A DNA stretch of 53,185 nt, filler included, from Diploschistes diacapsis (Eukaryota), in the NCBI GenBank assembly GCA_023645945.1. It is 4 parts of 4 records of this genome, joined end to end, with 100 filler letters (N's around TTAATTAATTAA, not from the genome) between each part and the next. Parts side by side here need not be neighbours in the genome. Positions count along the whole stretch, not along the records: positions 39,978 to 53,185 come from JALAIB010000680.1; 3 more parts are not named here. One strand, written 5' to 3'. The notes under the pieces were generated by a model that made no database searches, was not told where the DNA came from, and saw nothing but the letters and a program-made list of their open reading frames with translations. A program made the position numbers and the translations under genes. Shown in pieces: positions 1 through 53,185 of this stretch; position 1 is the stretch's first letter; every line of letters starts with the position of its first letter.

Positions 1-444
1 CCCAGCCCCCTTGACCGCCCAGACGGCCAAGATGGCGGCCAAGCCCAAACCCAGAGCCTAACGGCGTACACCCTCCTCGCCAAAGACCGGCCCTCGAGCC
101 GCATGCGCCGCGGCCCGGGCCAGCCGTCACGACGCTACCTCGAGCTGCTGCGCACGGGCGCGCGCGAGCACGGCCTGCCGGAGGCCTACCAGGCCTGGCT
201 CGCGGGGCTGGAGGCGTACCGCGTCGGGTCGCTGGCGCAGAGGGTCGGGCAGAGCCTCTTCTCCTTCACGTGGATGCCGTGGCTCATGGGCTCCATGTTG
301 CTGAACGGCTTTACCGCGAGGAAGGGCGGGGTGGCGTCACCGTGGAGCAGGGCGCTCATGGAGAGCCTGTTCGGGGCGATGTGGCTGAGCTACGATTATG
401 GGTTCCGGTGGGTGTTTGGGGAGGGGGAGAGGGCGGGGGCCTAG
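1..444 (+). CDS. GliK-like gamma-glutamylcyclotransferase (5'-partial)
   Basis: Frame 1 is open from position 1 to TAG at 442-444. The motif QPSRRYLELLRTGAREHGLPEAYQAWL followed by a hydrophobic C-terminal segment is typical of fungal GGCT/GliK-like proteins. Confidence 0.7.
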   Translation, partial: PSPLDRPDGQDGGQAQTQSLTAYTLLAKDRPSSRMRRGPGQPSRRYLELLRTGAREHGLPEAYQAWLAGLEAYRVGSLAQRVGQSLFSFTWMPWLMGSMLLNGFTARKGGVASPWSRALMESLFGAMWLSYDYGFRWVFGEGERAGA

Positions 445-1308
445 AGTTGTCTCTTTTTTACATTCTGTGTGTTGTAGCTTGGTGTTGTAGGTTGGGGGAA
501 GAAAGGGTGGGAATAGAGGTGTACAATACGGGGGATTCTTGTAACACTGATGGAGCATTTCGAGGAAAAAGAAAAGAAAAGAACAACCTTTTTCTTTTTT
601 CCCCTCGATACAATGTCGGCATCTTGGTACTTTTTGTTTTACGGGATGAGTTTGTACTTGTACCTGTCCAGTTTATATGGCCTGCCTGCCTAATCCCGAT
701 TCTCGAACATGGCCCCATTCTGTGGCTATCTTTTTGCACCGCACACTTGTAACGTCCCGCCCAGCCCGCTCTCCTTCATACCACATTGATGAACAACAAC
801 ACGACCCCTGATGCTCACACAAACTTCCCCAAGCCCTACTACCTACCCTCACCACATCCTCCCCCCGGGCACAAATAGAAAGAAATAATTAAAAAAAACA
901 CAAACAAGCATAACGCAAGCAAGCAAATGGTTCACGTTGTTCTTTCCATGATGCATCGAAGCAGCACCACCGCGACAAGCCACGCAGTGACTGCACTGCA
1001 CTGCACTGCGATGATCCCGAGTTCAAAATATTCTACTCCTTAGCTCGAGGATACACCTGCCAAGCACATGCAGACCATCTCGGTCTTTTTCTTTTTCTTC
1101 TTCTTTTCCATAGTAAACATAGAAGCGAAAAGGCGCGAATAGTCCGGGCTTTGACAGCGTTGGATATTTTCCCTAGGTAGAACGAGGTATGAGATACCGA
1201 GAAAAGCTGAAACGCCAATGCTCGCTCGAACGCTGGATGCGAGTGTAGAGTCGGTCCCCATAATATACTCTTCTCTCTCCCACCCCCCCTTTCTCCTCCA
1301 CCGACATA

Positions 1309-4300
1309 CTACAGTGCCTCAATCGCCCGTCTCAACACGTCCAGCCCTCTGGCATCAATCTCCTCTCCCGCTTCCTTCAACAGCCACGATACATCGCTCT
1401 GCACACCGAGCGGAATATAGCAGCCCAACTTCGCCGCTTCGAGACTCTCCTTCAACCGGCTCGTGTGCTCCCACTCCCTGGCAGCCGTCTCCGCGGCGGA
1501 AATTACCTTGGCTGGAATACCGCACATGGCGGCGCAGTGCATACCGAAACTGCCCTCCGCGATTCCCTCTTCTAGTTTGTACAGGAACGTGACTTTCTTC
1601 TCCACCTCGTCCACATGGATCCTCATTCTCTTGTTGACGATTTCGGGATGGCCTTTGAACTCCTCGGCCAGGCTGTGGTAGTGCGTGGCGAAGAAGCCGA
1701 TGCAGCCAACGTGGGTGGCGACGTGGTGGAGAACGGCTTGCGCGACGGCCACGCCGTCGTACGAGCTTGTGCCTCGGCCGAGCTCGTCGAGGATCACCAG
1801 CGAGCGGGGCGTGGCTTCGGATAGGATCTTCTTCGTTTCGGAGAGCTCGACGAAAAATGTGGATTGGGCGGCGAAGATGTTGTCGTTGGCGCCGAGGCGA
1901 GACATGATGCGATCGACGGGCGATAGACGAGCGTAGCTGCAAGGAACGTAGCAGCCAATCTGAGCCATTATAACGGCGATGCAGGTCTGAAAAAGTTAGT
2001 GCGCGCCTCGGAACGTGTGTAACACTGAACTCACCATGCGGAGGATGGTTGACTTGCCGGCAGCGTTGGCCCCGGTCAGCACGTTCATGTTTGCCGATTC
2101 ACCGCCGAGCTTGATGTCGTTCGGTATAAAGTCCATCACGTTGGGCAGCATGCAGGGATGCCTAAGGTCTTCGAGTTCAAGAACACTTCTTTCATCGTCC
2201 ACAAAGGCTGGCCGACAGCATGGCTCACCGAGCGACGATGAAGCTTTGGCCAAGCTCATCAGGCAGTCCAGCTGCGCGACGATCTTGATGGCGGCAAGCC
2301 ACGTCAGATAGTCTTCGTCAAAGCGTGCGTGAAACCGTCCTGCTACATCCCTTACGATTTGACTGTGGGTCTCCTGTGCTTCTTGAAGTCTGCGCACGAG
2401 CGTCCGGAGTTCTGGGCTGTAGTAGCGCTTGACAGCTTTGGTTGCGGACATTTGACTCCAGTTGGAGGGCACACCCTTGACTTTGGCAGGTACTTCAAGC
2501 TGGTAGATCTCCTTCCCGTTATCCCTATACACGATAGCGCTCGAGCCGAGGTCTTTGCGCGCTTTTTTGAGGAGATCGTCTAGTTTTTTGTGGATCTCCT
2601 CGATGCTTGCTTGGCTTTCGTCGAAATCTTCCTCGACCCCGGCTTCTGGCACGAAGAGGCCGTGCTCCTTGGCTTTGGCATGGTCAAAGGCAGTCTTCCA
2701 AGGCTTTAGGGTTGCAGCGAGGTCGGGCATTGACGAGATCAGTTGACCGAGCAGTCCATCGCCAGAGCCAATTTCCCCAACTAGACTCATAGTGTATTCG
2801 ATCTGCTCGAAGCCTTCCAGGACGCGGACGAAGTCTTGCGGCTTGCACGTTCCGGCATGTATGCGAGAGATCAGACGTTCCAAATCAGGCATCTTCGTGA
2901 GTGACGAAGTAAATTCGGTTCTCGTCATTGAGTCTGCATTCAAGGCATCAACGGCGTCCAACCGAGCATTGATTCTCTGGGCGTCGGCAAGAGGATGGCA
3001 CACCCACTGCTTGAACATACGCTTGCCAAACGGTGTAACACAGTGGTTGAGCAATAAAAAAAGGGTACCATCCACGCTCCCGTCGAAAGTATTCGCAAAC
3101 ACTTCCAAGTTGATCAAAGTCTGGCCGTCAAGGACAAGAGACGTAGCTTTTCGGATAGGATCATACCAAGAGAAGTTTCCGAGACTGATAAGATCATTAT
3201 CGATCTTCAGCACCCTCAGGTAAGACACAAGGGCTCCGAGTGCCGACATGAGAACATGTTTGTCTTTGGAATCGACCAAAGCTTTCGGCCACTCCTGTTC
3301 TTCCGTATCGTCTCCAGCTTTGAAATAGTCACCACTTTCAATTTCTCGGCGCGTTCGATCAGCTTCCCAGAATTCTTTGCCTGCCTTGAGATAATTCCAG
3401 ATCGTAGTGGGGCTGGTATTGTTCTTCAAGATGCGAAGTGCCTTTATAGAAATCGCGGATTTCTCGAGAAGAAGCTCCTGCGGTCGAGTCTGTGCAATGA
3501 ACGTCTCGAATTTTGTAAGATCTACATCGTCGACGAATTCCGAAAGGAAGAACTGCCCGGTAGCGGCGTCGACAAAAGCAATACCAATCACAGGCTTTTC
3601 GTCGATTATCGTTTCTTTAATGGCAACACAGTAGGTTGCCATGTCATCTTGGAGCATGCCGGCCTCCACAAGCGTTCCAGAAGTTAAGACACAGGCTAGC
3701 TCCCGGTGAATAACCTTCGCCTCCTTTTGCGTTTTGGCAGGCCCATCACGCTCTCGCATCTCTTTGCCGAGAGCAGTCTCCTTCTGGTCCACGCGTGCAA
3801 TCTTGTACCCCTTGGCAACAAACTGGTTTGCCCAATGGTCAAGGCTCATCTCCGGAACTCCCACCATTCGCATATTCACTCGATCAGTCAGCTTTAAATC
3901 GAACAGTTGATGCCCTATAGTAGCATCATTCTCATACAATTCATAGAATTTGCCCTTTTTGAAGAAGACAATGGTATCCCAGAGATTCTTCTTGATCTCC
4001 CAATACTGCTTCTCAAACGGTGAAAACTTGGTCCAGGCAATTGGAGGTATGTAGATTGTTCTAGGGTCGTAATCAGCTGAGCCAGGCTTGTTGCGGTCAG
4101 CGTCCACAATGTCAGCCAACCAAGTATACCTTTGTTCCGGTTCAGTCGTGTGAGCCTTCGGCTTCTTTTTCGATGGATCTGCCTTCTTGACAATGTTGTT
4201 CGACCTTGGCTGCAACGGCCCGGGATTGGCGGGGTCATACGCCCACTGTGTGGCTGTCGAAGTGGTAGGGAGATCGAATTCTTCCTCGCTTGCTGTCTCT

Positions 4301-4951
4301 ACCGAAGAGGGTTTGCGGCTTGTCTGTTTGGGCGTGGACCGTTTCCTTTTTAGAATGGGCTTTTCGTCTTCTGAATTATCGTGGACTACGAAGTCATCTT
4401 CGCTGAATTTAGCTATAGGAACATAATGCATAGGAGGTTGATCACAAACCTTCATCGGCCTCCTCGCTCTCACCTGCTTGGTCGACAGAGAAATTGTCTT
4501 CGCTTTCTATCGTGGTTTTCCGGCGTTTGAGCAGCCGTTTCTTGGGTGGAACCACCGGAGCAAAAGCGTCGTCATCACTCCCGCCATCCTCGTTGCTGGA
4601 TTCAGCGTAATTGACAGTCTTTCTGTTCTTTCGGAGAGGACTGCTGGACGCCGGATGAGCTTCACGCGCTTCAATGGCACCGTCGAGGGTCGCAGGCGTC
4701 ACCGGCGACGGCAGGCCAATACCCCTTTTTCGAATGTTAGCAGGAGCGACATCCTCATCATCTTCATCAATGGCATCGCTGCTTGGCGCTGGGGTCAGAT
4801 TCTGGCTGACCCTAGAGGTAGCTTGCTGAACAAACTTTTTCTTGGGCGACCCGATTGGAAGAGTTGTTTGGCCGGTTTGAACGGGAGCATTTCCAGACGT
4901 TTTCCTTTGAAAGAAGCCCAAGATCGATTTCTGGCTTTTCGAGGTAGCCAT
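1309..4951 (-). CDS. MSH6: DNA mismatch repair protein Msh6 (MutS family), 2 introns
   Basis: N-terminal PIP box QKSILGFF, mismatch-binding FFKKGKFYELY, Walker A TGANAAGKST, SLVILDELGRGT and FATHYH. Intron 2 is 2034-1987 (GTGAGT...ACTAAC...CAG). Intron 1 starts at 4449 (GTTTGT); its acceptor is ambiguous (4413 TAG or 4398 AAG). Confidence 0.96.
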
Positions 4952-5239
4952 CTGGCAAGATGATCGAGAATACGATGTTGAACGGGAAAAGGTACAAAAA
5001 GCCCCTACGCAAAATTTATATCACGGTAGACGCGCCGAAGACGCGTTTTGGGAAAGGGGGGGGTTTTAGTCATCAATCTCTGCCAAGAGAAGTCGGCTCC
5101 AGCACGAGCTGTCACCCGTGCATTAGAGCGACGCTGGTTAGTATCTTTTAGCAACAAGTTTTCCAACCAGCATCATTTCCATCCAAAAAGACAAGTTCTT
5201 CAAAGCAGCATCACTTCCGTACAAAAGGCAAAAAGTACT

Positions 5240-5334
5240 CGACTAGGACAAGACTCGAACTTGCGCGGCCTAAGCCATCACCTTGACTACGATAGAATAG
5301 CAGGGTGACCCATTAACCACTCTGGCACTTAGTC
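5240..5334 (-). tRNA. tRNA-Ser(GCT) with 14-nt intron
   Basis: Reverse complement folds as a cloverleaf: acceptor GACTAAG/CCTAGTC, D-loop with TGG, anticodon stem TCACC/GGTGA, loop CT-GCT-A then intron TTCTATCGTAGTCA, long variable arm, T-arm GCAAG-TTCGAGT-CTTGT, discriminator G and a downstream T-run. Confidence 0.93.
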
Positions 5335-5766
5335 TGAATGCAAGAGTGCTAAACCAAATTTAGGTACATATTACTCACAAGCTACCAAAGTAGAGTATTC
5401 ACAACGTCTGCTTATATCTCCGAGTTTGTTGATGTCGTCCATTCATACCTTGAAGGTGAATGTCCTTAAGCTCTGCCTATGCTATAGACCTTGATCCGCC
5501 ATCTCGCAAAGGGGAGGGTGCTTTTAAGTCGACGGTGGTACTAGATAGATTCATAGAGGCTCACATGTCCCGATACTATGAAGGCGAGAAGCAGCCTCAC
5601 CAGACCAAGTTCTTATTCGATGCCTATCAAAGTGGCAGGTATGCACGCGGTGGATATTGGGTATCCGACCACCTGAGGTTACGCCATATGTCCAAAAGCC
5701 CGGATATTACCCTTCCGCAGAGTTTACCAGTTCAAACAACACCCTTTCGAACTCTACACAACTAAA

Positions 5767-7404
5767 ATGTCATCATATGGAGACGATATCACGCCGCCGC
5801 CCTCCGCACAGCCCAGATCACCTATTGTGACCGCTCGCGAGAGCCAGCTTTCTGAAGATTTGCAATCATTACCGGACCCACAGGTAGATGGCCATAATTA
5901 TAGATATGATAGCGACCCTCCAGATCTCGATCGGCCGAACAAGTTCCATGGACCTGCCTCTACGTGGAGAGACTGGACGGCCGCTGAGCGGGACATTGCG
6001 AGAAGCCTGGATCAACTGAAAGCCCAAGACCTCAGTGTCCACCTATACAATGCCCATGCACTCAAGCCTCGCGTCTGTGATGGACGCTCGCCAACTAACG
6101 TCTGGAAACCTCCCAAGCTATGGACTGCATGGCCTATGAAATCTGACGAAGTGCCTCGGCACATAGACGTCTCTATCGACGACTGCTTTAATGTGAATGG
6201 TCATTCACTTGCAACAAAACCTGTAAGCGACTCGAGAGAGCATTTGATGGTGACACTGCTGGCAACACTGATCAGGAAAGCGAGAGAGCGATATTACGGA
6301 TTAGAGGGCACCAGAGAGCGGCCCAGGATGTCGGAGTGGCCCAAGCCAGAACGGAACCCAGATTCAAGCTCGCGGGGTTCTCGTGGCTCCAAACCCCCAA
6401 CAGAAGGGTCCCATCATGGCTCCTTACCCGCGTCGCGAGCCCCCAGTTTAGGATTGTTTTATCATGATACAGAGGTGAAAATATCAGGTGCTTCGCTGGC
6501 GGACAAAGAACAAGGCAAGGCCGGCGAGCAAGCTATTAATGGAATAGCAAAGACAGCCTTTGCACAGTCAAGCAATTTTCAAGGCAGTTCAGCGGGATCC
6601 AAGACTGGGAGCGAATCGCCAACAGAAACAATCATGTACAAACCCGTCCCTTTAGCAGATGAAGCTAGCGCAAGGCGTATTGCTCAGCCACCTCTCAGCC
6701 ATGTGATCTCGCGCCTTGAGATGCTATTAGACGGCCTACATAAAGCTCAACAGTTTCGACGCAAGAACGCCCCTTCTAGAAGTCCTCGGAAGCGTATTCC
6801 AAAGTTACCCTCGCGTTCGTTGCCTAGAAGAAGGGGCGAGCAAAGTTTCGACGAGCTGTCAGAAAGGCAGCGATCAAAGGCCCCTGTCAACCAGATATCC
6901 AATTCAACTGACTCGGAGTACCAAACTTCAGAAGCGCGGTCGTCCGAGGCACAATCGTCATCCAGTCGAAAGAGGAGGGTGCAGCAATCAGGAAGGGTGC
7001 CTCTTCAGCCAAAAACCATTGACACTTCCAGCTTTGGCTTGCGTGACTGGAGTGATGTCCTAGGACTAGCGGCAATACAAGGCTGGGATGAGCGCGTTAT
7101 TGAAAGAACCAGAAAGCGATGCAGTGCGCTGTTTAAAGAACGCATGGAGCTGACAACGCTTGGCTTTGGTGACGAGCTCGAGACCAACGATACATCTGAC
7201 CTAATGAAAGTTGCAAGCGAGGATGAGATGGAGGGTGGTGTACATGTCGACGGTTTTCTCAAGCCGATCAAGAGGCGAAGAGGATGGCACGGCAAGAACA
7301 AAGAGAAGGGTAATTGGAGGAGCAGGCGGAAGGAGAGTGAGGGGGACAAGCGCAAGCAAAGGGCTAATCCTGAAAGCAGTACAGATTCAAGTGACTGTGG
7401 ATAA
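5767..7404 (+). CDS. RRN9: Rrn9-domain protein (RNA polymerase I upstream activation factor subunit-like)
   Basis: 545-aa ORF with RPNKFHGPASTW...DLSVHLYNAHALK...WKPPKLWTAWPM and a C-terminal LRDWSDVLGLAA, characteristic of the Pezizomycotina Rrn9 family. Confidence 0.75.
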   Translation: MSSYGDDITPPPSAQPRSPIVTARESQLSEDLQSLPDPQVDGHNYRYDSDPPDLDRPNKFHGPASTWRDWTAAERDIARSLDQLKAQDLSVHLYNAHALKPRVCDGRSPTNVWKPPKLWTAWPMKSDEVPRHIDVSIDDCFNVNGHSLATKPVSDSREHLMVTLLATLIRKARERYYGLEGTRERPRMSEWPKPERNPDSSSRGSRGSKPPTEGSHHGSLPASRAPSLGLFYHDTEVKISGASLADKEQGKAGEQAINGIAKTAFAQSSNFQGSSAGSKTGSESPTETIMYKPVPLADEASARRIAQPPLSHVISRLEMLLDGLHKAQQFRRKNAPSRSPRKRIPKLPSRSLPRRRGEQSFDELSERQRSKAPVNQISNSTDSEYQTSEARSSEAQSSSSRKRRVQQSGRVPLQPKTIDTSSFGLRDWSDVLGLAAIQGWDERVIERTRKRCSALFKERMELTTLGFGDELETNDTSDLMKVASEDEMEGGVHVDGFLKPIKRRRGWHGKNKEKGNWRSRRKESEGDKRKQRANPESSTDSSDCG

Positions 7405-7701
7405 GTGGTTCAGTGATTAAAGTCCTCGTGCCAGTGCTTAAGCTATTCAGCAGTATGACTCCCAGCTCTCGAGATATACACCGTTTGAACGTAATTATAC
7501 CATTGTTCTCCTGAGTTGCTCCTGAGCGTCCCGAATGCCTGTGCGGGCAGCTGTAAGATAGTTGTAGGTCGAGCGAGCTTCTACAGAAAGCTCGTCCTTA
7601 ACATACACCACCTATCGAGAGTCCCGGCTTAAAGGCCTGCTTCCATTGTCACGCTACCTAGTAGACTTCATGTGAAGAGCAGTTACCAGTCTCGGCTGGC
7701 C

Positions 7702-8080
7702 TCAACCAGCAGTCTCAATCTTGGTAATGTACTTCCCAGGCACTACGATCAAGCCCATAAACCGGCTCGTCATGTCGAGGTACATACTAGAGGCATCCTT
7801 GGGCTTCGCCTTTGCTCCTGCCTCGACAGCTATCACGGTTGGATATCGATACTCGTAGGCGCAAGACAAGATTACATTGCACTCCTATGTCTGATTGTTA
7901 TTAAGATTTCAAGAGTAGAACAAGAGCAGTATTTACGTTATCGGTGCATTTGAAATCCCCCATGAAGATCCGCCCATCCGTTGCGTGCACGATAAGCTGC
8001 TTGTTCAGTAAAGACGAGAGGTATTCTTTGGAAGCTGCAAGATTTGGCTGGACATTGTCATCGCTAACACTCGCGCTCAT
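7702..8080 (-). CDS. MAK31: Sm-like NatC auxiliary subunit Mak31/Naa38
   Basis: Exons 8080-7937 and 7884-7702 (GT-AG intron 7936-7885) give LSSLLNKQLIVHATDGRIFMGDFKCTDN|ECNVILS...SRFMGLIVVPGKYITKIE, i.e. Sm1 and Sm2 motifs. Confidence 0.85.
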
Positions 8081-8419
8081 CTCCCATGTAAAGTGAAAAT
8101 CCAAAGGGATATGTATGTATGTCACAGAAATCTTTCTGAAGCGGAAGATAAAGCACCTAGAATGTTCTGCTATTCAGTAAGTGGTTTGTTTGCAGGCAAG
8201 GGATTTGAAATGAGAGCTGCGTCATCTGCTTGAACACCACAAACAAGTTCTCGCCTTTGTAGATACATCTATGTGCTCCTCACTTTCATATTTATTATTA
8301 TCCTAGCTATTAAGTTCACTTTCGTACCTCTTCTGTAACTATAAGAGGTCTTCAACATTCTGAGAACTCGTTAAAGAGACAAGCTAGTGTCGGTGGAAGC
8401 AAGTGTCACAATAGACGAC

Positions 8420-9952
8420 ATGTCCTCACAGATTTCCATAATAGGGCCTGGGGCTCGCCGCCAGGTCGTCAAAGTGACACCGGGCCAATACCTTTCTGAA
8501 GTTCGGGATGAAGCCTGCAAATATTTCCGTTTAGATGCCGGGCAATATGGGTTTAAAAACAACAACAAACAAATTGATTTGACGAGGACCTTTCGCCTTT
8601 CAGGACTTCCTTCTGGTGCAAAGCTTGAGCTCACGCAAGTCTCCAGGTCCCCTTCCGCGGTATCAGTTGCGCTGCAGCTACCTGAGAGTGAGGCACAGGG
8701 GCTACCCAGCGCGAGACTCATGGAGAAATTCTCGAGCGCGACAAGCCTATGGAGCATACTTCGAGTCTTTGAATCCGGTAAAGTTGGCGGCTCCGGAGTA
8801 AAGAATTTTACAGAAAGGGGCGTTCCGCAGACTATAAGTGGCAATAGCGGATCCGGGAAGCTGGTGCATGAGATCCCTGTACTACATATTATGGGAAGGG
8901 ACTATGTGACTTTCACGGATCTCCAAAAGACTTTGGCGCAACTCGGCTTCAACGGTGGCAGCGTGCTCCTGAAACTATCGTTCAAGACCAGCGACACGCC
9001 GCTTGAGGAGGCCATGGAGCTAATCCAACAATATTTCAAATCCGTGGAAGAGAACAAGCCGCCCGGTGCTCACGCTGGTAATAGCTCCCAAAGCCAATCC
9101 ATTCCGGCGCAAACAAAACCTTTAGATCTTGAGGAAGCCAAGAGCCTCGAGCCGCTAGACCCAGCACCACAACAGTCTGAAGGACTTCAATCGTCTACCA
9201 GTGAGCAGAAAGACCAAAAGAATTCTTCATCGATGAGTGTGATGGATGCAGAGACAGTGACTCCCGTCTTGATACCGAATGTGACATCCCGCCCAATCAC
9301 AGTTTTTGCTGCTCCTACATCGACAACTCCCCGCGCCGCTCTCCAAAGTCACGATCCAAGCGACTTCACCCCCAGCATTACCCAACTCAAACTCCGCCAA
9401 GCGGAACTTGCAGCCTCAACGCGTAATAAGCGTCTTCCCAGCGAGGCCGAGATCGACGAGCAAAAGTCGGCCGAAAACCAGAAACTGGCCGCCGTACAGC
9501 AAGTGAAGATCCAAATTTCGATGCCAGACGAAACGAGGGTAGGCTGGGACTTTGACGCCACAGATACAACAGAGACGCTCTACTCCAATGCTCGCAAGGT
9601 GTTGGCCAGACCACAGGAGCCAATCGTTCTCAGGTATAGCGGTGCAAAGGGCATGACGCCTATGAACGAAGGAAAGGAGAGGTTGATTGGCGATTTGAAG
9701 CTTGCGGGAGCGGTGCTCGTGCGCCTAGAATGGGGTCCTGGTGCGAGCTTGCAGGCGAGACAAGAATCGAGCCTAAGGAGTGAGGTGGCGAAGGAGGCTA
9801 GGAATATTCCGGTTAAGGAGTTTGGCAGTAGTGCTGACGAAGGGCCGAGCTCTCGTGGAGGAACGCCTTTGAGAGTGAAGGGAGAGGAGAAGAAGAAGAA
9901 AACATCTGGAGAATTCAAGCCTAGTTGGTTTAAGGGGACTGGGAAGAAGTAG
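8420..9952 (+). CDS. TUG/ASPSCR1-like (Ubx4-like) UBX-domain Cdc48 cofactor
   Basis: N-terminal TUG-UBL1-like segment (ARRQVVKVTPGQYLSEVRDEAC...FRLSGLPSGAKLEL), a degenerate UBX domain and C-terminal PSWFKG. Confidence 0.8.
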   Translation: MSSQISIIGPGARRQVVKVTPGQYLSEVRDEACKYFRLDAGQYGFKNNNKQIDLTRTFRLSGLPSGAKLELTQVSRSPSAVSVALQLPESEAQGLPSARLMEKFSSATSLWSILRVFESGKVGGSGVKNFTERGVPQTISGNSGSGKLVHEIPVLHIMGRDYVTFTDLQKTLAQLGFNGGSVLLKLSFKTSDTPLEEAMELIQQYFKSVEENKPPGAHAGNSSQSQSIPAQTKPLDLEEAKSLEPLDPAPQQSEGLQSSTSEQKDQKNSSSMSVMDAETVTPVLIPNVTSRPITVFAAPTSTTPRAALQSHDPSDFTPSITQLKLRQAELAASTRNKRLPSEAEIDEQKSAENQKLAAVQQVKIQISMPDETRVGWDFDATDTTETLYSNARKVLARPQEPIVLRYSGAKGMTPMNEGKERLIGDLKLAGAVLVRLEWGPGASLQARQESSLRSEVAKEARNIPVKEFGSSADEGPSSRGGTPLRVKGEEKKKKTSGEFKPSWFKGTGKK

Positions 9953-10369
9953 GATTGTCCTGGGGCCATTTCAAGGAGAGATTGAAACGATTGGGATTAC
10001 ATGATGCTATGATGAATGGCGAAATGAGGCTTGATGTCCATGAGGTCGAGACGGAAGCTTGCATAGGTTCTGTATTCAGCGGCTCTTGGTTAGGGCAGCA
10101 TAGCATAGCGTGGCATCGCATGGCAGGTTTCAGGGCTTTAAGAGCACTTAGGAGCATTAAGATTGGTAGGCCGGCAGCACTGAGCATTCGATAGCACAAG
10201 TTACCAGCTTAGCGACTGTTCAGCATGCAATTGTCTTGTGCTCCTATCATACCTCCGGATGCATCAATAACTCACACAATTTGGCCTTCTACCCACCCTG
10301 TATTTCGAGCGCCAAATAGCCACGAAAAGCCTATTCTTTCTCCGCACCAGTATCCCAACCGCCAGCCTT

Positions 10370-11042
10370 CTAGTGACCGCCAGTCCTCCTCGACTCAGCA
10401 ATCACTCGTTGAAGATCGTCGACCTTTCTCTTCGCACGGCCAAAGGTTCCGAGCTGTTGTACAGAGCCCCGTTAACAATGAATTGGAAGAAGGAAGATGA
10501 CAGGACATACCCGCTTCTTCGCTAGTCGACGCGCTCTCTTGTCCTTGCTGTTTCGGAGCAACTCGATAACGCGGCGCTCATACTCGAGAGGTTCAGATGT
10601 CGAATCAGACGGTCTTGAATTGGCTACTTACTGGGGCGAGACCCTGGAGAGAAGCAAGTCAGTACCAGAGTCAGATCAATCCCACGAATGAGTTGCGCAT
10701 GCGAAATTTCTTCGTCGAATCACGAGAATTATCCGCCTCCTCCAAAAGTAGTGATTTCCAGCTCATCATAGTCCATACCGAAGCGCTAAGCGCGTTGTTC
10801 CGCTCTCTCCTCTCCCCAATGTCTTCGCCTAAACCCCCCTCCCCCCTGTATATCCAGAAACAGAAAAAGAAATGAAACAAACTCACCGCAACCTCCTTAA
10901 CAATCTCCCTCACGAACGCCGTCCGCTTCGAAATCCTCCCCTTGCTCCGCGAAATCCGGGGCTTGCGGTCGCGTAAAGTCGTCTGGTAGCCCTTGTTCAT
11001 GCCACGGGCTATGCCCGTACGGTCGGGTTTCGTGCCTGCCAT
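10370..11042 (-). CDS. RPL36: 60S ribosomal protein L36 (eL36), 3 introns including a 12-nt microexon
   Basis: Exons 11042-10887, 10643-10632, 10582-10511 and 10453-10370 give ...SKRTAFVREIVKEVA|GLAP|YERRVIELLRNSKDKRARRLAKKR|LGTFGRAKRKV... Confidence 0.96.
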
Positions 11043-11396
11043 ATCGTCGAAATGTATCTATGACAACAAGGTGGGTGTTTAAGTGAAGTTATGGTCGGCG
11101 ACGATATCGAGGGTTCTTTTTTTGGCTGTTCAGTATAAGCGAGGATTTGTGCGGAGGGTGTGCTAGGCTGGTTCAGGGTTAGTGTAAATAAGGGCTGAGC
11201 GGGTAGGCTGGGATGAGGTAGATTTGCTAAGGAAGGGGATGGACAGAACTTCGATGCTCTGTCTCTTCAAAAGTCGCATATGTGATCCCTCTGCAGGACA
11301 CGTAACGATGTAGAGTCGATACAGTAACTCGCATGCAATGCTTGGAAGTACTCGCTACAATCAGTGCAATGCCATGATGCCCTTGCGATATAAGGT

Positions 11397-11441
11397 GGAA
11401 GGTGGTGGAAGGCTCCAGAAGAATATAGAAACATCGTGAAA
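11397..11441 (+). promoter_or_regulatory. Putative heat-shock element (step-type nGAAn array)
   Basis: GAA recurs at exact 10-nt spacing (11398, 11408, 11418, 11428, 11438), about 310 nt upstream of the small heat-shock protein ATG. A TATA-like GTATAAG lies near 11552. Confidence 0.55.
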
Positions 11442-11754
11442 GACCTCGCCGCTACTATGCTGGACGCGCCCCAGAGACATTCTTACAAATTATAGGTAGG
11501 CACTGGTGCTTGCGTGTATCTTCTGGTAGGTTCCAACATCTCTTTTCCAAGTGTATAAGTATCTCGCTCTCCTCTATTGTCTCCCATCATCAGTCTCATA
11601 AAGCAGATCTCTCGACAACCCAAGAAGGCTTCAGATCATCTTATCCAAAATTACCACTCAAGCTACCATTTATACTATACTACCAAGCACAATATTCATG
11701 CGCTCAGTCCGCGCCTCTACACCACTCATAACAATCTCCCGCACTCCAGGCAGA

Positions 11755-12681
11755 ATGCCCATCTACGCAGTCGCTCCCCGCAGGGGCATACACTATCACC
11801 CCTTCTCGCCCTTCTTGGGCTACCAGAACCAAGCATACGTTCCGCGCCCTTCACCCTCTATGGTACCCTCCCTGTTCCGCAGCCTAGAAGAGGACTTCAC
11901 ATCCATGGATAACCTCTTCAACAACCTTCTCACGCGACCCGCCATCCGCAGCTTCTCACCACGCTTCGACGTCCGTGAGGAGAAGGACGCCTTCCATCTC
12001 CACGGCGAGCTCCCCGGCGTTGACGCCCAGAATCTGCAAGTCGAGTTCGTCGACCGCAACACTATGGTGATTAGAGGCCGCACAGTCCATGAATCCCAGC
12101 GCGGCAACAACCCAGCCACTACCGGGCAGCAGCAGGGCACAATTACCCAAGATAAGGGCAAGCAAAAGGCCATCGATTCTGCCCCTGAGCAAGCCCCGGC
12201 TGCAGCAGATGCGATGGAGACCGAGCCCACAAGCCGTCCCTCAACCCCAGCCTCCACATCTTCCAGCTACCGCAAAGCCACCGTCGAGGAAGCGCCGGAC
12301 GCAGACAACGATTTCGTTGACGTCCAGGCCGAGACAGCAACCCCCGCTACCACCACGGAAGGCGCCAACAGATCAACCGCCACCACAACTGCAGCCGAAC
12401 CCCAGCAGCAGCCGGAGCAGCCGCAGGACCAGCAAGCTTCGTCAGCGGCGCAGGATACCATCATTCCATATGAATCCACGCACTCAACGAACCAGCCACA
12501 AAAAGAGCAGTCCGGCCACTACTGGGTTTCGGAGCGCAGCATCGGCGAGTTTAGCCGCAGTTTCCGCTTCCCCGGGCATGTGGATCAGGAGGGTGTTAGG
12601 GCTCATTTGAAGGATGGGGTGTTGAGCGTGGTGGTGCCGAAGTTGGTAAAAGCCGAGCCGAGAAGGATTAGGATTGAGTAA
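11755..12681 (+). CDS. HSP30: Small heat-shock protein (Hsp20/Hsp30 family)
   Basis: Alpha-crystallin motifs FSPRFDVREEKDAFHLHGELPG and YWVSERSIGEFSRSFRFPGHVDQEGVRAHLKDGVLSVVVPK, plus C-terminal I-x-I (IRIE). The start codon is uncertain (11755 or 11860). Confidence 0.9.
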   Translation: MPIYAVAPRRGIHYHPFSPFLGYQNQAYVPRPSPSMVPSLFRSLEEDFTSMDNLFNNLLTRPAIRSFSPRFDVREEKDAFHLHGELPGVDAQNLQVEFVDRNTMVIRGRTVHESQRGNNPATTGQQQGTITQDKGKQKAIDSAPEQAPAAADAMETEPTSRPSTPASTSSSYRKATVEEAPDADNDFVDVQAETATPATTTEGANRSTATTTAAEPQQQPEQPQDQQASSAAQDTIIPYESTHSTNQPQKEQSGHYWVSERSIGEFSRSFRFPGHVDQEGVRAHLKDGVLSVVVPKLVKAEPRRIRIE

Positions 12682-13233
12682 GGATTGGGTAGGGAGTTTG
12701 AGGGTTCCAGGAGTTATGGGTGATGGCATGGGATATCATAGCATAGCGTAGCATAGCACAGCAGGGAATAGCATAGTATAGGACACAAATCAAGACTTTA
12801 AGAATCAACAATAGCGCTGATAGAATCGCTCCGTAACATTCGAGAATATCATAATAAAAACTACATGACCTCCACCCAAGCAGCACGCACCCACCTTCAA
12901 CAACAGCACTCCACTCATCATCGCCCGTAGCGTAGATGCAGTTCCTGTATAGTTTTTGTTCTAGATCTAGTCTCCGATCCTCGGTGCCATCGCCGACGCC
13001 TCGGCTACTCCATCAAAGTACATCCCAGACAGACGAACTGAAACTTGGAGGGGCCTGGCTCGGGGATCCATCATAGGCTTACAGATAGTTGGCACGCGTC
13101 TGTGGTGATAACGTTGACTTGAGAGCCCGTACTTGGTCAACCTTTGGAGACTCGTCCTCTGCGCCCACAATAGGTGCTAGCCGTAGTAGTCTCGGCATCC
13201 CGTTGCGGATAACTGCTCGAAAAGGGGGGGGGG

Positions 13234-13333
13234 NNNNNNNNNNNNNNNNNNNNNNNNNNNNNNNNNNNNNNNNNNNNTTAATTAATTAANNNNNNNNNNN
13301 NNNNNNNNNNNNNNNNNNNNNNNNNNNNNNNNN
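13234..13333. other. Artificial contig linker (44 N + TTAATTAATTAA + 44 N)
   Basis: Stop codons in all six frames, flanked by equal N runs. Confidence 0.98.
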
Positions 13334-14133
13334 ATATAATACTTTAAAAATAATTATAAACGATAATATTTCGTTAATAATTAAAATATATTCGATCGTA
13401 GTTATTTACTTTTATTTTCCTTCAATAACTTTTTAATTCGAATTTATTCGACTCGAAACGGAAGCTGTAAAGAAAGAACTATTATTAATATTAAAATTTA
13501 ATTCGTTTATATTATAAATATCTTCGGGCGCGTATTATTTCTTATTATATTAAATTATTATTATATCGAACTACCGTTATATAACCTTGTAACTTACTAT
13601 ATTAAATTTATTCGACTCGATTTATCTCGTCAAAGTATTAGTAATTTTAAGAAATCGTTTGCGAAATCGCGATATTTAATATTTATCGATAAATTAAAGA
13701 TTCGCGATTATAATTTCTAAATTCGATCCGAATCGAATTCCTTCACGTCGAATTTCTTCGATGATATTTATTATTAACGTAAACGATATAAAAAAGCCGG
13801 TTTATATAAAACGTATAATTTATCGTATTAATACCTTTTTTTTAAATTTGGTAGGATTTAAATCGATTCGTGGCTATTAAAATTAAATTATTTTTTATTA
13901 AATCGATCTATAACGGTCGATCGAGAAACTTTAAATGCGCGAACGGCCGCTCGAATGCTGATATATAAATAAAAATTTAAAGCCTATAAATAATCATTAA
14001 TATCCGATTTTAATAATATCGAGTTATTTCGATACGAAGCGGTTATTATCAAGAAAAACCGAAAGAATGATGAATATCGCAATGTAAGGTGGCCGAGCTT
14101 TAGGGGTGGCCGAGCTGACCGTCAAACACGTTA
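13334..14133 (-). mobile_element. RIP-degraded Fot1/pogo-family DNA transposon (5' end; rest lost at the gap)
   Basis: Very AT- and TpA-rich. TA followed by a TIR-like ACGTGTTTGACGGTCAGCTCGGCCACCCCTAAAGCTCGGCCACC (14131-14088) with an internal direct repeat. Relic HTH-psq translation ISIRAAVRAFKVSRSTVIDRF at about 13960-13895. Confidence 0.85.
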
Positions 14134-14278
14134 TTAATATTATTTATTATTTAAGAGTTTTAAAATGATCTAATCTGCGCGTTCATTGAAGCTTTTATTG
14201 AGCGCGTAATGGCTTGATGAAATTCATGGGTCGTGTTTTGTTGTTTTCATACCCCACTACTTTTGGGACCCCACTGTA
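14134..14278 (-). mobile_element. Tc1/impala-like transposon terminus
   Basis: TA followed by CAGTGGGGTCCCAAAAGTAGTGGGGTA (14276 leftwards) resembles impala/Tc1-type TIR ends. AT-rich decayed interior. Confidence 0.6.
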
Positions 14279-14452
14279 TAGTGTAATAGGGAAACAATGC
14301 TTCGGGGTTCCTGAAAGCATTGTGTTCAGTCTTTTGGCTCAGTGGGATAGTTGCTACCTATTAGGCACTACCCCCGCTGTTACACATAGGAAACCTACAA
14401 ACTCGAGAACAGCTTGTCTTCATAGCAACCCCCAAGAGGAACCGAAGCCACA

Positions 14453-14921
14453 ATGCGCATCTCCCCCATCCTTACCTTCCTAACCGCCACCTCCGGCATC
14501 GCATCCGCTTACTAGTTGCAGTCCATCAGCCACCATCGCGACGATCTAGACCTCCTCGTGGCTTGCGCGGCTGAGGCTGGACCCATCCCTATAGTGTAAA
14601 GGGTTTCGCCAAAAGATTCTCACCGGCGGCTAGATTGGCACGAAGTCGGGCTTCGACAACATGCAGGATGTCAAAAACATAGGTAAGAGGTTCTCGAGCG
14701 AGTACAACGCCGGCAAGTCGTCCTCGTCCTCGTCCTCGTCCTCGTTGGGATCGAAGTATTATTCTAGCAGCGGAAAGAAATACAAGAAGGCCTTGCAACA
14801 GCGGGACTGTACAGACGCGAGGCGCTGGCGGAGATCTATGAGTTATTGGTCGCGAGAGATAGTCAGCTTTACTGGGAGTAAGAGGTACGCGGAGGTGGAT
14901 TTGTTTGCCTTTGCTGTCTGA
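14453..14921 (+). pseudogene. Disrupted small secreted peptide precursor
   Basis: Signal-peptide-like MRISPILTFLTATSGIASA and pro-region-like DDLDLLVACAAEAGP, with in-frame stops at 14513 and 14597. Ser/Lys-rich remnant with KR sites in another frame. Confidence 0.5.
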
Positions 14922-15779
14922 TCACATATCAGTGCGTCCCAAACGCATTGGTCTAATTGTTGGAATCGGGATTGTATATTATACCTTGAGCTGCGATTGA
15001 GTGTGACTTGGATGTTTGGATGTTTCGCAATACATTTCCTGTGGCAAGCTTAACGCCCAATCTTACACGATCGTTCAGATTAGACCAGCGCTGGCCTTCC
15101 TGATAAAACTTCCTAGCAGATATGCACGCAGGTGGGCTTACATTGTTACACCATTCGCCATAGTCTCTGAGACCCGGCTGGCGTGTGCTGAAAAGGTTAT
15201 CTTCAGCTGCATAAGCCGATAATCTACCGAGCTGAGCCTGACTTCGGTCTTGAGGATTGGCTACGCCGCGGAGCTGCTTTGAGCTGCTTCCTCTACAGGC
15301 CTGAACGCGGGCCTCAAGTATGTTTTACATTGCTGACCAGCGTACATGGGCCTCTCTGTCTATTGGGTCGTCGATGAATTAAACTGCCGGATCATTGTTT
15401 GCGATTTGTCAATGCCCGAGTGCTTTCGTTTCTTTGTAGGTCCCGCTCCCTAGGGTATCCACGGCCTTCATTGTAAGTATGCTTTTCGTTGATGAGTCTT
15501 CTGTCTTTGCATTACCTTGACGATGATAGAGTTGAACCTCCACTGCCTTAAAAGAGCCAGTATAACTGATAGAATGACTGGAGCCAAACAGAGTCGCTAA
15601 AATTACCAATCGGAGCTAGCCTATCCTGTCTCAGCCCTGTTTTATCTTATAGCACCCACTCAATAACAAATTCAGTACTGCAATTTCGCAAACATCAAAC
15701 TCGAAGCATAGAGCTGTCATCACTTTACCGCAACGCTAAGTTCGAGTCTTGACAGCCAAAGCTCTTCTTACTTCTCACG

Positions 15780-17039
15780 ATGTCTTATCAGAAGGGCGAG
15801 AAGGATTTCGGCGAGCAGCCTGTATGTATCTTACCCTTGTCCCAGTCTTGAAGATGAGACTTACTAATTGCGGTTCAATAGAAAGCTCATCGCATACGAA
15901 TTACCCTCACCAGTCGCAATGTCAAGTCTCTTGAGAAGGTCTGCTCCGAGCTGATCGAAAGGGCTCGGTCCAAAGACCTGCATGTAAAGGGGCCAGTCCG
16001 TCTTCCGGTACGAGATAACCCCTCTTGCTGCTCCGCAAAACATCGGAATCCGAGCGCGATAGGAAAGATGTAGGAAGTGTGCATGAGCCTTGGGCCTGCG
16101 AAGCGCAAAGCAGATGGCGCGCGGACTCTTGCTGCTTCCTGCTGAAAGCGTACTGCTGCGCCGACGTCTAGTACATCCATTGCAAGCACAGTGCAGAGAG
16201 CTCTAAAGAACGGATCTATTCGTGGAACCCAACCTCTCTTTTCAGCAAATGCCGCCTTTTTGCATCCTGAGCGCAGAAGTTTTGTTGCTCTTGCCTTTCC
16301 TTACATCTACTCATTTTCTTGGATGTTCCTCTGTGGACTATACAATGCTAACATTCGGTACAGACAAAGAGGCTCACCATCACGACTCGCAAGGCAAGTA
16401 TATTGTTCACTTCCCTAGAACATATCACTAGTCCGGCGAAATTCTCCGGCCACCAGTTCAAAGCTTTTCAGAAACGTCTAAGCGATCTGATTAACTTTGT
16501 TCTACTGGAAACAGTGACGCAGTCTCCTTTTATTTTACCACCCCTTCTTTCACCCTAGCTAACTAAGTCGGCAACCAGACACCGTGTGGTGAAGATAAGT
16601 TACCCTCCTCCTCCTCCTCCTCCTCCTCCTTCTTCTTCTTCCAAAGACCCGGATGTTGCAGTCCCACTTCTAGAGTTGAATCATTTAAGCTGACGTTAAC
16701 TGTACGCAGCAAAACGTGGGATACCTTCGAGCTTCGCATCCACAAAAGACTCATTGAGTATTCCCCCTCTCTTTTCTTTCTCACCCAGTGTCGCATGACC
16801 GAGATCCATGGAGTGAACCACGGGCTTCTTGAATCTGTGTTAAATGCATATTATGTGAGAGGCCCTTGGCTGAGTGTATGCTGACTGGCATGCTATCTAG
16901 TCTGCGCGCTCCAACGGAAGTTGTGAAGTCAATAATAGTCAATAGTAGGCTTCTTCCAATTGATTTAGCCATTTGCAGTCATGACTTACAGTTTTTAGTC
17001 GAAGCTGGGGTGGAGGTCGAGGTAACTATCGCGGCTTGA
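15780..17039 (+). CDS. RPS20: 40S ribosomal protein S20 (uS10), 6 introns including GC-AG and AT-AC
   Basis: Exons 15780-15821, 15882-16007, 16364-16393, 16579-16594, 16706-16757, 16901-16944 and 16999-17039 total 351 nt (116 aa): [19 protein letters not shown]...[40 protein letters not shown]...[10 protein letters not shown]. Confidence 0.95.
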
Positions 17040-18005
17040 TCACCTCTTTCGCTTGCCGAATGGTCACCACATGGTTGCGGAGTTTGAATGCAAGGCACAA
17101 ATGGGCCGAGATTTCATGTATGACCAGCTTGATTCAGAATGCTACCGAAAGATGCTTTAGATCGAAAGTCAATTAAATGTGCTCCCCAATGGGGACGTTA
17201 ATTATCATGAAACGAGTCCCTTTCTATTAGATACTGTCTCCTGAACCAGGATGTTGGGGCTGGAGGCATACAGATGTGTTGATGATGTGTCACATGTGAT
17301 AAGCCAGCCCAGAGAAACTCTGTCTACGAAGCAATGGGTAAATCGTATGCTACTAATGCAAACTAGGAAGAAGTCGATCCACTATCCTCATTCTATAAGC
17401 GCATCAGGCAATATGGTCTGGGATGGGAATTCTTCTCGCGTGCAACGGTAGGGAATTACGCAAGGTAGAAAGGATAAACAGCGACACCCTGATGGGCGCT
17501 GGGACTCGAGATCGGCTATTGCACACATGTGTTTTTATGAAGAAAAGAGAGACACCCCTAAGGTGAAGGGAATATGGTGTTAAAAAAAAGAGAATAGCTC
17601 ACACATCTCAGAAGGTTTGCACAGGGTCTCATGCTACCAGATGAGCTTTCTTGAGCGGCCAGCAAGGGGAACAAAAAGCAGAGCCTACTACTTGTTCTCG
17701 ATAACACTAAACTGAGAAATAAACCCTCTGTTTGCCACTTTCAGTGGTACGGTCAACATAGGCTAAGTCTGTTGGAAGTGGAACATCAGTGCACTTCAGG
17801 CCAGTCAAGTAACGGCCGAGGGGAACTTCACTTCAAGGATAACCAACGATAATTAGAATGCCAAGCGACTCTAAGGAATATAAAAAGGCTGACTGTGTTG
17901 GAGGGTGCCTACAACAATCCAGTGACGAGGTAGTGGGAAAGGTTAGTAGAAGAAAGGACCGCTATCTCCCGAAATCGGTTCATGTTGAACCTATAAAACA
18001 ACAGC

Positions 18006-19127
18006 CTACCCCTCAGAAAGCTTCATCAGTACCGCCGGGTATCTCTCTCACGCAACCTCATTATCCTCCACAATCCGATCAAACCTCGGAATTCCTCTTC
18101 ATCCAGCTCGATCTCCACCGCATTTTCTTTCACCCTTTCCGCTGTTGTCGCGCCCGGTATGGGAATGATCTACGGCATCTGCGGGCGTTTGGAAAGGCCC
18201 CTTACCCACGCCAACGCCAGTTGGGCCGGAGTACAGCCCTTCTGTGCCGCCACTTTCTCCAGCTCTCGCACTAGATAGCCCTAGCTTAATCTCAAAGTTA
18301 TCGGGATAGCCGCCGGCCCGATTCCGGGATATCGTTGAGAGATTTTGAATTGACTTAGCGAACACGCCCCGGCCAATCGGCGAATAACCGTTTTCGGGCA
18401 CCTTATTAGCGAGCGTCTCCTCTGCCGCCCGGAACCACCAGCACGATCCGAACGAAAAATCCAGAGCCCTCACGCATTGATCGGAATTCCCCAACTCATG
18501 GCACGCCTCCGCCACCCCATTCGTCAGCACCTGCCGACTGAACATCGACAGCTCCAACTCGACGGCCACAATCTTCGTGATAGCCGCTGCCTCGCGGATC
18601 GTCCTCGCACCGACCTCCGACAGCGCCACGCCGCCGATCTCGCCCTCGCGCACCATCTCCGCGAGCGTGCCCAGCGTCTCGCTTAGCGGCGTGTCCCGGT
18701 CGCGCCGCGCGCACTCGAACATGGCGATCCGGCAGGCGCCGTCTAGCTGACGCAGGCACCGCTCGACGCACTCGCGCATGTACGCCGCGCTGCGGTCCAC
18801 ACCGAAGTTCGGGCGCCCGCCGCTCTTGGATGTTCAGCACGATCTTGTCGGCGTCCGCCGGGTGCGCGGCGAAGTAGGACTCGAGCAAGCGTCAGCGAGT
18901 TGTGCTCGGGGGGGCCGTACATGTCGCCGCCATTCCAGAGGCAGTTAATGGCGATGGCGGCGCGCATGGCGGCGAAGGCTTGCTCTTCAGAAGGTGGGGT
19001 GGCGCGCCAGGTGAGGCCTGGGGCGCTCGGGTTAGTGCTGGGAGGGCTTGAGGAGACTGAAGGGTTCGGTTACCCATGAGGCCGTAGCCGGTTTTCCCAC
19101 CGGACGGCCCATGATGGTGGTTGCCAT
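18006..19127 (-). pseudogene. Aldo-keto reductase (pyridoxal reductase-like), disrupted
   Basis: GYGLMG, LWNGGDMYG, FECARRD, IGGVALSEV, YSPIGRG and IIPIPGATT motifs are spread over several frames. Frameshifts near 18890, 18828 and 18275, and an in-frame TAG at 18172-18170. Confidence 0.85.
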
Positions 19128-20072
19128 TTTGCTGGAGACTTCGACGTCGGCTAGCTTTATCTGATGATATGAGACTACGGCTTGTGATGGGTCTGGTAAG
19201 CGGATATGCCTTTCAAAAGTTCATTGTCATGAAAGAACGACGAGGATGGTTGAGATTGAAATATAAATCGTCCTCAAGTAAACCCGACTTACCCAAGCGG
19301 AACCTCTCCTAAGTCGGTCCATGTACGAAACAGCACAGCACAGCGCAGCGCAGCGCAGCGCAGCGCATCTACGTTGACACAAACGTTTTAAATTGGAATT
19401 GCCAGTGCAGACGCCCTCATGCCGCGATGTCCGTCCCGCACTTGCGCTCGAATATGTACGTCCCCTTTTCCCTTTTAAAGCCACATTTTCCGGATTCCGT
19501 CCAGATTTTGCTTAATTCCACCAATCCTCCCAAAGGCTGATATCTACATGCATGTATTATGTGCTTGCCTTCACTTGGGTGGGCCGTGAAATGCGGAGGA
19601 GTTGTATATACTTTGCTGTATATGGTTTTTGGTGCAGCATGTGTTCATAGTACAGGAGACTGGTTTGTTGATTGTCATGCCCTGAGTTGAACCGCAGTCC
19701 AAGCTACAATTGCCAATATGGTTCGCACCAATAAGGTACGGTACATATTGCAATTGCGGGCCGTAAGTTATTATGATTCTGACATCCCTGGGGCGTAACA
19801 CGGAGAATGAAATCTTGCCTCCTCAAAGGAGCCGGTGACGTCCATTTGGGTAAATACAGGAACCGGTACTCTGAGCGGCCCAACGTACGGTGGTCTGTTA
19901 AAGAACATGCTCATGATTAGCACTAGGGATTAGGAACTGCTGAGTCGAGTGATGACGAGCAGCCAGAGTTTAGATTCTTGTGGGAGATCTCTGACCAGTA
20001 CTCGGAATAGCCTAAACCTCCTAGATGGTTCCAATAGCTTGATATGTTCTTCATGTACCTAGATATCGAGAG

Positions 20073-21870
20073 CTAGAGATGAGTGCTATCTGCTAGCAAC
20101 AGCTTGAAAACGCGCATGGGTGACACTATCCCAGAGAGGCCTACCATTTCAGCAGCTCGTACCATTGTCTCTCGCCGAGCGTGAAGCATAGATACCCGCG
20201 TCTTTCGCCAGGTTGGAAAGTAACGGACACTGTGACGCTTCTCGTTCTCTGAACTTCCTTGGCACAGTATGCGTTCTCTTCGAGCGCCGACTTCTCGTGA
20301 GCTATTGTTATTTCTGCGACACGTGCTGTCCACTTTGAGTTCCAGATGCCCTCTTGACGGTTACATCCGTGCAGAGGCCGAGCGTTCGCTGTCGAATCCG
20401 ACCATCACTGCATCCCTGGCTAACCGTGTACAGGGTCGTGATGACGCCAATATCCCATGAGAACGTGGGAGTAACCCCTGATACGTTAATTCTGTCCCGA
20501 GTCTCGTCACTCTCTACTACGGTTGCTGCATAGTCTAGTATCTCGTCTAACCTTTTTGTCATGTTTGTCCAAGCCGGCAAGCCTTTCATTTCGTTCTTAA
20601 TAGCCATCACGTTAAGCTCGATTCCTCTTTGGTGTAGTCTCAGTAAAGCAAAGGCCCGCGAATGCGCTGCGGTCAAAGTATGCCTTTGACGTTGCTCGAG
20701 TTCATCTAGGGCTACGGACCACCGTCTTAGATGCTTTACGTACCTTTCTAGCACTAAGCTGGACTCAAAAGTTGTGGCATATGCCCCCATGTAGCTATAT
20801 GCGAAACGTTCTAGAGCCTCACGTGCCTCTGCTAAAGTAGAGAACCCTCGAGCTAAGTGCGGAATTGATGGTTGTAGGTCCCAACCTCCAGTCACCGTGG
20901 AACGAACGTTCGCTTCACCGATAAGCTGCGGTTCGATTGAAACCTGGGCTGCAAGGCTTACCTGCGCCATTTGAATGTCAAGCCTCAGGGAAAAGGCCAG
21001 TATTCTAGTAAACCAGGTATCCGACCTCTTCTTAGCCATTTTACTGCGCTGACATTCTCGGATGACCTGGCGTCCGTGGCGATATAGTTGGACGGCGTTA
21101 TCGTACTGACCCCGAAGGATCCGGGGCTAGCTAACAAGACTTTCAGCAACGACGTAGACCATTTACCTCGATCGAAATAAAGATCAAGCAAGACACTAGA
21201 TGGATAATGGAAGACTTCCGATCCTGGATGTCACTAAAGCGCAGAAGCTCCTTAATGGCGAGGTTATACTGGCCAACAGCGAAGCTTAGCTGCTTCTCCC
21301 CTATACTGTCTTGGCTGGTACCTAAAAGAAAATGCTCGTGAAAGGCCGAAAGGGCATACATTGCATGTCGAATGCTTGGTTCAGCGTCTGCTACTTGGAA
21401 GATTGCCTTATCCCATAGCTCTTCGGAAAAGAAACCAGTAAGCTGGGACAATGTCCTTTCCCGAAAAAATTGGAAAGAACGTTGTTCACTGCCAGTCTTG
21501 GCCACGGTCATACAGGGGAGTATATCTATCGTAGGCGTCGTCCTTTCTGAGGATGCTGATGGAGTCCCATATTCGTCGCACTTGCGGCAAGTCGAAGTAC
21601 CTGCGTGAATTTAGCCATGGCTCTAAAGAAGAAAGATGGTCCAAGTTTACACCGGACACATTCTGGCTTAGTCTCGTCGCAGCGAATTCTTCTGACTTGA
21701 ATACAAGATCATTTGTTAGCTCCTGAGAGATTAGTTAATCTCCCGGGACGACATACTTCTAGCACAGATCAGCAGCCATATAGCTAGAAAGTTAATGCAA
21801 CTACTGACTTGCATGTTCGGCACCCGATTATCACGTTTGGTGCCCTCACCCTTTTCCTTTGGCCAGGCTT
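20073..21870 (-). pseudogene. Zn2Cys6 transcription factor, frameshifted C-terminus
   Basis: Intron-split GCRTCK/RRIRCDETKPECVR/CRKCD cluster near 21850-21570 and middle region EQRSFQFFRERT...EPSIRHAM. The conserved RQEGIWNS and later segments need frameshifts near 20372 and 20255. Boundaries are approximate. Confidence 0.7.
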
Positions 21871-22565
21871 GACTCTTGTTATTGGTTGAAGCAACCTGTG
21901 TATGGTTAAGCTATTGATATGTCGCTAGCGGAGTTCCGCCACGTGTAATGCAAACAAGAGTACAACAAGCTTTTGGGGAAGTCTGCCTTTACCATCAAGT
22001 CTGTGAACCTCTCGGGGGCAAGGTCGGTTCTTAAAGCCCGTATCTTGGATCCCCTAGTCGTGAATAAACGCCATGTGGCTGTGAATAAGAACTGTGAAGT
22101 GCAAACGTTTAGCCCTATGCCCTTACGGAACAGCCAATGAGATCAGGGCATTTCCTTGACTAACTGGAAACGGCAATTCTGGACGATTTGAGGGGGTTTG
22201 GGTGGATTTCAGCTTCATCACTCATATTTTCAAAACTTTGCAGCCGAATTATGTTGCTTATTCAATGCGGTCAAAGTCTCAGAAGCCTCTTCGAATCCCG
22301 AAAGCTAGCTGAACTATATAGAGTTAACGTTCATTCTCGTAAGGACATAGGGCTTGATTAACATCTACATAGCACTCAAGCTGCTTGCGGCTGCTATGGT
22401 CTCCAAGATGTCGATATTGTATATATGGATCGAGAAAGTCCTCATGAGTAGATCTCTCATTGTGCTCGCATAGTCCGCTTTCATTGCAGTGCTTTCAATT
22501 ATCACTGATATTCTCCTCGTATTCCAGTAGCCCGAAAATACCCCCGATCACCTTGTACAGATAAG

Positions 22566-23620
22566 ATGGCTGCCTCATGTGCTAGTGGGCAGTCAAGTAC
22601 CTTCTGTGCAACTAAGTTCGCTAACAAGAAACAAGCCGCCACTGACCCGAAGTCCCAATCGGGTTTCTGCCCTTCTCTCGGCGCCTCCATCCTCTTCCTT
22701 GTCCTCTTCGCTCTCACGACAGTGACACACCTCGTACAATCCATCTACTACAGCAAGCCTTACTGCTGGGTGGTCATCATGTCTGGCCTCTGGCAGACCC
22801 TCGGTTACGTCTTCCGCACGCTCAGCGTTCAATACCCGGAGAGCTTCCCTACTATGTGGGTTGGTTTGTACTCATCCTCGTGACACCATTGTTGACGAAT
22901 GCCTTTGTGTATATGGTTGTTGGGCGAGTCGTATGGAACTTCAAAGCTAATGCAAGGATTGGGAGAATCCAAGCTTGGAATCTGGGATTGATCTTTGTTA
23001 TGCTTGACATTGTTGCATTTGTAGTGCAGGCGTAGGGTGCTGGCACGGCGGCGACGGGAACGAACACGCCGGAATTTGTTGTTTTAAGTGGTGAGTAAGC
23101 CTTGATACATTGCACAAGGACCCCATTGACGTACTCCAAAGGCCTTCATACGTATATGGGAGGCGTTGGCATCCAGCAGCTATTCATCATCGTCTTCGTA
23201 GCGCTTACCTTGCACCTTCATTACCACATCCATCGGGAGCAGGTCGGCCATCAGAAAGCAAAGGCACAGTTATTCCTATCTTCGGTATACGCTGTGCTTG
23301 CCTTGGTTACAGTGATCTCAGCATCGCTTATTCCAATCGTTTCCCTACTGATAGGGAAACAAAGCTGCGCATCCTCTTTCGCATCTGCGAGTAATCACAG
23401 GGCCTTACCAGCACCATTCTGAACCATGAGGTGTACCAATACTGCTTGGACTCACTACCCATCTTCCTTGCCCTGTTCGTCTTCAACGTTGTGCATCCGG
23501 GGAGGACCATGTCGAGCAAAGAGAGCGATATGCCCGGACTATGCCAACGACGCAAGATATAGGCAAGAAGGACACAGCCGGAGCTCCATTTAACGTTGCT
23601 TGAGGGAAGGGTATGAACGA
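22566..23620 (+). pseudogene. RTA1-like membrane protein, disrupted
   Basis: FCPSLGASILFLVLF, NAFVYMVVGRVVWNF, YMGGVGIQQLFI and HEVYQYCLDSLP...VVHPGR motifs. In-frame stops at 23033-23035 and 23392-23394, and a frameshift near 22850. Confidence 0.85.
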
Positions 23621-25000
23621 GAAGTGCTCTCCTGAAGGCCAGATTCATGAGTCGTGAAGGGTCATCTTCTGCCCTTCTTGTTTGAAATCGATCTTAGGTT
23701 ATTATATGTGATATCACTCCCATTATACTCGCATAGAGGCGAGTTGACTTCCAGTCAGATGAAATATAAAGACCCTAGAAACAATATTCACGGAAGAACG
23801 AACGAAAATAAGAGCTGAGGCTGGCCTACCGAGAGCTAAAGCGACACAAGAGGCAGGTAATAAGGTTCAAATTATATGTAGCCTACCGTTTTGAAAAGCA
23901 TGGCATAGCTGAGCTTCGATTCCCATCAATCTTGTTTGTTTTTTATTGAAGCACAAGCGACTCTTTACGGCGAAGAACCCCCAAAGAGCCTACTAACCGG
24001 CCTTGACTGCACCCATGGAGAGCACTGACACGAGAGTCTCCGGTGAAAAGCACGAAGGGCAGGGAAGGCGGTGTGCGTACAAGAGCACACGCGTGTAACA
24101 TTCCTTCAACGTCCTCTCATCCTTGAACTTCCCACTGGCTTTAGTTTGATGCGCAATCGATGTGCAGTTGATAGACTTTGGCTCTTCAAAATTAATATCA
24201 CCCGTTGACTGTTCATGAGACCAATCAGATAGAACAAAATCTAGGTGGAAAATATTATTGGAATACTTAGAGAATGTCCCTACCTATACCCGAGGACATC
24301 TCGCACGCAGAGGAAAGGAAGTTCCCCATCCTACATCATATTCCCATCCAGGTATTGGTACATGATGCTCTCGATTTCAAAAAGATATATCACCTATGCA
24401 TGGTGCATTCCAGAGACATTCAAGCCTGAAAAAGTTCATGGTAACAAATTGTCCAGTACCCTCTAATATTAAAGAACTCTTCCCATCTTCTGCCTTACCA
24501 AACCAGCCAAGCAGTATCAGGAATAGTTTTACTTCTTGGTCCACTTTGTGCCCACACAAAAGCTCGGGAGATTCTTCAGATTAACTATAACACAGGTCAG
24601 AAATACTTGAAGCTCTCCCTAAAGTTTCTTGATTTAACTTCCATCTGAAGCATCTTCTGATATCTTGTGTGGCCATATAGGGTGAACGAGGAACTTGCGT
24701 GTGCAAATTATTTCTTAATATTTGCCAGCTGGCTTTGGTCACCACAAATAGGCGGATTTCCTGCAACTCCAAGGTGCGAGGAATTAGGTGGCAAAACAGG
24801 AAAATATTCACGCTGTTGAGACGCGCATGAACTCTTGAATACAGAGCTCGACCCCGAGATTCGTTTCAATGGAGCAGAAGTATTGTAAGAAAACAACACG
24901 AAAATCTTCTTCCATCACTGAGAACATAGGTCGTCCTCCAGTGGAGACTCGGACTTCGAATAGCTATGATGAGATAACCACCCTCTGTTTGGTCACTGAG

Positions 25001-25431
25001 TCAAGGGATGAACAGATTAGAGTTGAGCATTTGCAGAATAAAAGAGCAGTCCTGTACGAGGCTCTGGACCCCCAAAAATGTGCTGGCCGGCCTACACCCC
25101 TTCAAAAACACCCCAATCCTCTCCATCAGCACCTGATACATCGTCCCCTCGTCGTAGCCCACCGCATAGTACACCCACCCTCGCCAGATCGTGGACCGTG
25201 CCGCCCACCTCCTTGAGACAGGCTTCGATGCGCGAGAGGCAGACGTCGAGCTGCTCCCCGAGAGTGGGGGGGACGGTGCCCGTGGGCGTCACGGGGACTT
25301 GGCCGGCGATTGTAAGCAGGGTGAGGGTTGGGGGAGAGGGGGACGAGGGTGAGGTTGCTGTAGGCTGGATGCGGTGGGCCGAGGGATCCGGGGTCGATGG
25401 TTGGATGCGGGAGGGAGAGGAGGTGGGACAT
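25001..25431 (-). pseudogene. RidA/YjgF/YER057c family protein with two frameshifts (possibly sequencing errors)
   Basis: PPHPAYS, LLTIAGQV, EQLDVCLSRIEACL and RPASTFLGVQSL fall in three frames. Each shift is +1 inside a C or G run (about 25330 and 25175). Confidence 0.7.
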
Positions 25432-25765
25432 TGGGCAGGTGGGTGGGAAGGTTGATAGAGATGGAGAGGCCTAGTTAGAAGGTGATGGTTGTAGGTAAGA
25501 GAATTGGGAAAGTGCAGCCTTATACCACTTGAGCGTCGTTGACTCATTTTATGCCCGTAAATGAAAGGCGAGCGGAAAGATCATGACTGAAATTGGGAAT
25601 ACCTGTATATCTATTCCAAATCATCGACTGGACCGAATAAGCCCCTGGAAACTCTAATCTACTCCTTATGGAAGGATTTCAACGATTTCAGCCCACCCTT
25701 CCGGCAAACCAGACAACATCTATTTGCAGTACCCCACCCCCTATGCCTCTACATGACAAGCCTCT

Positions 25766-26561
25766 TTACTGAATGACCTTCACCACCTCCCCAAACCCCA
25801 ACCTCCCCTTCATCTCGGGTCTCGCGCCCTTGACCTCCCCAAACACCAGCTGCGCCTTGAGCCGCCAGTCCTCGGGCAGGCCGTACTTACCCGCGACCAT
25901 GCCCTCCGTGGCCGGGAAGGCGTTCATGTGCTGCAGGTTGGCGCCGAAGCCCTCGAGTTCGAGCGCGGTCCACAGCGCGCCCTGCGCTATCCCGCTCGCG
26001 TGCTCGGCCCACTGCTCCAGCATGTAGCCGACGTCCGGATGCCGCTCCTTGGCTGCGGCGATCGCGGAGTCGGACTCGAAGAAGAGGATCTGTAATAGAG
26101 ATGTTAGTAAGTATAGGAGGGGAGATCTGAGGATGGAGGGTGGGGGTATGTGATGATGCGCTGAGTCTGCGAGAAAAGAGAGGGCAGACAAAGATCGAGG
26201 TGTAGACGGTACAGGGGCTGCAACAGGGGTGGGGATCTCCTACACTTCCGTACGCGCCCTTGAACATGCCCAAGCGGCCCTCAAAGCCCTTCCACGCCTC
26301 CTCTCCCCTCTTCTCCACCATGATCGGCTTCACGACATCCATGACCGAGCTCCAGAACCCGGCGTTCTTCTCCTCCCCTAGCAGCATGACTAGGCGCGTG
26401 CTCTGCATGTTGTACGCCGACGGCGCATGGGCCATGACCTGCCGGACGATCTCCTCGACACGTGAGTCCGGGACAGGGGACGTGGCGGAGAGGGCGTAGA
26501 TGGAGCGGCGGTGAGCGAAGCCGGAGAGGAAGGCTTCGGCGGAGATGGGGGCGGCCGGGGA
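25766..26561 (-). CDS. Nitroreductase family protein (Frm2/Hbn1-like), 5'-partial
   Basis: HRRSIYALS, APSAYNMQSTR, AYGS|ILFFE (intron 26243-26090), WTALELEGFGANLQHMN and WRLKAQLVFG. Confidence 0.9.
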
Positions 26562-26661
26562 NNNNNNNNNNNNNNNNNNNNNNNNNNNNNNNNNNNNNNN
26601 NNNNNTTAATTAATTAANNNNNNNNNNNNNNNNNNNNNNNNNNNNNNNNNNNNNNNNNNNN
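26562..26661. other. Artificial contig linker
   Basis: 44 N + TTAATTAATTAA (26606-26617) + 44 N. Confidence 0.98.
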
Positions 26662-29063
26662 CCTTTGCCCCATGCTCCGCTTCCCACCTCTCCTCCGCCC
26701 TCGATCCTCCTCCCCTTCCTGTCGACCCTCAGATCCCGCGGATCGAAACCGCCTCTCCCCCAAAGCGCCCATTCCGGCGTCTTTGCGCCCGCATAGTCCT
26801 CCGGCCCAAACTCCGCTCCAGCCTCCAGCAACTCAAAATACCTCCCGTAATCGATCAACGTCCGCCACTCGCCCCCGATCCTGAACCGCTCGCTCGCCAG
26901 CAACGCGCAGCAGCTGTGCTTGTGCTCCGCCGCAATCCCATACCCGAGCCCCCGCCTTCGTAGCTCCGCGTGCAGCGCGAGCACGAACTCGCACACCTCC
27001 TCGTAGAACGGCACGTTCGCCATCGTCAGTCCCGCCCCCTTCGAAGTCGAGGTGCCGCAGAAGGTGACGCCCTTGATTTCCACGAAGCAGGGGAGACCCC
27101 GTGCGACGAGGTCCGCGTACCCGGCCACCTCGGCGTCGACGTTGAAGCCCTTGACCAGCGTGAGCCGGAACACCGTGCGCGTCGTGTGCCGGCGGGCCCG
27201 CAGAATGTCGAGGCAGCGCAGGAAGCGCTCCCAGAAGTCGCGGTGCAGGGGCCTGTCGATGGCGCGCAGCGAGTCGCGGTTGCTCGCGTCGATGGAGACG
27301 TAGAGCTGAGTGACGTGTTTGAGGGCGGCGAGCTGGTCCGGGTGCTGGGCGTTGCAGACGAGGAAGGAGGAGATGCGTTCGGCGTGTAGCAGAGCCAGAA
27401 GCTCGTTGATGTGCGGGTAGAAGATGGGCTCCCCGACGAGGCTGAGGGCGCAGTGCCGGATGCGTTGCGCTTCTTGGAAGCGCTCGGCGCGCACGCCTGG
27501 CACGCCGCGCATCATTTTGATCTTCTTGAGGTGTTGCTCCTTGGCGCCGTGGAAGATCAGGTCCGGAGGATCGACTTGCCAGCGCCAGGTTGTGCCGACG
27601 GGGTTGGTGCCGTGGCGCCAGCAGAAGACGCATTTGTTGGAGCAGGAGAGTGAGGGGGTTGTTTCCATGCAGAGGTGCGAGGCGATACCGTAGAAGGAGT
27701 GCTTGTAGCAGGATCCTCGCCCCCGCAGTGCCGACTTTGTCCAGCGGCAGATCTTTACCCCCGAATGAGAGCCGATGATGGAATAGCCTTGTTTCGTGAG
27801 AGCAGCATAGGTGGGAGACGTCGTGGGTACCATGGGTTTTGGAGCAGACGGGATTTGAAAAACTGTGGCATTAGATTTCGAGGTTGTGAAGTCAATGGCA
27901 AGCGGTGGTTCCAAGGAATTGACACCAATATCTTCTAGATCATTAGAATACTCCCTGTCCGCTCTCCGACGTTTCTTCCTAGACCCGTCGGCTCTTTCGG
28001 TAGCTGGCAATATTCCTTCGTCGTCAACATCCTCGTCGCTTTCCAAGGCGTCTCCGCTGCCGGGAACACCCTCGCCCAAGCTGCCGGTCTCTACCATCAT
28101 CTGCAGTGTTTCCCTGACGCCTTCCCACCACCCTTCCAACCTCTTCTCCGCGTCCGACTTGACGTCACCCAGCCCGAGCGGAAATGCGCGCTTACGGTCG
28201 GTCAGCTTTGCCATCCACCTGTCGACCTCCCTGGCTTGAGCACAGAATCCTTCCTCTTCAGAAGGCCAACCCTCCTTATCACCAAAGCCGAATACTGCAT
28301 AACCCAGCAAGCCTACCATGGGTGCGGTGTCAACGCGAAAATCATAGTGAGTGTCTTGCAGATGCAGTATGAAGGTGTTCAGTACGGTATCGATGTTATA
28401 GGAAGGGACGAGAATGAGGTAGAAGTACTTGATGTCGCTTTCCGTGGAAGCTTTCTTGGGTGTGGAGAGGAAGTAGTCGTCGTATTCAATGTACGATAAA
28501 TCATGCAGCTGCGGCTCGAGAACAGAAGGTCCAAGAGGCTGTCGCTTGAAGCTCGCCACGAGCGACTTTGCAAAAGATTCTGTGGTGCCTGTCAATGACG
28601 AGAAGAAGACCACGGGCTGTATGACAGACACTGATCCTTTGGAAGTTGGGCCCGGTGCTGCGGCTGTTTTTCTTGCGCTTCTTGATCCAACGACTCTTTT
28701 TGGCTCTCGCTTTGCTTTGCCATTGTCATGAAAATCTTGTTGTGGCCGCAAGCTTGATATATCAGTCGTTTTTCGTTCTCCCGACAAGCTTTCAATCTCA
28801 GGAGTGGGTATGCGAGGCTTTTCTGTGCTTGGACTTATCGCATCCGTATCCAGCAACGTAGGAACCTTCTTTTGCGCATATCGGGACCTTAGCTGCATGC
28901 GGATTTTCAATGTGATGACAAGGAAAAGAATAATGAGCGGTATCCGGTAAGCATGCCAAAAGGCGAGGAGTCCTGCGACACTGATCAGTCGGCAACTTCT
29001 CTACCTCGGGACCACGAGAACCTCACCCTGCTGCTTCTGCCAAAACCCCCTAGCTTGGTTCAT
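26662..29063 (-). CDS. TYW1: tRNA wybutosine-synthesis radical SAM enzyme Tyw1 (3' end runs into the gap)
   Basis: ATG at 29063 and intron 29026-28973. N-terminal hydrophobic segment, flavodoxin domain (FFSSLTGTTE, YAVFGFGD), HSGVKICRWTK, CYKHSFYGIASHLC and the CxxxCxxC motif CSNKCVFC. Confidence 0.95.
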
Positions 29064-29949
29064 GATGATTTGATCCAGTCTACCAATTATATCTGGGGTT
29101 TTTCTATAGCCAATCTTTTGCCACATAAGCTCTTAAAGGACGAAAGATGTTCGTCTAGTACAATGATTTTGTTTGGCAGTTTAAAAGATATATAGACCAA
29201 TGCCCCCCACCCACTGTGTTAAAGCCCTTTCAGGGTTTTGCGGGGCAAAGAGAGAGAGAGAGTTGAAATATTAGCTCGGCGCACTCGGTTTCCCGCGGAT
29301 GGGGGTGAATGCAGCAGTAAGTAGTAAGTAGAAGTGAGGCGATCTAACGTTTCAACACGGCTGGACTGTATATGTATAGCATACTGTTTACCCCCCAGTC
29401 CAAAGTTTAGCCTACTTCACTCTTCTCTCCCATAGTCAGATAGAGAATTTACATAATGCACTAACATTTGAACTGCCATGAAACAACCCCATTGCGGACT
29501 GAAAAAGAATAAAGAGCAGTACAGTATACAGTACTCTGCTTCGGGTTATGGTGAGCGCTACTGCTATTATTATTTTATCTTATCCGCCATAAAGTCTGTC
29601 TTCGCAAAGGACAAAGTTTGAATAAAAAAGTCTCATCAGGCATTGAAAGCCTATGTCTCGTACATACTTACTTTCTGTTTTGCACATACCTCGCAAAGCA
29701 AGATGTTAGCTAATTGTAGGATCATACGGGATACGATACACAGCCATAGAAAACCCGCTGCTGTACCGTGTTTACCACAATATCTTCAGCAGACCTTCTC
29801 TGGCCCGAATTGTTTCTTAAACACCGCCATAGCCGCTTTGAAAAAAGTCTCTTCCCCAAATGAATCATGGCGTCCCCACTCGCAAGCACATATGTGCTCC
29901 CGAAGACTCCTGGACGCGTCCAAAGAATTTGTGACAGAGTCTCTGGGAG

Positions 29950-32700
29950 CATCCTGATCATATGGTGCTTTCCAGCTAGCATTGCACTATCGTTGTTGAT
30001 GTGACATCATGCCTGCGCTAAAGAACAAGGCCGGCCCAAATTCAGACGACCAAGAGCAATGAGTCGACCAAAGGCTACTCTCGCAGATCTTCTTCCATAC
30101 CACACTGTGAGGGACCTGCTCGGCTGTGATTGAAAATAGGTTTGACATTCCTGCCAGATGCTTACCCTCCCTGAAACTAGGCTAATAATGTAAAGCACCA
30201 GTTGCCCATAACAGTGAATGCAGAGTGCATGCATGGTGGGAGCCGACAACGGCCAGAAAGACCTTAGTAGTCAGTGGTCATACCCCCGGAGGCCTCTTAT
30301 TCGTCGGCTCCATTTTCGAGGTACATGCGGTGCGACATTACCGAGAGGACTTATGCCCTCGAACTATCAGCCAATGCTTGGTACCAAAGTGGAAGCCAGA
30401 AATGTAAGGGGGACTGGCCGTTATCCATGAGTTAAACGTGCGTTGTGCTCGTTCGATTGGCTACCGGACCACGTTGTCCGAAGTTCAGGTTCCAGCGAGC
30501 CAGTGCATATTTTGTTTGGAGACTAATTCATGTCTTGATCTCTACGGCCCCCTAGAAGAGCTTTGATTAGCCTCGTCGTGGGTGCTCAAGATAAATACAA
30601 TAGCAAATTGTTCGCGCCTATTATAAACGGCCGTATCGAAACTAGTATCGATCCACTCAATCTGCTGGTCGGTGCAGAGTGAGGGAACAGGCATGCAACC
30701 TATAGTGATGGGAGATTGGCGGAAAGATAATGGGAGTGTGAAGAAAGTTGCTCATACACAAGGGAACCAACCGTCCACTTCAAAGTTGTTCCCAAGCCGA
30801 CAACTGTGCACCTAGAACAGAGTAGCAGCGTTGAGTCAAGTATGGTGCGAACATGAGACAGGAGAAACAAGACAATCGCTACTAAATAGACCATCTAATT
30901 TCATTATTGTGCATTAAGCAGTCCAAACCAAAAGCCCCGAGTATCGAGTAATCAGGCTTCACAACACAGCACTCCAAATGTCTTTCAAAGGTCAAGGTCT
31001 ATTTCACATACCATGGGTCGGACGAGGTTTCTGTGGTCGCAACGCAAGCGAACGTAGCCAGGAGACTGTGAGACTCCTTGAAAGCTGGGGGCCAAAAGCT
31101 TTCGAATTGGCTTGAGATCTCCTCTTGCTCAGACGAGCGAATGGGCGTTCTTCCCTCCACTGCACACCAAACTTGAGTATTCTAACGTGGAGTAGAGAAG
31201 AATCCGTGGCAAGATTGCTGGAAGGCGTTTTTTACTTGTGATAGGAACTTGGACATAGAGCGACACCAGTAGGACAGTAGCAAGCAGTCCTTGCATGGAC
31301 TCTAAGAGCGACCCGTTGCCCGTTGCCCGAGGTACACTGCATTTGTCGACCGTGATACTGGCGAATGTTTTATGAAAAGTGTTGAGTGACGCTGTCGTGG
31401 GGCACTGCACGGCAAATATCCGTCGACAAGATGCCCAATACCGTGGTGTTGGATACATATTTCGGACCCACCGCATCTGTAGCAGGAATCCATATGCCGC
31501 CTATATGTACCATTTACGTTGGTGCTTCCAGACATGCTGTGTAACAGTTACAAGGAAATCGAATGAGCAAGGCCTGCCTCGGTGGTTGCGACTCCTGCGC
31601 TGTGATCAGATTCCCCCTGTCGAAAAGTATGCAGATCTAGAGGTAGTAGGATTGCGGAAAGTACTGCACGCAAGCATCCACTAGCCAAATATGGTGCGGC
31701 TATTAAGCTTCTGCCCTGCATTAGGAGACATTGTGAGGTGTGCCAAATTTCAAAAAGTCTCACAAAGTAACCAGCCAAACAATCTATTTTTGCAAGAAAG
31801 TATATCAGTACCCTGAGCTTCGAGGAACAGTTTTGCTGCATCGTGATTTGAGTGGTAACTGGACACCGGAAAATGGTTCCTCTATCTTGGTGGCCAAAGC
31901 TTGGACTATTCCTTACGTATGGGGCAGCAATCTGGTCGAATAGCTTGCAGATTGACCATGGTCAATCGCGACTTAAAAGGACTGTAAGAAGAAACAGAAA
32001 GGCCTAGGTTAGACAGCATGTTACGGGTCTTCTTAATCCTCCACCGGTTGCTTGATTATCGTATCATTTGCCAAAATTGAAGCACCTCGACACTGATCGT
32101 AGAGAACTCGGAAGCTAGAAAGATGTCAACTTCTTTCCCAATGTAACTTGTGTAGGCATCACTGCTGCGGAAGGCTACTCCTGAATAGTCACCTCCAAGC
32201 AACGCAATATCAATACTTGTGCTACTCTCCCTAGAGCTCCGCCAAGTAGGAGCCCACGGCAGATCGTCTAGAATGATTAATCCAGCTATTCGTCGGACAT
32301 GTCAATAGAAATAGGGCAGACGCCTATACCGATGTGGGGTTTGCAAAGGCGTCCAAGCATCGAACACAAGATCTCGAAAAGGAGTGGAGTGAGAATTGTT
32401 GAGGTAGATTACACGTATGAAGCCGAGCTGAAAATGACTGGCCATCATCAACTCCGTAAGGAGTCAAGTACCCTAGTGAAAAGGCTCTAGGAGAAGACAA
32501 GCCAGCAGAGCATGCAAGGTAATATGCTATTAAACTTGAGCATCTGAACTCCGGGAGATCTCTATTTGACCAAACTGGGACACCGCATTTCCAGTCTTGA
32601 GGGAAGAAGTACGGCCAGCTGCATTCAGATGAGTTTTTCTTTTCTTTTGGGAAACAGGCCGGCGCCCACAGACAGTACGAGCTGCATAGCGGGAAACGAG
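29950..32700 (-). pseudogene. Heavily decayed coding sequence, possibly an F-box-like protein
   Basis: No long ORF. Scattered minus-strand fragments (ILPCMLCWLV, PLLFEILCSM, WIPATDAV, RYWAS, PYISGFHF, VAFGRL) resemble fungal F-box-associated proteins. Judged by eye only. Confidence 0.3.
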
Positions 32701-33046
32701 GATAAGATGCAATAGAGCCGACTTTGTCAACGAGATGAGATGGTTTGGTTTGGCTTGGTTCGGTTTGTGGTGGCTGCCGGAAGGTTGGTTGCAGGTATGA
32801 TGATTTGAATATTTGTGGGATGATTGTGAGAAATTTCAAAATCCGTAATGGAGATATGAGCTACGTCATCGCATCGTGCTAGCTTCCCTTACGCGAGATA
32901 TCAGCATCCCACCAAGATTCACCAAGATTCACCACGGACACACCTGCTTTACATCAATCTTGTTCAACTTGTATTGCTTGAAATCCTGGATTCTCGACTT
33001 CCGATCTTGTAAAGATACTTTGTTTTGCCATTCCTACTTAATCAAG

Positions 33047-33545
33047 ATGTCTGGACAATCATCTGTCGGTACTGGATCAGTGTACGAGGCTGGTGACCAG
33101 CGCAATATCAAGGACTCCGAAGCCAGGACGGCAGACCGTTACAACGAGGGTGTCTCCAATTCCCATAAGCCCAATGACTCTAGTATGTCATCGCGCCGTA
33201 AGTTGAATCGGACATGCTGATAGCGTGCCAGAGGATGAGCGAAGCATTGCCAACCGGTTAGCTAGAGAAGAGGTATGAGCGACACCCCTACTAACTTGTC
33301 TGATGCATTCGTTGCTGAAGTCGCCACAGAAGAGGAAAGACGGCGATGGTTTGAGCAAAGAAGCCAAGCAAGCAAAGGAAGACCCAACCTTACCGGTAAG
33401 GACGCTTGCTATATATTAGAGGGGTATTGCGACTGATGAACCAAAGGCTCGCTCACACGGCAACGAACCCTCGAAGGGAGCAAAAATTGATGCAGAACTT
33501 CAGGCCGAAGAAGAGGAAATGTTGAAGAAAAAAGGAGCCAAGTGA
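33047..33545 (+). CDS. Small conserved hydrophilic fungal protein, 3 introns
   Basis: Exons 33047-33182, 33232-33272, 33330-33395 and 33447-33545 give SVYEAGDQRN...KDERSIANRLAREE...DPTLPARSHGNEPSKGAKIDAEL. Confidence 0.85.
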
Positions 33546-35290
33546 GGTCGGATGTAAAATAGCCCAGATATGCGTGAACAATAAGCTAGCAGCAGGTATT
33601 GGCTGCTGCATCTGATCTATTCATTATCATCCACCTGACAACAAGAGTTGAAAGAATAATAGAGCCATGCATCGTAGCTCGCCGTTCTAGGGAAGTGAGC
33701 AGCATAATGTTGAGCGTTTCCCTTGTTTATTTTCACCGTTTCGTAACGACGACGTCGATAAGATAAGTATTCACGTTCAAACTGAAAGTTGGTGCTGGGC
33801 CCGGAACCTGCACCGTCCTGTCAGCACTTGAAATAGCTAGCTTCGAGTTCGTTTGAACCTTCAAGCAAGCCGAATCGCAGGAATGTGTTACGTAGCTTGT
33901 ATCGATATCACATGCGCCATCCTAGACAGTGACGAGGAGGAAGAAACGGATAACGCACCTGTAGGCTTTGTGAATTTGTCAAACACTCTCGTACATTTAG
34001 TCCCACATACGTACATGCATGGAGTACTGTACTGCGTACTGCGCCAAAACCCTCTCTGTGCCTAGTTCACCCAAGGGACAACCGTGAGATGTGTGTGTGA
34101 CCTCACCTCCCTTGCTGGAGTGGGTATACTACTACTGTACTCTGACCGCGTTGGAAAAAAAGTCGATTTTTTTCAAGCGCAGCTGTCACACGCAAATAGC
34201 GGCAAGACAAAAAGAAAATTCCTTCATGAGAGGAAATCAACGTGCGTCGATTGTTGAGAAGTCTATGTCTAATTTCCCATCCGCATGTAACGCAGTCTAA
34301 CTGATTCCTTTCGTCCAGGAGGCAAGGCATTCATCGCTGACAGTCACACCAAGTAAAGCATCTTACATCTCCGATCCTCAGAGGCACATCAACTCCAATC
34401 ACCAGGCCTTGTCCGCACTTGTTCTCTAGCTCCCCCTTAGCTCTCTGCTGGCGTAACACCGTTGCCAACGGCATCCCATCATCACCGCCCTATGGCTAGA
34501 GACTAGAGCTAGAGCTAGACCGTGGGACTGGAGTCCCCTCACCAGTCCACCAAACGGTCTGGAGACTACAATACTGACTGCTTCTACCTCTCGGCTGATG
34601 CTCTATTACCTCAGGGCGCATCAGGCGGCAAATGCAAAAAACAAATAAAAAAGCATTCCCTGAGCTCCAGCGTGAGCAAAACTCCATTGACCGTGTGGCG
34701 TTGGCAGCCATGGCATGGGATCCCCCGATTCACCCCAAAACGGGCTCATCTTGGGCCAGCCTTTCCACTCCATGCAGCTGACACTGCCTTAGAGTAAATT
34801 GGCAGATGCTTTGCAGATACCCCTCTAGCACCTTCCGCAGCTTCGGGGAACGGGCGGACCGCTGCTGCAGCATGGCCCCCTGTGCTGCTTGAGAGATACA
34901 GCACGGCGCTCTAAAGAAACGGGGCCTGTTGCCTGATTATCTACCGACACCTCGCCGAGCCGTGAAGACACTCACCTATCCTAAGCAGCTTCTTTTGGAT
35001 CGTCAAAAGTTCGGCATGCATACGTCCGTATGGGCAATTGTCGTTTTGGTCTACTCTGCAAATGCTTTCGATATCTGCGCTGTATCTGTTGAGTCATGCT
35101 GCCCAATGGATCCTCCATGTGTGTGGGGGGGGAGGGGGGTTCCAGGGCGTGATGGAGTGGTATTCGGAGTGATATTCTCGGTCGTCGTGGTTTCCGAAAA
35201 CCTGCGTATCTATATAAGATATGTGACTTTCTTGAATATGCACGCCGTGGCTTTATTTTTAGCTTTGCCTTGTTTCTCCTAATCTGCAAG

Positions 35291-38200
35291 ATGGGCTCAA
35301 TCACGGTTTCCAAGGAAGGACACAAGGTCTTTGATATACGCCAGTCCGAAATCAAGTCCTTCATTCTCGAAGAAATCCAGAAGCAGCTGCATCCTGCAGG
35401 TGGGGCAGAGAAGCAGTTGCCAACACTGCTACTGTACGACGAGAGGGGGTTGAAGCTCTTCGAAGACATTACCTACCTCGAGGAATACTACCTCACCAGC
35501 GTTGAGCTAGGACTCCTCGATCGTTTCGCTAGGCGTATCGCAGAGCGTATTCCGAGTGGAGTTCAATTAATCGAGCTCGGCAGCGGGTGAGAATTCCTCC
35601 TCACTTTTCTCCTTCCCCTCTACCGGACCCTTTGGCCTAGCCCGCACACTGCTTGGCGGCGTAGAACACCATGAAAGAGGAGTCGCTAATGGTGAGGCAT
35701 AGTAATCTACGTAAGACAAATTTACTGCTGAAGGCGCTTGACGAATCCGGCAAGGATGTTGACTACTACGCTCTCGATCTGTCTTTGTCGGAACTGGACC
35801 GAACCCTTAGTGCAAATCCTCCGGGCACGTTTCGGCATTTAAAGTGCTACGGCCTATATGGAACATACGACGACGGACTTGAGTGGCTGAAGTTGCCACG
35901 CAATAGGTTTAGGCCAAAGGTGGTTATGTCGATGGGATCGTCCATTGGGAACATGGAACGCCAGCAGGGCGCCACGTTCCTGAGATCCTTCGCTAGCCTG
36001 CTGCAACCTAGCGACATGATGCTTGTGGGTGTGGACGGCTGTCTCGACAAACAGAAAGTCTACCCTGCCTACAATGATAAGGAAGGTGTCACTCATGAAT
36101 TTTATCGCAATGGGCTGCGCCATGCTAATACGGTCCTTGGTTTCGACTTATTTAAGCAGGACGACTGGGAGATTGTGGGGGAGTTCGATGAGCACTATGG
36201 ACGCCACCAGGCGTTCGTCTCCCCCAGGAAGGATGTGGACTCCCACGGATTTTCATTTGTGGCCGGCGAGCGCATCCGGCTCGAGAATTCATACAAATAC
36301 TCCAGGGCCCAAAGGTCGACGTTGTGGAGTGAATCTGGGCTAACGCTCAAGGTATCGTATGCGGACAAACTAAGCCACTACTGTAAGTGGGCCGAACATT
36401 TCCTGCATCGCCTGCATCGTCGTTCCCAGTCCCCTGTGCTTTTCCTTTTTTTAAATTTTTTATTTGTCCGTCGGCTATCGCGCTCTAGGGCGGTCGGGTT
36501 CTTGCTCTGGGAACTAGGGAAGCAGGTAACGGGAAACTGTAACCGACGGTTGCTTGAGCAGCAAACATTCACATTCTTTTGTCTCGGCGTCAATTTGAGA
36601 TGCAATACGCTTGTCTGACGTAGTACGCCGCCTTGCTTCTAGGCTGTGTGCTTCTGTCTTTTTATTTCTCGTTTCCTCATAAGTATCACCGAGGGAGCCC
36701 ATAGTTGCTGACCTGCTTCTTCCCTACAGCCCTCAACCTTCTCTCACCTCCCATCATGGCCCTCTCTCTCGACCCCAGTGTATATGTGGCTACTCCTATC
36801 CCAAGCCTTGAAGATTTTCGCCAGCTATGGAAGACTTGGGATTTCGTGTCTCAGGAGATGCTGCCGCACGAAGAATTGCTCTCCAAACCCATAAATCTAC
36901 GGAACTGTTGTCTGTTCTATCTAGGCCACATACCGGCCTTCTTTGACATACATCTGACAAGAGCGACTTGCGGCGAGCCTACTGCGCCAGCCTCCTATCA
37001 CCAGATGTTCGAGAGAGGCATTGATCCGGATGTTGACAACCCCGAGCGCTGCCATGCTCACAGCGAGCTCCCTAAAGAATGGCCGTCTGCCAAAGAGTTG
37101 TTGAACTACCAGGTCAATGTACGTGAGCGAGCCGTTGCATTGTACGAGAATGGAATGGTGGATGAAAACAAGGCTGTCGGCAAAGCGATGTGGTTGGGCT
37201 TTGAGCATGAAGGTCAGCATTGTTCTGCGAATAATATCTTTTTAATAACCTCTCAAAGCCATGCATATCGAAACCTTTCTTTATATGCTACTACAGAGCG
37301 ACAAGATTCTTCCTCCCCCTGGCGCTAGACCAGATTTCGAAGCTCTCGCACACGAAGCACGATTTAACTCCTCACCGAATAAGTGGATAAGCATACCGAA
37401 TAGGACAATCACGATCGGTTTGGATGAGAAGAAGGATGGTTTCTGGGGGTGGGACAACGAGAAGCCAGTACGGACAGCCACCGTTCCTCCATTCGAAGCT
37501 AAAGCGCGACCTCTGACAAATGGTGACTATGCGAAATATCTTGCCGAGTCAGGCAAAGATTTGATTCCGAAGTCGTGGATAGTAGAGCCATCAAATAACC
37601 ACAGGGAAGATGACGGCTCAGTGATCAACGGACACGCGGATTTTGCTCACAGTGATTTTTTTAGCTGCAAGTTTGTCCGGACATTGTACGGCCCGGTGCC
37701 CCTGATATTGGCTCTCGATTGGGCTGTTGTGGGCTCGTACGATGAGCTGGCTTCTTGTGCAGATTGGTTTGGTGGTCGCATTCCTACAATGAAGGAGGCG
37801 CGAAGCATGTATGCGCACGCAGAAGAGCTGAAAGCAAAGGCCAGCCGTCACGTCCATGCCACTCCCGACAGGCCCGAACCTGCAAAGTCAGCGGCGCCAA
37901 ATCAACTTCATACCGACCTGCATGGCTGCAATGTGTCCTTTGCGAACTTCCATCCTTTGCCCGTTATGTTAGGGACAGAGGAGCTGGCTGGTTTGTCAGG
38001 ACTTGGGGGCGTCTGGGAGTGGACTAGTACGCCCTTGGAGAAGCACGATGGGTTCGAAGCCATGGAGGAGTACCCTGCGTATACTGGTTAGCTATATCCT
38101 CGATAGGCGCTACTCTTTACTGATACGAAGCAGCCGATTTCTTTGATGGCAAGCACAACATTGTCCTTGGCGGGTCCTGGGCTACACATTCGAGGATAGC

Positions 38201-38386
38201 GGGCCGGAAGAGCTTGTAAGTACCGCCCACTTGCTCAACTATGATTGTCTAGGTTTCAGAAACCGCTATCATCATCTCAAGCCATAGAAGTTTCAGTTGT
38301 TAACGTTTTCAAGCACGAACTGGTACCAACGCAACTATCCCTACGCCTGGGTTGGCGCACGCTTGGTTCGAGATGTTCAAAATTAG
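35291..38386 (+). CDS. EGT1: Ergothioneine biosynthesis protein Egt1 (histidine methyltransferase + sulfoxide synthase), 5 introns
   Basis: Exons 35291-35586, 35703-36382, 36730-37212, 37259-38086, 38134-38215 and 38314-38386. Motifs LPTLLLYDERGLKLFEDITYLEEYYLT, IELGSG, FYLGHIP, FERGIDPDVDNP, HEAMHIETFLYML and FGE-like GGVWEWT...NWYQRNY. Confidence 0.95.
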
Positions 38387-38866
38387 GTTACGAATCGGAC
38401 ATTGAATTCGAGAGAGTCTACAAAGGCAGCAAAGCCCAGACTGAGTGAGCGGAGAGTGGGCTGCGAATAACTATTAGGGCGGCATGCTGCTTCGAAGGTC
38501 GGGTCCAACTTTCGTCACTACGGCATGAACCAGTACATGGTATCTTCGCACACCAAAAGCTTTGTTATGAGAAAGAGATAAAAGCGGTAGATGAGTTCCA
38601 ACGTATAGAAGCATACCCGGCACTACATTAAGAGGCTTCTAGCGCATATATGCATTCATCCCTCTGTTGTCGTGAAATTGAACCGTTGCGCCAAAGTGGG
38701 TATCATTTTCTTTTCCACTGCATACTAGGATGCTTGCCTTTACCAATGCCACCAACCGTTATATCCTGAAGTTCCATACCGCCAGTCATAACTTGTTGTT
38801 CCAAGTCACGCCCTTCCAGATCCCTGTACCACTGACTCAGAAAAGCATATACCCGGACCAGTATCC

Positions 38867-39877
38867 TCAGAGAGCCATGAATAGTGGTATCTCATCCGCT
38901 GCCCTCCGTATTCTCCCCAAGGCCAAGTCCCTGTCCCTCTCTCCTCTACCCTCACCTTCCAACTTGATTTTTCTATCCCCGCTCTTCCTCGGACTGCGCT
39001 TCTCATTGTCACTGATCCCGATAATCTTCCCCTTGCTACTCTCCAACTTTGTCTTTCTCTTTGCTATCGATTTCGTATCGTTGCAAGTCGGAGCCGGAGT
39101 ATTACCGGAAGCAAGAGCACGAGCAGGAGAAGCGGCGGAGTTTCTGTCGAGGTTGTCAAACTCCTCGAACAGCTTGCTCAGAGCAGATCTCTCCATACGA
39201 GGAGGAGGACGACCTGACCTGCTTGTTCTTGTATCCGACGCGGGCTCGGACCTGATAACCCCCTTTCCATAGCGCTCGGGCTTTCCTTCGAGCTCATCTT
39301 GGAAGGAGACGGAGAGTCCTGGCCGTGTTTTCTTTCTCCTTTTTGCTTGAATCTGCGAATCTCGCACTTTGGCCGGGGCGCCGAGATCTTCCGAGTCGCT
39401 GCTCTCGCTGACATCTCCCCTATCTTCTGGTTCCCTACCTTTACCCCTGCCCCTACCCTGTTGTTCTAAGCCGCCCTCCCTTTTCCCAAATCCTGCAAGC
39501 CCAGAGTTTCTCGTCATCTCTGATGCTCTCGAGCGCGGCGCTGCATATCCCCTCGCCGCCCTCGTCCCGGACTTTATCCCTTGCATTCCCACCAGCGACA
39601 CTCCCGTACTTTTCTCCAGGCTGGAGCTAGTGCTCATCAGCGACGCGAGGTGCGTGCCGCGCCATTGGTCTGTAGGCTGATTCCGGGCTTTCGCCACCAG
39701 GCGCTGGACCTCTGCTTCTTCGTCGGCCTCTTCGTCCTCATCATCCTCCTCACCACCCTCCCTTTCTCTTTTCTCCCTTCCATCCCCATCGCCGCTATTC
39801 TCGTCACCCCTCTTTCTCCCCTTGTCTTCCTTGGCTATTCCTTTCACCCCGCTCCTCACCAGCGCCGCCCCCACCCC
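38867..39877 (-). CDS. Hypothetical low-complexity protein, 5'-partial
   Basis: 335-aa open frame running from the gap to a stop, charged and low complexity, ending DEIPLFMAL. Confidence 0.6.
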   Translation of the reverse strand, partial: GVGAALVRSGVKGIAKEDKGRKRGDENSGDGDGREKREREGGEEDDEDEEADEEAEVQRLVAKARNQPTDQWRGTHLASLMSTSSSLEKSTGVSLVGMQGIKSGTRAARGYAAPRSRASEMTRNSGLAGFGKREGGLEQQGRGRGKGREPEDRGDVSESSDSEDLGAPAKVRDSQIQAKRRKKTRPGLSVSFQDELEGKPERYGKGVIRSEPASDTRTSRSGRPPPRMERSALSKLFEEFDNLDRNSAASPARALASGNTPAPTCNDTKSIAKRKTKLESSKGKIIGISDNEKRSPRKSGDRKIKLEGEGRGERDRDLALGRIRRAADEIPLFMAL

Positions 39878-39977
39878 NNNNNNNNNNNNNNNNNNNNNNN
39901 NNNNNNNNNNNNNNNNNNNNNTTAATTAATTAANNNNNNNNNNNNNNNNNNNNNNNNNNNNNNNNNNNNNNNNNNNN
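39878..39977. other. Artificial contig linker
   Basis: 44 N + TTAATTAATTAA (39922-39933) + 44 N. Confidence 0.98.
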
Positions 39978-41103
39978 GGTGGTGGTGGTGCGGTATATGT
40001 CGACAGCAGGTGTTAGGTACCGGGTGGAGAAGAAGGGCAGCGCAGGTACAGATGTGGGTGCTAGAGCGATGGGAATCAGGATGGGAGGAACAGCATGAAC
40101 GGACGGGCGAGCTAACAACCACTAGTTATAGCAGGGGAAACGAGACGGGGGAAGCCACCAGCTCTTCCCGTGTAAAGAGACCGCAGACCTTGAAGCGTGC
40201 AAGCATAGCGTGATCTGTTATTCTTCCGTCTGCAGCTAGCTCCTTTTCCCGCTTTGCTCATTCCCTTTGTGTGCTCGCGCGCTCGTGCTACACTTGGACA
40301 ACGCTCCGTTGTACGCCGAGCCTGAATCTCCACCGCAAAGAGCAGAAAAGTCCTTCGCTGCCGCCAGATAGCCCAACCACGACACCGCCTCGCGTATCCC
40401 CGAGAACAGCAACGACGCAAAACCATGGAATCCGGACAACGACAAAGCCACCATCACCACCATCCGATCGTATTATTCTTCAGTGCCCACCCATCATCAA
40501 CTAAGCTTGGAACCCCCCATTTGCACAAAACGAACGAAGGGGGAATCTACCGCCTAACCTGCCACGCGTAAAAGCGAAAACAAAGACTCGAATCGATCGG
40601 CCGTCTCCCGTAGCATTGCTGCCCTGTTGTTGTATTTCTAGTAAAATATAGTAGTGGATTTGCACTCTATCCTCAAACCCACCCAAACGCCGGGCCGAAT
40701 GCTGGAAAAGGCGCAGAACTGGTATCCCGAAGGGAGCAATCTGGATTTTAGTTCTGTAAAAGAGGAACCGTGACGCCGAGCTGGAATGTAAACAAGAAGA
40801 TAGACAAAGGAAATAATGGAAAAACTCGCAATTGGCTGGAATAGATGAGCCCCCCATTTTTTTTCTTTCGAAGTCTTGTTCGAAACTTTTGTAAGCTTCA
40901 GAACAGTGTCGATTTGCTTCTGTATAGTTCGGGAGGAGCGTCGTATTAAGGAGAGTAGAGCGATTAATATCTGTCGTATGGCCAGATATTTGTTAACCAG
41001 CGGTGGTTGCATGCCCATGCTGCCAAATCGGTGAACTCTTATCAGACCGAAGCAGTCGGCCCGTCCGCATGGCTCCAAAGCAACCATTCAGTAACGGGCT
41101 CGC

Positions 41104-43202
41104 TCATAGCTCCTCCCCAATGTGCGGCAGTCCAGCTCCCGCAACGTTCGCATTCACGGCATTCGTATTAATTGGCATACTCATGTTACCTTTCAGGTCT
41201 GGATTGCACGGCGGCGAATGCGTCTTGTGGTATTTCAAACCATTCAAGTTCTTGTATCTCTTGCCGCAGTGGTCGCATTTGTACGGCTTCTCCTTCTCCA
41301 TGCCCATTGTTCCCGGGTAGGGAGAAAGAGTCTCTGGGTTGACAATCGAGTACGTTCCGTCGGCGTTCTCATGCAGTTGCTGATTGTTATGCCCGTGCTA
41401 GAAAAGTATGAGCAAAAATGTTTTTTGGGTTAGAGGGCCGGAGGACGACTTACCGTTTTGTGGTACTTGAGGCCGTTCTGATTCTTGTATGCCTTTTCGC
41501 AACCAATCACAGGGCATCTGAAGGGCTTTGGTTCCTCGCCATTCAAAGTGTCGGCAAGTCCAACCTTCTGCTGCCGCTCTCGGATCCGCCGTGCGATGTC
41601 GCTATCGGGCCCATATTGTGCATTACCGAGCCGTTGATGCACCGTCTGCTGGTCTTGAAGTCCCGCATTTGGGCTGATGAGCCGCTTGGCGGGATCGTTG
41701 ATGTAAACCTCGGCAACATTACCGTCGTTGCCAAAGCCGAACGCAGGCATGTCCGTTTGCGGCATCATATAACCCGGGGTCTCCATGGACATGCTGCCCA
41801 CATCCCCCACGAACTCGGAATCCAGCTCGCGAGGCGTTCCCGGCGCAGATGAGTCCGGAGTCCTCAGCTGGTGCTGGCGAGGATGCGCGGTCAATGTTGG
41901 CGTGTTGACCGAGGAAACGGTGGGATTGCCATGGTACGGTCTTCCGCCAGCAGAAATAGGGGTACCGGGCTGCGACTGGCGGATCCCTTGGAAATTCTGC
42001 AGCGGATTCCCCAAGTTGTTTAGGTCCAACGGCGGGACCCTCCCCTGCTGCTGAGCAAATCCAGACTGCTGCCCGAACGCGTGCCCGTTGGCCAGAGGAA
42101 AGCCGCTGTTCAGGTTCGCCATCCCCATGCTCGGGTCAAAGTTGTAGTCGTCGATATCGTCCATTTCCATGTCCTCTACCGCTTCCATCTCCTGCGAGGC
42201 TTGATAGTGCGTCTTGCTCTGACCTGGAGTCGTATGTGCGCTTCGGTCGAGCCCCGTGTGCTGCAGCATCGATCCCGGTCGGGTCTGTATGGCAGCAAGG
42301 TTTGCGCTCGCATGAGGTGGTTGGCTTGCTTGAGCCGGAGTCGAGGGGGTGACGTTCTGCGCTTTGGGGGTTGTTTGCACGTTTGGCATTGCCATGCTCG
42401 AGTGCTCATGCTCGTAGTGCGAGAGGAGGTCATGCAGCGAGGGCAAGGTGATTCCACAGCAAGCGAAATCCCTCATGAAGTTTGCTTCGAGCTTTGGCAG
42501 GTACGACGAAGAATGGTATGATGGCGACCGGAAGCCTCCCGAGAATGGCGATGTACCCTGCATGACGATGCTACCAAGTCAACACGGACGCGCACAAACG
42601 GTGAGGACACAGACTTACTCGTTTTGGATCCAGCTGTTCATTGAGTTTCCTCCCCAGCTCATTCCAGCCATCAGGCTACCAGCCGCATTGCTCTCACGTC
42701 GTTGCTGCTGGCGCCCAGCATTGCCCATCGATATTGGCATGGCGCCGCTGGTGTACTGCGGTGTCAAGCCGGACATGCTGATCGAGTCATGACGCCCTTT
42801 ACCCGTGTCCGGTCGCATGATGTTTCCCGTTGCGCTATGCAGCGCGGAAGTTAGATTAGAACTGTAAGGCGCCGATGGATCGTTCCGCATAGCCGTCCCT
42901 GTCGGAGCAGTGCCATCCATGCTATCCAGCGGCGGCGACTGCCCAAACAGAGGAAATGGCGGTTCTTCCAAGTCAGAGTCGAGTATCGCAGAGTCGGCAA
43001 ATAGCTGCGGAGATTCGAACCCTGGCGAAGACCGGTGCCACGAGAAAAGCAGGTCCTTCTCTCGCGCAGCCTTTCGTGGGAAGGTGGATGCGCTAGTAGC
43101 CCTCGGGGTGCTGACTGGAGTGGTTTCTGCCGGTGATACGCGATCAAGTTCACTCGCGGTGGGTGAATGGAGTAAAGGTGGCGGAGTATCTCGGGAATCC
43201 AG
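41104..43202 (-). CDS. SFP1: Split C2H2 zinc-finger transcription factor Sfp1, 2 introns; first ATG 42920, candidate CTG start 43202
   Basis: YLPKLEANFMRDFACCG...LHDLLSHYE, KPFRCPVIGCEKAYKNQNGLKYH and EKPYKCDHCGKRYKNLNGLKYH. Introns 42618-42571 and 41453-41398. Confidence 0.93.
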
Positions 43203-43389
43203 CTTGAGAGATGACGGGTGGTAGTGGGATGTGTAGAAGAGGGCGAAACAGTATAAGGTAAGAGACGGAGCGGGGGGTGTTTTTTTTTATTCACTATGTG
43301 GCAATGCTAAGACTGGATCGTCGGTTTTCTATAGGCTGCTGTTTGTGGATATAAGTCCGGCGGCGCGAACCTTGGGTAGAGAAATTGGA

Positions 43390-43443
43390 TAGTAGAGTAG
43401 TAGTAGTAGTGGTGGTGGTGGTGGTGGTAGTGGTAGTAGTAGT
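43390..43443. repeat. Compound (TAG)n/(TGG)n microsatellite upstream of SFP1
   Basis: Direct reading: agtagtagtagtagtggtggtggtggtggtggtagtggtagtagtag. Confidence 0.85.
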
Positions 43444-43681
43444 TGGTGAGATGAAAATGGGAAGTGAATGAAGCCTTGTGATACAGTGGTAAAGCTGAAT
43501 GAAGGTCCTCCAAAAAGTATATCTACTACACCTCAAGAAGAACGAGATAGAAGAAGCAAGATGGAAATAATTCAGCGTCAAATTGATATTAATATTAGTA
43601 GTTAGTACCAGTAGTGTGGGAAGGAGCGACGTATGTCATAATGTTAGATTGGAGACATGGGAATATTATTATTGAATGGAT

Positions 43682-43722
43682 GAGAGAGAGAGTGAGAGAG
43701 AGAGAGAGAGGGAGAGAGAGAG
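43682..43722. repeat. (GA)n microsatellite
   Basis: Interrupted GA run. It reads as a CT-rich tract on the SFP1 sense strand. Confidence 0.85.
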
Positions 43723-45872
43723 TCGGGTCCAGCAATAGGAAATCACCATTATTATTACGGTACGATGGCCAAATAATATTAATCATTAATTCATTAATTA
43801 ATTAATTAACTTATTTAACTAATAACGGTCTCTTAATATTGCGCGCCACTGGACAAAGTCCGGCTCCCTGCACGCATTCCCATCCTCTACTGGCGCCCCC
43901 ATGCTCTCTCGATGGGATACATATTATGTACATTGATCAGATCAGATTCCCCCAACTCGATCATTGGCAGTCTTGTCATCCACTCACCACAAGGGCCTTT
44001 GCCGCGCATCCGCTTTCCTCTCCTTTGGCCTCGAACCTGCGCACCATGCTGGTGAGGAATGAGAGGATACGAGCGGTCGGCATGGGCCATGGGGTATAAG
44101 ATCGTGAAAACCGAAATGGGCGCCAAACACAACAAGAGGGCTAGACAGAGGCCCGAGATTCAAACCGGGACTGACACGGCTCTAGAAGTTCCTTGGAGGA
44201 ATTGCCAGGCCTAAACAGAAAGCTAGCAATGTTCCGTACCAATCGGAGGCCAATGGGCGACCAAGAATGGGCAATACAGTAAGCACTGTACCGAATTAGG
44301 CATCTTCTTTGCCATGCGACGGCCATGTGGGATCGTCTTACCCTCATCTCTTTCCAGACTTCCAGACTTCCCAGACTTCCAGTTGTGAACAAGGCTCGGT
44401 AAAGTCATGTAATCTTGTATCCGTTGTGTACCAGCAATATATACCGATGTTGATACGATCTTCTTTTTCCAGTTGCTAGGCAGTCCCTCTGCAAGGTTTC
44501 TCTTCATTGGCCAAGCTACAGAGTACGTCGTAGTTGGCTTCGCATCGTCCCATTCACACCGATCCCGCGGCCTCGGATGCCTTGCTCCTTTCCTAGTCTG
44601 TCCTGACCTGCCTAATTAGTTTGGATTAAGGTCGAAGCTTGACTCGCGTGGCAGAGGGCGAAACAAGGCCAACAATAATAAGCAGTGTTGATCACCGTTG
44701 TGGAATCCTCTTGCACTCAGTACAAGTCATGTTCTCACTGTTCAGTTTGCTGCAATCCACACTTTCAGTCTTCAGATCACCTTCGGCAGCTAGCCGTGTC
44801 GTGTGACACGTCCTTTGCACTGTCACTACCGGCTTGTGTCAGGTTGTTGGGACAAGAAGCCGCTTCTAGCCATTCCATGTGGTTCTTGCATCGTACGCTG
44901 TAAGCAATCTGCCTCAGAAGCTTGGGCCTCTACGTGTCGAAATTAAGACCGGCAAAGGTTTGACACAAAGCCCCAAATGCAACTCACGTAACCAATCATC
45001 AAGCTGGCCTCGTGGATGGGTGGCTCGAATCCCGTACTTTGTACTTGCAACTTTGTACTTTGCAAGTCGAATCACACCACAGGGATAATCACGTTTTGCT
45101 GTATCGCATTCGTGCCTGCCTCAATGAATGCGTGGGCATCTGCCGCCCGAAGTCGGAGAATGTATGAAAGAGGAAGCCAAAGCAGTAGTGTTGCCGTGGT
45201 AGCCACTGAGGACGGCTGCGAAAAGGAGCAGTTACCACACGTAATCCTGCTGTCTTGTTATTTTGCCTTTGCTGACCGCATCTCACCCTGCTGTCGGGTA
45301 TGTTGCCCGTAGACAAGCGTAACGGTAGGGATAATTGCAATCCCATCGCCCTGTAATAGCCGGGCTGTGGCCGAGGTAACGACTTCATCGCGGCAGATCG
45401 TAATGGAGGCTAGCTCTGAAATATAGGCATAAAGTGGTGCAAGAGGTGTCCGGTGTGCAAATTAGTTTTGATATCGCCTGCCTGGGTAGTGAAGCTGCTC
45501 GCGATTGTAAGCATGGCCTGACCTCAACTCGCTGCGTGAAAACCGCGGCGAGTGGGTATTTCTCATAACGTTGTGATAACCTCAAGCGAAGCCGTAAGGC
45601 TGATACTGTCGAGGACTGGCGATGTGACCCGCACAAACCTGAATACCTGTTGGATAAATTCACCACCTGGAGCAGTATATCGACTCTCTTCACTATCATG
45701 CTTAGGATCTCGGGCTGGTAGATGCGAAGAGTATAACCGTAGCCATCTGCAGAGCACTATGGTTTGTTTGCTGGACCATCGAATCCAAGCATACTACTGC
45801 TCATTCCCCTGACTCACCAAAAATAGCCCCTACTTACGCTGTGGTAGTAGAGAGCCACATCGGCCTGCAAAC

Positions 45873-48125
45873 ATGGCTGCTGGAGTACCAGAAATGGGAA
45901 TTGAGACTGGCAAGGGGCAAATGGATGCTCGTGGTGATCAATCACAGCCTGACCCTAGGCCTGAAGACACGGCAACCACAAAAGCTGAGCTCTTAGAGAG
46001 AAAGTATGGAGAAGAGACTAGTGTCGCGGATGGCGAGAGGCCGATGAAGCGAATGCGCACAGATGAGCCCGCGAGTGAGACGAATGCGACCCCGGATGCT
46101 CCTCGGTCACGCCAAAAGGGAGTGGCTCAGATCAAGACAGAGTTAGGACCCCGCATTGTTCCAATGCCCTTTGCTAAGTTATATCGAGGTATCTCCTCAA
46201 TGCATCCGGCCGCAACAGGGACTCACATGTGCTCGATGACGATGCTGCTGAAGCCGGGGCCAAGGTCGACGCCAGGGACCAGCCGAAGAAGAAAAGGGAG
46301 AGGGGCCAGAACAAGGCCAGAAGCTTTGGCTCCTCACGCGACGAGAAGGGGTTGTGCTCCACGAGAGCTACTTATCCAGAGTTCTCCCCAGCTACTTGTC
46401 AGTTTGGTGAAGCCTGCAAATGGGAGCACGATCTGCGAAAGTATCTGAGGGATTGGAAGAGACCTGATCTTGAGACGTTCCATGGCAGGTGTCCTGTTTT
46501 TGCGGCAAAAGGCTGGTGTAACTCGGGATGGAAGTGTCGATTTGCTGGGTCCCACTCAGCTGAATACGAGACAGAAGACGGCCGAAAGGAACTTGTTCTC
46601 CGCAGAGAAGGTGAATCAAACACGACCGAGGCAGACGTTGCCGTTGCTGTGGTCAATCAGGTCTCAACGGCCACGAAGAATGATCTTACGAGGAAGAAAT
46701 TCGCAACCTTAAAGACGGATGAGTACCTCGAATGGATGAACGGTAAATCAGAAGATCTGCTGGATGATGACGAGCGGCAGGAAAATAGAGCAGCGTACAA
46801 GGAGCCCCCTTTTCGACCTAGCGAGAAGCGAAAGGTCTATTTTGGTCCTGAAACTCCGATATTGGCTCCATTGACGACGCAAGGAAATCTGCCGTTCAGG
46901 AGGCTATGCGTCAGCTTAGGAGCTCAGATCACCTACTCGGAAATGGCCATGAGTCTGCCCCTCCTCCAGGGACAGAAGTCGGAATGGGCGTTGATGAGGG
47001 CGCACGAAGTCGAAACAGAACCGCCACGCTACGAATCGAAAGGGTCCGTTACCCAGGACTATGACAATACGAAGGACTTCAAGTTTGGGGCTCAGATTGC
47101 CGGCCACAAGCCTTGGATCGCGATGAAGACTACGGAAGTCCTGGCTAAGGTCTGCTCTCATCTGAGAGTTATAGATCTCAACTGCGGCTGTCCTATCGAT
47201 CTTGTTTGCAAAGCTGGTGCTGGCTCGACGCTGCTTGAAAATCCAAGCAAGCTAGAAAAGATCCTCAGAGGGATGAACGCTGTCTCAGATGAAATCCCAA
47301 TTACAGCGAAGATCAGGATGGGGACTCGGGACTCGAAACCTACAGCCGTAAAGCTAGTAGATCGGCTGGTGTACGGAAGCCAGGTATCTCAGGAAGCTCG
47401 AGAAGAGCCTAGCGGCGTTGCAGCGATTACCCTGCATGGACGAAGCAAGCAGCAACGGTATACTAGGAATGCAGATTGGGACTACATATCTACCTGTGCG
47501 GCCCTAATAAACCGACACAAGAAAAAAGGCGACGACATGAGTGACACCATTCGAGAGGCCGATGCGAGAGACCAAGCCAAAAAAGCCTACTTCATCGGCA
47601 ACGGCGACTGCTATTCTCACGTCGACTACTACAATCGCCTAGAGAAAGCCAACGTTGACAGTGTGATGGTCGGCCGTGGTGCGCTCATAAAGCCTTGGAT
47701 ATTCGAGGAAATCGAAAGGGGACAATACCTCGACAAGTCGGCGAGCGAGAGACTGGGCTACATTGAGCAATTCTGTAGGAATGGTCTCGAGGCTTGGGGC
47801 TCTGACGAGATGGGAGTCGGCCTCACTCGACGGTTCCTATTGGAGTGGCTCAACTTCACGCATCGTTACGTACCGATTGGGATTCTCGAATATCTACCGC
47901 CCAGCATACAGGACCGTCCACAAGCCTGGAAAGGAAGAAACGAGCTAGAGACACTGATGGGAAGTGAAGACTACAAAGACTGGATAAAGATTAGGTAAGG
48001 TAACTATTCGGCGTATTTGCAATGCTAACGTTGGCAGCGAAATGTTTCTTGGACCAGCTCACAAAGATTTTAGATTTCAACCGAAGCATAAGTCGAACAG
48101 CTATGAGATAGAGGCTGAAGGATAG
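45873..48125 (+). CDS. DUS3: tRNA-dihydrouridine(47) synthase Dus3, 2 introns
   Basis: Exons 45873-46141, 46189-47994 and 48038-48125. CCCH fingers, [39 protein letters not shown] and C-terminal [10 protein letters not shown]. Confidence 0.95.
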
Positions 48126-48751
48126 ACATCAAATTAGGCTGGAATCAAACCATTCTTACTGTTGCATTAGATGTTATTAGTGACTACTTACCAAGTGCCT
48201 GTAAAGTATCTCGCAAGGTTTTGGTAGAGTTCGCTGCATGATAGCCCTCTAGAGAAGAGGCGAGAGCTCCGTGCCCATGCTGAAGCCCACATCTGATAGC
48301 ACTTGTTCGGTGCGTACCTCTCTTTGTGGTACCATCAGGTACAGTATAGGCTACATGGTAATTGCTCGCTATATCGAGGTCGTTCCTCGTCTGATCGTTC
48401 CAGGAGGCTTCCAGTGTTCAATTCCCCGATGCGCTTAGCGCAGGTTGTTTGCACTTCCCAAAACAGGAACATAGTGGGCAATGACGTAGCTCCAGGCTGA
48501 CGCCAGGCCCCAGTTATACACAACAACACCTTCAAGCCCTTTTAAGCCAGCTACTTCAAAGTTTTCAACCTCGCTCTAGTTAGTTGATCGATTGCTGTTC
48601 AAGCTGCAAGAAACCATCTAAAAGCATTTCTGCTTCGATCCGAAGCACTACTACAACCATTATCATACAGCTGCTTCCAGCGCCAGTGATCCTAAGGAGA
48701 CTAAGGTCTTTACACGTGTTCTAGTAGCCCCAGTTCTACCACGACGCAATC

Positions 48752-49655
48752 ATGACGCTCTATTATAGCCTCGTAAGCTGCTTCTTCCTTCTCACAACTC
48801 ATTCCCTCTATCAATCGTGCCTGCAGCTTGAGCTTCGATTGTGAAACTCTTGCAGGATAACGCTGCCACTTTGACATGGCTCCCTCACTTGTTTACATCC
48901 CGGTTAGCTTGAGAGAAATTACGTTGATGCAAGCTAACAATATGCTTGCTAGGTGTTTGCCCTTCTCGTGGCCGAGATGGGACTCTTCATGATGCTCATC
49001 GTCCCTATGCCACACACCTGGAAGAGAAAACTCTTCAACTTCATCTCGGAGAGTCCATTGATAGCAAAACTGCAATACGGTATGAAGGTAGGTAATTCTG
49101 TCCAACCAAAACGCACGATACTTATGTTTAGATTACCTTCATCTTCATCTTGATCTTGTTCGTGGACAGTGTCAATCGTGTTTACACCATTCAATTGGAG
49201 ACGGCTCAGGCAAAAAGCGGGTCGAGTGGGTGAGTGGTCACGTAAAATTTACACCACCCCGTAGCTGATTACCATATAGCGCTGCGGTTGTCGGCCACGA
49301 ACGCTCTGAATTACAGTCTCGCAAGTTCTACTCTCAACGCAACATGTATCTCTGCGGTTTCACGCTCTTTCTGTCCCTGATCCTCAACCGTACCTATATC
49401 ATGATCCTCGATACACTTCGCCTTGAAGAAAAAGTTAAGCGTCTTGAAGGCAACCCTAAGGCTTCGAGCAAGGAATCTGCTAAGCTTGGTGAGGCTGGTC
49501 AGGCTGGTGAGATTGGTCGTCTTAAGAATGAGCTCGGCAAGCGTGATTCCAACATCGAGGCCCTCAAAAGGCAGATGGAGGGTCTCCAGCGCGAGTACGG
49601 TGTCATGGGTGACAAAGTTTCCGCCGCCGATAGTACCCCTAAGAAAGACAGGTAG
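48752..49655 (+). CDS. BAP31/Yet-family ER membrane protein, 3 introns
   Basis: Exons 48752-48772, 48953-49087, 49132-49229 and 49280-49655 give MTLYYSLVFALLVAEM...RKFYSQRNMYLCGFTLFLSLIL, a coiled coil and a C-terminal KKxx signal (KKDR). Confidence 0.92.
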
Positions 49656-50588
49656 ACGCTTCCTCGGGGAACTCTTGGACCTGATCAATCAGGTGTGCTC
49701 GTTGCTACGAACCCCACAGAGCACGCTACTTGGCCCAGGGTTACTGCGTGTGTAGAATTACGCATCAGTGTACTAACTTTATGAGGAGCATGAGATAGTC
49801 GATGGGGTGCACTTTGGTACGACCAAAAGCTAGGGGTGTTTGATGCTAGCACAGCCCGTGGCAAGACAAGACGAAAGAACAGAAGCTCGAGTGTTTTCTA
49901 GTCGGCCTTGTTGGGCGCGCACATTTACAAATAGAGTAGATTTTGTCGATCCGTTTTTACTCCATAGTTGATGCAGTCGTTTGCCATGGTGTTATTGAGA
50001 TGCAGTGAGCGGTTCGTTGTCTGTGCCCCATGAATATCCTGCTTTGCTTTTAATCCCATACCAAGGGCATTAGTATACTATAGCGTTCCTCAGACGGCAT
50101 AGAAGATTTAGTAACTCGCATTACCCTAGGTTCATATGGTTCTCGCTTCGCATTTGTTTCCGTCGCTGTAATTTCTGTGTTAGTCTGGGCATCGATGCAC
50201 GCCAATGTTGGGCAATTCTATTTAGGACGCTTGATGAACTAGGAGCGGCTAATGTGGTAACTACTATCATTATTTTGTCTAGCTTGCATGCGGGGACTTG
50301 TTTGTGTAACACAGTGATTGGCAAGTGGTTTTTCAAATGGTGTTGCTGAAACTGAACATACCCGGCGTAGAGAGCTTGCAGCTCCAAAGCCGTTTGAAGT
50401 ATCTACCCGCCTGGTGCGCGTTGCGGGCGCTGCGGCGTTGTTAACCAAGCTTTAGTACATCCATAGAGAGGGGGTGTTGTTGGAAGTAATGTAACCTGCG
50501 GCAGCGCCAGTCATTATTGTCTGCTGGAGCGTCATACTATGGCAGTGGCAGCTGAAGTGTCTTTGTTGCCTCCTCGCAGCACAATCTA

Positions 50589-52795
50589 ATGTCGCATTTC
50601 TCGCCGCATACCGATTCTCCCAGCTCTCCAGCCGCACCGTTCAACAAACGGTCTTCGGCGTGAGTACATACAGCAACGATAAGGCATACATCTAACCTTG
50701 CACAGAGACTCTACCGGCCATCTCCTCCCAAATCCTCAAAAGTCGCCAGGTCTCTCGAGTCCAAGCGATGTTGCCGACCCCTCCCCTATCGCTTCTTCGA
50801 ACGGGACGGACTTTGATGAGACTGCCGCGGACAATGCAAAAGAGCATACTGACGACGATGCTGGGCCGGTCCCGCCACATCGGGCTTTTATAACGGTATA
50901 TATCGTCAGTCAGTCGCATCAACCCAGCATGCTCATAGATCAGGTGCAAACCACCGACGCCGAGGGGAACTCATTCAAGCCTGCCATTGACGATGAAGAT
51001 CCAAATTCCGTGATTCACGCGCCGGGAAGCTTCCAGTCTTTCGTGCGTCGAATGAGCTTTTGACAGCTTGTGGTGGCTGATGGCGCTTAGCACAGTGGGA
51101 AGTCCCCCGCCATTAGGAGATCTACTCCGACTCCATCGCAAAGGTCCGACATTACGGTCATATCACCTCAAGACGATGAAGCTGCCAAAAGTGTAAGGTT
51201 TGCCGAATACATGGCTGTATGGGCTCTGATATATCATAAGCACAACCCTCTTTCGCCTCCCCCAATCTCCACAGACGTTCCACCAATGCATGACTTGTTC
51301 ATGACCCCAAGAGCCCAGACGAGGCAGGAAGCAGAAGCTTCCGAGCGCGGAAAGGCGGCAAAAGTTCGGTCGCAGAGTCTGGAAGGTATACAAACGTGTC
51401 CATGCCCTACTATTTGAACTCATAGCTGTAGACATCCCGGAAAACCAGGACAACGAGGACGAGCAACACGAATCCTTCAACACGGCGGCAAGCCAGTTCC
51501 AACGGACTGCTGATGATATTGCCGCATTGAGACTTGCATTGAGCGAGTGCTGGACATTGTGCAACACGCTAGCTGGACTGAGCCACGTACATAGGGAACG
51601 CGCATTTCGACATACGAACAAGGGAGACGGGCTGGAACAGGCTTGGAAGTCGTGTTGGAAGCTGTGCCAACGGCTGTACGATACGTGGGATGAAGAACAG
51701 CCGTCCCAGGTCTCGCCGACGCTAAACTTGTGTCGCGAGTTCTGCCAGTGTTTGTTTGAGGTTCGGCAACGCGAGAATGATCTTGCAGATTCGGTACTTC
51801 GCGTTAGTTTCGAGCTCAACAATCACCTCTACAACACTCATGATCGCGCACTTCCGGAGGCCTTCAGAGAGCGGACGCTGGATTTCTACATCACGCTGTG
51901 TCACCGGTTGATGAAGCAAAGGAGCAGAATGCTTGAAGAGACGGACAATCTTCTCCGAGCCTGCTGGTCTTTAGCGGAGATGCTGTTTAGCCTAAGACAG
52001 AATAAGAGGGAAGGGAAAGCGCCCGACGAAGAGCTTTTGGGATCCGCAGTGCAATCTTGTTGGGAGCTTTGCGACTTGTTCAGGGAGGGCTGGACACGGG
52101 TGAGGCCAGATCGCGGAACACCGAGACCCAGCCAGCCGACATTTACGCAAGCCTTTCATCAAGCAAGAGAGTCTGAAAAGGCCACCACTGTCTCTCTGGC
52201 CGAAGGCGACGAAGAGGATTATGATGTTGGACGTCTCAATCCTGAGACCCCAACAACGATATTCGAGGACACCCAGCAGATGTCGCCAGACGAAGCCCAT
52301 GTTCCTAATATTGTCGTTCTTGGCCCCGAGGCGCTGGATCGGTACGGGCCAGAATGGTCGTCTGCATCAAGTACGCTCTCTGGCTACTCTCAGGCGTCAA
52401 GCCAGACCGCTTCATCGACAAGCACAATTATCAATCCGGCGGAAGACCCCCGTCTAACATGTTTGCGGCTCCTCATCATCAAGGTGGCGATGAACCTGGG
52501 TTATAGAAGGGCGGAAAAACTTTCTGTGTTTGTAAAGAGCATACCAACAAATGCCTTTGGTACAGCTCAATGGCAGACACGGCTGTTGGAGCAGTACAAG
52601 AAGCTTGTGGCCAGCGATGCTACATTTAGGACTGCTGGACCCCCTCGAAGAGCAGCTGCTGCGGATGTTGCTCGTAGTGTGAAGTGGATGACTGGTATAG
52701 GTCAATACGTATGGCTGAAAGACCTTTTCCGGTGGGTGTTTGGCTTCCATATCGAGGAAGCCGAGATGAGACCTAGTATGGACATACAATCGTGA
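50589..52795 (+). CDS. Conserved hypothetical fungal protein, multi-exon
   Basis: Spliceable Ser/Pro-rich 5' exons lead into a 422-aa terminal ORF with helical Cys/Trp motifs (ECWTLCNTL, AWKSCWKLC, CWELCDLFREGW). The 5' exon boundaries and start are approximate. Confidence 0.7.
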
Positions 52796-52964
52796 CAATA
52801 CACGGTGACTACACCGATACGCTCGCAGCAGATACGCAAGCAACTTCCGTCTTACGCAGCGACAATTTGTTTGATACAAAGAAGATATTGCGGCCGTTGG
52901 GTGCTCTATACCCCTTTTTGCGTTGGTGTCTAAAAACTGCATATACCTGTCACGACATATCTAA

Positions 52965-53185
52965 TCAATTCATCTTATTCATAACCTCTCCGGACTTGAT
53001 AAACCTGTCCACAACCTCCGCTTGCTCCTCGTACCACATCCTAAAGATCTTCTCTTCTACATACCCCATGTGCGGGCTAAGCACCACCTCGCTCTTCCCG
53101 TCTCTCCCCCAACCAGTCGTCCTCCACTTGCTATTCTTCCCAAGGGGCTCCTCCCAGAACACATCCAACCCCGCCCCCCTAATCC
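52965..53185 (-). CDS. D-isomer-specific 2-hydroxyacid dehydrogenase, C-terminus only
   Basis: IRGAGLDVFWEEPL...VVLSPHMGYV catalytic motifs, truncated by the window end. Confidence 0.88.
   Translation of the reverse strand, partial: IRGAGLDVFWEEPLGKNSKWRTTGWGRDGKSEVVLSPHMGYVEEKIFRMWYEEQAEVVDRFIKSGEVMNKMN

Follow-up and report, generated by a model that had tools for sequence, protein, structure and literature searches.

A probable U2-type AT-AC intron in the uS10/RPS20 gene of the lichen fungus Diploschistes diacapsis

Identifying the terminal dinucleotides of the fourth intron in the gene for ribosomal protein uS10 (RPS20) of Diploschistes diacapsis raises a question about the splicing of this lichen ascomycete: is the intron an ordinary GT-AG intron, or does it have AT as its first and AC as its last two bases and still belong to the major (U2-dependent) spliceosome? 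A preliminary description of the 53,185-nt stretch of DNA analysed here (hereafter the window) had proposed the latter, a natural U2-type AT-AC intron. Here, we argue that positions 16595-16705 most likely form such an intron, with the exact junction and the dependence on U2 being what we infer from the DNA. Judged by its best protein matches, the host is an ascomycete of the class Lecanoromycetes: the best named matches of TYW1 are Lecanoromycetes (Thelotrema lepadinum at 69% identity, then Trapelia and Xylographa), and the best named match of uS10 is Gomphillus americanus.

The gene model on which the question rests has seven exons and six introns, given below with a slash at the splice site.

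15780-17039, plus strand: uS10/RPS20 coding region, 7 exons, spliced translation of 116 aa, stop codon TGA
15780-15821, plus strand: exon 1
Intron 1: GTATGT..AG, 60 nt
15882-16007, plus strand: exon 2, with the match to Pfam PF00338 (Ribosomal_S10)
16008-16363, plus strand: intron 2, GTACGA..AG, 356 nt
16364-16393, plus strand: exon 3
16394-16578, plus strand: intron 3, aag/GCAAGT...AACCAG, 185 nt, CTAAC branch site
16579-16594, plus strand: exon 4, a microexon of 16 nt with the sequence ACACCGTGTGGTGAAG, which codes for T P C G E and the first base of Gly
16595-16705, plus strand: intron 4 in the favoured reading, ATAAGT...TGTAC, 111 nt, phase 1 within the Gly codon of GEG/S
16706-16757, plus strand: exon 5, (G)GC AGC AAA ACG TGG ... 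CTC ATT GA
Intron 5: GTATTC..AG, 143 nt
16901-16944, plus strand: exon 6
Intron 6: GTAGGC..AG, 54 nt
16999-17039, plus strand: exon 7, with the stop codon TGA

Exon 2 matches the PF00338 profile (E = 1e-06; 29.4 bits, the cut-off being 21.2), and the read-through translation of exon 5 matches its positions 50-68. Homology searches returned 1437 homologues at E <= 0.001; the named ones among the matches listed are 40S S20 proteins from Pezizomycotina and other eukaryotes, and the best hits listed are 81-95% identical to exon 2. The 116-aa model equals many named S20 proteins in length and resembles its homologues from end to end, with 7/7 exons intact and candidate branch-site and 3'-end signals in 6/6 introns. 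At 356 nt, intron 2 (16008-16363) is exceptionally long for RPS20, and its central part is rich in G+C; Rfam searches of it detected neither a snoRNA nor any other family. Rfam searches of the whole RPS20 gene region gave nothing credible, the one hit (E = 0.41) being far below the cut-off.

The sequence around intron 4 agrees with what had been reported. Exon 4 ends in TGT GGT GAA G (16579-16594), ATAAGT follows at 16595-16600, the dinucleotides AT (16595-16596) and AC (16704-16705) enclose 111 nt, and exon 5 starts with GC AGC AAA ACG TGG from 16706. Spliced translation after excision of 16595-16705 likewise reproduced the TPCGEGSKTW loop and the 116-aa protein, and the reported GCTGAC branch point, its A lying 12 nt before the intron end, was located as well. 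The signals are as follows.

16595-16600, plus strand: 5' splice site aag/ATAAGT, 8/9 positions as in the U2 consensus AAG/GTAAGT, the mismatch being at +1 only
16604-16630, plus strand: (CCT)9 microsatellite, followed by CTT repeats
16689-16694, plus strand: candidate branch site GCTGAC (CTRAC type), with A16693 lying 12 nt before 16705 and 16 nt before 16709

The donor is thus ATAAGTTA and not ATATCC. RPS20 intron 5 also has GCTGAC, and in the AT-AC reading the branch A of intron 4, 12 nt from the intron end, falls inside the fungal peak of 11-14 nt given in PMC4324775. At the 3' end, positions 16700-16705 read CTGTAC, in the terminal context TAC/gca. An AAC also occurs at 16698-16700, between the branch site and the TAC (7 nt from the branch A, and with A at -3); that it would need skipping speaks against the AT-AC reading.

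How many other junctions would serve the protein equally well? The preliminary description held that the only in-frame GT-AG alternative deletes CGEGS, which is incorrect. Enumerating all in-frame, stop-free excisions with GT-AG, GC-AG or AT-AC ends, we found 18, two of which preserve the normal loop length: the AT-AC excision 16595-16705 and a GT-AG excision shifted 4 nt downstream.

16599-16709, plus strand: rival GT-AG intron, taa/GTTACC...GTACGCAG/caa, 3' GCAG, 111 nt, in frame, giving TPCGEDNKTW

The GT of this rival makes up +5 and +6 of ATAAGT, its AG is taken from the serine codon AGC, and the protein would read GEDNKTW; GEGSKTW arises from only 1/18 excisions, the AT-AC one. Such an ordinary intron could descend from an ancestral GTAAGT...AG intron that lost its first and last G, after which the next GT and AG were adopted and the two 4-nt shifts cancelled. 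It would take the same two base changes as the AT-AC reading while dispensing with non-canonical chemistry, and it is equal in length (111 nt), in frame and stop-free. Its GCAG/ end is a normal YAG and the first AG past the branch site. The distance to the branch A, 16 nt, is within the range reported for a filamentous fungus (median 15 nt according to PMC4324775). Set against that median and the peak of 11-14 nt from the same source, the two branch distances (12 versus 16 nt) do not discriminate between the registers.

The protein favours the AT-AC register. The shifted GT-AG intron swaps two loop residues: in the 120 best of the 1437 homologues, the loop reads GEGSKTW in 112 and GEGTNT[WF] in 3, the other 5 being cut or misread before it, so that the third residue is G in 115/115 homologues containing the loop, the next residue is only S or T, and D-N occurs in none. 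A metagenome scan of 80 loci, which overlaps with the homologue set in organisms and is not independent of it, gave GEGSK in 75 and GEGTN in 3, with the remaining 2 ending before the loop; G was present in 78/78 loci spanning the loop, and D-N again in none. The donor points the same way. At taa/GTTACC, with T at +3 and C at +5, 4/9 positions fit the consensus, and pairing with U1 would be far better in the ATAAGT register. Among 19 GT donors solved in orthologous loci, a small sample in which several loci duplicate each other, +3 was A in 19/19 and +5 was G in 17 and A in 2; the 8 other donors solved in the window (5 in RPS20, 3 in RPL36) have A or G at +3 in 8/8 and never C at +5. Overall, T at +3 or C at +5 occurred in 0/27 other donors examined, and, to our knowledge, donors of this kind are generally rare in fungi. 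We therefore regard the shifted GT-AG intron as unlikely.

Several observations also weigh against the AT-AC reading. At one orthologous locus (L042), a true GT-AG intron (GTATGC...ATAG) can also be read in frame as AT-AC with a 2-nt shift, turning TTRK into TVRK; AT-AC alternatives to true GT-AG introns can therefore arise by chance, and at L042 it is the GT-AG reading that retains the conserved residue. The U2-type AT-AC class is a very rare one, numbering 24 introns across five species (PMC1557818), and the same source credits the rescue of a first-position A by a last-position C with a lower efficiency, a difficulty for an essential gene with high expression. Because the shifted GT-AG alternative had been overlooked, the case for an AT-AC intron is weaker than first stated. 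The core of the earlier proposal stands as the best reading, with a restored loop, an ATAAGT donor and no U12 donor, while the same-length alternative had escaped it. We favour the AT-AC intron because of the invariant loop glycine, the purifying selection on the protein (see below) and the consensus ATAAGT donor as compared with the poor GTTACC.

Are the decisive bases real, and is the gene under selection? We aligned contigs from three DNA data sets to positions 15700-17100: a lichen metagenome (X1), a data set from another study (X2) and a rock metagenome (X3). In X1, which is probably where the window itself comes from, the contigs match it without a difference up to 16596 and again from 16648, either side of the repeat. 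X2 is about 95-96% alike to the window sequence. One X2 contig, at a depth of 79, covers 16550-16596 with zero differences, and A16595 is therefore independently present; another X2 contig, with a depth of 28, differs at a single, unlisted position within 16554-16596. Near the 3' end, a 1566-nt X2 contig covering 16648-17100 has listed differences at 16692 and 16695 and none listed at 16704-16709, and an X3 contig that begins at 16691 has only 16695 among its listed differences. Among the differences listed, none falls on the terminal AC (16704-16705) in X1, X2 or X3. The earlier argument that the A...C ends are unlikely to be sequencing errors gains support from these contigs: the ends are not errors of one assembly, given A16595 in X2 and no listed change at 16705. 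The rival's GT and AG are likewise unchanged in the X2 contigs among the differences listed, which suits the shifted GT-AG reading equally.

The G>A difference of X2 at 16692 turns CTGAC into CTAAC and keeps the branch consensus, a change that fits a working intron in either register. Within exons, 8/8 listed differences from X2 and X3 are synonymous third-position changes. Because of this, the RPS20 protein is, as judged from these alignments, subject to purifying selection in the very lineage with the A...C state, and the two residue swaps of the shifted GT-AG reading would stand out against exonic changes that are otherwise silent.

The same evidence bears on the fate of the transcript. If the 111 nt were mostly retained, or if several junctions were used, the product would be a 153-aa protein with a 37-aa loop insert or a mixture of isoforms. 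Intron 4 is indeed free of stops, as the preliminary description had noted, and a multiple of 3 in length, and the lower efficiency of the A1 rescue by a last-position C (PMC1557818) would also favour retention. A stop-free length divisible by three is not a rare property, since about a tenth of annotated fungal introns share it according to PMC7072748. The insert would be of low complexity, with (CCT)9 read as Ser/Phe runs, and would sit in the middle of an invariant loop; the full set of splice signals is present, and the branch consensus is kept in X2. No protein match to the read-through ORF across intron 4 (16567-16881) was found at E <= 0.001 among 9 candidates. Predominant retention, or a mixture of junctions, is in our view improbable.

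Intron 4 has a non-canonical neighbour. Intron 3 is a GC-AG intron, with a GC donor that is otherwise of strong consensus (aag/GCAAGT) and an AG acceptor, and its donor repeats the last 5 exon bases (GCAAG/GCAAG). TTRK/TPCGE is obtained only via this GC junction, as no GT donor yields it, and X2 shows no change from the window at 16394-16399 among the differences listed. Introns 3 (GC-AG) and 4 (AT-AC) thus flank the 16-nt microexon. Two adjacent non-canonical introns in one gene are suspicious, and could indicate that the window holds a decaying or silent copy, with another RPS20 gene supplying the protein. A decaying copy would not be expected to show 8/8 synonymous exonic differences among those listed, and neither the 7/7 intact exons and the homology of the 116-aa product over its whole length nor the branch-site and 3'-end signals of 6/6 introns suit a silent one. 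This explanation is less probable still than retention.

Both introns appear to be confined to this lineage. They are absent from 78/78 other loci extending this far into the gene in the 80-locus metagenome scan, including from contigs of up to 157 kb that are clearly genomic, and one locus (L001) lacks them despite the same N-terminus and common positions of introns 1, 2, 5 and 6. The introns with non-canonical ends are therefore precisely the two lineage-specific ones. As to the comparison of intron 4 ends among relatives, which the preliminary description had proposed, X2 and X3 keep the ends among the differences listed, and farther out all 78 loci lack the intron. None of the loci shares flanking genes with the window: tblastn with 7 ORFs of the window gave no hits at E <= 1e-5. 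Other copies of the six RPS20 introns were not found in the window, where only chance matches of 11-15 nt occur, and there is hence no sign of an introner-like repeat within the 53 kb.

We also observed that two uS10 fragments from other organisms, P0041 and P0043, run into non-coding sequence after ...APNGE and ...TTRKT, respectively. These fragments suggest introns within one codon of the intron 4 and intron 3 positions, respectively, in other eukaryotes.

How the A...C state arose is an evolutionary puzzle. If the ancestor was a GT-AG intron, two mutations were needed, each harmful by itself, and either route to the A...C state leads through a harmful stage; birth with AT-AC ends would avoid this. 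We tentatively raise the possibility, in itself doubtful, that introns 3 and 4 are recent lineage-specific gains around the microexon and that intron 4 was born with its AT-AC ends. If it was, new introns in this lichen lineage can start out non-canonical and be dealt with by the major spliceosome from the outset.

AT-AC ends are also known from introns of the minor spliceosome, and a U12-type intron has to be weighed for this reason. The U12 branch consensus is TCCTTAAC, located 10-15 nt from the 3' end. Intron 4 shares with a U12-type intron the terminal AT and AC, and ACGTTAAC near its 3' end fits this consensus at 6/8 positions. ACGTTAAC is the only such element (TTAAC), at about 6 nt from the 3' end and so not properly spaced, and the donor is ATAAGT rather than ATATCC(TT), with no ATATCC U12 donor anywhere within intron 4. 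No snRNA gene was found in the 53-kb window with Rfam, which returned only a tRNA. In PMC2846911, PMC10639083 and PMC11347168, minor introns or minor snRNAs are reported missing in Ascomycota, in agreement with the earlier statement that filamentous ascomycetes do without the U12 spliceosome. A U12-type intron has next to no likelihood here.

Taken together, 16595-16705 would be an intron of the major spliceosome with AT-AC ends, in an expressed and selected uS10/RPS20 gene. U1, and later U6, would pair with aag/ATAAGT as they do with AAG/GTAAGT, and the branch A16693 of GCTGAC would attack A16595. During the second step, C16705 would partner the A at intron position 1, a pair replacing the usual G-G contact, and as a consequence exon ligation would follow TAC and bypass the AG that lies four bases downstream. 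This would yield a normal 116-aa uS10 with the invariant TPCGEGSKTW loop. The chemistry presumed in the preliminary description, in which paired first-A and last-C changes rescue splicing by the major spliceosome, is stated for yeast and human pre-mRNAs in PMC1557818.

Other features of the window provide a context for the short exons of RPS20.

10370-11042, minus strand: RPL36 gene, 107 aa, three canonical GT-AG introns (243, 49 and 57 nt)
10632-10643, minus strand: 12-nt microexon of RPL36, GGTCTCGCCCCA, encoding GLAP, with canonical GT-AG introns
5240-5334, minus strand: tRNA gene, Rfam RF00005, 39 bits, match over 95 nt
35153-38088, plus strand: ORFs encoding, one after another, Methyltransf_33, DinB_2 and FGE-sulfatase domains, split by short introns

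The ribosomal protein genes of this fungus seem to be rich in introns and microexons. The tRNA may contain an intron, as the 95-nt match is longer than the 71-position model. The order Methyltransf_33, DinB_2, FGE-sulfatase is what we take to be the architecture of the fungal ergothioneine synthase Egt1.

How does the RPS20 intron compare with known systems? Rare though it is, the class of U2-type (type II) AT-AC introns is established. The 24 reported in five species by PMC1557818 include 15 in human, 6 in mouse and 3 in fly, and the same source describes the criterion of a 5' splice site that is U2-like apart from +1. ATAAGT is called a very strong consensus of the known U2-type AT-AC introns in PMC5029451. 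For the AT-AC introns of human SCN4A and SCN5A, the need for the major spliceosome has been shown by experiment (PMC1557818). Intron 4 of RPS20 shares with them AT-AC ends on a U2-type 5' splice site, the ATAAGT donor and ends that are kept, among the differences listed, in the relatives X2 and X3. Those introns are animal and experimentally established, whereas RPS20 is an essential ribosomal gene of a lichen ascomycete and is known from DNA.

Engineered introns offer a second comparison. A change of intron G1 to A is rescued by changing the last G to C in yeast and in human pre-mRNAs, less efficiently (PMC1557818), and the two changes are identical to those seen here, likewise on a consensus U2 intron (PMC1557818, PMC5029451). 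These are laboratory constructs with reduced efficiency, while the RPS20 intron would be natural and fixed.

Fungi closer to the host provide further cases. AT-AC II introns were hypothesised in xylanase genes of filamentous fungi (PMC1557818), RNA-seq of Trichoderma longibrachiatum gave AT-AC ends at 69/14305 junctions (PMC4324775), and fungal annotations include AT-AC introns at low frequency (PMC7072748). As in RPS20, the Trichoderma and xylanase introns are AT-AC introns of Pezizomycotina, which are without a minor spliceosome; in contrast to RPS20, with its exact ATAAGT donor and its argument at the protein level, they are, as presented in these sources, aligner counts or hypotheses. A paper on AT-AC introns in lichen fungi was not found among open-access papers and bioRxiv. 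In Saccharomyces cerevisiae, RPL30 has a nested AT-AC intron that yields a side product of 1-2% (PMC5029451). Once more the gene encodes a ribosomal protein, the intron is AT-AC and the ascomycete has no U12; the yeast donor is unlike ATAAGT and the junction a side reaction, whereas the AT-AC junction of RPS20 would be the productive one. With U12-type AT-AC introns, finally, the RPS20 intron shares the terminal dinucleotides only, since it has neither an ATATCC donor nor a properly spaced TCCTTAAC and belongs to a clade without the minor spliceosome.

The practical consequence concerns annotation: predictors that allow only GT-AG or GC-AG introns will misannotate RPS20, with either two changed residues in the invariant loop or a 37-residue insert. 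If confirmed by RNA, the intron would represent a natural, fixed case of first A paired with last C by the major spliceosome, within a clade lacking the minor one, and the AT-AC ends would sit in a highly expressed gene where inefficiency should come at a cost. What is known about splicing itself is left unchanged, and the RPS20 case would add an example to the U2-type AT-AC class and not a new mechanism. Noteworthy features of intron 4, among the known systems, are a donor that equals the consensus, a position within an essential gene, a seemingly young age and an adjacent GC-AG intron.

Follow-up and report, generated by a model that had tools for sequence, protein, structure and literature searches.

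A conserved CUG codon as the most likely start of the Sfp1 protein in Diploschistes diacapsis and related fungi

The Sfp1 protein of Diploschistes diacapsis most likely starts at a CUG and not at an AUG, and this start appears to have been kept across many related fungi. Through Sfp1, ribosome production is tied to nutrient signalling, and the yeast protein is known to control genes for ribosomal proteins and for ribosome biogenesis in a TOR-dependent manner. From a comparison of orthologous loci, our best reading, which we hold to be probable, is that leaky scanning would yield a CUG-started long form of 664 residues and an AUG-started short form of 570 residues. A literature search found no work pairing Sfp1 with non-AUG initiation.

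The Sfp1 gene and its ATG-free leader

We analysed a window of 53,185 nucleotides, filler included, from assembly GCA_023645945.1, in which the gene lies on the part taken from JALAIB010000680.1 (39,978–53,185). D. diacapsis is a relative of lichen-forming species. The predicted protein aligned end to end with a Xylographa protein (57% identity, 705 aligned columns), and its best matches, the Xylographa protein among them, carry the automatic annotations 'Transcriptional regulator of ribosomal biogenesis proteins', 'transcription factor SFP1' and 'split zinc finger protein'. Two C-terminal C2H2 patterns, CxxC/CxxxxC...HxxxH, are visible in the translation, and the Pfam scores fell under the curated cut-offs (zf-C2H2, 17.9 bits vs 25.2 for the window protein; zf-C2H2_aberr, 21.8 vs 27 for the orthologue P0004). 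Judged by these matches, and named through their automatic annotations, the gene is an Sfp1-type split-zinc-finger regulator of a Lecanoromycete-like fungus. Its likeness to Saccharomyces cerevisiae Sfp1 and the fungal orthologues lies in the names of the best matches and in the two putative C-terminal fingers. Named fungal orthologues include AFUA_1g14750 of A. fumigatus (PMC10542180) and FgSfp1 of Fusarium, where control of these two classes of genes through TOR has been reported (PMC11603076). FgSfp1 may be another orthologue, since the model published there has 287 residues.

The features of the locus are given below in the order of transcription, with their basis in brackets. M2 denotes the first ATG of the gene in the window, at 42920.

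43778..43823, minus strand: AT-rich ATTA/TTAA repeat block upstream of the gene, possibly a TATA-like promoter region, a role suggested by its sequence (sequence)
43682..43722, minus strand: CT dinucleotide tract, GA on the plus strand (sequence)
43203..43636, minus strand: putative 5' leader with no ATG in any of the three frames (ATG scan, simulations)
43390..43443, minus strand: trinucleotide repeat (CTA/CCA)n within the leader (sequence)
43287..43289, minus strand: in-frame stop TAA closing the frame upstream (translation)
43200..43202, minus strand: CTG, proposed start of the long isoform, context ctcaagCTGga (comparative)
42921..43199, minus strand: N-terminal extension, 93 codons after the CTG (alignment, dN/dS, indels)
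42918..42920, minus strand: first ATG (M2), proposed start of the short isoform, context gatagcATGga (comparative)
42619..43202, minus strand: exon 1, counted from the CTG (donor GTAAGT at 42618-42613)
42571..42618, minus strand: intron 1, 48 nt, GTAAGT...TAG (junction agrees with spliced orthologues)
41454..42570, minus strand: exon 2, ending in the first C2H2 finger (translation)
41398..41453, minus strand: intron 2, 56 nt, GTAAGT...TAG, splitting the first finger (sequence)
41104..41397, minus strand: exon 3, coding for the second C2H2 finger and closed by the stop TGA at 41106-41104 (translation)

The position of intron 1 was common to all 12 loci examined. The CT tract, which we take to be a pyrimidine box of the type preceding transcript starts in filamentous fungi, ends about 45 nt upstream of the ATG-free zone.

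The first-pass annotation of this DNA had proposed a CUG-initiated extension of 94 residues, reached through a long stretch lacking ATG in any frame. The minus-strand ATGs nearest to the extension lie at 43639-43637 and 42920-42918, leaving 716 nt with none in any frame. From base composition 7.2 ATGs are expected in such a stretch, and thus the probability of finding none is about 7e-4; among 5000 first-order Markov simulations that kept the dinucleotide content, the mean was 5.0 ATGs and 0.7% had none. This is the second-longest ATG-free gap on the minus strand of the window, the longest spanning an N-masked, AT-rich block. The frame of ATG 42920, described as open well beyond that codon, is open to 43286, where it meets the TAA at 43289-43287. 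The CTG lies in this frame at 43202-43200, 94 codons before ATG 42920, in the context tctcaagCTGg (C-4, A-3, G+4), as had been noted. The coordinates of the first-pass annotation all agreed with ours, as did its translation of the extension.

Conservation of the extension and of its CTG codon

We compared 38 distinct lineages, made up of 64 metagenome loci (of 80) and the window. Most named relatives were Lecanoromycetes or Dothideomycetes, together with Coniocybomycetes, Sarea and Trizodia, or else Eurotiomycetes; no Sordariomycetes or Leotiomycetes were identified among the matches. The other 16 loci, in which the match fell short of query residue 1-2, were left out of the lineage counts and divide as follows.

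L059, L064, L068, L070: ATG-type start (...M[LF][ED]Y.ESPPPL)
L062, L063, L071, L072: start at M2
L075, L077, L078: different AUG-started N-terminus
L044, L066, L073, L076, L080: cut by a contig end or ambiguous

The alignment of orthologues, which come from Lecanoromycetes, Dothideomycetes and Eurotiomycetes, begins at the L of KLDS. Within the extension dN/dS was 0.06–0.31 in 15 of 18 pairs, the other three being saturated, and resembled that of the region after M2. Pairs containing the window had non-synonymous differences of 0.26–0.35, far below the synonymous 0.75–0.85. In each of eight groups of relatives, the 282 nt that follow the start contained indels of 3 or 6 nt and of no other length. 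The first-pass annotation had expected the region upstream of the first ATG to be conserved as protein, and both the dN/dS below 1 and the restriction to indels of multiples of three agree with this. In the window the extension is intact, with 94 codons free of stops and frameshifts and every conserved block kept, and the protein region of exon 1, extension included, is 76% identical to that of the nearest relative over 185 columns. The extension is Ser/Pro-rich with eight SP/TP sites, and its conserved blocks read LDSxxTPPPLxxSP, ExTPVxTP, DLLFSWHR and an acidic stretch followed by FPLF. A Pfam search with the extension and with exon 1 returned no family. On this comparative evidence, the 94 codons from the CTG are real coding sequence.

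The codon at the beginning of the aligned region is itself conserved, as the proposal of a near-cognate start had anticipated. All 29 lineages of the non-ATG type have CTG at this position and none has another Leu codon. The weight of this invariance comes from a control in the same sequences, where five other conserved Leu columns have CTG in 4, 8, 9, 9 and 14 of the 29 lineages; CTG makes up 28% of all exon 1 Leu codons. The context is conserved as well, with A-3, A-2, G+4 and A+5 invariant in 29 of 29 and position -1 being G in 25 and A in 4. The window departs from the consensus at -6 and -7, where it has C and T instead of G and C. Since the gene tree, built without an outgroup, needs only one change between ATG and non-ATG types, the 29 CTG lineages represent one inherited state and not 29 independent events.

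Upstream of the CTG the conservation ends. Information content among the 29 lineages is below 0.5 bits upstream of -12, and indels of 1, 2, 4 and 5 nt occur as close as -11; the leader is non-coding, because indels that are not multiples of three occur there. Loci of the CTG lineages have an in-frame stop 7–143 codons upstream with no in-frame ATG between, except for L038, which has an in-frame ATG 14 codons upstream, and four loci too short to tell; in the window the stop lies 28 codons upstream of the AAG that precedes the CTG. ATGs are also depleted in the leaders of these lineages, with 2 observed vs 42.6 expected in -200..0 and 10 vs 26 in -300..-200, and their density is at or above expectation beyond -500. 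Taken together, the comparisons indicate that the upstream region is a scanned leader, neither coding nor intron.

We considered the possibility that an AUG-bearing upstream exon is spliced onto tctctcAAG|CTG, giving a normal start and making the ATG-free stretch an intron. The window offers some material for this, since the AAG, which follows a pyrimidine-rich tract, supplies the one AG found from the in-frame stop to the CTG, and frame-compatible ATG...GT pairs lie 0.4–1.8 kb upstream (ATG 44047 or 44083 with GTGAGT at 43987; ATG 44347 with GTAAGA). Upstream exons are indeed spliced onto the gene in some automatic models from relatives, but the upstream parts of the public models, compared by eye, have no similarity to one another. 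The splice at CTCAAG|, which the first-pass annotation had named among the things that could overturn its proposal, is not conserved: the codon preceding the CTG is AAG in most CTG lineages but AAA in 4 of the 29, nested among the AAG lineages, so the acceptor is not conserved while the CTG is. The depletion of ATGs over 200–300 nt upstream is not expected of an intron, which would also leave the constant CTG among Leu codons and the invariant A-3/G+4 unexplained. Moreover, the implied introns of 430–1800 nt are far longer than the gene's own 48 and 56 nt. Two intron-free database proteins of the clade, P0009 and P0225, start MKLDS... and MHFSP... with no extra N-terminal exon, which is a hint only. 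We therefore regard a spliced start as unlikely.

A downstream RNA structure boosting the CUG was also considered and rejected: RNAalifold, run on -12..+72 of the 29 sequences, gave -0.05 kcal/mol and no compensatory pairs.

The ATG-start lineages, M2 and the spacer

The remaining 9 of the 38 lineages have an ATG one codon upstream of the CTG position and are grouped by the tree with named Eurotiomycetes. Exactly at this ATG position, 47 database proteins begin with M, including the inspected named Onygenales, Eurotiales and Chaetothyriales; their second residue varies (F in 18, L in 15, P in 9, R in 4 and W in 1). This tally is of M-started proteins, as the count of residues before the [ST]PPPL motif at fixed spacing in 254 proteins was blurred by indels. 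At the ATG-type first start all 9 lineages carry T at -3, and none carries G at +4.

The second start is shared by both types. The Met of M2 occurs in all 38 lineages, preceded by a purine at -3 in 32 of them and followed by G at +4 in 35. The spacer between the two starts holds few ATGs, 8 in the CTG group vs 147 in an equal stretch after M2, and 0 vs 46 in the ATG group; codon shuffling leads one to expect 42 and 13 between the starts, respectively. Each of the 38 lineages has fewer ATGs between the starts than after M2 (0 vs 12 in the window). Seven lineages have one out-of-frame ATG each inside the extension, and one of them also has an in-frame ATG. These seven out-of-frame ATGs are in poor or moderate context and open frames of 6–43 codons; five of these frames close 5–11 nt short of M2, and the other two extend slightly beyond it. 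Leaky scanning, as had been suggested for this gene, is thus supported indirectly by an invariant M2 in mostly strong context and by a spacer nearly free of ATGs.

Could ATG 42920 be the only start used here, with the open frame upstream an untranslated relic? CUG starts are inefficient in general, and nature provides viable M2-started proteins in the four Penicillium-like loci listed above as starting at M2, where a stop lies 4–10 codons before M2 and M2 is the only start; in three of these (L062, L071, L072) the extension exon was not found in the 1.5–2 kb available upstream. These loci indicate that the M2 form can stand alone. In the window, however, the extension is undamaged in frame and blocks, non-synonymous change lies well under synonymous change, and the CTG has been retained with its A-3 and G+4. 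We regard an exclusive use of M2 as unlikely, slightly more so than a spliced start. The two-start design is not universal: at the divergent loci L075, L077 and L078 the protein has an unrelated N-terminus that starts at an AUG in good context, and at two of these loci out-of-frame ATGs lie within it.

Positions -6 to -1 (G-Y-N A-A-R) are codon-like, yet hold no conserved near-cognate, and a start a few codons further upstream is still just conceivable. In all but one of the 29 CTG lineages the Leu comes directly after Val-Lys or Ala-Lys, the codon at -6..-4 being GTG in 10 of these 28 and GCG in 7, and ORF callers have started some database proteins at that Val. Initiation at another nearby non-AUG codon, either AAG 43205 or a lineage-specific upstream near-cognate such as the GTG that encodes Val in many relatives, is nonetheless the least probable of the alternatives, given that the Lys codon is AAA, not a near-cognate, in four lineages, that AAG is reportedly among the poorest near-cognate starts in work on start-codon stringency in Neurospora, that -6..-4 reads GTA, GTT, GTC, GCG or CTC in many lineages, that the window has no in-frame near-cognate between the stop and the CTG besides AAG 43205, and that frame-breaking indels occur from about -11 upstream.

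A proposed two-start design and its known relatives

We propose that initiation at the CUG and at M2 would proceed as follows. The mRNA would carry a leader of about 400–480 nt without any AUG, so that scanning ribosomes would reach CUG 43202 first, in the favourable context of A-3 and G+4. A fraction would initiate there with initiator Met-tRNA and produce the 664-residue protein, whose first 94 residues would form a conserved Ser/Thr/Pro-rich module followed by an acidic-hydrophobic stretch. Ribosomes bypassing the CUG would find no AUG in any frame until AUG 42920 and would there produce the 570-residue protein, which lacks the module. The design appears to be kept across the compared lineages: the first start is weak, the spacer that follows, about 93–137 codons long, is free of ATGs, and the second AUG is strong. 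In lineages grouping with Lecanoromycetes and Dothideomycetes the weak start would be a good-context CUG, and lineages grouping with Eurotiomycetes would use an AUG with U at -3. A CUG in good context and an AUG in poor context, one codon apart, seem to be interchangeable as leaky starts, with no change in the ATG-free spacer or in the strong second AUG.

From these sequence patterns we infer that initiation does take place at the CUG, that both isoforms are produced and that the balance between them depends on start-codon stringency. If the module is indeed made only from a weak, tunable start, there would be a direct path from translation-initiation status to ribosome-gene transcription. A more far-reaching idea, which we put forward tentatively and consider rather doubtful, is that Sfp1 might possess a built-in gauge of start-codon stringency. 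Acceptance of the weak start would then set the ratio of the long form, with its phosphorylatable Ser/Thr-Pro and acidic module, to the short form, and the initiation machinery (eIF1, eIF5, eIF2) would feed back on ribosome synthesis; selection would have kept the two-start layout across these classes and left the identity of the weak start free to be swapped.

Non-AUG-started N-terminal extensions have been reported for CPC1 (cpc-1) of Neurospora crassa and its Pezizomycotina homologues, with near-cognates conserved across classes, CUG in 73 of 100 species and ACG in 98 of 100 (Ivanov et al. 2017, PMC5487733). Both cpc-1 and Sfp1 encode fungal transcription regulators, conservation of their reading frames extends beyond the first AUG into upstream sequence that offers no AUG in frame, and the same comparative logic applies. 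As described in that study, however, cpc-1 has several candidate near-cognates interleaved with two AUG uORFs, whereas Sfp1 has a single invariant CTG, in a fixed context and exactly where conservation begins, and an AUG-free leader. Unlike cpc-1 as reported there, Sfp1 also has a sister clade with a weak-context AUG at the adjacent codon and a spacer cleared of ATGs up to the second AUG. The cpc-1 case is backed by in vitro work and ribosome profiling, while that of Sfp1 comes from sequence comparison. The same paper cites a CUG start proposed for the bZIP protein IDI-4 of Podospora anserina and conserved in a relative; IDI-4 is, like Sfp1, a fungal transcription factor, but of another protein family.

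In Cryptococcus and Neurospora, genes have been described in which ribosomes scan past a weak first AUG to a strong second AUG in the same frame, and near-AUG starts (AUU, ACG) in strong context were also reported (Wallace et al. 2020, PMC7049704). Sfp1 resembles these genes in having a weak first start and then a strong in-frame AUG, which would give two N-terminal isoforms from one mRNA, a prediction in the case of Sfp1. The genes of that report are mainly aminoacyl-tRNA synthetases with a mitochondrial targeting extension, whereas Sfp1 is a nuclear regulator extended by a Ser/Thr/Pro-rich module and an acidic stretch. Its first start also alternates between CUG and a weak AUG among classes, unlike that of the genes described there.

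The Sfp1 CUG start appears to be a feature that gene-prediction software consistently misses. Public models in the non-ATG clade are discordant with one another upstream of KLDS, marked partial, or begin at M2, and all 31 of the named models inspected have an invented, truncated or 'partial' N-terminus. The 94-residue module is thus misrepresented in the databases for Lecanoromycetes and Dothideomycetes.

The Sfp1 gene and its N-terminal extension

The Sfp1 gene lies on the minus strand of the window and comprises three exons:

Exon 1, 3′ end at 42619, minus strand
Intron 1, 42618–42571, minus strand, 48 nt, GTAAGT...TAG
Exon 2, 42570–41454, minus strand
Intron 2, 41453–41398, minus strand, 56 nt, GTAAGT...TAG
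Exon 3, 41397–41104, minus strand, stop codon TGA at 41106–41104

Along its whole length the product aligns with proteins named 'Transcriptional regulator of ribosomal biogenesis proteins' by NCBI, with identities of 57% to Xylographa trunciseda, 49% to Toensbergia, and 45% to Zopfia and Exophiala. Two C2H2 fingers lie at its C-terminus, their Pfam matches scoring below the curated cut-offs. In an exon-1 tree the window joins two database proteins and next Xylographa and Lambiella (support 97–100), and from this placement the source organism is taken to be a Lecanoromycete-like fungus.

All coordinates of the first-pass annotation were correct when re-checked on the window. The first ATG of the Sfp1 frame lies at 42920 (M2) and the next upstream in any frame at 43639, leaving the proposed 716 nt free of ATG. 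Base composition predicts 7.2 ATGs in such a stretch (probability of none ~7 × 10−4), and first-order Markov simulations gave a mean of 5.0, with zero in 0.7% of 5000 runs. The stretch ranks second among the ATG-free gaps of its strand, the longest lying across an N-masked, AT-rich block. The frame is open from 43286, following a TAA stop at 43289–43287, and the CTG proposed to start a longer form lies at 43202–43200 in the context tctcaagCTGg, 94 codons 5′ of M2. Between the TAA and the CTG, AAG at 43205 is the sole further near-cognate codon in frame.

Elsewhere in the window, at 13235–13333 and ~13330–14020, masked N runs lie either side of a short TTAATTAATTAA stretch, and next comes a block very rich in AT and poor in G, with ~800 nt devoid of ATG on both strands. 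It has the look of a degraded repeat, possibly of RIP type. Another N run, at ~39930–40120, falls within ORFs downstream of the Sfp1 gene.

A word-indexed search returned 11 longer relatives covering 80–100% of the exon-1 translation, extension included, and an exhaustive phmmer search gave 108 matches. Similarity starts sharply at (K)LDSxxTPPPLxxSP in all matches found, and the sequence upstream of this point in automatic models is different in each species. Many relatives have Met as their first residue at the same point (47 database proteins with M six residues before [ST]PPPL); the named members are Eurotiomycetes (Chaetothyriales, Onygenales and Eurotiales), and their Met aligns with the Lys directly preceding the window's Leu. 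Of 18 pairs compared, 15 give dN/dS of 0.06–0.31, below 1, for the extension; the remaining three, among them both with the window, show synonymous saturation, with pN of 0.20–0.35 against pS of 0.74–0.85. Close relatives differ only by indels of 3 or 6 nt in the 282 nt 3′ of the start, and by indels of 1, 2, 4 or 5 nt in the 120 nt 5′ of it, the nearest at −11. These comparisons indicate that the extension is real coding sequence, bearing out the claim of coding conservation upstream of the first ATG. A Pfam search of the extension found no family. It holds eight SP/TP sites and an acidic stretch followed by FPLF; a role as a regulated or activating module is only a guess.

Conservation of the probable start codon across lineages

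Metagenome contigs scanned with the exon-1 alignment yielded 80 loci, 64 of which reach the first or second residue; merged at ≥97% identity over the first 90 nt, these and the window represent 38 distinct lineages. The start position reads AAR-CTG-GA in 29 (CTG lineages), and ATG occupies the AAR-aligned codon in nine (ATG lineages). Because a 75-sequence gene tree, without outgroup, needs a single ATG/CTG change (branch support 87), the CTG state appears to have been inherited once and then retained. The Leu codon is CTG in 29/29 lineages, compared with 4, 8, 9, 9 and 14 of the same lineages at five other conserved Leu columns, and CTG makes up 28% of all exon-1 Leu codons. Since the other columns of the same sequences serve as an internal control, shared ancestry is allowed for.

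The near-cognate codon, whose conservation the first-pass annotation had proposed as a check, is kept together with its context: A−3, A−2, G+4 and A+5 are invariant across all 29 lineages, and −1 is a purine (25 G, four A). The −8 to +5 block is CCGYNAARCTGGA, and information content is below 0.5 bits upstream of −12. Positions −3 and +4 are crucial for the start context in Pezizomycotina, according to passages of PMC5487733. Codon 2 of the ATG lineages varies (TTG, TTC, TTT, CTC or ATC) and is never CTG, and M-started proteins have F, L, P, R or W as residue 2; therefore, the Leu codon is constrained only where the ATG is absent. An in-frame stop lies 7–143 codons upstream in the CTG lineages (four loci being too short to reveal one), with no in-frame ATG between except in the metagenome locus L038 (ATG at −14). 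From these comparisons we consider it very probable that the long form starts at the CUG. Each comparative test named beforehand favours the interpretation of the first-pass annotation.

Two intron-free, presumably RNA-derived database proteins of the non-ATG clade, P0009 and P0225, begin MKLDS... and MHFSP..., with M at their relatives' Val and Leu, as if the ORF caller had taken GTG or TTG as the start; this is a hint at a mature mRNA that lacks an upstream in-frame AUG. None of 31 inspected named models of this clade uses the conserved start position: they carry unrelated sequence upstream, are labelled partial (Melanomma, KLDS...) or start at M2 (Coniosporium). The practical side of the finding lies in the misplaced N-termini of these gene models.

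A probable second start and the cleared spacer

M2 is invariant in 38/38 lineages; position −3 is a purine in 32 of them, and position +4 is G in 35. From the first start to M2, the CTG lineages contain 8 ATGs (one in frame, seven out) versus 147 in an equal stretch after M2, and the ATG lineages 0 versus 46; codon shuffling predicts 42 and 13 in the spacer, respectively. Spacer ATGs are the fewer in every lineage (0 versus 12 in the window). The seven out-of-frame ATGs, whose context is poor or moderate, begin ORFs of 6–43 codons, five ending 5–11 nt 5′ of M2 and two extending just beyond it. The first start of the ATG lineages has T at −3 in 9/9 and G at +4 in none. Overall, a weak first start precedes a cleared spacer of 93–137 codons and a strong second AUG, and a CUG-started long form alongside an M2-started short form is the likely reading.

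The 16 loci outside the lineage counts comprise four with an ATG-type start, four Penicillium-like, three divergent, and five cut off or unclear. The Penicillium-like loci (L062, L063, L071 and L072) have a stop 4–10 codons 5′ of M2. In L062, L071 and L072, the 1.5–2 kb of available upstream sequence was searched for an extension exon without success, and the ATG-free leaders span ~580–635 nt; because of this stop and the missing exon, the M2 form can be the entire protein. The N-termini of the divergent loci are unrelated and start at an AUG in good context, with internal out-of-frame ATGs in two of the loci, so the two-start design is not universal. All inspected Penicillium and several Aspergillus models (P0186–P0254, 543–575 aa) have the second Met as their first residue (MTGAAPIDI...), and in the loci that match them a stop lies directly upstream. 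The N-terminal module seems to have been lost in the Penicillium-type lineage and retained in A. flavus, A. niger and A. wentii.

The closest known case is cpc-1, for which passages of PMC5487733 report a frame upstream of the AUG conserved in 100 homologues, near-cognate codons kept in 73–98, and start use backed by in vitro and profiling data. A CUG start has also been proposed for Podospora IDI-4, as cited there. Unlike cpc-1 as those passages describe it, Sfp1 has a single invariant CTG exactly at the conservation edge, no AUG uORFs in the leader near the start, a sister clade with an adjacent weak AUG, and an ATG-cleared spacer leading to a strong second AUG. A weak first start with a strong second AUG is described, in parts of PMC7049704, for leaky-scanning genes of Neurospora and Cryptococcus, a layout like that of the Sfp1 sequence. 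A literature search covering few subscription journals found no report pairing Sfp1 with a non-AUG start, near-cognate codon, leaky scanning, CUG or alternative translation.

The region 5′ of the CTG

In the CTG lineages, the 200 nt 5′ of the CTG contain 2 ATGs in any frame versus 42.6 expected, and the following 100 nt (−200 to −300) 10 versus 26; beyond −500, ATG density equals or exceeds expectation. Of the 25 CTG lineages that show an upstream ATG, 24 have the nearest one 187–726 nt from the CTG; in L038 it is 45 nt away. We interpret the region as a putative leader rather than an intron. The alternative raised in the first-pass annotation, an AUG-bearing upstream exon spliced onto ...CTCAAG|CTG, is unlikely but has formal candidates in the window: the AG of AAG is the sole AG from the stop to the CTG, and ATG...GT combinations that would keep the frame occur 0.4–1.8 kb upstream. 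However, four lineages nested among AAG lineages carry AAA at this codon, the two introns of the gene itself measure 48 and 56 nt, and an intron would leave unexplained both the ATG depletion and the invariance of CTG, A−3 and G+4.

Two features lie upstream of the depleted zone:

AT-rich ATTA/TTAA block, 43823–43778, minus strand, upstream of the CT tract
CT dinucleotide tract, 43722–43682, minus strand, ~45 nt upstream of the zone's edge

We infer only that these features and the depleted zone would fit a promoter layout. At the upstream border of the ATG-free zone lie two short AUG ORFs on the minus strand, one of 4 codons (43658–43644) and one of 14 codons (43639–43595), and their status as uORFs depends on the position of the transcript start. 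The putative leader also contains an 18-copy trinucleotide repeat at 43390–43443 (minus strand; CTA/CCA on the gene strand). Downstream of the CUG, we looked for conserved structure and found none.

The leaders of related lineages have short conserved blocks far 5′ of the start. Loci L014/L016 share a block with a TCGAG...CTCGA inverted repeat ~55–80 nt 5′ of the start, and other such blocks occur in L045/L047 and L043/L046 (~60–100 nt 5′ of the CTG) and in L065/L067/L069. The block pair CAGTCATCYG...GAGTCGCC is common to two groups in the Dothideomycete part of the tree. Such blocks could be leader structures or binding sites.
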